A DNA stretch of 59,367 nt, filler included, from Thelocarpon superellum (taxonomy: Eukaryota), in NCBI GenBank assembly GCA_026025795.1. It is 2 parts of 2 records of this genome, joined end to end, with 100 filler letters (N's around TTAATTAATTAA, not from the genome) between each part and the next. Parts side by side here need not be neighbours in the genome. Positions count along the whole stretch, not along the records: positions 1 to 29,638 come from JAPEUG010000215.1; 1 more part is not named here. One strand, written 5' to 3'. Below are positions 1 to 59,367 of this stretch, piece by piece. Positions within the stretch are counted from its first letter, which is position 1, and every line of letters begins with the position of its first letter. Both the position numbers and the translations under genes were made by a program. The notes below the pieces were generated by a model. The model was not told where the DNA came from and made no database searches. It worked only from the letters and a program-made list of their open reading frames with translations.

Positions 1-1341
1 CGTCCCGTCTCTCGTATCCGAGTATGACAGGCAACGAGATTATCGTCAATGCCACCCCGTCCGCAACATGATTGGACATAGTGACGACGTGCTCAGCCTC
101 CTTGAACTCCTCCGCGGAGATCACTGGGAATGCAGATGCGGCATCAATTCTGAGGCACTTGTTGCCTGTCCTCACACGGGTCCACGTTGCGAGCGATAAT
201 GAGGCACAGTAAACATCAGGATTACCCGCTCCACAGCGACTTCCGATTGTTCGGATTGCGCAGAAGCGTGGCTGTGTCAGCAAACACTCTGCTCGCCTCT
301 GCCATGTACTCGTGTGCTCAGGCCGACTACTTATCGCGGCTGTAGCCCCCACCAACCGGCTTCTCTGCTCAAAAGGCGGCAACGGTGTGGCACAGCCATC
401 GTCCAAACCGGTAAGATATCTGGTGGAAAAGGAGAAGATGGAAGAGACCTTTCGTGGCAGAGGCCAGACAGGTCTGGTTGCCTCTGACGGATGAAGATTC
501 TTGAGGGATCTTGACTCTGCTAGTGTAGTTATCATGTTGGTGCCCAACAGTGCTGGCCGACCGGCAAGACAACACCGCCGGCTTCGACGAGAGCGAGGTG
601 CGGTCATTTCTTGGCGCACTGCACGTGGCGCGGCTGCGCTTGAAAGGATGCCTCTCTCGTGGGAACGAGCACAGCGCCCGACCCAAAAAAGCGGCGAACC
701 CCGAGCGGGTTCGGTTGCAGTTCTGAAGACCACAATTCCAACCACCACGACGCAAACACATGTTACTATCGTAGACGGTAGGCTAGTCGAATATTGGGCC
801 TTCTTCCTGGCCGAATAGAAGTTCAATTTTACGTTGTTGGGTTGCTGTGTCGCTGTCGTGGCCAGGGTCATGGGTGTCAGAACTGCAGCCAGAACCGGTA
901 TGGCATTTTCGCTTTCTTGTTGGGCACGTGCGAATTTGACTTGTGCAAAGTACTTCGCACGAGCACGAGTGCCGGTACTCGTACTGAGTAACATACTCCT
1001 AGTACGACTAGGTGCAGTTTCTAGAAATGAGACCATGAGAGAGTTACCCAAGTCCCTGCAGACTTATCGCGGTGCTTGCCGCAGACCTTTACCCCGCTCC
1101 ACCATCATCTCTTCATTTGCCGACAAGCATGACACCCTGTGCCGAAGCTGGATAGCAGTTCTTCGTTCTTTGGTAAAGACAGTATTGTGGTACCCAGTAC
1201 TACCCTGAATATACTCTCTCTCCACTTCCAAGACCGAGCGGCCATCCGCTGCTCCCTCACGCTCACATGGCCCACGTCATCATTGGCGGCGAGAATAGTG
1301 CTTGAGGGCGCCGGTCAAACTCCTACTGATTCTACTACCTC

Positions 1342-1789
1342 TTATGACTCATCGTAACTGGCACAGTCGATCTACTTGGACCAGCGGAGGCCGAATCCAC
1401 CTACAGCCCGCGCTCCTGGAACAAGCTGTGGTCAACTGGAGCCCTTCTAGAGGCCATCAGGTGCTTACCTCTGGATGGGTGTCGATGGCCCCTCTTACTC
1501 GGGCCCGTCGTTGTACGACCACATCGATCGACTGGACGCACCGTCGACCTCGACACCACGCTCCTGCACCTGTTCCTTCTCGGGCTCGTCCTTGTACGAC
1601 CACATCGATCAAGTGGACGCCACGTCAACCTCGACGCCACGATCCTAGTGAAAGTCAGTCGCGGCTCAGATCCACTCCTCTCGCAGGAATGACCGACATC
1701 GAGTTTCTTGTCCGCTGTGGTCGTGGGTGCCGCATGAACACCGGCAGCGGCAAGCCCAGCCAGAATGAAAGGATTTGCGTCGGCTTCAT
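1342..1789 (-). pseudogene. Repeat-containing secreted peptide precursor (putative dikaritin/KEP-type RiPP precursor), disrupted
   Basis: Manual minus-strand reading. ATG at 1789 gives MKPTQIL, then a 1-nt deletion in a T run (~1769), then FILAGLAAAGVHA-APTTTADKKLD (signal peptide + pro region). Intron 1697-1645 (GTCGGT..CTGAC..TAG). Exon 2 reads DRGVEVDVAST*SMWSYKDEPEKEQVQ / ERGVEVDGASSRSMWSYNDGPE*. Intron 1468-1416 (GTAAGC..CAG) precedes a degenerate third unit, ERGL*VDSASAGPSRS..SYDES*. Adjacent to DUF3328 genes. Confidence 0.8.
1498..1644 (-). repeat. 81-bp (27-codon) tandem repeat, ~1.8 copies, plus a degenerate third copy at ~1342-1415
   Basis: Plus-strand TTGTACGACCACATCGATC occurs at ~1511 and ~1592, 81 bp apart, and the surrounding sequence also aligns (..TGGACGC..GTC.ACCTCGAC.CCACG). 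Confidence 0.9.
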
Positions 1790-1897
1790 CGTAAGGTTGG
1801 AAGGACTTCTTCTGATTCGATGTTCTCAAGTGGTCAGAAAGGCTCGTCGATGAGATGCTCGATGGGGTTTCGAAGATGGTTGAGAGATGAGGAGACC

Positions 1898-1903
1898 TTT
1901 ATA
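1898..1903 (-). promoter_or_regulatory. Candidate TATA box of the precursor gene
   Basis: Minus-strand TATAAA ~110 nt upstream of ATG 1789, followed by a C/A/T-rich leader ending ACGATG. Confidence 0.5.
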
Positions 1904-2526
1904 CCGTCGACGGACGACTTGGGAGGCACCCCGCCGCGCCCTACATACAGCATCCTTTCTCCCTGAGATTCCTTGACGGCATCCACTACGTACTCAAGAC
2001 GTCTTCGCGGTCATGCCAGTTTCTGAACGGTACGTTGGGCTTCTCCAATTGCTCCGTCTCATCTCACCAACGGTTCTCGGACTTCCGAGGTTGGTGCGGA
2101 AGTCCCATCTGCTCGAGACGTTTCCACGAGGGCTATCGTGGTACCATCCTCCCGTCATCTAAGCTGCGAAATGGCTGTGCCCCTTCAGCAAGACGGCGGG
2201 GTTTCGCCGAGTGCCAGTCGCCGGTCAGACTGGACGGAGCTGACCGACCTGTCTTTTTGCACGCGCCACACCGCCCTTACCACTCCTGGACGCTTCTCCG
2301 CGCGCGCCGGACGAACCAAAACCACTCTCTGTTACCGGAGACGAACGAGACGTACCCGTTGATGTAGGACCATGCAGGGTCCGAGAGATGGCCGAGACAC
2401 ATTCTCCGTGACCGTGTTGATTTCCAAGTCTCCAACTCCAAACCTACAATCGGTTTGGGAGCGCTACTCCATTGACTCTGGTGTCATGCACGCGATGATT
2501 TTCTACTATAGCAACATTCCACGAAT

Positions 2527-3429
2527 TCATGACATGTCCAAGGGATCATCGAGGGCATGGACTTCAAAGTCAAAATCGCCCAACAGACGGTTGTCCATGC
2601 CCCATTGCCGAATCTTGTCGCGATCACGACAAGTGTGCGCGATCTGAGCAATCTCCTTGGTGCGCTTACTGCTCTCGTCCCACTCCCATACGAGAACGGA
2701 GACGTCCGCATTACACATGAGGTTCTGGCGGATGGTGTCGATGCAGTGGTCGATGTGCTCCATGCCTAAGAGCTCGTGGTCGCCAGGATACTGCACGGTG
2801 GCATACATGGCTTGACGCACCATGTTGAGGCAGTGGAGCTGGTGGAAGACGGACAGGCCGACGATATAATGACCAGGATCCTTGGGGATCCGTACGGTTT
2901 TGTTGACCAGTTGGGCGGCATGCGCGTTGGGATGCGACTGATACCATCTGGACAGCGGGCGCTGGTTGGCAGGTGCAAGCAAGAAAGGGTCAGATGCTGC
3001 AACGTCACTCACGGTTCTAGAGCGCCTCACAAGCAGCGTTGTTCGCGTCGTTGGGCTTTCCTTGGTAGATGGTCTTGTCTCCCGTAAAACTGCCAGCGAA
3101 AACCTTGATCTCATACTCCACTGCATCGTTTGCCGGCGCCATCACCGCGATTCCAGGTCAGCAGGTCAGTGCCTGGGCGTGTCGAGCCATCCGCGGAGCG
3201 ATCGGAACTCACAATAGGTCAAGAACGGGTTATGCCGCGGCTGCACCAAGTGATCATTTACGAGGCCGGCTAGGAGCAGGGCCACTTAAATCCAAGGCCG
3301 CACCACGAAGAGGTACCGCAGGATCTGGGTCCTGCGGTGGCGACGAGGCGCATATTCAATCAAATCCGGCGCTTTCTTCTCTAGGGAATCAAACGATGAA
3401 TGATCTTCGGGCAGCAGATTGTGCGACAT
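2527..3429 (-). pseudogene. DUF3328/UstYa-family RiPP oxidase, disrupted
   Basis: Both HxxHC motifs are intact (VFHQLHCL; EHIDHCIDTIRQNLMCNAD), plus HTCRD..IRQW. Upstream exons: MSHNLLPEDH..ILRYLFVVRPWI*VALLLAGL (TM segment, TAA at 3288-3286), and YSPANDAVEYEIKVF..YQGKPNDANNAACEAL*N (TAG at 3019-3017). A frameshift lies between GISRIP and AAQLVNKT (~2920). Confidence 0.88.
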
Positions 3430-3719
3430 GATTGTTCGGGAACGGGGAGGAAGGACGAAAGAAAGAAGGAAGTTTGGTATGAACGGCAGTCACACCAGCA
3501 CACCCGGTTAAGCTGCCCTACGGGCATGGGGCGGTGTCTTCATATGAGCCCCTACGGCTCGCCCGCTGCCGCTTTTGTCTCAGCCAAACTGCTCTCGAGC
3601 CTAGCTGCACCAACAAGTCCGTGTGTTGTGTCTTCCCACATTCACTGGCATTGATGGCAGCACGGAGACAGGTCAGCCGCAAGGGCCCAAGGTCCACTCA
3701 TCAAGTTCCTTCCGTCAAG

Positions 3720-4410
3720 ATGTGGTCCAAGCTCTGCTACGCGCTGCCAAGAGCCGCCGGACTTGGCGCACGGATGGAGAAGGAGACACTAAAGCCTCCC
3801 GATGAGAGCTCGTCAGCGCCATAGGTGCGTTGCGTCAGAGATAGACATTGGACATTCCGTGGTCGTTGCGCTACTGCTACTCCTGCTGCTGCTTCGTCGT
3901 GCTTGTGCCCTTGCGCAGGTCACGCTGAAGCGTGATGGCGCCGTCATTAGTCTTACTGGACCTCCTTCAGGCAAGGAGCGGTAAGTACGTCCTTTATCTG
4001 TCCAACAAAGATGTATATGTCTCCTCTACCTTGCCGTTTCCACGGTCATCGCGAGGCTGGCAAAGGCGCGCGAGCGGGACAGATCGTGAATTGCTCTTCG
4101 TTGCCACCTTGTTCTCGGGGCAAAGCTGTCAAGAGAAGGCGGTAGATGCAGAGAAGTCGCAGAGCATCGCTGACTGAGCGACCCATGCAGGCTCCTGTAC
4201 GTGTCTACCACATAACAGCTGACCTTGGTCAGCTTTCTCGTGGTAAACTCCAGTATCTTGCCTGATGGACTGCAGCGCGTTGTAGCCACGCGATGTAGCT
4301 TGCTTAGTCACTCGCTTGCCTGCATTCCCCCTGTCCTGCGGATTTAAATTCCCCGAGTGGGGAGGTACTTTAGAAGGCATTGATATTTGCAGGACCTCAT
4401 GTATCATGCC
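3720..4410 (+). pseudogene. Probable heavily eroded third DUF3328/UstYa gene
   Basis: MWSKLCYAL..EKETL N-terminus, then a frameshifted hydrophobic stretch (SVVVALLLLLLLLRR) and a GTAAGT donor. VYHI.. at 4203 is followed by an intron ending CTGATGGACTGCAG, a position like that after HQLxCL in the neighbouring gene. GIDI-QDLMYHA at 4376-4410 resembles CIDxLRQxLMCHA. Confidence 0.4.
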
Positions 4411-5019
4411 TGTCAGAATCGAGGATCAGCCATGACGTTCGATACGGCCCCGGTCGGACCACGTCGCGGCAGTTTGAGACAATTCCGAAGATTCAAGCTA
4501 CGCATCATCGGGTGGCAGAAGGAAGCTGCGAGGATGACAGCGCGCGAACGGGTCTACGCCAAAAGGAGGATGTGATCCCATCCCGCGCGGTACGGGCCGA
4601 AGGATGCCGTGAGGACAGACACCACCGGCCGTCTCGTACTTAGATAAGCTTAAGTTGGAGGTCCAGCGTGATTCGAAATCTCACCGTCTCGGTGACCGCT
4701 CTCCTCTCCGTGAGGCTTGTACCGACGCCTTCGCAGAATCACTGCCGTCTGTGAAACGTATTTACGACTTCGTCGAAACATGTTTAGCTATCCCAACGAG
4801 GGCCCAGGATATGCCTCTGTTTCCCCTTTGGACCTCGGGTCTCCCTCGGGGATCCAGCGAGGCCCCGGGTCGTGCTGGCTTCCATCTTGTAGAGTTGTGT
4901 CATGACCATCTCCATGGCTTGAGTCTATCTACCTTCTTTGCTTCTCTCGTATGTGACGTACCGCTCTGGCCGTGACCACCTGATCCCGCCGATCCTCATC
5001 CTCATCCCCCAAGTTGCGC

Positions 5020-6090
5020 ATGTCCATTGAAGATGTCGACTTGTCCTCCAATAGAAGCGAGAGCGGAGAGTCTCTGCTCAAGGGCGCGCCCTCCGTCGAC
5101 GAGCCGAGTCCGGCTCGGCCTCGTTCTTGCGGGAGACACGGCGTCTGGTTTACCCATGGCGCCTCACTACTCGTCTCCTTCGTGACCCTCCTCGCTGGCT
5201 TCAATGGTCTTGTGCAGGAGTCAACCCGCGAACTGGAACAGTGTTTATCAGCGGAGCGAAACCCCCTGGACCTAATACCTCATGCATATGGTACGTGTCG
5301 ATGTTCCCAAACGTCACCATCTGCCATCGTGCTGATCGAGCGGCTGGTGGACGGCGCCGGTATGGGGTGCGATCGAGTACGAGCGGTCCGGTTTCAGCTC
5401 TCGCCGACCAAGCCTACGGCGTACTACGGACCGGCCAACCCAGCCCTCGATTTTGAGTGGCACGGCATTGCTCAACGTGAGTCTCATCGGCATCTACGGT
5501 CCATTCGCGTCCTACTCAAATATTACGTGTAGATGAATTGTCACGATCGACGCGCACGACGTGGCCAGTCTGAACCAGTCCTCTGCGGCGCCATGGGAAG
5601 CCAGCATGCATGGCGAGACTCGATATCTGGCGGGCATTGAGATGTTTCATCAACTCAACTGTCTGGTATGTCCACATCACCACCTACCCTCTCGACCTTT
5701 CATCACTGCCAATCTGACTGATGAACTGCAGGATTTCATCCGCCGGTACATGTACAAGGACGAGTACTTCCAGGACCTCGACCTCAAGGACGACGAAGAT
5801 GTTCTGATCCAGAAACAAGGTATGTCCAACGCCATGCAGCGCCGCCAGATACAGGCTTTGTGAACCGATCTAACGCGGGGGGCCGCTCGTACACAGACCA
5901 ATGCGTCGATCATCTTCAACAGGTCATCATGTGCCATGGCGACGTGGGAATCATCACCTATCAGGAGCGAGCGGGGGGGTCCAAGTCCAACGCGAAGGCC
6001 AGCGATAACTACGTCCCGGAGTACTCGACCAGGCATCCGTGCAGAACGTGGGATCCGATGGTCGAGTGGGCGGACATTCACAGCATATAG
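5020..6090 (+). pseudogene. DUF3328/UstYa-family protein with degenerate His motifs, frameshifted
   Basis: N-terminal TM segment (VWFTHGASLLVSFVTLLAGF), APVWGAIEYE, YYGPANPALDFEWHGI, YLAGIEMFHQLNCL, DFIRRYMY, KQDQCVDHLQQVIMCHGDVGIITY, HPCRTWDPMVEWA. Four introns, with apparent 1-nt deletions at ~5383 and ~5535. Confidence 0.82.
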
Positions 6091-6226
6091 CCTCGACAGT
6101 GCCATCCCTACGGACCATAGTGTTGTCTGTATCTTATCCACCTGTGTCACTGAATGATTGCAATGCATCCACTTGGGCAGATTCCTTCCGAATTGTAACG
6201 TACATGGGAGTGGAAAGACAGGTGGA

Positions 6227-7255
6227 TCAAGAAGACGGAGGATCAATGCGAGGGCCAGCAGAGCGGTACGATCGATTGATGTACATCAATCCCTCCGGCC
6301 CCTGCTCCATCCGCTGATGCTCCAGCACGGAACCCTCGTCAACCGAGGCTGGCGCGGACCGGGATGAGGATGGAGACGGAGACGGAGACGAGATGGCCAG
6401 GACGCGCGCCACGACAATGACATGGTCGTTGACGTGCCAGCCCTCGAGGCCTTCCATCTGACACTTCAGGCTTGCCACAAGACTCTCCGAGCCCGTCAAG
6501 TCTGTTGGCGTCGTCTTCCCACCGCTTCGCAACCCGCTGAAGTGTCGCGCGAGGGCTGCCCCGTCGAGCGTGCTCGCGGGAAAATGGATGTAGAAGGGCT
6601 GGGAGGGGTACAGGGTGATGCTATCGTAGGTGGATGAGGGAAGTCGCACGTTGAATGTGACGAGTGGTACCGGGTGCAGCGAGAGGGTGGTGAAGGTCGA
6701 TAGAGTCATGCCGGGAGGCTTCTTGATCGTGGAATGGGAATCGGCGCGGTCTGGAACTGGGTCGGTGGTCAGGATGGTCACGGACGACGGCATGCGGCGC
6801 ATGAGATGTCGAAGGGTGGAAGAGAGGGGGCGGGGGTTCGGCGAGTCAACCAGGTCGTGTCGAATCCCAGAGGGCTTGTTCTTGAAGGGGGACCCTCGTG
6901 ATGCTGCGGCTGGACCGTTGCGCCATGAGGGGTCGACTCGACGGATCTGTAATCCATGCTTGGGGTTTGTGAATGGTGGACCTCGTTTGGTTCGGGATAC
7001 TTTGTGGATGGTTGGCCCATCGTCGGACGCGGGAAGGATCGAGATACGGGACCGCCCTGTGTAGAGTGATCAGCATGACGTATGGAGCTGCCGTACGAAG
7101 TCAGAGTGGAAGTCGTGTGCAATACCTGGTGAGTGGGTCAACTGAAAGGCGCGAGTCCATTGGCGAAAGAGGGAGAAGAATTGTCGCGAGCGGAGAGTTC
7201 CCGCATGCGAGACTAAGGTGACCGATGCGGTCCGTGGCAGATATGAGGGAGGCAT
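6227..7255 (-). CDS. Flavin reductase-like domain oxidoreductase, probably mitochondrial
   Basis: LRHLMRRMPSSVTILTT..GMTLSTFTTLSLHPVPLVTFNVRLPS..NDHVIVVARV fits the Flavin_Reduct pattern. A 69-nt intron (7125-7057) removes the TGA and joins an Arg/Ser-rich presequence-like exon 1. Confidence 0.75.
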
Positions 7256-7502
7256 GGGGTGTGGATATGTTCGGGAGAACTCCCTATGAGCAAGAGGTGC
7301 CCCGGATCACCCAATGTCGGAAGCTCCGATTTTCTTTGGCGGGCGCTCGTCGGTGCGTCGCCACCTTTTGAACCGATCAACAGCCGAGACGACGACGCTT
7401 GCATCTTCAATCTGCGAGTTGCAAGTTGTGGTCTCCATTGGCACAGTTGCCTTGCCCTCCCCCACCATCCACCACCCTCTTTCGCATTTCCCAGTCCGCA
7501 CC

Positions 7503-8030
7503 ATGTCCACCAATCGTCCCTGTCAGGCTCTCCGACACGGACTCTCACGTCGACCGAGGTCCAATTACGTATCCTCGATCGCTACCGCCTCTACCGCTAC
7601 CTACCAATGTCTCCGTCACGCCTCCCTCTTGCGACGACCGCTGCGACCCTACACCTTTACGCAACTCATCACCTTCACGGACGGTAGCACGGCGGTGCAA
7701 CGCACGACGTCACCTCTGCCTCTCTACAAGACGACCAAAGACACGCGCAACCACCCGCTCTGGAATCCGAGCAGCCAGAAGCTGGCGAACGTGGAAGAGG
7801 ACGAGGCCGGTCGATTGAGAGCCTTCCGGCAGAAGTTCGGCCGTGGGTGGGACGCCGAGGCGTTGGAGAGCGATGCTACCATGGACGGACAGGAGGAGGG
7901 CCGGGAGGGCGAGGAGGACGAAGGCGGTCTGATGGATCTGATCAGTGGCTTTGGTCAGGAAGACGGCCGAGCGCGCCAGGGGACCGAGACGGCCCCGGCG
8001 AAACGAAAGAGTAAAGGTGGTGGGTCGTGA
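7503..8030 (+). CDS. MRPL36: Mitochondrial ribosomal protein bL31m
   Basis: RPYTFTQLITFTDGST..RTTSPLPLYKTTKDTRNHPLWNPS..EEDEAGRLRAFRQKFGRGWDA. Confidence 0.85.
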   Translation: MSTNRPCQALRHGLSRRPRSNYVSSIATASTATYQCLRHASLLRRPLRPYTFTQLITFTDGSTAVQRTTSPLPLYKTTKDTRNHPLWNPSSQKLANVEEDEAGRLRAFRQKFGRGWDAEALESDATMDGQEEGREGEEDEGGLMDLISGFGQEDGRARQGTETAPAKRKSKGGGS

Positions 8031-8363
8031 GGGTGAGGATGAGGGTGGGATGTGGTCCGAATCGTGAGCAGGAGGCCCTGGGCGTCTAGAAGTTGGCCTT
8101 GGTTTCAATATCTAGTTCCACCATTCCATGTATCCATTGTCTATACCATATCCATGTCTACTTCACACTCTTTTCGTGATGCACACGCATGAGTAACAGA
8201 GTAGGACACTACGAATTTACTCATCCGCATGATCTAGAGCCACAGCCAGCTCTTTGGCGGAGAATCTTGGATGCGGCATGGAGGATGTTTATACGAGCGC
8301 AAGGCAGCGGTGTAGAGTACAAGGACGTGACAATCTGCCTCCTCCCTCCCCCGCTCCTCCCTC

Positions 8364-10439
8364 TTATTCCTCTTGATCGCCAACCACGGTAGTACCCATC
8401 ACACTGTCCGAGTCTGGCTCCGCCGTGTTCGAAGGGTCTTGCGAGGCCGTGGCGGGCACGGCGCTGATGATGCCCGGGGGTTTGAAGAAGGGTTGCCCGT
8501 CCTCTTCCGCGTCGAACTGCATCAGATAGGTCTCCCACAACTCGATCAACTGTCGAGGCAGGTTAGCTGGCTCGTTCCCGCCATCGGACGAACCTCTGCT
8601 CCGACTGCTGACAACACCTACCTCCTTCTGCGCCTCCACCGCGCTCTCCAAAAAGGTCTCGACGCCACTCTTGAAATCCTCGACTTTCTCGCGCTCGAAT
8701 CGCTCCAACTCGCCCCGCATCAGGCGGCCCATGTCCTCAAACAGCAGACGAGCCTGATGCACGCGCCGCTCCGCATCGGCCACGTCGGCACTGAGCTGGT
8801 TCAGCCGATCTTGTTGCGTCTTGCCCTGCCGGAGCAATTTGTCCTGCGTCGCCTTGCGCTTCTGCATCTCATTGTCCGCCGCTTGCCAGGCGTGGAAGGC
8901 CTTCTGGCGCTGCTGGAAGGACTGCTTGATGCTCCCAATGAGGCGAATGTACTCATCCACCGTGATTCCCAGCGTCAGCACGTCCTGCTGCGCCTGACGA
9001 TCGTAGAGCTCGCGGATGCGTAACTGCAGGGCCGAGAGGGCGTCCAATGGTCCGGAGAGCGACGCCGACAGCTCGACCGTCGACAGTGAGTGCAGCGACG
9101 CGGAGAAGTCTCCCGCCGCATCCGCCAGCTCTTTGCGCTGCTTGACGACCGTGTCGATGGCTCGAAGGAGCGCTCGAAGCTGATTCTCCAACGCATCGAG
9201 GTAGATGCGGCGGTCGTGGAACCACTCGGATCCTCATCAGTCAAAGGATGTCGCGGAAACTAAAAGACCACTCACGTCATCGTGCTCGATGAATTTGCCC
9301 GCCGTGCCCACGGACAACCCAAACGAACTGAACATGCCCTTGCTTTCCCCTAACCCAGGCTCTTTTCGCTCCTTGTGCTTGACATCGACATTGAAGGCCT
9401 CGCTCTCGAGAAAGAGCTTGAGATCGCCGTCGTGTTGAAGAATCGGATGCGTGGCGGACTTGTTCAGCATGCGCTCGAGGGCAGCCCGCCGCGACTCAAC
9501 GAAGTTGGTGTCGAATCGGCCGACAGCTTGCTTCTCCGGCGGCGGCGGCACCACGACCCCCGGGTTGTTATTGTGTAATTGATTGTAGAGCCACAGGAAG
9601 TCGCGGTACCGTCGACTGACAGCGAACTCGGGTTGTTTGTACGCTTTGGAGGAGGTCTGCCGCGCGTCCGTCAGCCGGACTCCCGGCCATGGCCAAAAGC
9701 AGACCCACCTTGGTTCGAACCTGGTACACGATGTGGGAGCTCGTCAAGTCGCCGACTTTGTGCGGGTCACCCACGGTGATGTCAAACGTGGGCTTGGCCG
9801 CCTGCTCCACTGACACGCTCCGCTGCGTCTGGCGCGGGGACTGGGGGGTCCATGGCGGATTCACCGGCGGCGGCGTGCGCGCTCTTCCCGCGGGCTCATC
9901 ATCATCGTCCGCGAGATCGACCGAGTCCATCATGCTCTTGTTGATGCTCGACAGCGGCGGCGTCGATGGCGCAGCGCGCGCATTGTTGGCCTTGGTGGGT
10001 GCCTCCTTCTGAGGCGGCGCCGGCGGATGCTCCCGCGTCGACGGAGCGCCGTCGAGATTGTCTCCCAGCGGCCCCAGCGGGCCAAGAGAGTCATCAACGG
10101 CCTCCAGACGGGTGGTCTGCACGCCAACCTTCCGTGCGGGCCGTGGACCTCGTCCCCCGGGAGGTCGGGCAACCGGTGACGTCGGTGCGGCGCTGGAAGC
10201 CGAATGCGGCTGCGAGGGGGCATCTGTCGACGATCAGTGTGCGTCTACGCCCGCGTCGAGAAGACCACATGCCTGGTGCGGCGGAGAAGTCGGGCTCGGA
10301 GGTGGAGGGTAGGTTCTGATGTGATTGTGATCGCGAGGGAACATCTAGAGGGGCGTATCAGCACGATGCAGAGAGCTTGGACACTTCATCGTTCACACGA
10401 ACCTCCCCACGGAGAGTCGCCATGGTCTCCCAAGTCCAT
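8364..10439 (-). CDS. VPS5: Retromer sorting nexin (PX-BAR)
   Basis: MDLGDHGDSPWG start. PX domain (FDITVGDPHKVGDLTSSHIVY, VPPPPEKQAVGRF) and BAR domain (WFHDRRIYLDALENQL..FEREKVEDFKSGVETFLESAVEAQKELIELWE). Multi-exon. Confidence 0.93.
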
Positions 10440-11050
10440 CCTGACGACCCAAGAGATGGCGATGGTCCACGAGAGGGGAGAGGGGAGAGTGCCAGGGTCC
10501 GGTGTGTGGTGTGGCTTCAGAGTAGCTCTCCGATGATCTCGAGCTTTGTCTGGATCGACGGCTGAGCGGCCACAGATGTTGATCCCTACGCGTCCGCCAC
10601 TTACTGCACTCGTCTCGCTCCCGGCCCCCCAATCGAACGTCGGCGTGCTGCGGCGTCGATCATTCAGCATCCCGCCACGACAGGAGACTAAGGTGAGAAT
10701 CATCATGACCTATTTACTTCCATTTGCTCTCCGAGATGACTCCCCAATCGCTTGGATCACTCGCATCGTCTTGCACAGGCTCGGTACTGATCGGCCCCGG
10801 TATCCTTGGGCTCCCCACCCACCTCGTGAGGAGGTCGTGATCATGACGCAGATGGAGTGTCCTTGAAAGAGACGTGTCTACGGGGGACGCAGGGTGCATC
10901 GCCTCTTGTCTCGCCTCACCGGCACGCTGCTAGATGGAAAATCGGTTCGACGGATGTACGTAGAGGTCAACGCCCCATGGACGCCTAGCTGAGAGATGAG
11001 ACGCGCCCGATCGTAGTTATACTGAACGAGAGATGGACGAAAGAATGTGG

Positions 11051-11103
11051 AAGAGAAGGGAAGAGAAGAGAAGACAAGAGAAGAGAAGAGAAGAGAAGAG
11101 AAG
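11051..11103. repeat. (AAGAG)n pentanucleotide microsatellite
   Basis: About 10 imperfect AAGAG units downstream of the DCR2-like gene. Confidence 0.9.
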
Positions 11104-11178
11104 AAAAAAAGATGGCGAAGAAAGATCCGAGAAGATAGCACGAGTCAAGCACGAGTCCAAACCGAGCCCTCACCAAAA

Positions 11179-12921
11179 TCACGCCGCGACCACCCGCCCG
11201 CTATCCACGATGATCTGCTCATCGATGCGATCTTCTGACTGACCTGGCTCAAGCCGCTTGTAGGTGGTGATGCGCGCTTCGTTGGTATCGATGTCGAAGA
11301 ATCGCAGCCGTCGTAGATATCCCCCGTACCCGCCATATCCGCCGAATCCCGACCCGCCTCCGTAGCACATCCAGAGCGCCGGCTTACTGCCGTCGGTCTC
11401 GAGTGAGCAGTAGTCGTTGACGTGGTCGCTGGAAGCAGACGAGAGCGTTAGCGATGAGAAGGCCAGGAGGCGACGACGAGGGACGTACTGGCCGCAGCTG
11501 ACGAACAAGACCCCCTGTTGCACCAGCGCGTCACGAAAGCCCGAGTTGTATCCCGGGGCGGTCGGACCTTCCTTCCACCCGCCGACAATCTGGTTGTCGG
11601 TCTTGCGGTATTCGGGCAGCGGGATATGGATAAAGGCCATGTCCATGTGGAAATGGGTGTAGGCTTCGTGCGCCTTCTTGAGCCCCTGCGCCGTCTCCTT
11701 GAACCAGTCGATCTGGCTGGGCTTGAGCCAATCGTACCCTTTGTACTTGTCTTCATCCGGCGAGTAGCTGTGGGTGTCGAGCAGGTAGAGGGTCAAGGCG
11801 GAATGGTGCGAGGTGCCTCGCGCGAGGACCTCGACATAGTAATTTCCCACGCCGTCCACCGTGCTATGGCCTGCTTCGGAGAGGGAATACGGAAGCGATT
11901 CAACGAGTTCCATCGACGCGGCGCGCGAGAGCGAGCCTTCATCGTCGTGGTTGCCAAAGATGGTGACATAGGGAATCTTTCGCTTGATGAAGAGTTCGGC
12001 GTACTTGAAGATGGCCTACCTACACGTCAGCGGGTACAGAGGGAGATGGCGCGGAACACCGACGCTTTGAGCATCCGGGGACGTCTCCCCGTTGACCTGA
12101 TCACCGGTGAGCACGACGAGGTCGGGTTTCTCTTGATCCATGATCGTCCCCACGAACTCCAACGTCCGCGGGTCGGCATCACACGTCATCCCGTTTCGCA
12201 TGGTCGGGACGGGATCTCGGCAGGACCCGAAGCCCGTGCTGAGATGGAGATCGGCCACCTGCATGATCTTGAACTTGCCGTCCTTCCGGATCCGCGGCAC
12301 TGGCTTCTCCAGCTTGGCGGGTGGGCCGCGTCGCACACTCAGCCGGGCCTCCTGCTTCTCACCCGAGGTATCCAAGAGCAGGGGCGTGTCCCTGATCTCC
12401 CAGTGTTGCCGGGGCTCGACGGCATCGGCCCCGAACAGGACATCGATCGCCGTGATGGCCTTTTCCGAGTCGCTGGCGTGGCGTTTCGCCGTGCGCTGCA
12501 ACCAGATGCCGGCCGGGCGCGACTCCCATCGGTGCTCGCCCTCCCTCATGGCCGAGGCGGTCGGATCCTGGCGGCCAACGCGGACGTCGAGGACCACCTT
12601 GTCCTCGGGAAGAAGCTCTTCCTCTTTCTTGCGTTGGACGTGGATGTAGGCATTGGACATCCAGCCGCTGTTGAGGTAGAGGTCCTTCTCGACGCGACTC
12701 CATTTCTCCGGGTCCAGCCGGCATGTGGAGAACAAGGAGAGGCTGGAGCAGGTGGCGACGGAGATATCGATGACTACCAGGCCGGGGTGGTGCATGGGGA
12801 GATGGTCGTGGATGGACTGAGGCAGGACGCGGAAGCGGTTATCGAGCACGAAGATGATGAGGATGGTGAGGGCGGCGACCAGTCCCAGCTGGACGCCCGT
12901 CCGCACAATGCGTCGAGACAT
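11179..12921 (-). CDS. DCR2: Calcineurin-like metallophosphoesterase, Dcr2/Sia1 family
   Basis: FKIMQVADLHL, DLVVLTGDQVNG, IFGNHDDE, AFIHIPLPEY, SCGH(intron)DHVNDYC, GGGSGFGGYGGYGG; N-terminal TM anchor. Confidence 0.88.
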
Positions 12922-13302
12922 GGCGAGGCCAGGCGGGGCGGAGGGGCCGGGAGCCGCGAGTCATGGAAGGCGAGGCGCACGAGTCCCCGCTGTCGCTGAC
13001 GATGAGGGGAATGGGGAGGAGGAAGGAGAAGGGTCAGTTCCGCGACTCCATCACGGCGACGTAAATGACTGCCATTTCGTGCTCGTCGTTTGGCCTGCGT
13101 CGAGGGTAGGCATGGGGTGGCGTCTCTTGACGGCAGATGGAGGACGATTGGCCCAAGCTTGATTGGTGCACTCACACCTGGTGGCCGGCGCGCAGGTCCC
13201 GCCAGAGAAAATCCGGGGGTGCTCCCGTTGTTTGAAAAACCACTACTGTGGGCCGCCGTAGCGACCTTTCGGCATCGCGTGCCACGGTACCACGACACGG
13301 TA

Positions 13303-15318
13303 GGAGTAGCTACGGTCAATTCTGTACAACCACCAATTCTGTACAGAATCGGGGTCAGGAGGCCTACAGATCAGATTGACAATGCAATTGCAAAGTAGAT
13401 ACATTAGATAGCTAGGAGAGAAGGGTCTATAGACTGGTAACTTGATTCAAAGTTGTTTTGATCCAATTAGGCCACTTCTTCATCATCTGTAGCCTCTAAT
13501 ATCACTTCTGTCCCTATTGTCTGACTTGCTTGTTGGCTATTCAAGGCCTCTTCCTTCACTGCCTTAACCTCTAGCTGACACTTCTTGCACTTGTCCTTCA
13601 CAATTGACACCTGTAGCTTAAGATCCTGTCATTGCTAGCATTGACCTTCCTAGTTCTGCCATTGTACAACCTCTTCCTCATGTTCTAGCTCTTTCTGTCA
13701 AATGAGCTCCTGTGCTTCCTTGACACAGAGCAACCCTCCACACTGTAGAACAGTCTGGCAACATGTGGAACATTGCACCCATTCCTTGATTGACTGGCAG
13801 AGGTTGTCCAGCTCTGATTCCATCAGTATTGCACATGACATCAACTGCTCAGTGCTCTGTACAAGCTTCAGCAACACCTCTGGAAGGTGAGGGATGTTGT
13901 CAACAGGTTCCACAGCCAGTAGCAAGGCCTCTGTGTGTTGTTTGATCTGCTGTAGTGTTGTAGGGGTCTAGAGTAGTAGGGTGGAAGGGCCATTGTTGTT
14001 GTTGTCATTGTCATTAATCAGAGGTGTAGCAGGTCACAAGGCCTTATTCAATTGCTGCAGTATAATGTCTGGTTTGTATAGCATGATGCCTGTCTTCTAG
14101 AAGGCCAACTTCACATTTGATTTGGTGAAAGCTTGCTAGCAAACACATAGCAGGATTGACAGGAATTGCACCTTGTCAATAGCCTTGTTGCCACATCACA
14201 CAGCATCGTCAACAGCACAGGTGTAGTAGTGCTTGTAGGGCTAGAAGCAACTGACATCCAACAGCTGCAGTAGGTGGCTCATATAGGGTAGTAGGCAAAC
14301 CAGGATGATATCAAGGTCCCAGGCCTTAATCACAAAGTCTAGGGTGACATGACTACCATAGCCATCTATCAGTAGCAGTCGATATCAGCCATGGGCGCTA
14401 TCCTTCATGAAGTGGTTGAATATCGATTCAAGCTATTCAATGGCAATGGTGTCTATGGTCTAGCCCTTGGGTGATGTTGCTATCATCCAGTTGCTTGGAA
14501 GGTTGGCCTTGTGCAAATACCATGTTGCAGGGTGTTGTTGGCTAGGCATGATGATTAGCAGAGGCAGAATAGAGCCATCAGATCAGATACACTCAACAGC
14601 TGTTATCCATGTACAGGTGCCAGGCTGTGTCACCAATGCCTGGTGCTTCTTTGAGCCAGAATGGCAGACAACTCTCATACATCTAGCAACACCACTGAGG
14701 AAGCCTGTCTTGTCAACATTCCATATGTCATCCTCTACAACACCATACTCCTATATGATGTCCTGGAATTGCTGAAACCACCTGTTGACATGGTTCCTGT
14801 CAGTACAGTTGGCACATATGCTATCCAGAGGTTGACTTGGTGTTGTCATATACTCCAGATGACACTTGACAAAGCGATTGGCCCAATTGATGCCAACAGA
14901 TGGTGTGGTGTTGTCTTCTGTATGATTCGACTTGGTGAGGAGCTTGTTGGCATATCCACAGATGATATCCAGCTGTGGAGGAAAGCTGGCCCTGATCAAC
15001 CAATTGATTGACACCTTGAGTGCTTCCTCCTGAGGTCTCGAGAGCTTCTGATTGTGCCCACTGTTCAGAGCCCACAGTTGGTCACCATTGGCACATCCTA
15101 GGAGCTGGCAGTAAGGAGTGTGGTAATAGGCTGCAGCCTGGCGAAGGGATGTGAATTGACCTGTGTTATACACGTCATAGGCCTCCTGGATGAGGCTCTC
15201 AGAGTCTTGAGCTGATTGCTCCATTCTGTGTGGCATGGTGGTTGATCCTAGGTCACCGCGGGGGGTTCACGATGCTGTACGGAATTGGTGGTTGTACGGA
15301 ATTGACCGTAGCTACTCC
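13303..15318 (-). mobile_element. Fot1/pogo-type (Tc1/mariner superfamily) DNA transposon, full length but mutated
   Basis: 44-bp TIRs (GGAGTAGCTACGGTCAATTCYGTACAACCACCAATTCYGTACAG) at 13303-13346 and 15275-15318 contain an internal direct repeat and are flanked by TA (13301-2, 15319-20). The interior is AT-richer than the flanks and holds a transposase remnant. Confidence 0.92.
13450..15236 (-). pseudogene. DDE_1 (pogo/Fot1) transposase with multiple in-frame stops
   Basis: N-terminal HTH region SLRQAAAYYHTPY..LSRPQEEAL..VGINWANRFVK. Catalytic region LLIDGYGSHVT..LLPYMSHLLQLLDVSCF*PYK at ~14230-14375. 3' end approximate. Confidence 0.88.
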
Positions 15319-15431
15319 TACCACGAAGTGGCGGTCCACGGTCGCGTCACGCGCCCTACAAGCTTGTACGAGCACTCCCGTACCTCTTGAACCCGGCACT
15401 TTTTGCCCTCGGGTTGGAGTAAGAGGCAGTC

Positions 15432-16842
15432 ATGAACCATGTATCGTCCGCCTTGTCGAGACATCTTGCGCGTCGTCGAGCTGGTCAAAGAATACACTGG
15501 ACATGTCTACGATGTCGAACTTTCTCCTTCCACACCTCGGTCGAGCGTGGGGTCATCCGTGGTAAGACTGGTGTACGACGTCCGTCGCAGGAGATCAAAC
15601 GGCTAATGGTCAATTAAAGAGCACGATGCGGTGATCCTTCGACGAGACTCGAACCCCAATGCACCTTCACAATTTATTCCAAAATTGGAAGAAGACGGGC
15701 AGTTTCACTCGCATCGAGGATACATTCGACACGCAGATATCATTGGAAAAGGGGTCCGGGAGGTAGTGGAGACCACTCAGGGTAATTTGGTTTGGCGATA
15801 TGATAGTCCAGGTCTGGACTAACATTGCGTTATACAGGGAAGAGATATAGGATCCATGTTCCCACGTTGGCAGAATATGTGACATTGAGACGACGGCACG
15901 TCACGCCCGTAAGAATTCCCACAATTCTATGATTGACCAGATCGTTCATCTTTCCAGATCTACCCCGCCGACGCCAACCTGATCGTCTCTCTTCTGGACA
16001 TTCACGCCGACCGCTCCATTCGTGATGACAAGCTGGAGATCCTCGAAGCAGGCACGGGCCAAGGATCGCTCACCCTCCATCTCGCACGAGCCATCCACGG
16101 CGCGAATCCACCAACACCGTACATCCCCGAGGTGCCCCATGCCGACGATGGTGGCGCCACCGCCGCCGCCGTCCAATCCACGGAATACACCGAGTGGCGT
16201 CAGAGCCGCAATGCCATCATCCACAGCGTGGAAGTGTCACCGAAATACTCATACCTGGCACGACACGTAGTCTATGGCTTCCGACACGGGCTTTACTACC
16301 CCGACGTCGACTTCCACACAAGCGACGTCTCACAATGGCTCGACACCCATGCGAATTTGCACGGGAGAAACACGGCGGCCTTTCTGAGCCATGCAATCCT
16401 GGATCTACCATCCAGCGAGCTCCATCTGCCGCGCGTCGCACAGGCACTGCACCCCGACGGGGCTCTCCTGACCTTCAACCCCAGCATCACACAGGTCATG
16501 GCGTGCGCGGCGCACGTCAAGGCCGAGTCGCTCCCGCTTGTGCTGGCGCGCGTGCTCGAGCTGGGTAACAATGCGGCCAGTGGGGGCCGGGACTGGGATG
16601 TTCGCGTCGTTACGCCTAGGGCTACCCTGAAGGCACAAGAGAAGCTGAGGGATGAAGAGGGCCGAGAGGGGGAGGAGAAAGAGGGGGTAGATGAAGGCGG
16701 GGGAGAGGGAGAATGTGTTGGAGTGGAAGAGCAAGATACCCGCCATAGCTGGAAGACCATTTGCCGCCCAAAAGTAGGCGAGCGTATAGTAGGAGGGGGC
16801 TTCGTAGGACTATGGCGTAAGACGAGAGAGAGAGAGAGATGA
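15432..16842 (+). CDS. TRM61: tRNA (adenine-N1)-methyltransferase catalytic subunit, Trm61/GCD14 family, probably mitochondrial
   Basis: HRGYIRHADIIGK, PTLAEYV, VTP/IYPADANLIVSLLDI, ILEAGTGQGSLTLHLARA, AILDLP, FNPSITQ; three introns; Arg-rich presequence-like N-terminus. Confidence 0.85.
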
Positions 16843-16991
16843 GAAGATCGCTCTCTCTTTTCTCCTCGTACTTGGACAGAAGGACCGAGGCACATGTGGT
16901 CTGCGAAGATTAGATGAAGAAATGAGAGCAATCGTTAGCGTGCGAAGAGATCCAAGGCACGATACCCCGCCGAGGCAACACCTCAACGGCG

Positions 16992-18180
16992 TCACAGCTT
17001 GGCTCTCCCATCTTCCCCCTCCGTCGCTTTTCCAGCCGTAGCCGTGGTGGAGCCGGCACGCGCCAGGATCCAATCTGCCGTGTCCTTGGCGTACGTGTAT
17101 TTATCTTCGCCCGGTTCGCCGTGCACTGCACCGATCATGGACGTCCATTAGCGTTGTCCCTGGTGCGTCTGGGGTAGGGTGGTACTCACGCTTATGATAC
17201 CAACCCTCGTAGGATTTAAACTCCTTATCTTTCGACAGTGCAGTCTGCTCCGTCCACTTGCGAGAGGCGTCGTAGCCGGTGATTTTGTCGGCTGAGCCAT
17301 GGGAGATCCAGATGGGAAGGGTAGCGGGGGGGACCGTGCTGCCTTTGACGATACATTCGCCGCGGTCCAGCATCGCAGCCAATCCCTCCAGGGTGCCCGT
17401 GTCGTGGCAAAGGGGATCCTCGTCGTTGATCTTGTTCACTTCCGGGTCGCGGCTGAGGAAGGCCGGATTGAGCTTTTGTACCATCTGGTGGTGTGGCAGC
17501 AGCTTGCCCGCCAGTCGGCCCAGGACCACGGTGATTCTCGAGGCCTGGCTTGCTGGGGCCAGCGCCAAGAAAGGCGACTCTGCGAGGAGGCCGCGGAACT
17601 GTTGAATCTGCTCCTGGGGTCCGTCGGCCGCGAAGCCGAGCACGATGCCGCCGCCCATGCTATGGCCCATGAGGAAGATGGGCACGGGGCTGGGCAGGTG
17701 GGTGGAGATGAAGGAGGCCAGGTCCTCGTAGATGAGCGGGCTACCCCCAGTGAGGCCCTTGGACGCTTGTGTGGTGACAGATCGCCCCCATCCCCTCCCG
17801 AAACTCAGCTGGGTGGGAGAAATCAGGGGGCACGTCGGTCGTACCGTTGATCAAAGGAACACACTTGGATACCTCGGGCGGTCAGGCTCGGGAAGAAGGT
17901 CAGGTAAGCGTTGCCTAGCTCCCCGACTCCACGTTAATGAGTGCTCGGGTGGACCCGGGGGAGCAGCGACGTACAGTGGTCGCTGAAGCCATGGACGAAA
18001 ATCAACCTCGCCTCCGTCGTTCCCTTGGGCTACTCGAGAGGAAAGACGTGTTAGCGAGGTTAGAGTGCCGACTGCGGTCGCTCAACGAACCGTCCAGGTC
18101 TTGGTATACAATTTGGTCCCGTCCTTGACCGTATGCGACCCTTCTTCTGTCGTGTACGTTGGCTCTGCATCTGTAGACAT
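16992..18180 (-). CDS. Alpha/beta-hydrolase, monoglyceride lipase/lysophospholipase (Yju3-like)
   Basis: DGTKLYTKTW, IFVHGFSDH, RGWGRS, FLMGHSMGGG nucleophile motif, HGSADKIT, YEGWYHK/HGEP; last exon ends ..GRAKL*. Confidence 0.88.
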
Positions 18181-18490
18181 GATGGTGGCGGTGGGGCAAG
18201 ATGTAAGACAACGTTGACTTGTGCGGCGATGGAATGTGGAGCTCCTCGTGTGCTTATGCTCGTGTCCGTGTGCGCAGTCCACCAGGTCGGAGCCGGGGAG
18301 TCCTTCGTGGTTACGGTCAAGAGGGATCCGCGGGGCCAAGGCGGTGAAGTCCTAGCCGGCAGAATTACGAACCGAGGCTGGGTCCCCAGTTAGGGTGACA
18401 CTGACGTCCGTAGAGACGCCCCGGGTACCTATTGGTGCGAGGCTTTAGGTCTACCGTATCCTGACTCCATCATACCTTTCCCTCAGCACC

Positions 18491-19766
18491 TCAATTGACC
18501 TCCGAGTTAGCATCCGCCAAGTATCCTTGGAGCTTCCACAACCATTCCTGCGCCTCGACCGTCCCTGGCTTTGATCGTATTCTCAGGAGCTCATGATAAC
18601 CCAGCTCGCCGAGTCGCGCCCGGAGTGTCTCGGTATGTTTACCCCCGAGCATCTTGGGCAGATTATACGAGGGGATGGCTCGTGCTGGGAGCGATCGAGT
18701 CACTGCGCTCGCATATGCCGCCGGCCCTCGAGTCGACCCGGGCTGGAAGGACCAGGGCTCCCCTGTCGTGGCCTCAAAGTCTTCGGCATCTACAGGGTCT
18801 GGCGAGGCATGGGCAGGTCCAAGCCAGAGCAGACAGGCACTCTGGTGTGGAGCCGTCCCCTCTTTCACCGCCGAGATATACTGTCGTTCGGCCAAATCGC
18901 CAATCTCGTGCATGACCCGCTGAGCGAGCAGCTCTCGCACAAGCACGTCCATGTCTTGGCGCCACACGATGTCGCCCAGCTTGACCCCGGTCTTGCCGCA
19001 TTTGATGGCATCGTACAAACGTGTCCAATTACTTCGTTTGGACCCACGCGTCAATTGGCCCAACACCCCATGTCGGGCAAGAGCGTAAGACGAAGGCCCT
19101 GGCAATGTTCGCGGGACGGATGGTAGCTGGAATCCGGCAGGAGATGCCATGAGGCTGTCTTCCTCGATTGGCACATTCAGGCTGTGATCAGGATCGTCTC
19201 CAAAGGGGTCCACAGCTTGCAGGCCCTTGGGCAGCAGCCATGGCGCCTTGGTGTCGGGGTGCGCCATCAACTCAAAGTTGAGGAGACACGACTTGGGTAG
19301 ACGGGTCAGGGTAGTATCACAGCAGCGGATCGGAGTGTCAAGTGCTCGTGCTGCATGCGATTAGCCGTGATGCCTGATTGGATCTTGCAAGCTGGGCCGT
19401 ACCGAACGGGTTGTTCTTAAGCTTCCGCTGCAACGGGCTCAAGAAAGCACCCGGCCGGGCTTTCCGAGTGCGGTGCCGTTCTCGAGCTGCAACGAGCACA
19501 GGGTCCATTATCGGGGACAAAGGTAGCGGCCGCGTCCGAGGAATTGGCGATACCGGAACCTGCGTCGTCGGAGAGGGCTCCACGTCATCATGGTGCTCTT
19601 GAGATAGGCTCTCACCCTGCTCGGTGGTATGGGAGGTGGTGCTATTGGTAGTGGAATGGGTGGAAAGGGCATGCAAGAGCTGTCGGGTCCTTGGGGGCTG
19701 CTGGCAGATATGGTGCATCCATACCGGGAGCAAGCGAGGCAACTTCGCCTTCCGCGACGTCCTCAT
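18491..19766 (-). CDS. Conserved hypothetical fungal protein, possibly mitochondrial
   Basis: Two exons: ..LPLSPIMDP..LQRKLKNNPF / ALDTPIRCC..RLP..LMAHPDTKAPWLLP..IVWRQDM..WLWKLQGYL. Start uncertain. Confidence 0.65.
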
Positions 19767-19999
19767 GGCCTCGAGCGAGCCATGTGTTGGGAATGGTGAA
19801 CGGTGAAGAGCATGAACTTTGAGGAAGGTTGAGTGCACTCGCAACGGTAAATCGTAATTTGGCTCGTTGACGCGCCATACGCGACTGCCGAGCCATCAAA
19901 GATGCCATAGCTCCACGAGAAGAGCTCCGCTCCCAGCTCCCAGCTCCCAGCTCCCCATCCTCTCACATCTTCTAGCTCGCCGCAAGGGCTCCATCCAGC

Positions 20000-21055
20000 A
20001 TGAATCCTTCGCGCAGCATGAACTCATTATGGCGTTGCCGTCCCCGGATGACGAGCCCGCGGCACCTGAGAGGTTTCCATACGCGAGATTCGTCGAATGT
20101 CGTCCGCAAGCCGATGCCGAGGAGCTGGAGTCCGACTCCTTACGTGACGGAAACGGTGGTAGGTCTAGCACCACCACATCATGCGGAGCTAGAGGCTAAT
20201 TGGCCAGGGAGGAGGTTGGCACACATGTATGTGAAGTATCATCTCAGGAAGTGGGGCAATCGATGACAAGACGCAGACGACATCTTTTCTCGACTTCTCA
20301 AGGTGTGTCATAACATCTTCCACCGCCAGCTGGCTCACGTGCCCACGCTGACGACCGTCGACAGGAACGCATCGTGTGCCTCAATGGCGAAGTGGATGAA
20401 ACCGTGTCCGCATCCATCGTGGCGCAGCTCCTCTTCCTTGAAGCCGACAACCCGGAAAAGCCCATCCAGCTCTACATCAACTCGCCCGGAGGCTCCGTCA
20501 CGGCTGGTAGGTTCCCACCTCGGTCACACGACGTCATCATCCGCAGAGCTGACCAGTGCTCAAGGCCTGGCCGTCTATGACACCATGACCTACATCCAAT
20601 GCCCCGTCGCGACCATCTGCATTGGACAAGCGGCCTCGATGGGGTCACTCCTGCTCAGCGGCGGCGAGCCAGGACGACGATATTGTCTACCACACAGTAG
20701 CATCATGGTGCACCAGCCGACGGGAGGATATTACGGCCAAGCGACGGACATTGCCATCCATGCTAACGAGATCCTCCGCGTGCGGCGGCAGCTGAATGAA
20801 CTGTACCGCCGACACCTGACCAAGCCGCATACCATCGAGGAGATTGAACGATTGCTGGAGCGAGATCACTTCATGGGTGCTCAAGAGGCCTTGGGGATGG
20901 GTATCGTCGACCAGATTCTGACACGGCGGTTGACCCCAGGGGAGCCGGGGGGTGAGGCTCCACCGACTGCTGGTGATCACGACCCGTCCCCATCCCCGTC
21001 TCCGTCTCCGTCTCCGTCCCCGTCTTCGTCCCCATCTCCTGCGCCCAAAGCATAG
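20000..21055 (+). CDS. CLPP: Mitochondrial ATP-dependent Clp protease proteolytic subunit
   Basis: [74 protein letters not shown]; (SP)n low-complexity tail. Confidence 0.93.
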
Positions 21056-22137
21056 GTAGGTAGAGGTGTCTTACGATAATCTCACAAACAAGCATCATCT
21101 CAACGCTTCAAACATGCAGAGCAGTGAGCGCCACTTCCGACAAGAAAATGAAAATGGGGTACGACAGAGAGAGAAGAGCAGGTCATATTACAATCAGTCA
21201 CAGATCAATCATAAGCAAAAGCAGGCCGTCGACCGACCGACCGACCGACGGTTGACCTATGACTCTCCTACCTAAGTAACATACCTATCCATTGACCACG
21301 TAACGAAAGAGCATTGCCTTACGCAGTTTCGATACAATGCGGAGGCAGCGCGAACAAGGACAGTAACCACGACCAGGAGAACGACAAGACGTGAACGACC
21401 ATGACAGCGACGACGAAAATGACATGCAGGACCCGGCCGGCCCTTCCTCGCCCGTGTCTTGCCCGTGTCTCACCCGTGTCATCTTTCCAACGTGGGCAGA
21501 CCGAGCACCGAGCTCTGCCCTCCACTCAAACCTCGACTCTGTCTCTTCCGCTGTCTGTCTTCGTCTCTTCTCTGTCTCCGTCTTTATCTCTGTCTTGACC
21601 ATCTCGTACCTGGTATGGCATCGATCGTGCCCGGTTCGAGTACGGGTAGGAGCGACGCATGCATGTGCCTACGGACGTATGCACGCACGCTCGCTCGCGC
21701 CCGATGCGTATGAAGACCAAGAGCCAACCCCACCCACGAAACACCGGGAAAGGGAGAGGGGATAAGGAAGAGGAGGGCGTGTGTTGCGGACTAAGTACAG
21801 TACAGAAAAAGAGGCGGAAAGAGAGAGAGAGTGAGACATACACGTAGAGACTCACAGGAACAGAGACGGGAAGGGAGACAAGAGACAGGAACAGGCACCG
21901 ACGCACACGGAGACAATCTCACCGAGAAAAGAGATAAGAGACGAGAGACGAGAGACGGCGAGAGAAAAAGCCGATGAAACGAGACGAGACGTCCATGCCG
22001 TGGGACCCAACCCAATGTCAGACCCCGGCCCAAATCCATCCCATCCCATCATGCTATGCGTGTGTCGCCTCCATCGGGCTCATCCATTCCACACTCACAA
22101 CCACATCCACATCGACCCCGGTCCATCCCACCCCACG

Positions 22138-24591
22138 CTATGCATGCGGCGCATATTCGCGTCGACCGCCACGGCCGCCGCTGCCGCTGCCGCTGCCGCT
22201 ACCGCTGCCGCTACTGGGCCCAAAATCCACCTCTGGCAGCACCCGTTTCTCCTTGCGACCCTTGACCACGAATTCCGCCAGCAGCGCCAGATGATCACTC
22301 GGGAAATGATAGTTCGGAAAGCCCGGCACCCGCTGCAGATACTCCTTCTCCACCTCGCCCAGCAGGCCGGTGACCTGCAGGGTGTTGGTCGAGTACCAGA
22401 TGTAGTCGATCACGTCCGTGAAGCCAGGCGTGTAGTTGGTGAAGCTCAGCTCGCCCACGTTGGCGTATGACGACTTGAGCGAGAAGGGGTGCGACATGCC
22501 GTCGCGCGTGAAGTTGCCGTAGCTGCGCCCGGCCAGGTCGCTGTGCGTGCTGGGTAGCGTGCCGTGGGCCAGCAGGTCGTACACGCCCGAGCCGATGGCG
22601 GAGTTGAAGTCGCCACACACGATGAGCGGCAGCTGGAGCCCGCTGGCGTACTCCATCGACGGTGCCGGCACCGGCGCCGGCTCGTCCGACCCCTCCGCCG
22701 ACCCGCCGTCGGCCGTGTCGTCCGACAGCTTCAGCGCCGTCTTGTCCCCGCACGCCGGCCATCGCGCGTACTTCTCGGCCAGCTTGGCGATCTGGTCCAC
22801 CAGGATCGCCACCTGCACGAGCTTGACGTCCTTGTACACCGGATCCCAGTGGATGTGCGCGTTGACCGCGATGGCCCGTGAGCCCGTCATGCGGTTCTCG
22901 AAGAAGGTCACGATGGCGATGTTGTCCCGGTTGCCCACCCGGTTGAAGATGTCGTGCTCGCCTTTCATGTCGGGCCGATTGATGGCCGCGTTGGCAAAGT
23001 CGATGATCTGCTTGTCCAGGAGGATGTACCTGCCGCGCGATCAGTGGGAGCCATGTCGACAGAGCGTGACCGGGGTCGTACTTGCTGCCCTTGTAAAAGG
23101 TGGCACAGCCATCCACGAGCTTGGCTTCCTTCTCCGCCATCGTCCGCGCCCGCGTCTTGGGCCAGAAGACGCCCTTGTAGTCGTTGTATGCGAGCTCGGC
23201 ACGGAAGTACTCGTTGAAGCTATCCATATCGATCTCTTGCAGACACACAATGTCGGCGTTCTGTTCCCGGATCTCTTGTAGCACGAGCTGTTTGCGATAA
23301 TTCCACGAGAGCGCCTGCGACGGCGTGTACCCAAACTGCGAGTGTGTCGCGTACTTGTCACACAACATGTTGTACGCCATGACGGTGAATTTCTCCGGCG
23401 GCGGGCCGCCCATTGCGCTGCCCTCGTCCAAGACGATCCAGTCCCGTTGCGACGGAGGTAAGGTCACTGTTGGCGATTAGTCGGTCGTATGTGCGGGAAG
23501 GTAGGCTACGCCCGTCACTTACCTGGCGCATGCTCGCGGAGATGGGTGATCAGGGCCTTGGTGCCGTTCTGCATGATCTCCGACTTGAGCTCCTCCTCGA
23601 GCGGGTTGCCTTCAATCCCTAGCATCTCCAGCTGATAGAGCGAGCCCATCTCATACGGAAGGGTGTGGAGATTGTTGTCGAACAGCAGCAGCGTCTTCAG
23701 ATTGACGAGCATGCCGAGCTCCGGGGGTATCTCGCTGATCTGGTTGTTGGACAGGTCGAGGTGGCTGAGGTTCCGCAATTGTCCGATGGCGGGCGGGAGA
23801 CGGGTGAGCTTGTTGAAGTTGAGGTAGAGCTTGTCGAGGAAGGTGTAGTTGAAGAGGGCATCGGAGAGGGCGCGACATCCTTGCCCGCCAAAGTCCAGGG
23901 CCATCCAGTCTTGGCGCCGCGTCTCGTTAGTCGCGGCGCGATTGCGCTCTTCATGCTCCGGCTCCTTGCCCACGCCAGTGCCGCCCGTCGTGGTGAGGCC
24001 TCGGTTGTCGTGGGCGTTGGTGCGGGCGTAGTGATGGGGCGAATGCGCCTGTCGGGACTCCTGCACCATCTGCAGCTGCTGCTGCCAGTGCTCGCTATAC
24101 TTGCCCATCCCGCCCGTCAGGTTGGCTTGGTTCCCATTTTGAAGATGGCTGGGGGTAAAGTGTGGCGTGGCCCCGAGCGTGCCGGCCGAGAAGGTGTGCT
24201 GGTGTCCGAGGGTGGCCTGGCCGTGGCCGCCATTCTCTTGTTGCTGTGGGTGATGATGATGATGTGGCGGCGCCTGATGATGATGCACCTGCTGGCTTTG
24301 ATACTTTTGCGCCATGTTCATCGGCATGGAAAAGCCTCGGTTAGCAGGCCCTCCATTCATCATCGGATGGGCCCCCTGCGGATGGTTCTGGTTGTACATG
24401 CCGAAGACGTTGTGCGCGGGCGACTGCGGCGCCGGCGAGCGGGAGGGTGAGGGAGCGTCGGAGGGGAAGCCAACCCGCCCGTTATTGACGGGCGAGCCGT
24501 TGCGGGTGAGATGGCGGGGATGGTGGGCTTGCGGGTTCTGGTAGTAGAACTGTTGGCCGGCCGGTGAAAACCGGTACGAACCATCGGCCAT
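22138..24591 (-). CDS. CCR4: CCR4-NOT deadenylase subunit (LRR + EEP nuclease)
   Basis: MADGSYRF start, His/Gln-rich N-terminus, LRRs ([21 protein letters not shown]), [35 protein letters not shown]. Confidence 0.95.
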
Positions 24592-27454
24592 CAACGGCCG
24601 GGCGACGTGGGTTAGGGGAGCTTGCTCGAACACGGCGGTCGAGACCCGGCGATGACGGGGAGAGAGGAGCGGAAGGGACGCAGCGTGGTATGGCAATTAG
24701 GGTCGGGAGGGTGGATTTGGCAGACGGAGTCGTCTTCGTTTGCACATGAGTCCGCAAGCGACCGACTCGCATTGGCGATGTGGGAGAGGCCGTGAGATGA
24801 TCACGGTGGCCGACACGGTGGCTCGGCACAGCGTCGCCGTCGTCCGGGGAGGACCCGAGGGACGATGGGGGGCGGGTTGGCGCCCAGGATCGATCGATGA
24901 ATGCGCCGTACAGACTCCAGGTGTCGATGGAAACAACGCGGGCCTGTGACACGGTCGGACGATGAACGAGCTGGCTGAAGAGACCTGGATGGTGCTGGTA
25001 TGTCTATGAAGGCATCTCAGCATCAAACTCCCTCCGGACCCGGCGCGAGCGGCCTCGACGGATGAAACACAACGCCAGCGACTGCACGTCCCACTCACGG
25101 TCGAAGTTGCCGCCGGTCGAGCCTCTATTGACCACTACAGACGGGAGGATGTTGGAGCAGCCGGGAATGAACTAGAGGCCGGCGATTGTATCGTAGCGGA
25201 GCGGGGCGGCGGCTGATCGATGAGGTGCTGGTTGTAAAGCAATATCTGGAGTCGCAGAGACGTTCCGACGAAGCCACGCTGCTTTAACGGTGGTGAGGCA
25301 TCCACGTTCGTTCACTGGCCGCTTTATGAATGTTCGTATATGCGACGTGAGCAGGACAGACAGCGCCGGGTAAGCCCCCGTGCGCCTGGATCCGGCGCCA
25401 CTTATCCCAACCGGCAACTATGTGTGCGAGCACTAGCAAATGCCCCAGCTTCAGCATCACTGAGAACCTCCGTGGAAGCGCTGGTCGACGCCTAGATTGG
25501 CGGACCTACGATGACTAGACCGTTTGCAGCGTGCGTTATGGAAGGATACCTTAGATCAGCAGAACCCCCATCTACATCCGCTGGTCCTCGTCGCCCAGGT
25601 CAAGTATTGGTTCTTCTATTGACGACTGCTTTGGTTCCAAATTCGACGTGCTAGGGTGACGCCAGCGTCGTTTATTACACGAGACAACGGCGAGCAATCA
25701 CCTAGGGCTGATTGCTCCCCACAATCTCCGCTGTCTGAGCAGACCATTTTCTGAAGATCCTTAAGTACTCGCTCGAGGTAGCTACCAGTTTCTAAACCCA
25801 TCCAGCCTTGAATGGTAGATGCATCTCGAGGTCTCGGCCATTGGAATTCGTATGATTTCGATCCCTCACTTTTCCCTGCGCTGTCTCCAGGCTCGGCCAG
25901 ATAGCGGCGAGGTCCAGTAAACGAGACATCCACCAATCGCGGAAAGCACCAAGATAAAATCGTCATAGGAGGCCTATTGCTTCGTTGGAAGATAGCACAA
26001 GGCCGGGATCTGATTCAAGGGATGAATGACTCTGCCATGTCGATGTCTGGAAGAGCAGAAACTTATAAAGCTCGCATTGGACGGCCATTGGCGAGACGGA
26101 GCTACGTGTGGAAATGTCACGGTGGTACGCGCGGCATCGCTCTGCTTGCCTCTCATACCTCCCTACTCCTGCTCGGTCGCTTCGGCAGGAGGAATTGCAG
26201 GCCTGTGGTAGAGGGGTCACAATGCACCTGGCGCGTGAGCATACGTATGCGAGAACCGAGGACGAGGACGGGCGATTGTCCGAGACGCCGGTGCCGAGCG
26301 ATGGGAGCTCGCCCCCACGGCAGCATCGTGCGTTGGGCAGCAGCAGACTTCGTCTGTACGAGAGCCTGTAAATGCAACGGTAGCATCCGCAAGGCGGAAG
26401 AGGTGCAGGAACTGTCACGCTTCGGCTTGGGCGGAAGCTGCTGGCGTAACAGGCCCGATGCCAGTCAGGATGAGCATGAGTACGGCCAACACGTTTACAA
26501 TATACAAATACTTCGTGCTTACGTCCGGAGCGGGCCGAAAAGCCTGTGTCAGTGGACCCAAGGGGCGGACCACGCATGCGGTTCCAACGGCACGAGCACT
26601 GCGTGGCCGAGGGCGTGGGACGGGGCGCAGGAGAGGGCGTGCTCGCTAGTCGCCGGGGAAGTGGCACGGGGGGACCGGTGCAGGGCGAAATTAGCCATGC
26701 GGATCGCTATCGGCAGCTCCAAGAGGCCCGGCGGACAACCAGTCGAACCATCCGAGCGCCGGCCATACCAAGGCCACCCATGGACGGAGATGGAGTAGCA
26801 CGACGCACATGGACGATAGATCGCATCGTCTTCGCACCAGTGTCCCAGTAGTGCGCAGCCGCCGCCGCTTCGCACGTGTAATGGACGGTAGCGCTGCTGG
26901 CCAACGCCAGACCGTACGATACGAGCGTGCCCTACCACGGACGATTGCCGACCAGGGCGGCAGCACCTAGCCCGATGCGGCGGGACCACCATCCCTTCCC
27001 GCGCGATTGAGATCAGCCGTAGAGGGGCTGAAAAGGAAGCGTGGACGCGGTGGAGGGGAAGGGGGGGGGGTGAGAGCGAGAATGAGTAAGAGTGAGAGGA
27101 AGAGGACAAGGGGGACCGCGAAGCTAACTCTGACATTAGTCCTCGCGTGGGTGGGCGGGCCTGTCCGTCCCCTAATGGCCGTCTTGGTAGCCACTCAGAG
27201 TGGATCAGGAGGGGAACGGCCGTCCCAGAAAACTGGACGAATCCGCAAGCAGCAGCATCGAGTGGGCACGGGAGCGGGGGCGATGTCGCTTTCGTTTGTG
27301 ACCATCCGCCCGACGCCTGCCTGGCAACTCCTCCGCGACTCGTCCGCGCTCCTTCCTCTACCACGCCCGAACCGCGTGACGTCTTGACTTGGGCAGCACC
27401 GCTCCCCATCGCCCTTGGGGTCGTCGCCTGCTGGGCGCTTGAGACGACCCGCGA

Positions 27455-28750
27455 ATGCGCTCTCCCGAGTCGTTGGCCACCGTCTCCGTGCCGGGTCAAC
27501 ATGTTGTCTACAATACCCCGGTGAAGGGAGGCGCGACGGAGGATGGCTCCCATGGCGCTCACGCCGCCTCCTCCTCCTCCTCCGTTCCCGGCGCGTCGGC
27601 GCCGCGGGCCGGCAGTCAGTCCGTGGCGCGCCTGTCTTATCCCTACGTGATGCGCCACGGGCGCTGCTATCTCAACGACGGGACCTTACCCTACCCCCTC
27701 CCCTGCGATATTCCGGAGCTCCATCGCCAGACGTTGCGCACGCTGCTCATGGTACATGTCTTTGGCGGCCCCTTTTGTGCGCCCTGGCGGCGGGCCAGTC
27801 CGCCGCGGAAGGTGCTCGAGGTCGCGTGCGGCTCGGGCTTCTGGTCGGCGCTCTGCGACCAGTACTTCGCCGAGCGAGGCTATCCCAACGTCTCTTTTAC
27901 CGGACTCGACTTCGCCCCGCTGGCACCGGACCTCACGGAGCAGGGCATGAACTGGAAGTTTGTACAGCATGATCTTCGCTCGCTGCCACTCCCCTTCGCC
28001 GACGGCGAGTTTGACCTTGTCATGCTGAAGGACATGAGCCTGGTCGTGCCGACGACGGGCTTTCAAAACCGGCTCATGGACGAGTACCTGCGCGTTCTGG
28101 CCCCTGGCGGCATCCTCGAGATGTGGGAGTCCGACCATACCGTGCGCACCCTTTTACCCCATATCCCCGCCGCACCGGGATTATCCGAGGCGGACCAGCG
28201 GCACGCCAGCTCGCTCGGCATCTTCCCGCTCCATCCCGGCACGCCGGGCGCGATGCCGCAGAACCCTCACCTCCAAGATCTCAACGCCTGGCTGCGGAAG
28301 ATGCTCGAGCGACGCGGTCTGACCGCGACGCCCTGCACCGCCGTCGGCCCCATGATGCTACAGGAGGCCGACACGCTCGGAGACCAAGGCAATCGCCGCT
28401 TCGCCATCCTGCTTAGTGAGGCCAAATGGGAGCGCGAGGGAATCGGCGGTACTCCGCTGAACGGCGAGCGGGGCCGAGGCGGTGACGGGACAGAGGGCCG
28501 CGGTCCGGCGGGAGGCAAGCAGGGCCGGCGGGTGACGGCCGAACAGGCGGCCTTGCGACATACCGCGCTTCTCACCTTCATCCAGATGCTGGAGAGTCTC
28601 GAGCTCTTCATTCAGCGTGCCAGCGGCAAAGGACAGGACGAATGGGACCGCTGGTGGGCGAGCATGATGGAGGATCTCATGGCCAAGGATTCGCTCAATG
28701 GCGAGTGTTTGGAGGTCGGGGCATGGTGGGGATGGAAACATGCATCATGA
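27455..28750 (+). CDS. Class I SAM-dependent methyltransferase-domain protein
   Basis: Uninterrupted 431-aa ORF with YPLPCDIPELHRQ, VLEVACGSGFW, FTGLD, LPFADGEFDLV, RVLAPGG. Start could lie further upstream. Confidence 0.85.
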   Translation: MRSPESLATVSVPGQHVVYNTPVKGGATEDGSHGAHAASSSSSVPGASAPRAGSQSVARLSYPYVMRHGRCYLNDGTLPYPLPCDIPELHRQTLRTLLMVHVFGGPFCAPWRRASPPRKVLEVACGSGFWSALCDQYFAERGYPNVSFTGLDFAPLAPDLTEQGMNWKFVQHDLRSLPLPFADGEFDLVMLKDMSLVVPTTGFQNRLMDEYLRVLAPGGILEMWESDHTVRTLLPHIPAAPGLSEADQRHASSLGIFPLHPGTPGAMPQNPHLQDLNAWLRKMLERRGLTATPCTAVGPMMLQEADTLGDQGNRRFAILLSEAKWEREGIGGTPLNGERGRGGDGTEGRGPAGGKQGRRVTAEQAALRHTALLTFIQMLESLELFIQRASGKGQDEWDRWWASMMEDLMAKDSLNGECLEVGAWWGWKHAS

Positions 28751-29199
28751 GTCGGGGTATCGTTGTCGCATCGCCCGATATCGCTTCAGATAGTACCTAG
28801 GAGGTGTTTAGGCCATGTCCACGCGATGGGACGACGGACGGGTGATTTGGGACGCACATGGCCTCCAATTCTGATATTATCACGTCAATTAGCCCTGGCG
28901 GAGCGTTGCATGATCTCGTTCCAGTGACGCTCACCCTTTCTCACGTACTTTGCTCGTTGGATTCCTCGTTGGATATCTGCGGGCTCCGTCAAGCCCGCTT
29001 GGCTGGCAAAGGCCTTCCGAAGGCGCGGCCGAAAGTACGCGTAGCCGAGAGGGTATTCCCGTCCTAGGTAGAGGAGCTCTGATGACTGTCAGCGGCAGGG
29101 CCAGGTCTAGTTGAGGCAAGCGGTGTGGCCACCTTTGTACAACCCAATGACTTGTCTCCGGAGGCTGGCCAATTTGGCGGACGTGGATCCGGACGACAT
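28745..29199 (-). CDS. LYRM5: LYR-motif protein, ETF regulatory factor (LYRM5/ETFRF1-like)
   Basis: Manually spliced four exons: [74 protein letters not shown]. Not in the ORF track. Confidence 0.88.
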
Positions 29200-29400
29200 C
29201 TTGCGTGGTGTGGACAATGGCCTGAACCGTGCGAGGATCCGGTTGCGAGCGGCATGGCGATACGGGATGGGAGCTGAGTTGAGGTAGACCCTGACGTAAT
29301 CAGAGCTCGGTCCACGAAAGCGGCCTCGTTTCACTCCCCCATGAATGACGGTGGGGAGCTTGTCATATCAAGCGGCGGCGGTAACGATGTGACGGTGGGT

Positions 29401-29638
29401 ATGGAATTCTACGGTAGAGCCATCGCGGCAAGCCCCATCTTTACGGCGCAATGGAGAAGCACTGCGCGTTGCCGCCTGATCCATGGGAAAGGGTCCCGCA
29501 CCGCGGCATCACAGCGGACGAACTCGTCCAGTGTCCCCGCGATAGCCTCGCCGAACCCTCGCTGGCTCTCCGACCTTAAAGGGCGAGTTGGGAGATGCAT
29601 TCTCTTCGGATTACGCCCGGATCAAGCAGAGGAAGCCG
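29401..29638 (+). CDS. 5' part of a probable mitochondrial thioesterase (hot-dog fold) family gene, truncated by contig end
   Basis: Presequence-like N-terminus, then PNPRWLSDLKGRVGRCILFGL, recalled from fungal thioesterase-like proteins; runs into the Ns. Confidence 0.5.
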
Positions 29639-29738
29639 NNNNNNNNNNNNNNNNNNNNNNNNNNNNNNNNNNNNNNNNNNNNTTAATTAATTAANNNNNN
29701 NNNNNNNNNNNNNNNNNNNNNNNNNNNNNNNNNNNNNN
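29639..29738. other. Artificial contig-join linker (N44-TTAATTAATTAA-N44)
   Basis: A palindromic 12-mer with stops in all six frames, embedded in symmetrical N runs. Confidence 0.97.
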
Positions 29739-30073
29739 TCGAAGTCGCCCAAGGAACGATTACGATCAAATTCAAGAAGGCAAAGGTCACCGCAGAGGCT
29801 CCAGACGCAACCCGCTCGCTCGGCTCCCTCTCCGACACTCAGCCCGGCACCACAGCCACCGCAGGGAAGCTGAAGCGTGCCCGCTCGACCGTCGCAAAGC
29901 CCTCGCTGCTCCACCAGAAGACCAAGGCGGCTTCAGTTCCACCGGCCGCATCGCTGCCGGTTGCGGCTGGCGAGTTCTCCACCAGCGGTCCTCGCACTCG
30001 TTCCAAACGCCAGCGTGGCAATAATGCCCATCATGCTCTCGGTCTGCACGATGCGTCCAACGGTCAGGCCTAA
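29739..30073 (+). CDS. 3' end of an unidentified gene cut by the contig start
   Basis: Open frame from the gap to TAA at 30071: EVAQGTITIKFKKAKV..GPRTRSKRQRG..NGQA*. Confidence 0.45.
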
Positions 30074-30355
30074 AATGCAGTTCGATCACTCATCACATCA
30101 CCACGTCATGACGACGATTGGTTCATCACGACCTCGAGCAGCACCGACTTCGAGAACACTTCACAATGGGCAACTTCTTCAGGATGGATCGGGAGGCAGG
30201 ATCGAGAAGATTGCTTCGCACGAGACTCGTTTCGCTTGCTTTTCTGTTAGATAGTGGATTGCACCACTGCAGATAGATGTCGCATCTGGTATAGCGACCA
30301 CCCAGAAAACCATATGGTCAAATGCCCCGCTGGTCCCCATCATCAATAAACGTGA

Positions 30356-31476
30356 TTATCTTCCACTCGGACCGCCGTGACTCGCATCGGCCCTGACTAA
30401 GACGGGGATGACGGCACCAGTATTGAGGCGGAACTCGCGATGCCCAAGCGCCCGCAAGATTCCTGCAATGGCTGCAGAATGGCTAGAGAAGGAGATGTAC
30501 GTATTCTCGTCACGCAGGAAGATGTCGTCGAGGAGTCGATGCATACGTGCCGTGATTTCTACGTCCGTCTCCCGCACGTCTGCCTCCCAGAGCTGGTCTA
30601 CTTCTGCGAAGCCATCTTCAATCGTGTATGATGGGAAGGCCTCGTGAATTGAGGTCTTGCTGCTGCGTCGATCGCACGTGTGGATCCCAATGGCTTCGCG
30701 GAGGAGCTGTGGCATCGATGGGATGTGAGAGGAAGGATCTCTGCGGCACATATCAGGGCCGTACCTCTTTGACGATGGGTTTGAACGGGCGACTACTTGG
30801 GAGATGCAGTCCACCGAATGTGATCTTGGCCGTGTCCAGGCACCGATGAAGAGGGCTGGTATAGTAGGAAGCCGGGACAGGCGTCTTCTCTTCCGAGATC
30901 TGCGTCTTCCAGAAGACATGGGCGGCCTGGGCTTGTGCCACGCCGGTTTTCGTCAGGTGGGCATCGGCCCATGTCACCGTACCGTTGCCATCCTGCTTCG
31001 ACCAGTAGTCCTAGTGGCGATGAGTGAGCCTTCTTGCGGTGTTAAATGGAATTCTCAGTGCAATCACTTACGTCCCATGCCGCCGTGCCATAATAGTCCT
31101 CGGCCACGTTATGTACGCCCTCGCCGTGGCGGCCCAAGTAGAGCACTTTATACTGAGTGCGAGCGCCACTCTGGCGGTTTAAATGAGAAACCTTTCGCGC
31201 AAATCGTTGCCACTGGGTTGTATCCTGGTCGCTGCTCTCGCTGTCACTGGTATCGTACCGCTGATCGATCAGGCCAAAATTGGACTCGTTCTGCGGAAAT
31301 TGTCAGTCGTACGTTGAGCTCGGGGCAGGCCCCGGGTCGTGGCACGGTACATATCGAAAGCTGCTTGGGTCGGTCGCGGGGTCATCCTGCACGAAGTAGC
31401 CCGTGAGGGTCGTGTAGGTCAGGGTGGGCTCGATAGGGCGCTCGTGGTCTGTCTTGTTGGGTGTAGCGGGCATCAT
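30356..31476 (-). CDS. Histidine phosphatase / phosphoglycerate mutase-like protein (Pmu1-like)
   Basis: GYFVQDDPATD, NFGLI, QWQRF, LYLGRHGEGVHN, WADAHLT, YTSPLHRCLDTA, GIHTCDRRS, SSHSAAI. A short upstream exon near 31690-31731 is possible. Confidence 0.88.
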
Positions 31477-32229
31477 GAGGACATAGGTCGTGGCAAGCAA
31501 GAGTCGGTCTGCAAGCACGATGATGGCGGGCCAGTTTAACGACTACCACACCGTGAAGAATGATGGTGAGAATTGCTACAGATGCAGGCTGGGATGATGG
31601 CTGATGTCTAACCACCAGTGACCAAGCCAAGAGGCTCCACAGCCCGTAGAATGAGGAAGCAAGCCTGGGACGAAAATGCAGCTGCTCACCAGATTCATGG
31701 CGGAGTCCGCCGGGGAGAGAGATGCGGCCATGGTACATCAGGAATGCATGTCATTAGATACAAGTCATGGCGAAGTGGCAGACCAGAGGAGAACGTCGTG
31801 CCTCGATTCCGGAAATCGTAGCTTGGATGGAGTCGTGGTTAAGCTGGTTGTGCCCATGCTTATTCTGCCGGAGCAGAGTATCGATGAGTCCTTTCATGAG
31901 CCTATTCATAAGGCTCTCCGTGCGTCACATCCTCATGTTCACCGGGGGGTCAGTGACAGTACGGCGCTTAGGTACGATGCGAGACTCGTGGCGCTGGTTC
32001 GTGCAGGAGTACGAGTACTCGCATGTCCCCCCTCCCCTCGCTTGCACCAGGCCGAAGGGAGCGAATCTATTCACCGTGGTCTTGGATGTTCCTGATCATA
32101 CATCTGCCAAACTAGGCCCATGCCATCCAACACGACGATTCACCGCTCCATGAATGATTGATCCGTGGCTCCAGCGCAATATGAACCCCTTATACTACAT
32201 TCATCTCAAATGCGTGGCTAGATCTTCTT

Positions 32230-33322
32230 TCACGTCAATCTGATGCGAGACTGTTGATGAATGAGCAAAACGACCAACTGACGTGCAGAAGGAGAGAGAC
32301 GTACCGATAGCTGACAAGCGTATCCACACGATGATTGCTCGTGCTGAAGCTCCGAAGCTGCACCTTCTCGCCATTTTTGATCTCTTTGGCGTCGCTGTCG
32401 ACCCATTCCATCGGCACATCGGAGGTTGCGTCGGCGTAGACCAAGACATTGAAGGTGCAGTTGCCATCAAGCAGAGGTAGAAAGGTGACGGAGGCGGTGA
32501 CCTGCCGGAAGATGGATTGAATCTCGTCCTGGATCTCCTTTTCCGTCTTCTCTGGGGGCGGCTCAACGCTACTTGGACCCATCAGTACAGGGTCGGGGAA
32601 GGCTCAACCCTCTACCACTCACCCAGGATCCGCATTCTCCTTGTCGGCCGACGTCTTCGAATCTTTTCCTCTGGCGGCTTTGCCGAAGATTTGAACCTGT
32701 TCCTGCATCAGCGAGGCTCCCAGCGCGTTCCACCATTGCCTCACGTCAAACTGCCACCGCTCGACATTTTCGCCCGTTTCCTTGTTGGTGATGACGACGA
32801 CCAGCTTGGATATCTTTCCGCCCACCATCCACTTGTTGAGCTGTGACATGATGCGCTTGATGTATGCCTTGACCTGATCATCCGATGAGACTGTCCCAAA
32901 GTCGTTAGCCAGAGTCCGCCCACATCATGCCTAGCTCTCCTTGGAGAAGGTTGCCGAACCTAACATGTTCAAGCCATACTTCTTGACCCTACCCAGGCGC
33001 GTCAGCAGAAGTAGCTATACCTTGGAGGATGGCTTACGCCGTGAAGTCCTCGGCGGGGTACACTCCGCGCTGAAAACTGCATCTTCCGTCAGCCAGCACC
33101 GTGGATTGGGCAATCGCGCGCGTACAGGATTGTGTTGATGGAGTATTCGAACTGCTCAGGATCAGCGGCGTCAAGCAAATCGAGGTAGGAATGCATACAA
33201 ACTCCGCGACGAGCTTGGAGGACCCTAGCAGAAGTCAGACTTCACGAGCATGTCGCGTTGGCGGGAGTGGCACCTTTCAGGGACAGCTTATGCAGCTTGG
33301 ACTTGTCCTTTTCGACCGACAT
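32230..33322 (-). CDS. MAD2: Spindle assembly checkpoint HORMA protein
   Basis: LHKLSLKG/SSKLVAEF, FEYSINTIL, FQRGVYPAEDF, VKKYGLNML, ENVERWQFDV, QVTASVTFLP, LRSFSTSNHRVDTLVSYR; many short exons. Confidence 0.95.
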
Positions 33323-33570
33323 TTTGCGACGAAAGAGGCAACCGCAGATCTGTGGTAAGGCGAGTCGGTGCACTCGCCGGCGGTGGAGGGGTTGAGATGA
33401 TCATGGCGATGTTTACACGCGAGGCTCCCCCAGCAACGGCGCAACGCTAACCCGACTTGGCAATTCTTTCATCTCTCGCGAGTCTCAACGCGAACATTGG
33501 ATTTGGGAATATTGGGTCCAATACGCCCTGGAAGGAGCTGTGGAGGATTCAGACAGTCGACAGCAGCCTC

Positions 33571-35678
33571 ATGCAGCGCAAGCTGCCGCAGGCCGCGACG
33601 CTTCTGATACCATGGCCCACGAGGGTCTCGTCGAGACTGATAGTCCCTCGATGCGCATTCCCGCTGTATCGATCGCGATGGTTCAGCACCGCTCCGGCTC
33701 GGCGGGCACAAGCCTCTCCGCCTGTGTCGGAGCTCGAACGACGCATCGCCGCCATTCCACTTGAACGATACCGCAACTTTTGTATCGTGGCACACGTGGA
33801 CCACGGTAAAAGCACGCTCAGCGATCGCCTGCTCGAGCTCACGGGCACCATTGAGCCCGGCGGGAAGAAGCAGGTCCTCGACAAGCTCGATGTGGAGCGA
33901 GAACGGGGCATTACCGTCAAGGCGCAGACCTGCACGATGATCTACCCGTATCGTGGCCAGGATTATCTTTTGCATCTGGTGGATACTCCGGGGTAGGATG
34001 GGCCATCGCGAGAGTGTGGACACCGCTCGTCTAACGTCTCCTACAGCCACGTCGACTTTCGTGCCGAAGTATCACGCAGCTACGCAAGTTGCGGCGGGGC
34101 GATCATCTTGGTGGATGCCAGCCAGGGTGTGCAGGCGCAGACGGTGGCCAATTTCTACCTTGCCTTTGCACAGGGATTACGCCTCGTGCCGGTCGTGAAC
34201 AAGGTCGATCTTCCCTCGGCCGATGCACCTCGCGCCCTCGAACAGATGCGGACCACGTTTGAGCTCGACCCGGCCAGGGCAGTTCTGGTATCGGCGAAGA
34301 CTGGCCTCAACGTCGAGGCGGTGCTGCCCAACGTCATCGAGCAGATCCCCCCTCCCGTTGGCGACTCGTCACGACCGCTTCGCCTCCTGCTGGTCGACTC
34401 GTGGTACTCCAACTTCAAAGGCGTGATTCTGTTGGTGCGAGTCTTTGATGGCCAGGTCAAAGCCGGCGATCACGTCACGTCCTTTGCGACGGGCCGGAAA
34501 TACTTTGCGGGCGAGGTGGGCATCATGTATCCCGACCAGACGCCGCAGCGGACCCTACGCGCTGGCCAAGTGGGATATATCTACTTTAATCCCGGCATGA
34601 AGCGCAGCCAGGAGGCCAAGGTGGGCGATACCTACACCCATGTTGGCTCGGAGAAGGAGGTCGAGGCCTTGCCGGGATTTGAGGAGCCCAAGCCAATGGT
34701 CTTCGTCGCAGCCTTTCCCGTGGATCAGGGCCACTACCAGCACCTCGAAGACAGCATCCATCAGATCGTGCTCAATGACCGTAGCGTCACGCTGCAGAAG
34801 GAGTCGTCCGAGGCCCTCGGAGCTGGGTGGCGTCTGGGCTTCCTTGGTACCCTACACTGCTCCGTGTTCGAAGACCGTTTACGACAAGAGCACGGGGCGA
34901 GCATCATCATCACGCCGCCCACTGTGCCGTTCAAAGTGCTTTGGCGGGATGGAACGGAGAGCATCATCCAGAACCCGGCCAACTTCCCAGACGCTGACTC
35001 GTCGCACATGCGGGTGACGGAGCTGCAGGAGCCTTATGTCCTCGTGACCATCGCCCTTCCCGAGGAGTATCTTGGCAAGGTGATCGAGCTATGCGAAGCG
35101 AACCGCGGTGAGCAGGAAGAGCTCCAGTTCTTCACCTCGACGCAAGTGATCCTCAAGTACCGGCTTCCCCTCGCTCAGCTCGTCGACGACTTCTTCGGCA
35201 AGCTCAAGAGCGCCACCAAGGGATACGCGAGCCTGGACTACGAGGAGGCCGACTGGCGACGCAGCAACATCGTCAAGCTGCAGCTGCTAGTGAACAAAGT
35301 GCCGGTCGACGCCGTGGCACGCGTCGTGCATACCAGCCAGGTCGAGCATATCGGGCGGCAGTGGGTTAAGAAGTTCATGGAGCACGTCGACCGCCAGATG
35401 TTCGAGGTCATCATCCAGGCCGCGGCGGGCCGGCGCATCGTGGCGCGAGAGACGATCAAGCCCTTCCGGAAGGACGTGCTGCAGAAGCTGCACGCCAGCG
35501 ACATCTCCCGCCGACGCAAGCTGCTCGAGGCGCAGAAGGAGGGACGCAAGAAACTGAAAGGTACAACCCGCAGCCTCGACCGCCAACGAGGATTCCACAG
35601 GCTGACTTGCGGCTCTCTCTAGCCGTCGGCAACATCACCATCGACCAAAAGGCATTTCAAGCCTTTCTTGCCAAATGA
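33571..35678 (+). CDS. GUF1: Mitochondrial translation factor GUF1 (LepA/EF-4)
   Basis: [67 protein letters not shown]. Confidence 0.96.
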
Positions 35679-36216
35679 GAGATCCAGTACGGCGTCAGAC
35701 ACTCGACGCAGCCCTCTCGGTACATAATGACCTGCTCGCTCCTGTATGAATTCCGGTGCTGGCCGTGGATATTCTGGGGTCCTCCGTAGTTGGACTTGTA
35801 GATTGTGGTTGTCTTCGTAGCGGTGAACTTGGAATGAACTTGATGGTGCGTTCGCTTACCCGGGGGAACTATTCCCCATCAGTTAGCGTCGTGCCCCACC
35901 ATGGAGCAAAAGGCGCCTGTAGCAAGCTCTAGAAGAATTTCGGCCTCACAGAGTGAATTGAGTCAGACGCATCAATGTATCGTGCATCCACTGCATCGTT
36001 CAACAGGAAGCGATGACCAAGCCAAGGGATGCATAGTCATGAGGTGCCGAGAGTATCTAAGAACTCTTTACACTCTCCTCGCCGTGCCATATTCACCCCA
36101 CAAGGAGTGACTGAATCTGGCTTGGGCGAACTCATGCTCACCCCACCGCCCACGCCCAAAGTCATGCCCATGTCCACCCTCGACGTCCGATAGCATTTCT
36201 GGCTGGGGCGGAGAAG

Positions 36217-41069
<4,853 letters not shown>

Positions 41070-41749
41070 GTAGAGGAACGGATGGATGGGTGGATGGATG
41101 GATGAAATGAAATATGAATGGACTGATCAATCATTCATCTAAATCACTCTCTTCTTTATCCTACCCTATCCTGCCCTGTCCTGTCCTTCCGTCCTTTCTT
41201 TCTTCTGCTCCTCGCACGGCCAATGTACATAGATAGATCGATACTTCCCACGAAGTAAATCTCTCGTGTCCTTTCCTTCCCTCGTCTTGTTTCATCGCGA
41301 TGCCTTCCACAGTTCCTCCCACCGTGACGCGGGACACGCGCTTTTTTTGGGCCAGACATAAATAAACGTGGATGAGATAAGAGTGGTATGGGGAGACAGA
41401 TGAAGATGTCGAGATGTAGACATGTAGATGTAGAGATGACGAGACGATGATAGGAAGGAGACACATGATGTGTGCATGATGTGTAGAAGGGAGAAAGGGA
41501 AGTCGGGTGATAAGAGGGATGAATAAGGACTTCAAAGAGATTCTGATAAGAGAAACGTCGAGGTCAAGATCATTCCCGAGCTGAAGACCACGCTCAAATA
41601 ATCCCCTCCTTTCCCCACATCACCATCTCACGAACTATCTCTCGACGAATCAATATAAGTGCCAGCGCCAAGCCGTCCCGCCGAGCCCAGTCCTCCCGGT
41701 TCCCAGTACAAGTTCAAGTTCATGACTGACGGTAAGATCCAAATGCACC

Positions 41750-43435
41750 TCACTTCACCTCGTTCACGTCGCTGAATGGGCTCGGGTCACGAGCCGCGTT
41801 GGGTGCTGTCGTCACCGCAGCCCTTGGTTGAGTGACGCCGCCAAGCCCGCCGTGGGTCGGGTTACGACTGGCCCGCCGCGTGGCTTCTTCGATGGCTTGA
41901 CTGACGCTGGTTTCGCCACTCGTTGCGGACTTCGTCGACGTCTCGGCCTGGCTGACGCTGGCGGTTGTGGGAGCCATGTGAGAGGCGGCGGGTAGATTCA
42001 GCTCGGCAGGCTTCTGATTTTGCGGAATCCGAGCAAGGTTACGCGGCGCCGCAATGGCCTTGGTCGTGGACTGATTGTCGCTGAACGGCGACTGTTTCGC
42101 TCGTTCGCTCTCCTCGGTTATCGTGTTCTGAGAGGCGCGCTTCTCCTCTCGCCAGCTCTTCCGTGCGCGGGTTCCGGGCTCTTCGTCCGAGGAGATGTCG
42201 TCGAATACCGACAGATTCTTATCCGTCCGACGTGCTCGCGAGTGTCGAGATGACGAGCTGGCAGTCGTCGCGACGGACATGCGGGGGAGGGTGTCTCGAT
42301 AGGATGAGGCCGTGTACGGATTGTTGAGGTTGGTCTGCTCCGTTGTGGTCGAAAGGATGTTCTTCGATTTGCTCACCATCACCGGTCGCGCGGTCACCGC
42401 CTTAGCCGTGTTTGCGGTGCCGTTCATCAACGTCGATCCGACCGAAAAGGCTGGGCTTGGTGGGGCAAGCAAGTGGTCGGGCGAGGTGGCACCACTGATG
42501 CTCAAGTGGATAGGTCCGTATTTTTCGTGGTTGAGCGCAGGTAGAGGTGGTGTGGGAGGTGGCGTGCTATCAGGGCTGTTCTGGTTGCTCGACTTGACGC
42601 TTACTACCGCCGCCTTGCCACGGATCCCCTTCTGTGGAACCGTGTCGATTACGGCATTGTTGCGGTAGATCGTCGTGGCAACGCTGCTGCGTCCCAGACT
42701 CGGTGCCACACTCGCCCGATGTTTGTCATCGCTCGAATAGGTTGAGGCACGGAGGTCGGGCATGAAGAAGTGCTGGTCTTGGTGTTCCGACGGCGTTGAA
42801 GCAGATGAGTTGGAGTCAGAGCCGAACGGAAGCGGTGGGACTGGGGGGATCAAGACGCCTGGAGTCGAAGGAGGTGATCGGTTCGTGACGCCGGGAATGT
42901 AGGCGATCTGGATAACATTCGAGGCCCGCGTGAATACCGTCGACGCGATTGATCCCACTGTGTGCATGGACGCTCGATCGTCTCGCCTGGACAAAAACTC
43001 AGACGATTTCTCGCGGCTCTCGTGCTCTGCGATCCAGCCATCGTCCTCTTCATACTCAAGCCGCCGAGTCTTGATGCAGTATTTGTAGACCAGGAAGGTG
43101 ATGAGAGCAATCAGGACCACGCCACCGATAACACCTCCGGCAATGGCTCCAGCATTGGGGCCTGACGAGGGAGCTGGGGAGCTCGACGCCCCGGAGCCGG
43201 ATTGCTGAACCTCTGATGCCCCGACGCATGAAGTTGATGGGCATGCTGCGCATGATTGTATCGAGAGCGAGCACGTCTGGCCACTAGGGCACGAGGGGCA
43301 GGAGGGAGCCGTATCGGGGCATTGGACGCATCGTCGAAACAGCGTACGAAGAGTCTCTTCAACATCTGATGTTGTGTCAGCATCAACGATTTCAACTGAG
43401 TCACCGGGAGACCCACAAGAATTGACCCGCGCCAT
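41750..43435 (-). CDS. OPY2: Opy2-type single-pass membrane anchor (HOG pathway)
   Basis: Cys-rich CVQCP..CPSCPSGQTC..SCAACPSTSC, TM segment GAIAGGVIGGVVLIALITFLV, and STVFTRASNVIQIAYIPGV. Confidence 0.85.
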   Translation of the reverse strand: MARVNSCGSPGDSVEIVDADTTSDVEETLRTLFRRCVQCPDTAPSCPSCPSGQTCSLSIQSCAACPSTSCVGASEVQQSGSGASSSPAPSSGPNAGAIAGGVIGGVVLIALITFLVYKYCIKTRRLEYEEDDGWIAEHESREKSSEFLSRRDDRASMHTVGSIASTVFTRASNVIQIAYIPGVTNRSPPSTPGVLIPPVPPLPFGSDSNSSASTPSEHQDQHFFMPDLRASTYSSDDKHRASVAPSLGRSSVATTIYRNNAVIDTVPQKGIRGKAAVVSVKSSNQNSPDSTPPPTPPLPALNHEKYGPIHLSISGATSPDHLLAPPSPAFSVGSTLMNGTANTAKAVTARPVMVSKSKNILSTTTEQTNLNNPYTASSYRDTLPRMSVATTASSSSRHSRARRTDKNLSVFDDISSDEEPGTRARKSWREEKRASQNTITEESERAKQSPFSDNQSTTKAIAAPRNLARIPQNQKPAELNLPAASHMAPTTASVSQAETSTKSATSGETSVSQAIEEATRRASRNPTHGGLGGVTQPRAAVTTAPNAARDPSPFSDVNEVK

Positions 43436-46400
43436 GGTCGATGACGCAGGCGGTGCTCCACCGACGCTGCTTGACAGGTGGAATGGGCGTTAACGGGTAG
43501 ATCGTGCAAACGGCGCAATCATTCGTTCCGTAGCGACGACGAAGAAGCCGTTTGGTGGAGGGTCGTTAAGAGACCAAGGAGCGACGGCCCGACCGGGTGA
43601 AGAGGACGAAGGATGGGAACGTCACTGAGCGAGTGGCACAGTGGAATCTCCTCGACGGAGGGGCGACGAAGGACTAGAATGAGCGACAAATCACACCAGA
43701 TCTCTTCTTCCAGACGACCGTGATACGAAATCGCAGTCGTCTCCGTGACGTGGGATGCGCGACGATGGATGGGCGAGGAGGACGGTCTCGGAAGATTGAG
43801 TGGATCGACAGCCGCCCAATCTAAACTTGGCCCGCACACCGTGGTGGCCGCTAGTCGTCGGTTCGCGCGGTCGGACGGTCGGACGGTCGGCCGGACTGCT
43901 GCGGCTGAGGGATCGTCGACGACACTCCAATGCCAGGAAAATGCAGACGGTAGCAGCGTGGACGGTGGTAGAGAGGCGTGGATGGACGATGGAGGCGAAC
44001 GATGATGCGGGACTCGAGGAGAAGCGAAAGAGAGCGGTCTCTGGTCAACGAACGGTGGGCGAACACAGGGCTGGCAAACACGAGCGCATTTGGCGTCTTG
44101 CTGGACGGGTGGAGAATTAGCCGTTGGAGCAACCCGGCCAGGGGAGAAGTGCAGCACAAGGGCAAGTGAGCAACAGGAATTGCAGACCAGGCCGCGCTCT
44201 AGCCTACTTCCTGGGGGGATCCCTCTCCTTCCCCTTCCCCCAGTCACTCGATCCAATCCTCGTCCCGCATGATTAGCGTGGACGGCGCTGCGCAGCCGCG
44301 TTATAGGAGCCAGGCGAAAGTAAATTACGTGACGACGCTCCCTCCCGAACTGGGTACCCAGGCAGTGAACGGTGACTAGTCCGGGTAATCATGCTCGTGG
44401 TTGTGACACCACTCCTAGGAAATGCGACCTATTCACCGGACGATACGGGCCTACTGGGGAAAGCCGAGCACTCGTAAGTGCGCCCTGGTCACCATCGCAG
44501 CCAGGGACGCCACGATGGACCACATGTCTCTCCACCGCCGTACCATACAGGTACTATGCACTTCTGTTCTTGTACACGTACCCCTTCCACCGCCCACGAA
44601 TCGCAGTAGAACCGCACGATGAATCTTCAGCTCTTGAGCGGTCGCGAGGGAGACAGACAACGTAGCCGCCTTTCTCTGACTCGGGACTTCTTATCCGGTG
44701 CCATGGACCCTCAACGCGTATCCATCATCCCTATCGCTGCGCGCCGCTCTGCTGGGTGTTGACCAAAGGGACATGCATGAGTACGGCGGCCGCACAAGTT
44801 GTAATACTCCTCTAGCGGCGCTCGCTGTCTGGCTTGTCGGACAACATCTGGATGCACGGGAAGTCTCACTCAAAACGACTAGTAAGATGCACACCTAGCC
44901 CCCCCAAGCCTTTTTAGGACAGGCTATGCGATATGAGCCATCACCAGCACGAGGTAGATATTTCCCCGACCCCACCCTTCCCGCTCGCGTCGCTCGGTCG
45001 CTCTCGTAGCTCCTTCGTCCACCAAAGTCGCCCACCCCTTTCTAGGGGGACCCAGTGTTATGCGCACGGCCGCCCAGACCCAACTCTGCGCGGCGGCCTC
45101 CTCGATCGAGAACGGCAGATGCCGGATTGGCTCTCGGCTTTGCGGCATTACCATCTCCATCCCCTCGGCTATGCCACCGTCGAACGTTGAACAACATGGT
45201 CCCAGCGTCAATGGTGGGACTGGTCGCGATGACGACTGGCCACTGGCGATCCGATATGGCCGTCAAAGGGATCTTACATCAACTTGTGAAGTCAACTCTC
45301 CGTAGCGAGCTATCGCTCGATTGTCTCAGCCACCTCAGCATGTGAAGTTGGACACCCGTGAATTTTACTCCTGAACGACCTGTCTCTGCCGTTCACGGCT
45401 CCATCGACGCTCCGAACGTAATACGTATACAGCCACTGAGATGGGTTGGAACAAGAGAAAGATCCTGCCAAGGGTTTGTCCTTGCTGTCATGGTGAGTCC
45501 GAGTCGTCCAGGGCCTGTCACCTTGCCCGTTCGGCCTGTCATCCAGCCCGGTCGCCGCCGTTCCGAGATCCTGGCTATAACTGGCCAGTGTAAGGCTGGC
45601 GCCGTTTCCGCTGTCACTATAGAACTCCAATCCCGCCCATCGCCCGCTGCCCGTTGCGTCCGAAGGACAAATGATTCAGCTGCTCCCGTCTACCTCATTG
45701 ACGATGCAGATCCGGCTGCTAGACGTGGCGGCTCGGGTTCAGTGTTCCAAGATCCGTAATTAAAACGTCCCCTGGACGGGATATTCAGACGAAAAGGTAG
45801 AAGACATGATCAGCAACTGTTCCAAACAGCATGCGCAAAGCGGCGAATGCATATGCATAAAAGCTTCTGGTGAGTTGACCCGGATAGAGTGTATAGATCG
45901 CGGTAGCATTTCAGTTACTTGGTGGTGCCTGCGGCAGAGCACTAGCTGGGTAGACTTGGCGGTGCGATACCAGAGCTAAGTCGTTTAGCGGAGACCGAAC
46001 TGGTTTACAATCGAGGTGGAAGGTTCTGATACAAAAAGAAGTCACCGCCTGGTGAATTCGATCTCTACAGGCTATTCTCCCCTTCTCCGTGGACATCAGA
46101 CCTCCATCACGGCGGTATGATAAAATATGAGGTACCAGGTCTAAATTTTGGTAAACGACTGGACCAGTCGCCTCCGGAGTACTCCTAGTCTGGATGCAGC
46201 GTCGCTTCGGACATGGAGGGCATGGCCATCTCGTGGCACAGAGCCGAGGCGCGTGAATGGTCGTCCCGGAAATTGGTGATGTATGGTAACTTCGGGCATA
46301 TTTAAGCATGGCGACATCTACGTTTAGCCTTGTGTCGCATCGTCAGCGTTTGTCGACGACATCGACAGCTATCAAACTAGAGCTCAGATCGCGGGCGAAT

Positions 46401-47273
46401 TTCGTGTCTAAGGACAAGCAAATCGTTCGCACAGCTAAACATCGCCCGCCCGCTCAGCCGAACGTGGCTCGGGTTTACATAAGCTCTCGCTCAAATAGAC
46501 CTGCACGCCTTCGCCACGGACTAAAATAGATCTTGTGGCTGTACAATCCTTGGGTCCTAAATCATACCGCAGACCGAGGTCTTGCCACTGCCCTCTAAAC
46601 CCGAGGGGACTCGTTGGGCAAGAATAGCGAGTTGAGGAAAGATATGTAGCTCGTAGCTTGGCCGGTCTGATCCTGGAGGCATGCACCGCGTGCCTTGAGC
46701 ATTTGGTGACTCCTTTTCCACGGCGCTGACGCATGGTCAGACGGCGAAACTCCCGGTCCTCGTGTACTTCTCCTCGCACCATACTGAGTCCGTCAGACGA
46801 TCGACTACCGGGACAAACTAACAGACTCCCAGTCCACACGGTCGCTTTCCTCCGCCCGCCGCATTTCAGCTTGACCGCAGAACACAATTCCTTGTCTTCC
46901 CATCTCATTCCGACCCTGACTACTCTTTTCGATCATCTTCTTCCTCCCTTGGTCCACCCGGGTGAACAAGACAAAGGCTCTACCGCTACCACTGGTGACG
47001 CGGTGCCACCAAACGGCTCAGTGCTTGGACCAATTTTGCCGAGCGGGTAGAGTTTCAGAATCATACCCTTCCGTGCCCTCCTGCTCCGTCCAAACAAGTC
47101 ATCCAGCGATCGTCACTGAACGTCCGTCCGCCATCCCTTCACCTCTGCCGCCAGTACCTCCGTCCCGACGAGGTTTGAGGACGCTTGATAGATAGCGTCC
47201 GTTTCTTCGCATCGCGTTTTGGTCGTCTTTTTGGATCTCCTTACACCGGCCTCCGTCAGCGTCAGCGTCAGCC

Positions 47274-50200
47274 ATGGCGTATCGTGGTCCCCCTGTGCCT
47301 CCACCGCACGATGACCGTATGGAGCATCATGACCTGCAAGAGTTGCCTCCGAGCAGCGTAGGTCATTGGAGCCGTATCGCAGATGACGTCGATGCTGACC
47401 CGACGTGTAGTACCACCTCCCACCGCGACACGGGGATCACTCCGACGATGAAGCCGACACCTCCCTGTTGCATCAAGGCCCGTTCACCGGACCTTTTGAC
47501 GAACCCCACTCGCGATCGGGCACCCCTCCGGTCCGACCGACGTCCTCATACAGCCTGACGGAGACGTACATTGGTGACCGTGGACCCACCCAGACGCCGT
47601 ACCATGATCCTTATCGTGGCCAATCCGACACCTACAGCGGAGGCACCCTGCACGATCCCAACGCTGCCTTTGCCCCTGAGCGCATCAACACTCCGTACGA
47701 GCGAAGCGATACCAGCTCAACCGAGGCGTGGCGTCAGCGACAGGCTCCGGCCACCAATGGCCTCCGACGGTACGCCACGCGGAAGGTCAAGCTGGTTCAA
47801 GGCTCCGTCCTCAGCGTTGACTATCCCGTGCCGAGCGCCATTGGCAATGCAGTGCAAGCCAAGTATCGCAATGATTTAGAGGGCGGTAGCGAGGAGTTCA
47901 CGCACATGAGATGTAAGTTTGAACGGCGAGACGCCACGTGCCGGAGACCAGACGATCTAATACCCATGTCAGATACGGCGGCGACCTGCGATCCTAATGA
48001 ATTTACGCTGAAAAACGGCTACAATCTCCGCCCGGCCATGTACAACCGTCACACCGAGCTGCTCATCGCCATCACCTACTACAACGAGGACAAGCAGCTG
48101 ACGGCGCGTACCCTCCATGGGGTAATGCAAAATATCCGCGACATTGTCAATATCAAGAAGACGGAGTTCTGGGACAAAGGCGGGCCCGCCTGGCAGAAAA
48201 TTGTGGTGTGCCTGGTGTTTGATGGCATCGATCCGTGTGACAAAGATACTCTCGACGTTCTCGCCACCATCGGCGTCTACCAAGACGGCGTCATGAAGAA
48301 GGACGTCGATGGCAAGGAGACGGTCGCTCATGTGGTAAGCTCCCTGCTCCCCCAATCCCAGGCCTGATGGAGAAATTGGACCGCCTATCGGATCCGACGC
48401 TTACATCTGTACCAGTTCGAGTACACCTCCCAGCTGTCCGTAACTGCCAACCAGCAACTCATTCGCCCCCACGACGATGGCCCGACTACTCTCCCACCCG
48501 TCCAGATGATTTTCTGTCTGAAGCAGAAGAACAGCAAGAAGATCAATTCCCATCGCTGGCTCTTCAACGCCTTCGGTCGCATTCTCAATCCGGAGATCTG
48601 CATTTTGCTTGATGCCGGCACCAAGCCTGGCCCCAAGTCGCTCTTGGCCCTCTGGGAGGCCTTCTACAACAACAAGGATCTCGGCGGCGCTTGCGGTGAG
48701 ATCCATGCCATGCTGGGTCGGGGTTGGCGCAATCTCTTGAACCCACTGGTGGCTTCACAGAATTTCGAGTACAAGATCAGCAACATCCTCGACAAGCCGC
48801 TCGAGAGTTCCTTTGGATACGTCAGTGTCTTGCCAGGTGCCTTCTCGGCCTATCGCTTCCGCGCCATCATGGGTCGGCCGCTGGAGCAATACTTCCACGG
48901 TGACCACACGCTCTCCAAGCAGCTAGGCAAGAAAGGGATCGAAGGCATGAACATCTTCAAGAAGAACATGTTCTTGGCCGAAGATCGCATTCTGTGTTTC
49001 GAGCTGGTGGCCAAGGCCGGGTCCAAGTGGCTCCTGACCTACGTCAAGGCGTCCAAGGGCGAAACCGACGTGCCCGAGGGCGCGCCCGAGTTCATCTCGC
49101 AGCGACGACGCTGGCTCAACGGTTCCTTCGCCGCGAGTATCTATTCCCTGATGCATTTCGGTCGCATGTACCACAGCGGGCACAATTTCGTGCGCATGTT
49201 CTTCCTTCACGTTCAGATGTTCTACAACATCGCCACTGTCATCTTGTCATGGTTTGCCCTGGGTAAGTAGCCCGTCGGGGCGGATCGCGAGACCCCGGGG
49301 TGGGCAGATGCTGACCGCGCCTAGCCTCCTTCTGGTTGACGACGACGGTCATCATGGACTTGACCGGCACACCGAGCGATCAGAATAATCAGACGGCCTT
49401 CCCCTTTGGCCCGGAGGCCACGCCCATCGTCAACACTATCTTGAAGTACATCTATCTTGCCTTCCTCGTGCTCCAGTTTGTGCTGGCGCTGGGTAATCGG
49501 CCCAAAGGGTAAGCGTACTGCATTTCGAGGATGAGGGGCGCACGCTGACAGGCACGTTAGATCACGATGGACCTATATCATCTCCTTCATCGTCTTTGGC
49601 CTGATCCAGCTCTATCTGATCGTCTTGTCCATGTTCCTCGTGGTCCGGGCCTTCACCAGCCCGACGACGGAGAAGATTGATACCAGTTCACCGGGGGGCT
49701 TTGCCAAGTCCTTCTTCTCGTCAACGAGCTCGGGCATCATCATCATCGCCATCGCGGCGACGTTTGGCTTGTACTTTGTTGCGTCCTTCATGTACCTGGA
49801 CCCGTGGCACATGTTCACGTCCTTCCCACAGTATCTCCTGGTCATGTCGTCCTACGTCAACATCCTCAACGTGTACGCCTTCAGCAATTGGCACGATGTG
49901 TCATGGGGCACCAAGGGGGCGGACAAGGCCGACGCCTTACCGTCGGCAAATACCACGAAGGCGGGAGATGGTAAGGTGGCGGTCATCGAGGAGCCGGACA
50001 TGCCGCAGGTGGATATCGACAACCAATTTGAGATCACGGTGAAACGCGCCCTAACGCCCTTCGTGGCGGAGAATCAGGTGGAGAAAAAGACATTGGAGGA
50101 TTCGTACAAGAGTTTCCGCACGAAACTGGTCATCTCGTGGATCTTCTCCAACGCGTTGCTGATCATCGTCATCACGAGCGACAACTTCGACCAATTCGGA

Positions 50201-50433
50201 TTCACGGTATGTTGGTTCCGCCAACCCTGGCATGCCCGAGCCGCTTGGATGTACGTGGCGCTGACTGCTTTCGTGCACAGCAAACGGAAGGAGAGAAGAC
50301 CGCGCAGGACCGCACCGCGCAATTCTTCCGCGCGCTCCTTTGGGCCACAGCCATCTTGGCGCTAGTTCGATTCACTGGATGTTGTTGGTTCCTCGGTCGC
50401 TCGGGCATGCGTGCGTGTTTCGTCCGCCGCTGA
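47274..50433 (+). CDS. Chitin synthase, class III (ChsB/ChsG type)
   Basis: [70 protein letters not shown]-terminal TM helices. Confidence 0.95.
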
Positions 50434-51153
50434 AAATCAAATGGAGGGCAACATACGTCGGATTACGCCCGCGCTGGTGACAGCATGGTTGGCGGTGGAT
50501 GCGGGTCGGAACCTCGACAGCCAGAGAGGAACGGGGCGTCGACCATGGTATCCCAAATCGAACTCAGGGAGACGCGTGGGTCTCACGGCGAAGGGTGGTT
50601 GGATTCCCGTGAGGAGCTGCTCCAGGATCGTGTTTTAGTCTACTATATTCCTCCTCCTTTGAGCCGTCTCGATTTGCGTGAGGTCGCAGTTGGCGCTGTC
50701 CGATTCTTTTGCCAATGAAATGATCGTGCGCATCGTATGCAGGCAAAGGGTGGGAAACATCCAATAATTTGTGCACCAGAACGTGTTATGACACAACGTC
50801 ATGAGTATGTCCCAACCCAAACGAGGTCGATGCGTGCGAGTGAGGCTCGTGACTACGTTGCAGACATACACATGGGGGGGCGGAGACGAGGATTCGCCTC
50901 CGTCGGCTCGCAACGTCACCTATCGCCGAACGGCATCTGTCGATCCACCACCTCATCATGTTTGCAGCGTAATCCATGCCGCGCACGCCGAGAGCCGATA
51001 GCGCGTGCAGACCAGGTCAAGCTTCGGGCGTCTTCACAGTCTTTAGAAGCCGCCGAATATATCCCACATTCGCCGATCTATAAGCCATCATCGACCGAGT
51101 CTCATCTTCCCTCGACTTCCTTGCCGCCACGTGGCCGGGTGGCGTCACTCAAG

Positions 51154-51955
51154 ATGCTCAAGATCTGGTCGATGGCAAGTGGCTCCAGTACTCTCTCCGC
51201 CGCCATGGGCGCTGTCATGTTCACTTCCACTGATGCCGGCCGCAGAAGAAGGAGCAAGCGGCTGCCGCCTCGGCCGAGGGCGGGGCCCAGCGGAAGAAGA
51301 AGGTCACGGCGGCACAGCTTCGGGTGCAAAAAGGTCGGTTTCGCTGCCGGCGCGCCTCAAGATCGCGGTGCTCCGGGGCCGTGGCGTCTCGCCTTGGACG
51401 CCCCTCGGAGGCTGACACGGCCACCCTTTCCAGATCTCTCAGAGCTGTCGCTCGGCTCGACGATGAAGACCGACTTCCCGAACCCTGACGATATCCTCAA
51501 CTTCACCCTCACGATCGATCCTGACGAGGGCATGTACAAGGGGGGATCGTTCAACTTCAGCTTCGCCATCAACCAAAACTTCCCGCATGACCCGCCCAAG
51601 GTAAAGTGCACGCAGAAGATCTACCATCCAAACATTGACCTCGAGGGCAATGTATGCTTAAACATCCTACGAGAGGATTGGAAGCCGGTGCTCAACCTCA
51701 ATGCCGTCATCGTGGGTCTTCAGGTTAGTCACACGCCTACGAGCACGCCCCCTCTCATGCTGGATGGCCACGGTGCACATGCGGCTAACCCTCGAGTACT
51801 AGTTCCTATTCCTCGAGCCAAACGCCTCGGACCCCTTGAACAAGGAGGCGGCTGAAGACCTCCGGTCGAACCGAGACGGCTTCAAGCGGAACGTACGGGT
51901 GGCCATGGGTGGGGGATACGTGAAGGGCTCGTTGTTTGAACGCGTCCTGCAATGA
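51154..51955 (+). CDS. UBC12: NEDD8-conjugating enzyme
   Basis: [72 protein letters not shown]. Confidence 0.95.
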
Positions 51956-53077
51956 GTCTTGACGCACCCTCCCCCCCTTTGGACCCGCTTTGGCGTCTGG
52001 CCCAGAATGACGACGGAGATGATATCGCCCACGTACTTTCCTCCTCATCGTGCTCAGTGACTTGTGCGACGCATGCGCGTGGGATCATGGACTCTTGACA
52101 GTAGTTGTATCGGGGCATCTGCGTGCGATGGCTTTGAGTCTCCAATCAAGCCTATCCGCCTGGTATATGTCAAGCTAGACCTACGTTCCGCTCGTGACGA
52201 GCACAGTCCGGCCGGATTCGTGCGTGCCCATCCCAGGTCTCCGGCGGTATCAGGTCGTGAAGGTACGGCCCTCCACATATACCCTGAGACCGTTTGAAGC
52301 GTTGCAGACGTTTGGGGCTGAGCACCAAACTATGACGCTGGAGCTGTCTCGGCTGCGTGGAACGACGGAGCTTCTTTATGCGGCGGGGAAGTGTCGCAAA
52401 CGATGTAATCGCTTGACGCTGGCATGATCGATCGGCCGCCGATCCCCTCCAGCCCTCATGCATGCCCGAGTCTGGCCAACGAAACATACGGTCAGAGGAC
52501 CCCACTTTCCTCATCACCTCTCGCTACATGGCAAGTGACCGAGTTGGCCGTGCCCCTTTACAGCAGGCATGGATGGCCTGCCATGGTGGAAGCAGACCTC
52601 TCGTGGGCCAGCCGCTCGGCGCCATGGCGGCACAAATGGATGGCACTGCCTGCCCACCCATGGCGTCTCCAGGGCGCCAGGCTCCAGATGGACGAAACAC
52701 AACGTCTCTCGTGCTTGCACGAATCCAGGTGTCCCACCGTAGCCGCATGAATTCCGGACACGCCGCGACAGATTGGAGCGTGCTGTGAATGGACAATCAT
52801 CGGCGGTCTCGCGGACGGAAACGCTAGCCACTCTCCGATGGCCCATGGACAGTGGCATGGGCGAACCCTCTCGTCCTCCCGCTCGGATCGACGGCATAAG
52901 GTCGATCAGTAACGGCTCTCTCAGACTCAGCCTTCGACATGGCAGACCATGGCCATTTATATTCCTGCCTTTCCTGCCTCGGCCGTCGTATCGTGGTGGG
53001 CCGCTTGTTGGCATTTCGTCCTAATGCGGTGACATCAGATCTCAGTCTTCTTTTCATCAATAATCCGACATCCAACG

Positions 53078-54658
53078 ATGGCGCTTTCCATTCAATCCTA
53101 CATCTTCATGTGCTTCTTCACATTAATCTTCGCGGCGCAGGCGGTGCAAGCTGGCTCTTCCGCCTTGACATGTAATCCCACTGCTACCGGTATCACGCCC
53201 ACTCATGCCCGTGCAAAATCCGAATGTTCTGCTAACCCGTCCCAGACGGCTGTGCTCCCGATCCTGGTCTTGGTGGCACGCAAAGCTTTGACTTTCGAAA
53301 CGGGCCGTCGGATGCCTTTACCAACATTGGCGCAGGTGCGCCGACGTACGGTGCTGGAGGCGTCTCTCTCACGGCGGCCAAGAGCGGGGACTCGCCAACG
53401 CTCGTGAGCAGATTCTACCTTATGTTTGGTCGGGTGGAGATTATGATGCAGGCCGCGCCCGGGTCCGGGATCGTCAGCACGGCATTGATGTTGTCCGACG
53501 ACTACGATGAGATCGACTGGGAATTTCTGGGTAGAGATGGATCCATGGTCCAGACCACCTACTTTGGCAAGGGAGTTCCCGTAAACGCCAGCAGCTCGGC
53601 GTCCGATTCTCTTCCAGTGCCGACGTCCCAGACTGGCATCCACAACTACACCCTGGACTGGACAGCCGACCGGATCGTCTGGACGGTTGACGGGACCGCC
53701 GTGGTAACCCGCACCACCGCTGATGCGGCGGGGAAGCTTCCGCAGACACCCTGTCAGCTACGGATGGGGATCTGGATCGCCGGCGATCCAAAGCTCAACC
53801 CGAGTGGCAAGAACGGCATGTGCCACCTTTGGCGCGAGCGTTCATCATACTCTTCGCCTGCTAATCGCTGTCACAGCATGGTCAGGGATCGCGGATTTTG
53901 CCGACGGGCCGTGGACGATGTTGGTGCAGTCGGTGAAGGTGACGGATTATTCCAACGGGTCATATTACGCCTACGGTGATAATAGTGGCCGCTGGCAATC
54001 GATCCAGTCGGTTGGAGGACACATCAACTCCAGCCCCGTCGGCAACCCGGCATCAGTCGTCTTTGTTGATCCCGGAACCTTGTCACCTTCGAATTCGTCG
54101 AGCGCGCCGTCTTCCCCGACGTCGTCGCCCACGGTGACGACCATGGCGCCGCCCGGGACCAGCTCCACGAGCTTGCCGCCGCTTTCTAGTGACGGTGACA
54201 ACGCGATCGCCACCGCGACGTTGCAGATCTCGACCTTGTCGGCTGCACTCCCGTCCGCGCTTGCCGGGTATGTACGTTCCAACGCTGGATCTTCATCCGC
54301 CATTGCGCTTTCGCCATCGTTGAGCGGCGGGTCTTCGCCCATGGTCGGCTCTTTCTCAACGTTCGAGGGCGGGTCTCCGAATCCCATCTTCCCGCCGCTT
54401 GGGCCCATGGGCCCGGTGCTTGGTGCCACGTTGTTGAAGGGCTACTCACATGGGGATGGGACGCCGCCCATCTCCTTCTCCGTGGGTGACTTGCCCTCGG
54501 TGAGCGCGGTAGAAGCTCCGTACCCTGGGGCTACCGCCACGGCCTCTGGTTCATCTTCGCTTGACGTGCATAGCGCTGCAAACCCCCGGGCCCTGTGGTC
54601 CGCGGCGAGTCCAGTGCTCATCTTTGGCACGTGGTGGCTCTGCGTGGCTCTGACGTAG
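53078..54658 (+). CDS. GH16 CRH-family cell-wall transglycosylase, probably GPI-anchored
   Basis: Signal peptide, CNP..GCAPDPGLG, FYLMFGRVE, DEIDWEF catalytic motif, PQTPCQLRMGIW, Ser/Thr-rich stalk, hydrophobic C-terminus. Confidence 0.9.
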
Positions 54659-55263
54659 CGCCTTGGTTGTTTTGTTCATTTTCTTTGACCTTCATTTTCA
54701 TATCATGAACACCATGGTCCCGACGTGAGAGGCGTTCCATCTTCAAAACAGGAGCCGGTTGCACCCATACCTGTCACTGCTTGACGCATGCCGTCACCCA
54801 TAAGGCGCGCCAGTGAGAGGGGTAGATGCATCGAATCACGGGACGTTCTCTAAGTCGATGGCCAGTAGCAAATCCTAGAGCATCTGCAAAGACCATCATC
54901 CGCAAAAGACATTGCCCCGCATCTTTGCAAGCTGCATCGAACACATTTAGATATCAGCATGGTGGGCACGGGGCGCGCTTCACCGCCCTGAGAGGATCTG
55001 GTGAAATATCATGCGGGCGTTCCTCCAGTGTATTTAGCGTGCTGTGTGGTGAGCGGAGGTGCTCCTTAGCGAGGGGCGGGAGAGGGGGAGGCCCAGTCAT
55101 CCTCCCACTACCGAGGACTCATGCAGAGCCGATATCGGGCCCGTCGCAGTCTCGAAATTCACCAAAATCTTGACCGTCAACACATAACGGGTCCAGGGAA
55201 CATTGTCTACACCCCGTTGCTCTCAGACCCACCCCGAAATTTCCGACGCCGAAACAAGTGACC

Positions 55264-56769
55264 ATGGCCTCTCGATGCTTCGCCCGTGTGGCGCGGATCT
55301 CACTGACTCGCTCAGTCCACGTCTCAGCTGCACGACCCGCATTGGCCGTGGGACGCTTCAACGCGGCCTTCCCAGCCTCATCCCGAGTCGCCTGGGTGGG
55401 TCCAGCGCAGCAAGTCCGAGGAGTCAAGACGATTGACTTTGCGGGGAGCAAGGAGAAGGTCTACGGTCGGTTGACGATCTTGTGCAGCTGGGGTGCCACT
55501 TGCTGACGCCTTTTCCAGAGCGAGAGGATTGGCCGAGGGAGAAGCTCTTGGTGAGTCACCCGGCCTCCGAGTCGACGGCCAAGCACAGTGGTGTGAGTGC
55601 AGTGGCACTGATGTCCCTGTCAGAACTACTTCAAAGACGACACCTTGGCTCTCATCGGATACGGCTCGCAGGGGCACGGCCAGGGCTTAAACCTGCGGGA
55701 CAATGGGCTGAACGTCATTGTGGGTGTGCGGAAGAACGGGCAATCGTGGAAAGAAGCGCAGCAGGATGGCTGGATCCCGGGCACCAATCTTTTCGAGGTC
55801 GACGAGGCCATTGGGCGAGGGACCATTGTCATGAACCTGTTGAGCGACGCGGCCCAGAGCGAGACCTGGCCGGCCATCAAGCCCCAATTGACCAAGGGCA
55901 AGGTATGCCGCCGTCGGGTGTCTTTGAAGGGTCGGGCTAATCTGCTAATCTGCTAGACTCTCTACTTCTCCCATGGCTTTTCGCCCGTCTTCAAGGACCT
56001 CACCAAGGTCGATGTGCCCAGCGACATCGATGTCATCCTCGTCGCCCCCAAGGGATCCGGCCGCACAGTGCGCACCCTCTTCCGAGAGGGTCGCGGCATC
56101 AACTCATCCATCGCCGTCTACCAGGACGTCACGGGCAAGGCGGAGGAGAAGGCGGTGGCGCTGGGCGTCGCGGTCGGCAGCGGGTACCTGTACAAGACGA
56201 CCTTTGAGAAGGAGGTCTTCTCGGATCTGTACGGCGAACGTGGATGTCTCATGGGCGGGATTCATGGCATGTTTTTGGCACAGTATGAGGTGTTGCGCGA
56301 GCGTGGCCACAGCCCGAGCGAGGCCTTCAACGAGACTGTTGAGGAAGCGACGCAGAGCCTCTACCCGCTCATTGGAGCCAACGGCATGGACTGGATGTAT
56401 GCCGCCTGCTCCACCACGGCACGACGAGGTGCGATCGACTGGAGCGGCAAGTTCAAGGATACGCTGAAGCCCGTCTTCAACGAACTCTACGATTCCGTCA
56501 AGAATGGCACGGAGACGCAACGGGTACGTCGTCGGCAGACCATGCTCATGTCGGGATTGGTCACAAGCTAACCCAGGACCACCAGTCGCTGGACTACAAC
56601 TCGCAGCCGGACTACCGGGAGAAATATGAACAGGAGATGCAAGAGATCCGTGACTTGGAGATCTGGCGAGCCGGCAAAGCCGTCCGGTGAGCTTTCCTCC
56701 CTTCCATCCGGTACAGCGGCGTTGGCTAACCTTTGTTCCAGCTCATTGCGCCCGGAAAATCAGAACTGA
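55264..56769 (+). CDS. ILV5: Ketol-acid reductoisomerase, mitochondrial
   Basis: GVKTIDFAG, ALIGYGSQGHGQGLNLRDNG, VAPKGSGRTVR, SDLYGERGCLMG, CSTTARRGAIDW, RSLRPENQN*. Confidence 0.96.
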
Positions 56770-57143
56770 TTTCTTTTCTCTCGCGCGCAGCCGATATCAT
56801 GTGTACACTAAGTCGGCAGATCGGATTGAATTATTCCCTTCCTAGCACCAGGGAGCCTTCCTGTTTGATGGTGTTGGTGGTATTGTAGTGCTGTAGTGTC
56901 CCATTTGCGGTGGTGGCCCCACTGACGCGCCCGAACACCGACTGTTGGATGAAGCATTCAGTATCGCGAGTTCTCGCGTGATGACAAGCGGACGTTAGCT
57001 CATCCGGACCATATTTCCCTCAAGCTTCCGCATCTCCAAGGAGCTCCTCCCGCGACGCTTGGCCATTCCGCTTTCCAACCACGTCACAGACTGACCGACG
57101 ATGTGATATGGCAATATCACCGTTCAGCACTCACGCGACCACC

Positions 57144-58432
57144 ATGGCCGGGCCCTCTTCCCATTCTCTCCCCTTGACGCGGGCCTCGGTCCAGGCAGCC
57201 CATGAGCTTATCAAGCCCCAGATTCATCTCACGCCCGTTTTGACTTCGTCTACCCTCTCCTCTATCGCTTCTACTGCTCGACGTGCAGGGAGTGCAGGAA
57301 GTGCAGAAAACAGTGGAGATGGTGGAGACGGGGATAATGCCTCGTCTCCCTCGCCGAAAATCAAGCTCTTCTTCAAATGCGAGAATTATCAGCGCGTCGG
57401 CGCTTTCAAAGTCCGCGGGGCCTTTCATGCGTTGGCGCGATTGAGCGATGAGACAGCGGCAAAGGGGGTGGTCACTCACAGTTCTGGTAAGTCATTCTGC
57501 CCCTCGTGTTCCTTTGAGCCAATCCTCGCTTGTCTGAGTTTCTTTGACAGAGGCTGAATTCGAATGATTTAGGGAATCACGCGCAAGCTCTAGCACTGGC
57601 GGCACGCACACGAGGTATCAAGGCCTACGTCGTCATGCCAACCATCTCGCCTCCTTCGAAGATTGCCGCCACGAAGGGCTACGGCGCGGAGGTGATCTTC
57701 AGTGGGTCGACGTCGGAAGAACGAGAAGAGGTGACGGCCCGGGTGATGCAAGAGACGGGCGCGGTGTTGGTTCCCCCTTACGATCATCCCAACATCCTCC
57801 TCGGGCAAGGTACGCAGGCGTTGGAGTTGGAGGAGCAGGTCAAGACCATGGTCCGCGTAGACCCGACGCTGGACGTCCGGTGGAAGGTGCATCAAGAAGG
57901 ACCTATTTTCGTTGACGACGAGCGGAAGAAAGGGTTCACGGGAAGTGGCCTTGATGCTGTCATCGCCCCGTGTGGCGGCGGGGGCATGCTCTCGGGCATC
58001 GCAACCGCCATGATCGGGACGGGCATCCGCGTGTTTGGCGCCGAGCCTTCATTTCAAGGCGCCGACGATGTCGCTCGTGGCCTCGCGGCAGGTGAACGGG
58101 TCAGCAGCGTCAACACGCTTACGATTGCCGATGGACTCCGGACTCCCGTCGGTGTCATCCCGTGGAGCATCATCAGTGATCCAGCCAAGGTCCGAGGCGT
58201 CTATGCTGTCTCGGAAGAGGAGATCAAGGACGCCACGAAGTTGGTCATCGAGCGCATGAAGCTTCTGATTGAGCCCTCAGCGGCGGTCGGCCTTGCTGTC
58301 ATCATGTACAATGATGACTTTCGACGATTAGTGGCGAGAGAAGCTGGGCCGGAGGGGTGGAATATTGGCGTTATCCTGAGTGGCGGGAACACCACGTTGG
58401 AGGCATTAGGGAAGATCTTTGCTACCGGTTAG
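57144..58432 (+). CDS. PLP-dependent serine racemase / threonine dehydratase-family enzyme (Sry1-like)
   Basis: HLTPVLTS, FKCENYQRVGAFKVRGA (PLP lysine), THSSGNHAQA, PCGGGGMLSG, TIADGL, IEPSAAV, ILSGGN. Confidence 0.9.
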
Positions 58433-59045
58433 ATGAGCGCATAACGAGAACAGTCACGCTATTCTCCGAAGTTCCTGTATGGTGCTCAATCTGGAGCGTA
58501 CGCTCGGCTGTTGACCAGAGCTCGGCGCGAAAGAGAAAGCGAGAGCACGAGTACTCGCAGCGTATGACAGGTACGAGTAGCACAAGCCCATTGTATCGTA
58601 GCCGACGTATCTCAACCCTTGCGTGATTGCAACATACAGAGCAGCTGCTCGGTACCCGAAACGGATTAGGTAAGACGACGCTAAGCTGCCGCCACAGCTG
58701 GTTTGCGGGCAGGGTCAGGGTTGTAGGAATCAGAGCTGAATTGCTAATCTACGCGTAGTCTGGGATAGTAATAGAAGTGGGCACGTGATCAGATCACGTG
58801 CGCGCTCCTACAGGGTCGTGTTTTGGAGGCCTCCACGTTGATTTGTGGCTTAGGCCATGCTACACTTTCGACGGTCCGTCGCCCGTCCGTCGTCGCGGCG
58901 GCTCCTTGACGTGAGGTATCATTCTTTCAAGCTTCGTTCACTCCTTGATTCATCGTTCATCGTTCAGCGTCCTTTGGCCAACGGTCATCATCCGCCGACC
59001 TTAGTCAAGGTTGGTTGAACCCTTCGACAGGACCGGAGATCCAAG

Positions 59046-59367
59046 ATGGACCGCAACACTCATTTCGTGGACCGGCACGAACCTTTTTCCGGCACGGACG
59101 TGCTCCAAATGAAGACACCGCACACCACTGGACCCTTTGCATTTCTCAACCCAACCTTTGCCATCCTCCGACGGACATCACCCGCGGAACGGGGTGCCAA
59201 AGAGACCGAGAATGCCGAGGCCAAGAAGGCCAAGGACGCCAAAGACGCCAAAGACGCCAAGGGCAACGACATGAACGAAGAGCTGGCGGAAAACGTCGAC
59301 TACCAGTGGCGGAGTCGAGACAATCGCAAGGGCCGGCATGCGCTCATCGTCGAGCCGGCGCGCGACG
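59046..59367 (+). CDS. 5' part of a conserved fungal protein (probably integral membrane), runs off the window
   Basis: Open frame from ATG 59046: MDRNTHF..TGPFAFLNP..(AKD)x3..YQWRSRDNRKGRHAL. The WRSRDNRKGRH motif is recalled from a fungal membrane-protein family. Confidence 0.6.
   Translation, partial: MDRNTHFVDRHEPFSGTDVLQMKTPHTTGPFAFLNPTFAILRRTSPAERGAKETENAEAKKAKDAKDAKDAKGNDMNEELAENVDYQWRSRDNRKGRHALIVEPARD

What the first reader, a model, noticed from the sequence alone, without database searches (positions are those of the whole stretch)
1342..1789. Hidden RiPP precursor gene with an unfamiliar SMWSY repeat core
Seen: repairing one missing T gives a textbook signal peptide (MKPTQILFILAGLAAAGVHA/AP). 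After splicing, it is followed by 27-aa repeats [D/E]RGVEVDxAS[T/S]R-SMWSY-[K/N]D[E/G]PE, and there is an upstream TATAAA. The ORF track shows only wrong frames. Established: fungal dikaritin precursors (UstA, PhomA, AprA, GigA) are signal peptide + repeats with acidic spacers and Tyr-containing cores that DUF3328/UstYa enzymes cyclise. Inference: SMWSY is the core. It matches none of the cores I know (YAIG/YVIG, YVIPID, FYYTGY, GLKLAF), and its W-x-Y spacing could support a small Trp-Tyr crosslinked macrocycle. Units are bounded by DR/ER and SR/TR rather than classical KR Kex2 sites.
Basis: partly seen in the sequence, partly recalled or inferred. Interest (0 to 1): 0.88.

Follow-up and report, generated by a model that had tools for sequence, protein, structure and literature searches.

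The report
Broken RiPP precursor beside UstYa genes
A small fungal gene for a secreted, repeat-bearing peptide lies next to two UstYa-type oxidase genes, so it looks like a ustiloxin-style cyclic-peptide precursor with an unlisted Trp/Tyr motif, but in this genome it is broken and cannot make the peptide.

Summary
The gene exists, on the minus strand (1903-1495). It has a TATAAA, one ATG, a 53-nt intron typical of this genome, and two 81-nt tandem repeats. First, repeat 1 has an in-frame TGA exactly where it wrote "[T/S]R", so translation stops before either SMWSY. Second, two UstYa/DUF3328 genes lie 0.7 and 3.2 kb away, which is the context its hypothesis needed. Third, the nearer UstYa has two in-frame stops and a splice-phase mismatch, and the farther one lacks 3 of its 4 copper-binding histidines. 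The frame break in the signal peptide is real in the reads. My verdict is a decayed dikaritin-type (DUF3328-dependent) RiPP locus. Of 1.84 billion representative proteins, one probable homologue turned up: three repeats with KR sites. It shares EVD-x4-RS-x-W-x-Y, so W and Y are invariant, but the core is no better conserved than the upstream block, and the match statistics are inflated by the repeats. No paper searched carries the motif. This is a new member of a known kind, and interest is moderate.

The parts
1898..1903 (-). TATAAA promoter element, 109 nt upstream of the ATG
   Evidence: It is 1 of 5 TATAAA in 59 kb on both strands (shuffles give a mean of 4).
1698..1789 (-). Exon 1. The ATG (1789-1787) frame runs for 7 codons. 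The signal-peptide-like stretch then lies in the +2 frame (1769-1698). The frame break is at or near the T-run 1768-1770.
   Evidence: Mean Kyte-Doolittle value is 2.06 over ILAGLAAAG, with V at -3 and A at -1 before AP. No ATG exists in the +2 frame. X1 contigs are identical at depth about 130-156.
1645..1697 (-). Intron of 53 nt, donor GTCGGT, CTGAC branch 14 nt from the 3' end, TAG acceptor
   Evidence: At 8 of 11 exon junctions of housekeeping genes in this window, the best candidate is an intron of 47-54 nt with CTRAY 12-20 nt from its 3' end. All 8 have G at +5, and one uses the same GTCGGT.
1564..1644 (-). Repeat 1 (27 codons), with an in-frame TGA at 1611-1609 directly before S-M-W-S-Y
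   Evidence: Low-depth contigs of a 98%-identical relative read TGG there.
1495..1563 (-). Repeat 2 (22 codons; CGA=Arg before S-M-W-S-Y) and the TAA stop at 1497-1495
   Evidence: Codon log-likelihood of 1644-1498 in this frame is +18.3 bits.
1362..1417 (-). Possible relic of a third repeat, out of frame, with a TAG. Weak evidence.
   Evidence: Local alignment score is 12. It is reached by 14 of 500 dinucleotide shuffles and by 19 of 497 real-sequence controls.
2527..3429 (-). UstYa gene 1. The catalytic exon 2961-2530 is intact (HQLHC and HIDHC present). The N-terminal half is damaged: TAA at 3288-3286 inside the membrane helix, W-to-C and TAG at 3019-3017 in the conserved W..LY motif, and a 1-nt phase mismatch across the 51-nt intron 3012-2962.
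   Evidence: (PF11807, 114.7 bits against a cut-off of 25). Of 2,396 GT-AG splice paths from ATG 3429, 0 keep the helix segment after the TAA and 2 keep the VEYEIKVF motif.
5020..6090 (+). UstYa gene 2, a divergent copy. It reads HQLNC and (Y/K)..QC where the family has HxxHC twice. The conserved segment 5537-5600 is one base out of phase with the upstream exon.
   Evidence: (33.6 and 45.2 bits against a cut-off of 25). Of 52,948 splice paths, 0 keep that segment. A formally open model that skips it with a 124-nt intron does exist.
6230..7069 (-). Flavin-reductase-like gene (PF01613) next to UstYa gene 2. Whether it belongs to the cluster is unknown.
   Evidence: E 1.2e-16. Codon score is +60 bits.

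Best explanation
This is the decayed copy of a precursor gene for a DUF3328/UstYa-dependent fungal RiPP, the dikaritin or Kex2-repeat-protein kind.

How an intact version would work is inferred from the family, not shown here. An N-terminal signal peptide takes the protein into the secretory pathway. Each about 27-residue unit carries a conserved acidic/recognition block (G.EVD...[T/S]R) followed by S-x-W-x-Y. Membrane-anchored, binuclear-copper UstYa oxidases encoded next door would cross-link the aromatic side chains. The most likely link is a Tyr ether to a residue two positions away, as in ustiloxin and asperipin; a Trp-Tyr link is possible. Proteases would then release the cores.

In this genome the pathway is dead. 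A TGA precedes both cores. The ATG is one base out of register with the signal peptide. The nearer UstYa gene has two stop codons and a splice-phase error. The farther one lacks three of its four copper ligands.
For: Shown here.

(1) Gene signals: TATAAA, a single ATG, and a 53-nt GTCGGT...CTGAC...TAG intron that matches this genome's inferred intron norm. All 8 short introns inferred at 11 junctions have G at +5.

(2) The repeat frame is coding by codon usage: +18.3 bits over 49 codons. True frames give 21 +/- 12 and off-frames give -28 and -25 (87 pieces).

(3) It is the only tandem repeat of size in 1-7400.

(4) Two PF11807 UstYa genes lie within 4.3 kb. The nearer one ends 738 nt upstream of the ATG. 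Outside these two genes, none of the 390 ORFs scanned (140 + 136 + 114) matched UstYa.

(5) One probable homologue, P0002 (94 aa, from a metagenome contig), has three units AEVDAVATRSGWYYNAK(K)R. E, V, D, T, S, W and Y are invariant in register (phmmer E 2.2e-5; 42% identity).

(6) The lesions are real in the reads. X1 contigs are identical at depth about 130-156.

(7) UstYa 1 shows lesions against 7 homologues. UstYa 2 has HQLNC/..QC, whereas 8 of 8 other sequences have both HxxHC motifs.

From papers, passages read. DUF3328 proteins are dimeric, membrane-anchored binuclear copper enzymes. Changing the HxxHC His or Cys to Ala abolishes activity (PMC12435403). Dikaritin precursors are a signal peptide plus repeated cores, with DUF3328 genes most often at the adjacent gene position (PMC7329392; PMC6514808; PMC9233826).
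Against: (1) The homology to P0002 is not secure. Its E-value sums near-identical repeats, and an unrelated 1752-aa repeat protein (P0003) scored almost as well (E 8.2e-5). In decoys that keep P0002's composition and tandem structure, 2 of 20,000 reached the observed score. That is not rare enough for a 1.8-billion-protein library.

(2) No other relative was found, and P0002's neighbours could not be seen.

(3) The window copy has no dibasic Kex2 site between or after its units.

(4) There are only two repeats.

(5) Exon 1 codon usage does not separate the ATG frame (+0.3 bits) from the signal-peptide frame (+3.4 bits). Two splice models need no frame break: a 49-nt intron with donor GTCATT and a 97-nt intron with donor GTGTTC.

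(6) The 98%-identical relative shows no indel across 1530-1848, so it shares the same register. That fits either an old frame break or no break at all.

(7) UstYa 1's catalytic exon differs from that relative at 2 of 404 sites, against 11 of 621 elsewhere (one-sided Fisher p 0.06). Any loss of function may therefore be recent.

(8) A formally open model of UstYa 2 exists.

(9) No signal-peptide predictor could be run.
Confidence: 0.6

Rival explanations
1. Same kind of gene, but with no frame break. The ATG frame is the true exon 1, and a non-consensus donor (GTCATT with a 49-nt intron, or GTGTTC with a 97-nt intron) joins it to the repeats. The only lesion in the window is then the TGA, and the sister strain (TGG) would carry an open precursor gene of about 65-81 residues.
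For: Both splice paths are open up to the TGA. The relative shows no indel across 1530-1848 and reads TGG instead of TGA. The one exon-1 difference (1718) is synonymous in the ATG frame and non-synonymous in the +2 frame. The ATG frame is also hydrophobic (Kyte-Doolittle up to 1.86).
Against: Neither donor has G at +5, whereas all 8 of the short introns inferred in this window do. The ATG-frame N-terminus has no small residues at -3/-1 after its hydrophobic run; the +2 frame has V-H-A|A-P (the -3/-1 rule is recalled). The 14 codons after the hydrophobic run score -4.4 bits in the ATG frame and +0.7 in the +2 frame. The TGG reading rests on contigs of depth 3.3 and 2.8 from a single study.
Confidence: 0.2
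2. A secreted repeat peptide unrelated to the UstYa genes, for example a pheromone-like or other Kex2-type repeat protein that is never cyclised. Its position beside UstYa genes would be coincidence.
For: 78% of Kex2-processed repeat proteins have no DUF3328 gene within 15 genes (PMC7329392, passages). The window copy has only two units and no tyrosinase, methyltransferase, transporter or S41 peptidase hit in 1-7400.
Against: Two UstYa genes lie within 4.3 kb, one of them the immediate neighbour. Elsewhere in the 59-kb window there are none. DUF3328 counts peak at the position next to such precursor genes, and mating-factor precursors almost never have them nearby. The invariant residues include an aromatic pair two residues apart. 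The window begins about 1.3 kb beyond the gene, so further cluster genes could lie outside it.
Confidence: 0.08
3. Not a gene: a non-coding 81-nt tandem duplication that happens to look like a repeat peptide in one frame.
For: In-frame TGA, a frame break, only 1.8 copies, no Pfam hit, and only one debatable homologue.
Against: The six-frame codon profile matches real genes. TATAAA, the ATG and a canonical intron lie in the right order and phase. P0002 matches across the full unit.
Confidence: 0.05
4. The product is the open reading frame as it stands: the 165-codon Arg-rich frame 1898-1404(-), or the ATG frame spliced into it by the 53-nt intron.
For: It is the longest open frame over the region and needs no repair.
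Against: Codon log-likelihood over the repeats is -30.3 bits, typical of an off-frame (-28 +/- 14). It has no Pfam hit. The composition is what an acidic, GC-rich gene gives when read one base off.
Confidence: 0.02

Closest known systems
UstA / ustiloxin cluster (Aspergillus flavus, Ustilaginoidea virens)
   Same: Signal peptide followed by tandem units. Each unit has an acidic motif before a short Tyr-containing core (ED...YAIG...KR in UstA, per PMC6514808). Two DUF3328 genes (UstYa/UstYb) sit in the cluster. The known cross-link joins residues two positions apart (PMC9233826).
   Different: UstA has 16 units against 2 here, and KR after each unit (none in the window copy). No tyrosinase (UstQ) or methyltransferase hit occurs in 1-7400. 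The core contains Trp. There is no sequence similarity to UstA. The gene is broken.
AprA / asperipin-2a cluster
   Same: A minimal cluster: precursor, DUF3328 oxidase and a reductase-type gene, with no tyrosinase (PMC6514808). The core is aromatic-rich (FYYTGY, compared with GWYY in P0002 and MWSY here). The links are ethers from Tyr side chains to beta-carbons.
   Different: Asperipin has one DUF3328 gene against two here. No transporter was found here. The reductase-type neighbour is of another family (flavin-reductase-like PF01613, and its membership in the cluster is unproven). The repeat sequences are unrelated.
Kex2-processed repeat proteins (KEPs) with DUF3328 neighbours (Umemura 2020, PMC7329392)
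   Same: General architecture and gene neighbourhood. That survey already notes W-containing types among DUF3328-linked KEPs.
   Different: The window copy has no dibasic sites, so it would not pass a KEP screen. None of six motif strings from this family occurs in the 3 supplementary files held.
UstYa-type loci of lichen-forming fungi (Pasinato and Singh 2025, PMC12048977)
   Same: UstYa homologues with HxxHC motifs are widespread in lichen-forming fungi. The closest named protein here comes from a Thelocarpon superellum genome.
   Different: That survey found no repeated precursor in the two clans it analysed, and Thelocarpon is not mentioned in it. Here a repeat precursor sits beside the UstYa genes, though decayed.

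Membership tests
Dikaritin-type RiPP precursor (DUF3328-associated repeat precursor) | N-terminal signal peptide | tested here: inconclusive
   A canonical-looking n/h/c region exists, but it is 1 nt out of frame with the only ATG. No signal-peptide predictor was available.
Dikaritin-type RiPP precursor (DUF3328-associated repeat precursor) | Tandem repeats that each carry a short conserved core | tested here: met
   81-nt period, 1.8 copies, 86% matches. S-M-W-S-Y occurs in both units.
Dikaritin-type RiPP precursor (DUF3328-associated repeat precursor) | Dibasic (KR) Kex2 sites bounding each unit | tested here: not met
   There is no KR, RR or KKR in the 49 residues of the two units. The probable homologue P0002 has KKR or KR after its first two units.
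Dikaritin-type RiPP precursor (DUF3328-associated repeat precursor) | DUF3328/UstYa gene(s) close by | tested here: met
   PF11807 at 2530-3141(-) with E 7.3e-33, and at 5537-6087(+) with E 4.8e-8 and 1.3e-11.
Dikaritin-type RiPP precursor (DUF3328-associated repeat precursor) | Aromatic residue (Tyr) in the core available for cross-linking | tested here: met
   W and Y are invariant in all five units of the window copy and P0002.
Dikaritin-type RiPP precursor (DUF3328-associated repeat precursor) | Open reading frame able to deliver a core | tested here: not met
   TGA at 1611-1609 precedes both cores under every splice model. The letters are confirmed in X1 contigs.
Dikaritin-type RiPP precursor (DUF3328-associated repeat precursor) | A modified (cyclised) peptide product | not testable with these tools
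   Needs expression of an intact relative and mass spectrometry.
UstYa / DUF3328 copper oxidase (neighbour gene 1) | Pfam PF11807 above the curated cut-off, and both HxxHC motifs | tested here: met
   114.7 bits against 25. HQLHC and HIDHC are present.
UstYa / DUF3328 copper oxidase (neighbour gene 1) | Uninterrupted N-terminal membrane helix and full-length reading frame | tested here: not met
   TAA at 3288-3286 lies in the helix. TAG lies at 3019-3017. There is a phase mismatch at intron 3012-2962. The public 193-aa model starts at an internal Met and uses a 34-nt 'intron'.
UstYa / DUF3328 copper oxidase (neighbour gene 2) | HxxHC(x)nHxxHC copper site | tested here: not met
   It reads HQLNC and (Y/K)..QC. 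The 8 other sequences in alignment A3 all have both motifs. His-to-Ala changes abolish activity in CctR (PMC12435403).

The most novel reading that the evidence does not exclude
The EVD-x4-RS-x-W-x-Y repeat marks a real, so far undescribed family of DUF3328-dependent fungal RiPPs. In it a copper UstYa oxidase joins Trp and Tyr, or Tyr-O to the beta-carbon of Trp two residues away, into a small indole-containing macrocycle. That ring type is not among the known dikaritins. The family would be intact in the organism behind P0002, and perhaps in the sister strain seen in moss metagenomes. It would also be the first repeat-type precursor tied to UstYa genes in a lichen-associated lineage.
Probability: 0.2. 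Interest if true: 0.7.

Novelty: new member of a known kind. Interest (0 to 1): 0.42.

Why it matters
Fungal UstYa/DUF3328 oxidases are widespread, but most have no known substrate. A recent survey of lichen-forming fungi could not find the repeated precursors that should accompany them (PMC12048977). Here a precursor-like gene was invisible to ORF-based annotation because it is small, intron-split and broken. It was still recoverable from the DNA, and it gives a searchable motif (EVD-x4-RS-x-W-x-Y) with an invariant Trp/Tyr pair. If intact relatives exist beside working UstYa genes, they are candidates for a new cross-link chemistry. The locus also shows that public gene models can hide decay: the 193-aa model of the neighbouring UstYa gene skips a stop codon by using a 34-nt 'intron'. 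For this genome itself the finding is a relic, and no product is expected.

Tried and rejected
- Whole genome: none is held for this window. Paralogues and the number of UstYa genes per genome could therefore not be counted.

- Expression: no RNA holder was listed among the sequencing runs.

- Relative strain (X2/X3): its contigs cover only 1530-1848, 2193-2343, 2364-2514 and 2556-2959. The state of the UstYa 1 stop codons in that strain is unknown.

- More homologues:
  - P0002 'near' search found only itself among 286 candidates.
  - The alignment A2 'longer' search gave 0 of 6,439 candidates at E <= 1.
  - The metagenome scan with the precursor alignment gave 598 pattern matches, 0 confirmed.
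  - The metagenome scan with the UstYa 1 exon gave 124 matches, 0 confirmed.
  - No collection of fungal genomes was on hand.

P0002's contig and neighbours therefore stayed out of reach.

- P0003 (E 8.2e-5) was rejected as a relative. It is a 1752-aa adhesin-like repeat protein that matches 28 residues.

- A third, decayed repeat at 1417-1362 has only weak support: 14 of 500 shuffles and 19 of 497 real controls reach its score. With stricter scoring it is not above shuffles.

- The as-is Arg-rich ORF was rejected by codon usage.

- The + strand ORFs over the region score as the antisense of a gene.

- Rfam has no family hit in 1-7400.

- Literature: five motif strings were found in 14 papers, none about fungal peptides. 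Six strings were absent from the 3 held supplementary files of PMC7329392. Other supplements of that paper or of other papers may list such repeats, and I could not see them.

- An intron at 5291 in UstYa 2, together with an 'IEYE' reading in another frame, was considered and dropped. The ATG frame is open from 5020 to 5476 and carries its own SP.A-like motif.

- No structure or complex prediction was run. Neither would have changed the verdict.
Full report
**What is in the sequence**

The feature lies on the minus strand. Reading 1960 to 1280 shows the following:

- TATAAA at 1903-1898. This is one of only five TATAAA in the 59-kb window on both strands.
- A single ATG at 1789-1787, 109 nt downstream of it.
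- A stretch GTCGGT...CTGAC...TAG of 53 nt (1697-1645) with the form of a fungal intron.
- Two tandem units of 81 nt (1644-1564 and 1563-1498). TRF gives period 81, 1.8 copies, 86% matches and score 235.
- A TAA stop at 1497-1495.

This is the only sizeable tandem repeat in the first 7.4 kb. Read through with X at the stop, the repeat region is DRGVEVDVASTXSMWSYKDEPEKEQVQERGVEVDGASSRSMWSYNDGPE.

- The X above is a TGA (1611-1609). Translation therefore ends before the first S-M-W-S-Y under any splice model.
- The second unit has 22 residues, not 27.
The ATG frame runs for seven codons. The signal-peptide-like stretch (ILAGLAAAG, mean hydropathy 2.06, then V-H-A|A-P) lies in the +2 frame, which has no ATG of its own. 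The break lies at or near the T-run 1770-1768.
- These letters are not an assembly slip. Contigs that another assembler built from the probable source run (X1, depth about 130-156) match 1200-2317 and 2469-3300 without a single difference or gap. They come from the same reads, so they exclude an assembly error but not a real mutation.

**Which frame is coding**

I trained a codon log-likelihood on 12 well-supported ORF pieces of this window (4,554 codons). The results were:

| Sequence | Sense frames (bits) | Antisense frames (bits) |
|---|---|---|
| Repeat region 1644-1498 | +16 / -30 / -17 | +5 / +2 / -27 |
| Real genes, 87 pieces | +21 / -28 / -25 | +4 / -8 / -38 |

Exon 1 is too short to decide. 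The ATG frame scores +0.3 bits and the +2 frame +3.4.

**Is the frame break needed?**

Two splice paths join the ATG frame to the repeats without any repair. One is a 49-nt intron from donor GTCATT (1693). The other is a 97-nt intron from donor GTGTTC (1741).

I inferred introns at 11 exon junctions of housekeeping genes in the window. At 8 of the 11 there is a candidate of 47-54 nt with a CTRAY branch 12-20 nt from its 3' end. The donors of these eight are GTGAGT (four times), GTAGGA, GTATGC, GTACGA and GTCGGT, and all eight have G at +5. The 53-nt GTCGGT intron fits this norm. The two alternatives lack G at +5.

I therefore prefer the model with a frame break, at roughly 60:30. The choice of 'best' intron at each junction was mine and is not experimental.

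**Surroundings**

I scanned stop-to-stop ORFs against Pfam:

- 140 ORFs of 90 aa or more in the first 29 kb.
- 136 ORFs in the rest of the window.
- 114 ORFs of 35-89 aa in 1-7.4 kb.

UstYa (PF11807) appears in two genes and nowhere else:

- Gene 1 at 2527-3429(-), 114.7 bits against a cut-off of 25.
- Gene 2 at 5020-6090(+), 33.6 and 45.2 bits.

A flavin-reductase-like gene follows at 6230-7069(-). Everything beyond is housekeeping: mitochondrial L31, Vps5, ClpP, LepA, an RNA polymerase largest subunit, chitin synthase and others. A codon-score scan of 1-7400 finds no other coding segment.

The window starts about 1.3 kb beyond the precursor's stop, so the cluster may continue outside it.

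**State of the two UstYa genes**

Gene 1 has a clean catalytic exon (2961-2530). It is 59% identical to a Penicilliopsis zonata protein, and both HQLHC and HIDHC are present. Its N-terminal half is damaged in three places:

- A TAA at 3288-3286, inside the membrane helix.
- Cys in place of the conserved Trp, and a TAG (3019-3017) in place of the Tyr, in the W..LY motif.
- A one-base phase mismatch across the canonical 51-nt intron 3012-2962.

Of 2,396 formally open GT-AG splice paths from its ATG, none keeps the helix segment after the TAA and two keep the VEYEIKVF motif.

The best database match (P0004, 193 aa) is named as a hypothetical protein of a Thelocarpon superellum genome. Every one of its residues is encoded by the window. 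It starts at an internal Met, lacks the helix and skips the TAG with a 34-nt 'intron'. That looks like a gene-finder's workaround.

Gene 2 has a membrane helix and two in-phase introns. It reads HQLNC and (Y/K)..QC where seven homologues and gene 1 (8 of 8) have HxxHC twice. A conserved segment (5537-5600) is one base out of phase with the exon before it. None of 52,948 splice paths keeps that segment. A formally open model that removes it with a 124-nt intron does exist.

According to the CctR study (passages read), DUF3328 proteins are dimeric, membrane-anchored enzymes. The two HxxHC motifs hold two copper ions, and changing these His or Cys residues to Ala abolishes activity. Gene 2 is thus at best a non-catalytic paralogue.

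**A caution on 'dead cluster'**

Low-depth contigs from two moss-metagenome runs of one study (X2 and X3, depth about 3) belong to a relative about 98% identical.

- They show no indel across 1530-1848.
- They read TGG where the window has TGA.
- They differ at 5 of 319 sites over the precursor and at 6 of 302 sites in the two intergenic pieces.
- They differ at only 2 of 404 sites in gene 1's catalytic exon (one-sided Fisher p 0.06).

That trend would fit recent loss of function, or a still-used C-terminal domain. Differences seen in single contigs at this depth may be errors.

**Relatives of the precursor**

A full HMMER search of 1.84 billion representative proteins, using the 49-residue read-through as query, gave two hits at E <= 0.001.

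P0003 is an unrelated 1752-aa repeat protein. P0002 (94 aa, one metagenome contig) has three units of the form AEVDAVATRSGWYYNAKKR. Aligned to the window copy, D, G, E, V, D, T, S, W and Y are invariant in register, and all three P0002 units carry Arg where the window has CGA/TGA.

I treat the homology as probable, not proven. The E-value (2.2e-5) adds up near-identical repeats. The unrelated P0003 scored nearly as well. In 20,000 decoys that keep P0002's composition and tandem structure, 2 reached the observed score.

Further searches found nothing, and P0002's genomic context could not be fetched.

**What the comparison says about the 'core'**

W and Y, two residues apart, are the only aromatic invariants. 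The conserved block runs from G.EVD through [T/S]R-S to W.Y. Only three of the five residues of S-M-W-S-Y are invariant, about the same fraction as in the upstream block.

The upstream acidic block may be a recognition element, as proposed for the ED motif of UstA (PMC6514808).

The linker after the Tyr is not conserved. P0002 has KKR or KR there, while the window copy has no dibasic site at all.

**Comparison with what is known**

The architecture and neighbourhood are those of dikaritin-type precursors. These have a signal peptide, repeated cores and DUF3328 oxidases, which peak at the adjacent gene position (PMC7329392, passages; PMC9233826). The small gene set is closest to the asperipin-2a cluster.

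The membership features score as follows:

- Met: repeats, an aromatic core, UstYa neighbours.
- Not met: Kex2 sites, an open frame.
- Untestable or inconclusive here: the signal peptide, the product.

On novelty:

- The motif strings occur in no fungal-peptide paper among 14 text hits.
- They are absent from the three held supplementary files of the KEP survey.
- That survey already lists thousands of diverse types, including W-containing ones with DUF3328 neighbours.
- A survey of lichen-forming fungi found UstYa homologues but no repeated precursor in the clans it analysed.

**Verdict**

This is a real but decayed precursor-type gene of a known kind with a new repeat family. Its reading of the repeats overlooked the stop codon. 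Its 'SMWSY core with a Trp-Tyr cross-link' remains an untested inference. Interest is moderate: 0.42.

Noticed in passing
window 2527-3142 (-): The closest public protein (P0004, 193 aa, named as a hypothetical protein of a Thelocarpon superellum genome) is encoded residue for residue by the window. It starts at an internal Met and skips an in-frame TAG with a 34-nt 'intron'. It is probably a gene-prediction artefact over a damaged gene.
   Followed up: yes
window 5020-6090 (+): A UstYa paralogue in which three of the four copper-binding histidines are replaced (HQLNC and ..QC). Its membrane helix and two introns are intact. It may be a pseudo-enzyme or a recent pseudogene.
   Followed up: partly
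window 6230-7069 (-): A flavin-reductase-like gene (PF01613, E 1e-16) lies directly beside the UstYa genes. DUF3328 enzymes need electron input (PMC12435403), so a clustered reductase could be a partner. This is untested.
   Followed up: no
window 2288-2451: The probable source run holds two variants of this intergenic stretch (depth 109 and 53, 7 differences). This suggests two strains or haplotypes in the sample.
   Followed up: no
window 14001-16000: G+C drops to 0.49, against 0.55-0.64 elsewhere. The region holds an ORF with a weak Tc5-transposase DNA-binding hit (14754-15266(-), E 3e-4). It may be a transposon relic.
   Followed up: no
window 29639-29682 and 29695-29738: Two runs of 44 N, which are scaffold gaps or masked stretches.
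   Followed up: no
window 12016-12063 (-): The likely 48-nt intron of a metallophosphoesterase-like gene uses the same uncommon donor hexamer GTCGGT as the precursor's intron.
   Followed up: partly

What the first reader, a model, noticed from the sequence alone, without database searches (positions are those of the whole stretch)
1342..6090. Compact dikaritin-type cluster (precursor + 2-3 UstYa genes) that appears to be decaying as a unit
Seen: within 4.7 kb there is a repeat precursor, a canonical DUF3328 gene, a divergently oriented relic and a second DUF3328 gene. Each has independent lesions: stops at 1611-1609, 1403-1401, 3288-3286 and 3019-3017, and frameshifts near 1769, 2920, 5383 and 5535. 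I noticed no such lesions in the housekeeping genes from 6227 onward. Inference: a once-functional peptide natural-product pathway lost in this lineage, with an intact version likely in relatives. The cluster may extend left of the window.
Basis: partly seen in the sequence, partly recalled or inferred. Interest (0 to 1): 0.8.

Follow-up and report, generated by a model that had tools for sequence, protein, structure and literature searches.

The report
Dead fungal cyclic-peptide gene cluster
A small fungal genome carries the broken remains of three neighbouring genes that most likely once made a ring-shaped peptide; this is an ordinary kind of gene cluster, lost here, whose peptide sequence matched nothing we could search.

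Summary
Real, and ordinary in kind. Window 1342-6090 holds a three-exon repeat precursor gene (core-like SMWSY twice) and two UstYa/DUF3328 genes (PF11807 E 5e-33; 2e-23). All 8 reported lesions are present, and I found 3 more plus one probable: a further stop, and a missing AG acceptor in the first intron of both enzymes. The second enzyme has also lost 3 of 4 copper-binding histidines. Contigs of the probable source run (depth 130-170) agree with the assembly, and contigs from another study (moss metagenomes) share 3 of the 4 frameshifts but lack one stop. So the cluster is dead in the population, not mis-assembled. Three first-reader points fail or stay open: the middle 'relic' scores at background in three tests; the cluster does not extend left (the overlapping contig holds housekeeping genes); no intact orthologue was found. 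The architecture is common, and intact clusters of the same layout with other cores turned up in metagenomes. What is mildly unusual: the repeats lack dibasic Kex2 sites, and the assembly shows no polyketide synthase and only one NRPS locus. New, dead member of a known kind; interest 0.27.

The parts
1342..1789 (-). Gene A: broken multicore precursor. Exons 1789-1698, 1644-1469, 1425-1342. Signal-peptide-like start, then two 27-residue units each with the core-like stretch SMWSY and a third, more diverged unit. Breaks: frame break about 1770; stops 1611-1609, 1497-1495, 1403-1401; probable frame break near 1363.
   Evidence: run X1 contigs 750-1746 and 1717-2317 identical to the assembly
1645..1697 (-). 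Gene A intron 1 (53 nt, GT-AG, branch site at -14)
1426..1468 (-). Gene A intron 2 (43 nt, GT-AG, branch site at -10)
2527..3429 (-). Gene B: broken UstYa/DUF3328 oxidase, about 255 codons, exons 3429-3213, 3138-3013, 2947-2527. Both HxxHC motifs kept (HQLHC 2844-2830, HIDHC 2757-2743). Breaks: stop 3288-3286, intron-1 acceptor lacks AG (3140-3139), stop 3019-3017, frame break about 2926.
   Evidence: PF11807 E 5.4e-33 last exon, 0.0026 middle exon; 55% to A. terreus EAU31769.1 over the last exon; X1 contig 2469-3534 identical
3430..5019 (.). No homology detected; two faint motif echoes on + (about 4388-4417 and 4462-4490) are not above chance. Two 1-base indels segregate between X1 haplotypes at 4237 and 4340.
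   Evidence: table 4
5020..6090 (+). Gene D: broken UstYa/DUF3328 homologue, about 270 codons, five exons (introns 5291-5354, 5477-5532, 5666-5731, 5820-5896), 29% identical to gene B. Breaks: intron-1 acceptor lacks AG (5353-5354), frame breaks about 5384 and 5535. Motifs read HQLNC (5648-5662) and KQDQC: 3 of 4 histidines absent.
   Evidence: PF11807 E 4.8e-8 and 1.3e-11 for two pieces, 1.6e-23 for the stored 113-aa 3' product P0024; X1 contig 5394-6693 identical
6227..7069 (-). Right boundary, not part of the cluster as far as tested: open flavin-reductase-like frame, followed by bL31m (MRPL36) and VPS5
   Evidence: PF01613 E 1.2e-16, PF21492, PF09325
1..127 (+). Left boundary: exact 127-base overlap with the end of contig G000:C164, which carries TAF5, Med11 and other housekeeping genes

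Best explanation
A minimal fungal RiPP cluster of the UstYa/DUF3328 (dikaritin-like) type, one secreted multicore precursor plus two membrane-anchored copper oxidases, that lost function before the sampled strains diverged and is now drifting neutrally. Shown: gene identities, 11 disabling lesions (plus 1 probable) in about 1.9 kb of former coding sequence, their presence in the source data, and sharing of three frameshifts with another study's samples. Inferred from the family: when alive, the precursor entered the ER by its signal peptide, was cut in the Golgi after single arginines (V-Q-E-R, F-Q-E-R) by a Kex2-type protease, and the DUF3328 dimers oxidatively cross-linked the aromatic residues of the short S-M-W-S-Y core (Tyr, perhaps Trp) into a small ring, as AprY does for asperipin-2a, without a clustered tyrosinase, peptidase or transporter. 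Today nothing can be made: the precursor's frame breaks at codon 7, and both enzymes break upstream of their copper motifs. The stop count suggests about 6-8% neutral divergence since loss (wide interval, 2-18%), more than the 1-3% seen between samples. The loss fits a 19-Mb assembly that is poor in secondary-metabolism genes generally.
For: PF11807 hits; conserved intron position and exon sequence match intact homologues; gene B keeps 26 of 30 columns invariant in six homologues; its best named hit EAU31769.1 is three accession numbers from EAU31766.1, a catalogued repeat precursor marked 'DUF3328 in vicinity'; intact precursor + two-UstYa clusters with other cores in L004/L006/L007 and L010; X1 contigs identical over the lesions, X2/X3 contigs gap-free across 1770, 2926 and 5384 while the codon at 1611-1609 is sense there; no RIP-like composition; no KS-AT gene, one NRPS locus, no S41 peptidase in G000; HxxHC His/Cys are essential in CctR (PMC12435403, passages).
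Against: No orthologous intact precursor was found, so the core boundaries, cleavage sites and ring chemistry are inferred only. The repeat exons contain no dibasic site, a usual feature of these precursors. DUF3328 genes also serve non-ribosomal pathways (CctR), so the enzyme-precursor link rests on adjacency. Gene D's heavier motif loss with no in-frame stop does not fit a single clean date of loss. X1 is probably the assembly's own source, and all runs are contigs, which drop rare alleles. X2 and X3 share identical contigs and count once.
Confidence: 0.88

Rival explanations
1. Staggered loss: gene D died first, or was a naturally non-catalytic partner, and a precursor + gene B pair went on working like the one-enzyme asperipin-2a cluster before it too was lost.
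For: Gene D lacks 3 of 4 motif histidines and the motif-adjacent arginine (19 of 30 invariant columns kept), gene B lacks none of the histidines (26 of 30); the third precursor unit is far more diverged than units 1 and 2 and lies behind the stop at 1497-1495.
Against: Gene D has no in-frame stop in about 270 codons; it belongs to a different subfamily (22-29% identity to the comparison set), so column loss partly reflects old divergence; no close homologue of D was found to calibrate.
Confidence: 0.35
2. The lesions are assembly or sequencing errors and the cluster is intact.
For: All four frame breaks are one base short, a pattern that indel-prone sequencing can give.
Against: X1 contigs at depth 130-156 are letter-identical across 7 of 8 reported lesions; contigs of another study keep the same length across three frame breaks; neighbours read normally.
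Confidence: 0.02
3. The genes are cryptically functional through stop-codon recoding by RNA editing (recalled from sexual-stage A-to-I editing in some ascomycetes) or unusual splicing at the two GG acceptors.
For: Both enzymes lack AG at the same homologous intron, an odd coincidence.
Against: Base editing cannot mend frame breaks, and each of the three genes has at least one, upstream of its functional part; other introns viewed end in AG; gene D's metal ligands are gone.
Confidence: 0.02
4. Gene A was an unmodified repeat peptide (pheromone- or propeptide-like) unrelated to the two DUF3328 genes, which were orphans.
For: No dibasic sites, only two well-kept units, no homologue.
Against: It lies 0.74 kb from gene B, the only two PF11807 genes detected in 19 Mb are here, the core holds Tyr, and DUF3328 genes peak next to precursor genes (PMC7329392 section 7).
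Confidence: 0.08
5. The 3.6-4.8 kb spacer is a third, much older UstYa relic.
For: By eye, two short + strand stretches near 4388-4490 resemble the family's C-terminal motifs in the right order, and a hydrophobic run lies near 3860-3900.
Against: No PF11807 match in six frames read through stops; tblastn at noise level; frameshift- and intron-aware profile score 15-24 bits against 98-253 for genes B and D and 15-18 mean, 20-23 maximum for shuffles.
Confidence: 0.2

Closest known systems
Asperipin-2a cluster of Aspergillus flavus (aprA, aprY, aprR, aprT)
   Same: Compact cluster; short aromatic-rich core (FYYTGY) cyclised by a DUF3328 enzyme with no tyrosinase (PMC6514808, passages).
   Different: Here two DUF3328 genes, no transporter or isoflavone-reductase gene detected, a different core (SMWSY), and all genes broken.
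Ustiloxin (ustA, ustYa, ustYb, ustQ) and phomopsin clusters, the founding dikaritins
   Same: Signal peptide + repeated Tyr-containing cores + more than one DUF3328 gene.
   Different: No KR-flanked repeats, 2-3 units instead of 8-16, no clustered tyrosinase, S41 peptidase, methyltransferase or regulator; core unrelated to YAIG.
Epichloecyclin cluster (gigA, gigB, gigC, kexB)
   Same: Small precursor + DUF3328 cluster in a plant-associated ascomycete (PMC10540207, passages).
   Different: No clustered methyltransferase or kexin; different core; dead.
KEP catalogue of Umemura 2020 (7878 precursors, 1758 with a DUF3328 gene nearby), e.g. A. terreus EAU31766.1 (type 552) near EAU31769.1
   Same: Gene B's best named homologue lies beside such a precursor; L004 and L010 show the same precursor + two-UstYa layout intact.
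   Different: Gene A would fail the catalogue's filter (three or more repeats between KR/KK/RK/RR sites). Whether type 552 resembles gene A could not be seen: the table lists accessions, not sequences.

Membership tests
UstYa/DUF3328 (PF11807) | Profile match above the curated cut-off (25 bits) | tested here: met
   Gene B last exon 115 bits; gene D pieces 33.6 and 45.2 bits, stored 3' product 84.2 bits
UstYa/DUF3328 (PF11807) | Two HxxHC copper motifs | tested here: met
   Gene B only: HQLHC and HIDHC
UstYa/DUF3328 (PF11807) | Two HxxHC copper motifs in gene D | tested here: not met
   HQLNC and KQDQC, 3 of 4 His absent; decay or a natural variant cannot be told apart
UstYa/DUF3328 (PF11807) | N-terminal membrane anchor before the catalytic domain | tested here: inconclusive
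   Hydrophobic stretch at the aligned position in both genes by eye; no predictor run
UstYa/DUF3328 (PF11807) | Profile match for the middle 'relic' | tested here: not met
Dikaritin-type RiPP cluster | DUF3328 gene(s) next to a repeat precursor gene | tested here: met
   Gene A ends 0.74 kb from gene B; only PF11807 locus detected in G000 (3 of 3 matches)
Dikaritin-type RiPP cluster | Precursor with ER signal peptide | tested here: inconclusive
   Hydrophobic core (mean hydropathy up to 2.4 over 9 residues) followed by A-A-P, in the frame after the break at about 1770; SignalP not available
Dikaritin-type RiPP cluster | Repeated cores containing Tyr | tested here: met
   SMWSY twice, third unit ends in SY
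Dikaritin-type RiPP cluster | Cyclic product made by the DUF3328 enzyme | not testable with these tools
   No product can be expected from this allele; needs an intact orthologue and LC-MS
Ustiloxin/phomopsin subtype | Clustered tyrosinase (UstQ/PhomQ) and S41 peptidase | tested here: not met
   Tyrosinases lie on other contigs, C285 and C95; no S41 match in G000; none in 27 kb to the left or among 51 long frames to the right
KEP (Umemura 2020 definition) | Three or more repeats between KR/KK/RK/RR sites | tested here: not met
   One KK in the pro-region, none in the repeat exons; VQER and FQER precede units 2 and 3. These fit the wider Kex2 motif (P1 Arg, P2 Glu tolerated, aliphatic P4) in PMC8528282 (passages)

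The most novel reading that the evidence does not exclude
Gene A is the fossil of an undescribed family of DUF3328-modified peptides with a Trp/Tyr core (SMWSY) whose precursors are cut at single-arginine sites and are therefore missed by dibasic-site mining; living copies would persist in related moss-associated ascomycetes and yield a new small macrocycle, possibly with a Trp cross-link. It would also be the last trace of peptide natural-product chemistry in a fungus that has shed its polyketide synthases.
Probability: 0.22. Interest if true: 0.55.

Novelty: new member of a known kind. Interest (0 to 1): 0.27.

Why it matters
Modestly. It is a clean snapshot of gene-cluster death: shared frameshifts fixed across samples, one stop still private, in a fungus whose 19-Mb assembly shows almost no secondary-metabolism backbone genes. 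It is also a reminder that precursor mining restricted to dibasic sites and intact frames overlooks some DUF3328-linked cores. It does not reveal new chemistry by itself, because the pathway is dead and no living orthologue was found.

Tried and rejected
Third UstYa in the spacer: Pfam on six read-through frames, tblastn with up to 22 stored UstYa homologue sequences and with genes B, D and six homologues, and two home-made frameshift/intron-aware aligners with five penalty settings in all gave background scores; the profile was small (9 full sequences plus exon fragments) and leaned to gene B's subfamily, so a very old relic is not excluded. In one search the natural-tile control was inflated by coding-sequence codon bias (mean 25-28 bits), so the shuffles are the fair control there. 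Left extension: rejected. Precursor relatives: 0 of 17 candidates, only itself in G000, no Atlas hit (weak for 37 residues), no motif hit in the Umemura supplements (uninformative because Table S2 lists accessions only, and one supplementary file was not held). Gene D relatives: only its own stored 3' product and one repetitive false hit, 0 of 23. Metagenome scan with gene B: 9 loci from 189 stretches, 33-38% identity for the long matches, none orthologous; a short SYKD-like match in L004 was non-coding noise. No PDB relative of gene B. RIP as the cause: no signal (TpA/ApT 0.56). Weak ketosynthase hit on C534: reads as a thiolase by eye. No RNA holder listed: no evidence either way on expression. 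One exon of gene B was read in the wrong frame and variant 1718 in the wrong frame; both were redone, whose numbers are used. Literature: no paper on this core in a search for SMWSY/MWSY with DUF3328/UstYa (three unrelated string hits), one paper holding 'pseudogen', DUF3328 and RiPP, none in the listing that treats monobasic sites in DUF3328-linked precursors by title or abstract start; the library lacks most subscription journals.
Full report
Setting. The window is fungal: GT-AG introns with CTRAC-type branch sites, and RNA polymerase III largest subunit closer to yeast than to human. Places 1-29638 are the whole start of contig G000:C130 of a 19.15-Mb, 797-contig assembly. Runs that hold part of the locus include three moss metagenomes; laid on the window they are 97-99% identical over their listed pieces (19 differences in 1918 bases for X2, 32 in 1149 for X4), so the organism or a very close relative occurs on moss. 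I did not place it in a class.

The observation. Gene A (minus, 1789-1342) has a hydrophobic start, two introns and an 81-base repeat that encodes SMWSY twice; a third, more diverged unit follows the second intron. Gene B (minus, 3429-2527) matches PF11807 at E 5.4e-33 and gene D (plus, 5020-6090) at 4.8e-8 and 1.3e-11. These are the only PF11807 matches in the assembly (3 of 3). I add a stop at 1497-1495, a probable frame break near 1363, and loss of the AG acceptor in intron 1 of both enzymes; at the homologous intron, 4 of 4 intact metagenome loci inspected (two of them near-identical) end in YAG. Gene B keeps both HxxHC motifs; gene D reads HQLNC and KQDQC. In CctR, changing these His and Cys residues abolishes activity (PMC12435403, passages).

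Are the lesions real? Yes. Run X1, probably the assembly's source and so not independent, has contigs 750-1746, 1717-2317, 2469-3534 and 5394-6693 at depth 130-156 with no other letter and no gap; they span 7 of the 8 reported lesions. The X1 piece over 5384 is among the 114 not listed, but the indel table has no row there. X2 and X3, from another study, share identical contigs and count as one sample: their pieces 1530-1822/1848, 2556-2959 and 5332-5482 have the same length as the assembly, so the breaks at 1770, 2926 (33 bases from the contig end) and 5384 are shared, whereas the codon at 1611-1609 is a sense codon there. These contigs have depth 2-4 and contigs drop rare alleles, so a rare intact haplotype is not excluded. 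About 3.5% of single-base changes in these 1870 bases would create a stop; 4-5 stops give 6-8% divergence since loss (95% range 2-18%), above the 1-3% between samples. Composition shows no RIP. Neighbouring housekeeping genes read normally where checked; I did not model every gene.

What did not hold. The 'relic' in 3600-4800 gave no Pfam match in six read-through frames, noise in tblastn, and 15-24 bits in a frameshift- and intron-aware profile alignment where genes B and D score 196-253 and 98-130 and shuffles reach 20-23. Two motif-like echoes remain visible by eye, so I leave 20% for a very old relic. The cluster does not extend left: contig C164 overlaps window 1-127 exactly, and 134 frames over its 27.4 kb gave TAF5, Med11, DUF7729, Afi1, EF-hand, C2H2, amidotransferase and Rpb6 domains but no tyrosinase, peptidase, transporter or UstYa (frames under 75-110 residues were not scanned). 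No intact orthologue was found.

How it worked. By family knowledge: the precursor is secreted into the ER, cut in the Golgi by a Kex2-type protease, and DUF3328 enzymes cross-link Tyr side chains of the cores (PMC9233826 and PMC6514808, passages); DUF3328 proteins are membrane-anchored, dimeric, binuclear copper oxidases (PMC12435403). With no clustered tyrosinase or S41 peptidase the closest model is asperipin-2a. The repeat exons have no dibasic site; VQER and FQER precede units 2 and 3 and fit the wider Kex2 motif (PMC8528282, passages). Four subtilisin-family loci exist in the assembly; I did not identify which is Kex2. Core limits, cleavage and ring chemistry are inference. Gene B's best named relative, A. 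terreus EAU31769.1 (55% over the last exon, 42% overall for its cluster member P0008), is three accession numbers from a catalogued precursor with DUF3328 nearby (PMC7329392 Table S2, search hits), which supports a ribosomal-peptide role for this subfamily.

Context and comparison. 1758 of 7878 catalogued repeat precursors have a DUF3328 gene nearby, 1.7 on average (PMC7329392, abstract and sections 7 and 13), and my own metagenome scan returned intact precursor + two-UstYa clusters with other cores (L004/L006/L007, one locus type; L010). Pseudogenisation of fungal clusters is common: 23 of 33 clusters in A. fumigatus showed at least one event (as cited in PMC6941272, passages). PMC12048977 (passages) treats DUF3328 with two HxxHC motifs as the class marker. 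The assembly is poor in secondary-metabolism genes: ketosynthase matches at three loci, none beside an acyltransferase domain except the fatty-acid-synthase-like pair on C290, one NRPS locus (4 of 4 condensation matches on C161), 23 P450 matches. Completeness of the assembly is unknown, so these are lower bounds.

Verdict. A real, population-wide pseudogenised precursor + two-DUF3328 cluster. It works like the asperipin-type dikaritin clusters; membership is met for the enzymes and the layout, not met for the dibasic-site KEP definition and the ustiloxin/phomopsin accessory genes, and untestable for the product. New, dead member of a known kind. Interest 0.27; the boldest reading left open, a single-arginine-processed SMWSY peptide family alive in relatives, has about 0.22 probability and would deserve 0.55.

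Noticed in passing
window 3140-3139 and 5353-5354: Both enzymes have lost the acceptor of the same homologous intron in the same way (GG for AG, 23 bases after a branch-like site), although they are only 29% identical. Probably coincidence at about 6% decay, but unexplained.
   Followed up: partly
window 2318-2421, 4237-4357, 8086-8164: Run X1 holds two haplotypes at about 2:1 depth, locally up to 7 differences in 104 bases; several minor alleles match the moss-metagenome runs X2/X3.
   Followed up: no
L019:7250-9308 (G000:C164, minus): An apparently open, intron-containing orphan gene between TAF5 and the cluster; no Pfam match and no Atlas hit.
   Followed up: partly
window 2-1063 (minus): 354-codon open frame without a Pfam match next to the precursor; may be chance or an orphan.
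   Followed up: partly
window 13000-16000: Low-GC island (0.49) with a Tc5/pogo-type transposase relic on the minus strand (PF03221, E 3e-4) carrying several in-frame stops.
   Followed up: partly
G000 whole assembly: No KS-AT polyketide synthase detected, one NRPS locus, no S41 peptidase: a strikingly small secondary-metabolism set for a filamentous ascomycete, if the assembly is complete.
   Followed up: partly
L004:5500-6155 and L010:2953-3530: Intact repeat precursors between two UstYa genes in metagenome contigs, with Trp-rich (WANWNW) and Tyr/His-rich (VYVHGSYGY) cores and dibasic sites; not checked against known compounds.
   Followed up: no
window 9275-9226: The VPS5 intron ends in GAG rather than the usual YAG.
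   Followed up: no
window 29639-29738: Two runs of 44 N mark a join; the rest of the window lies off contig C130.
   Followed up: no
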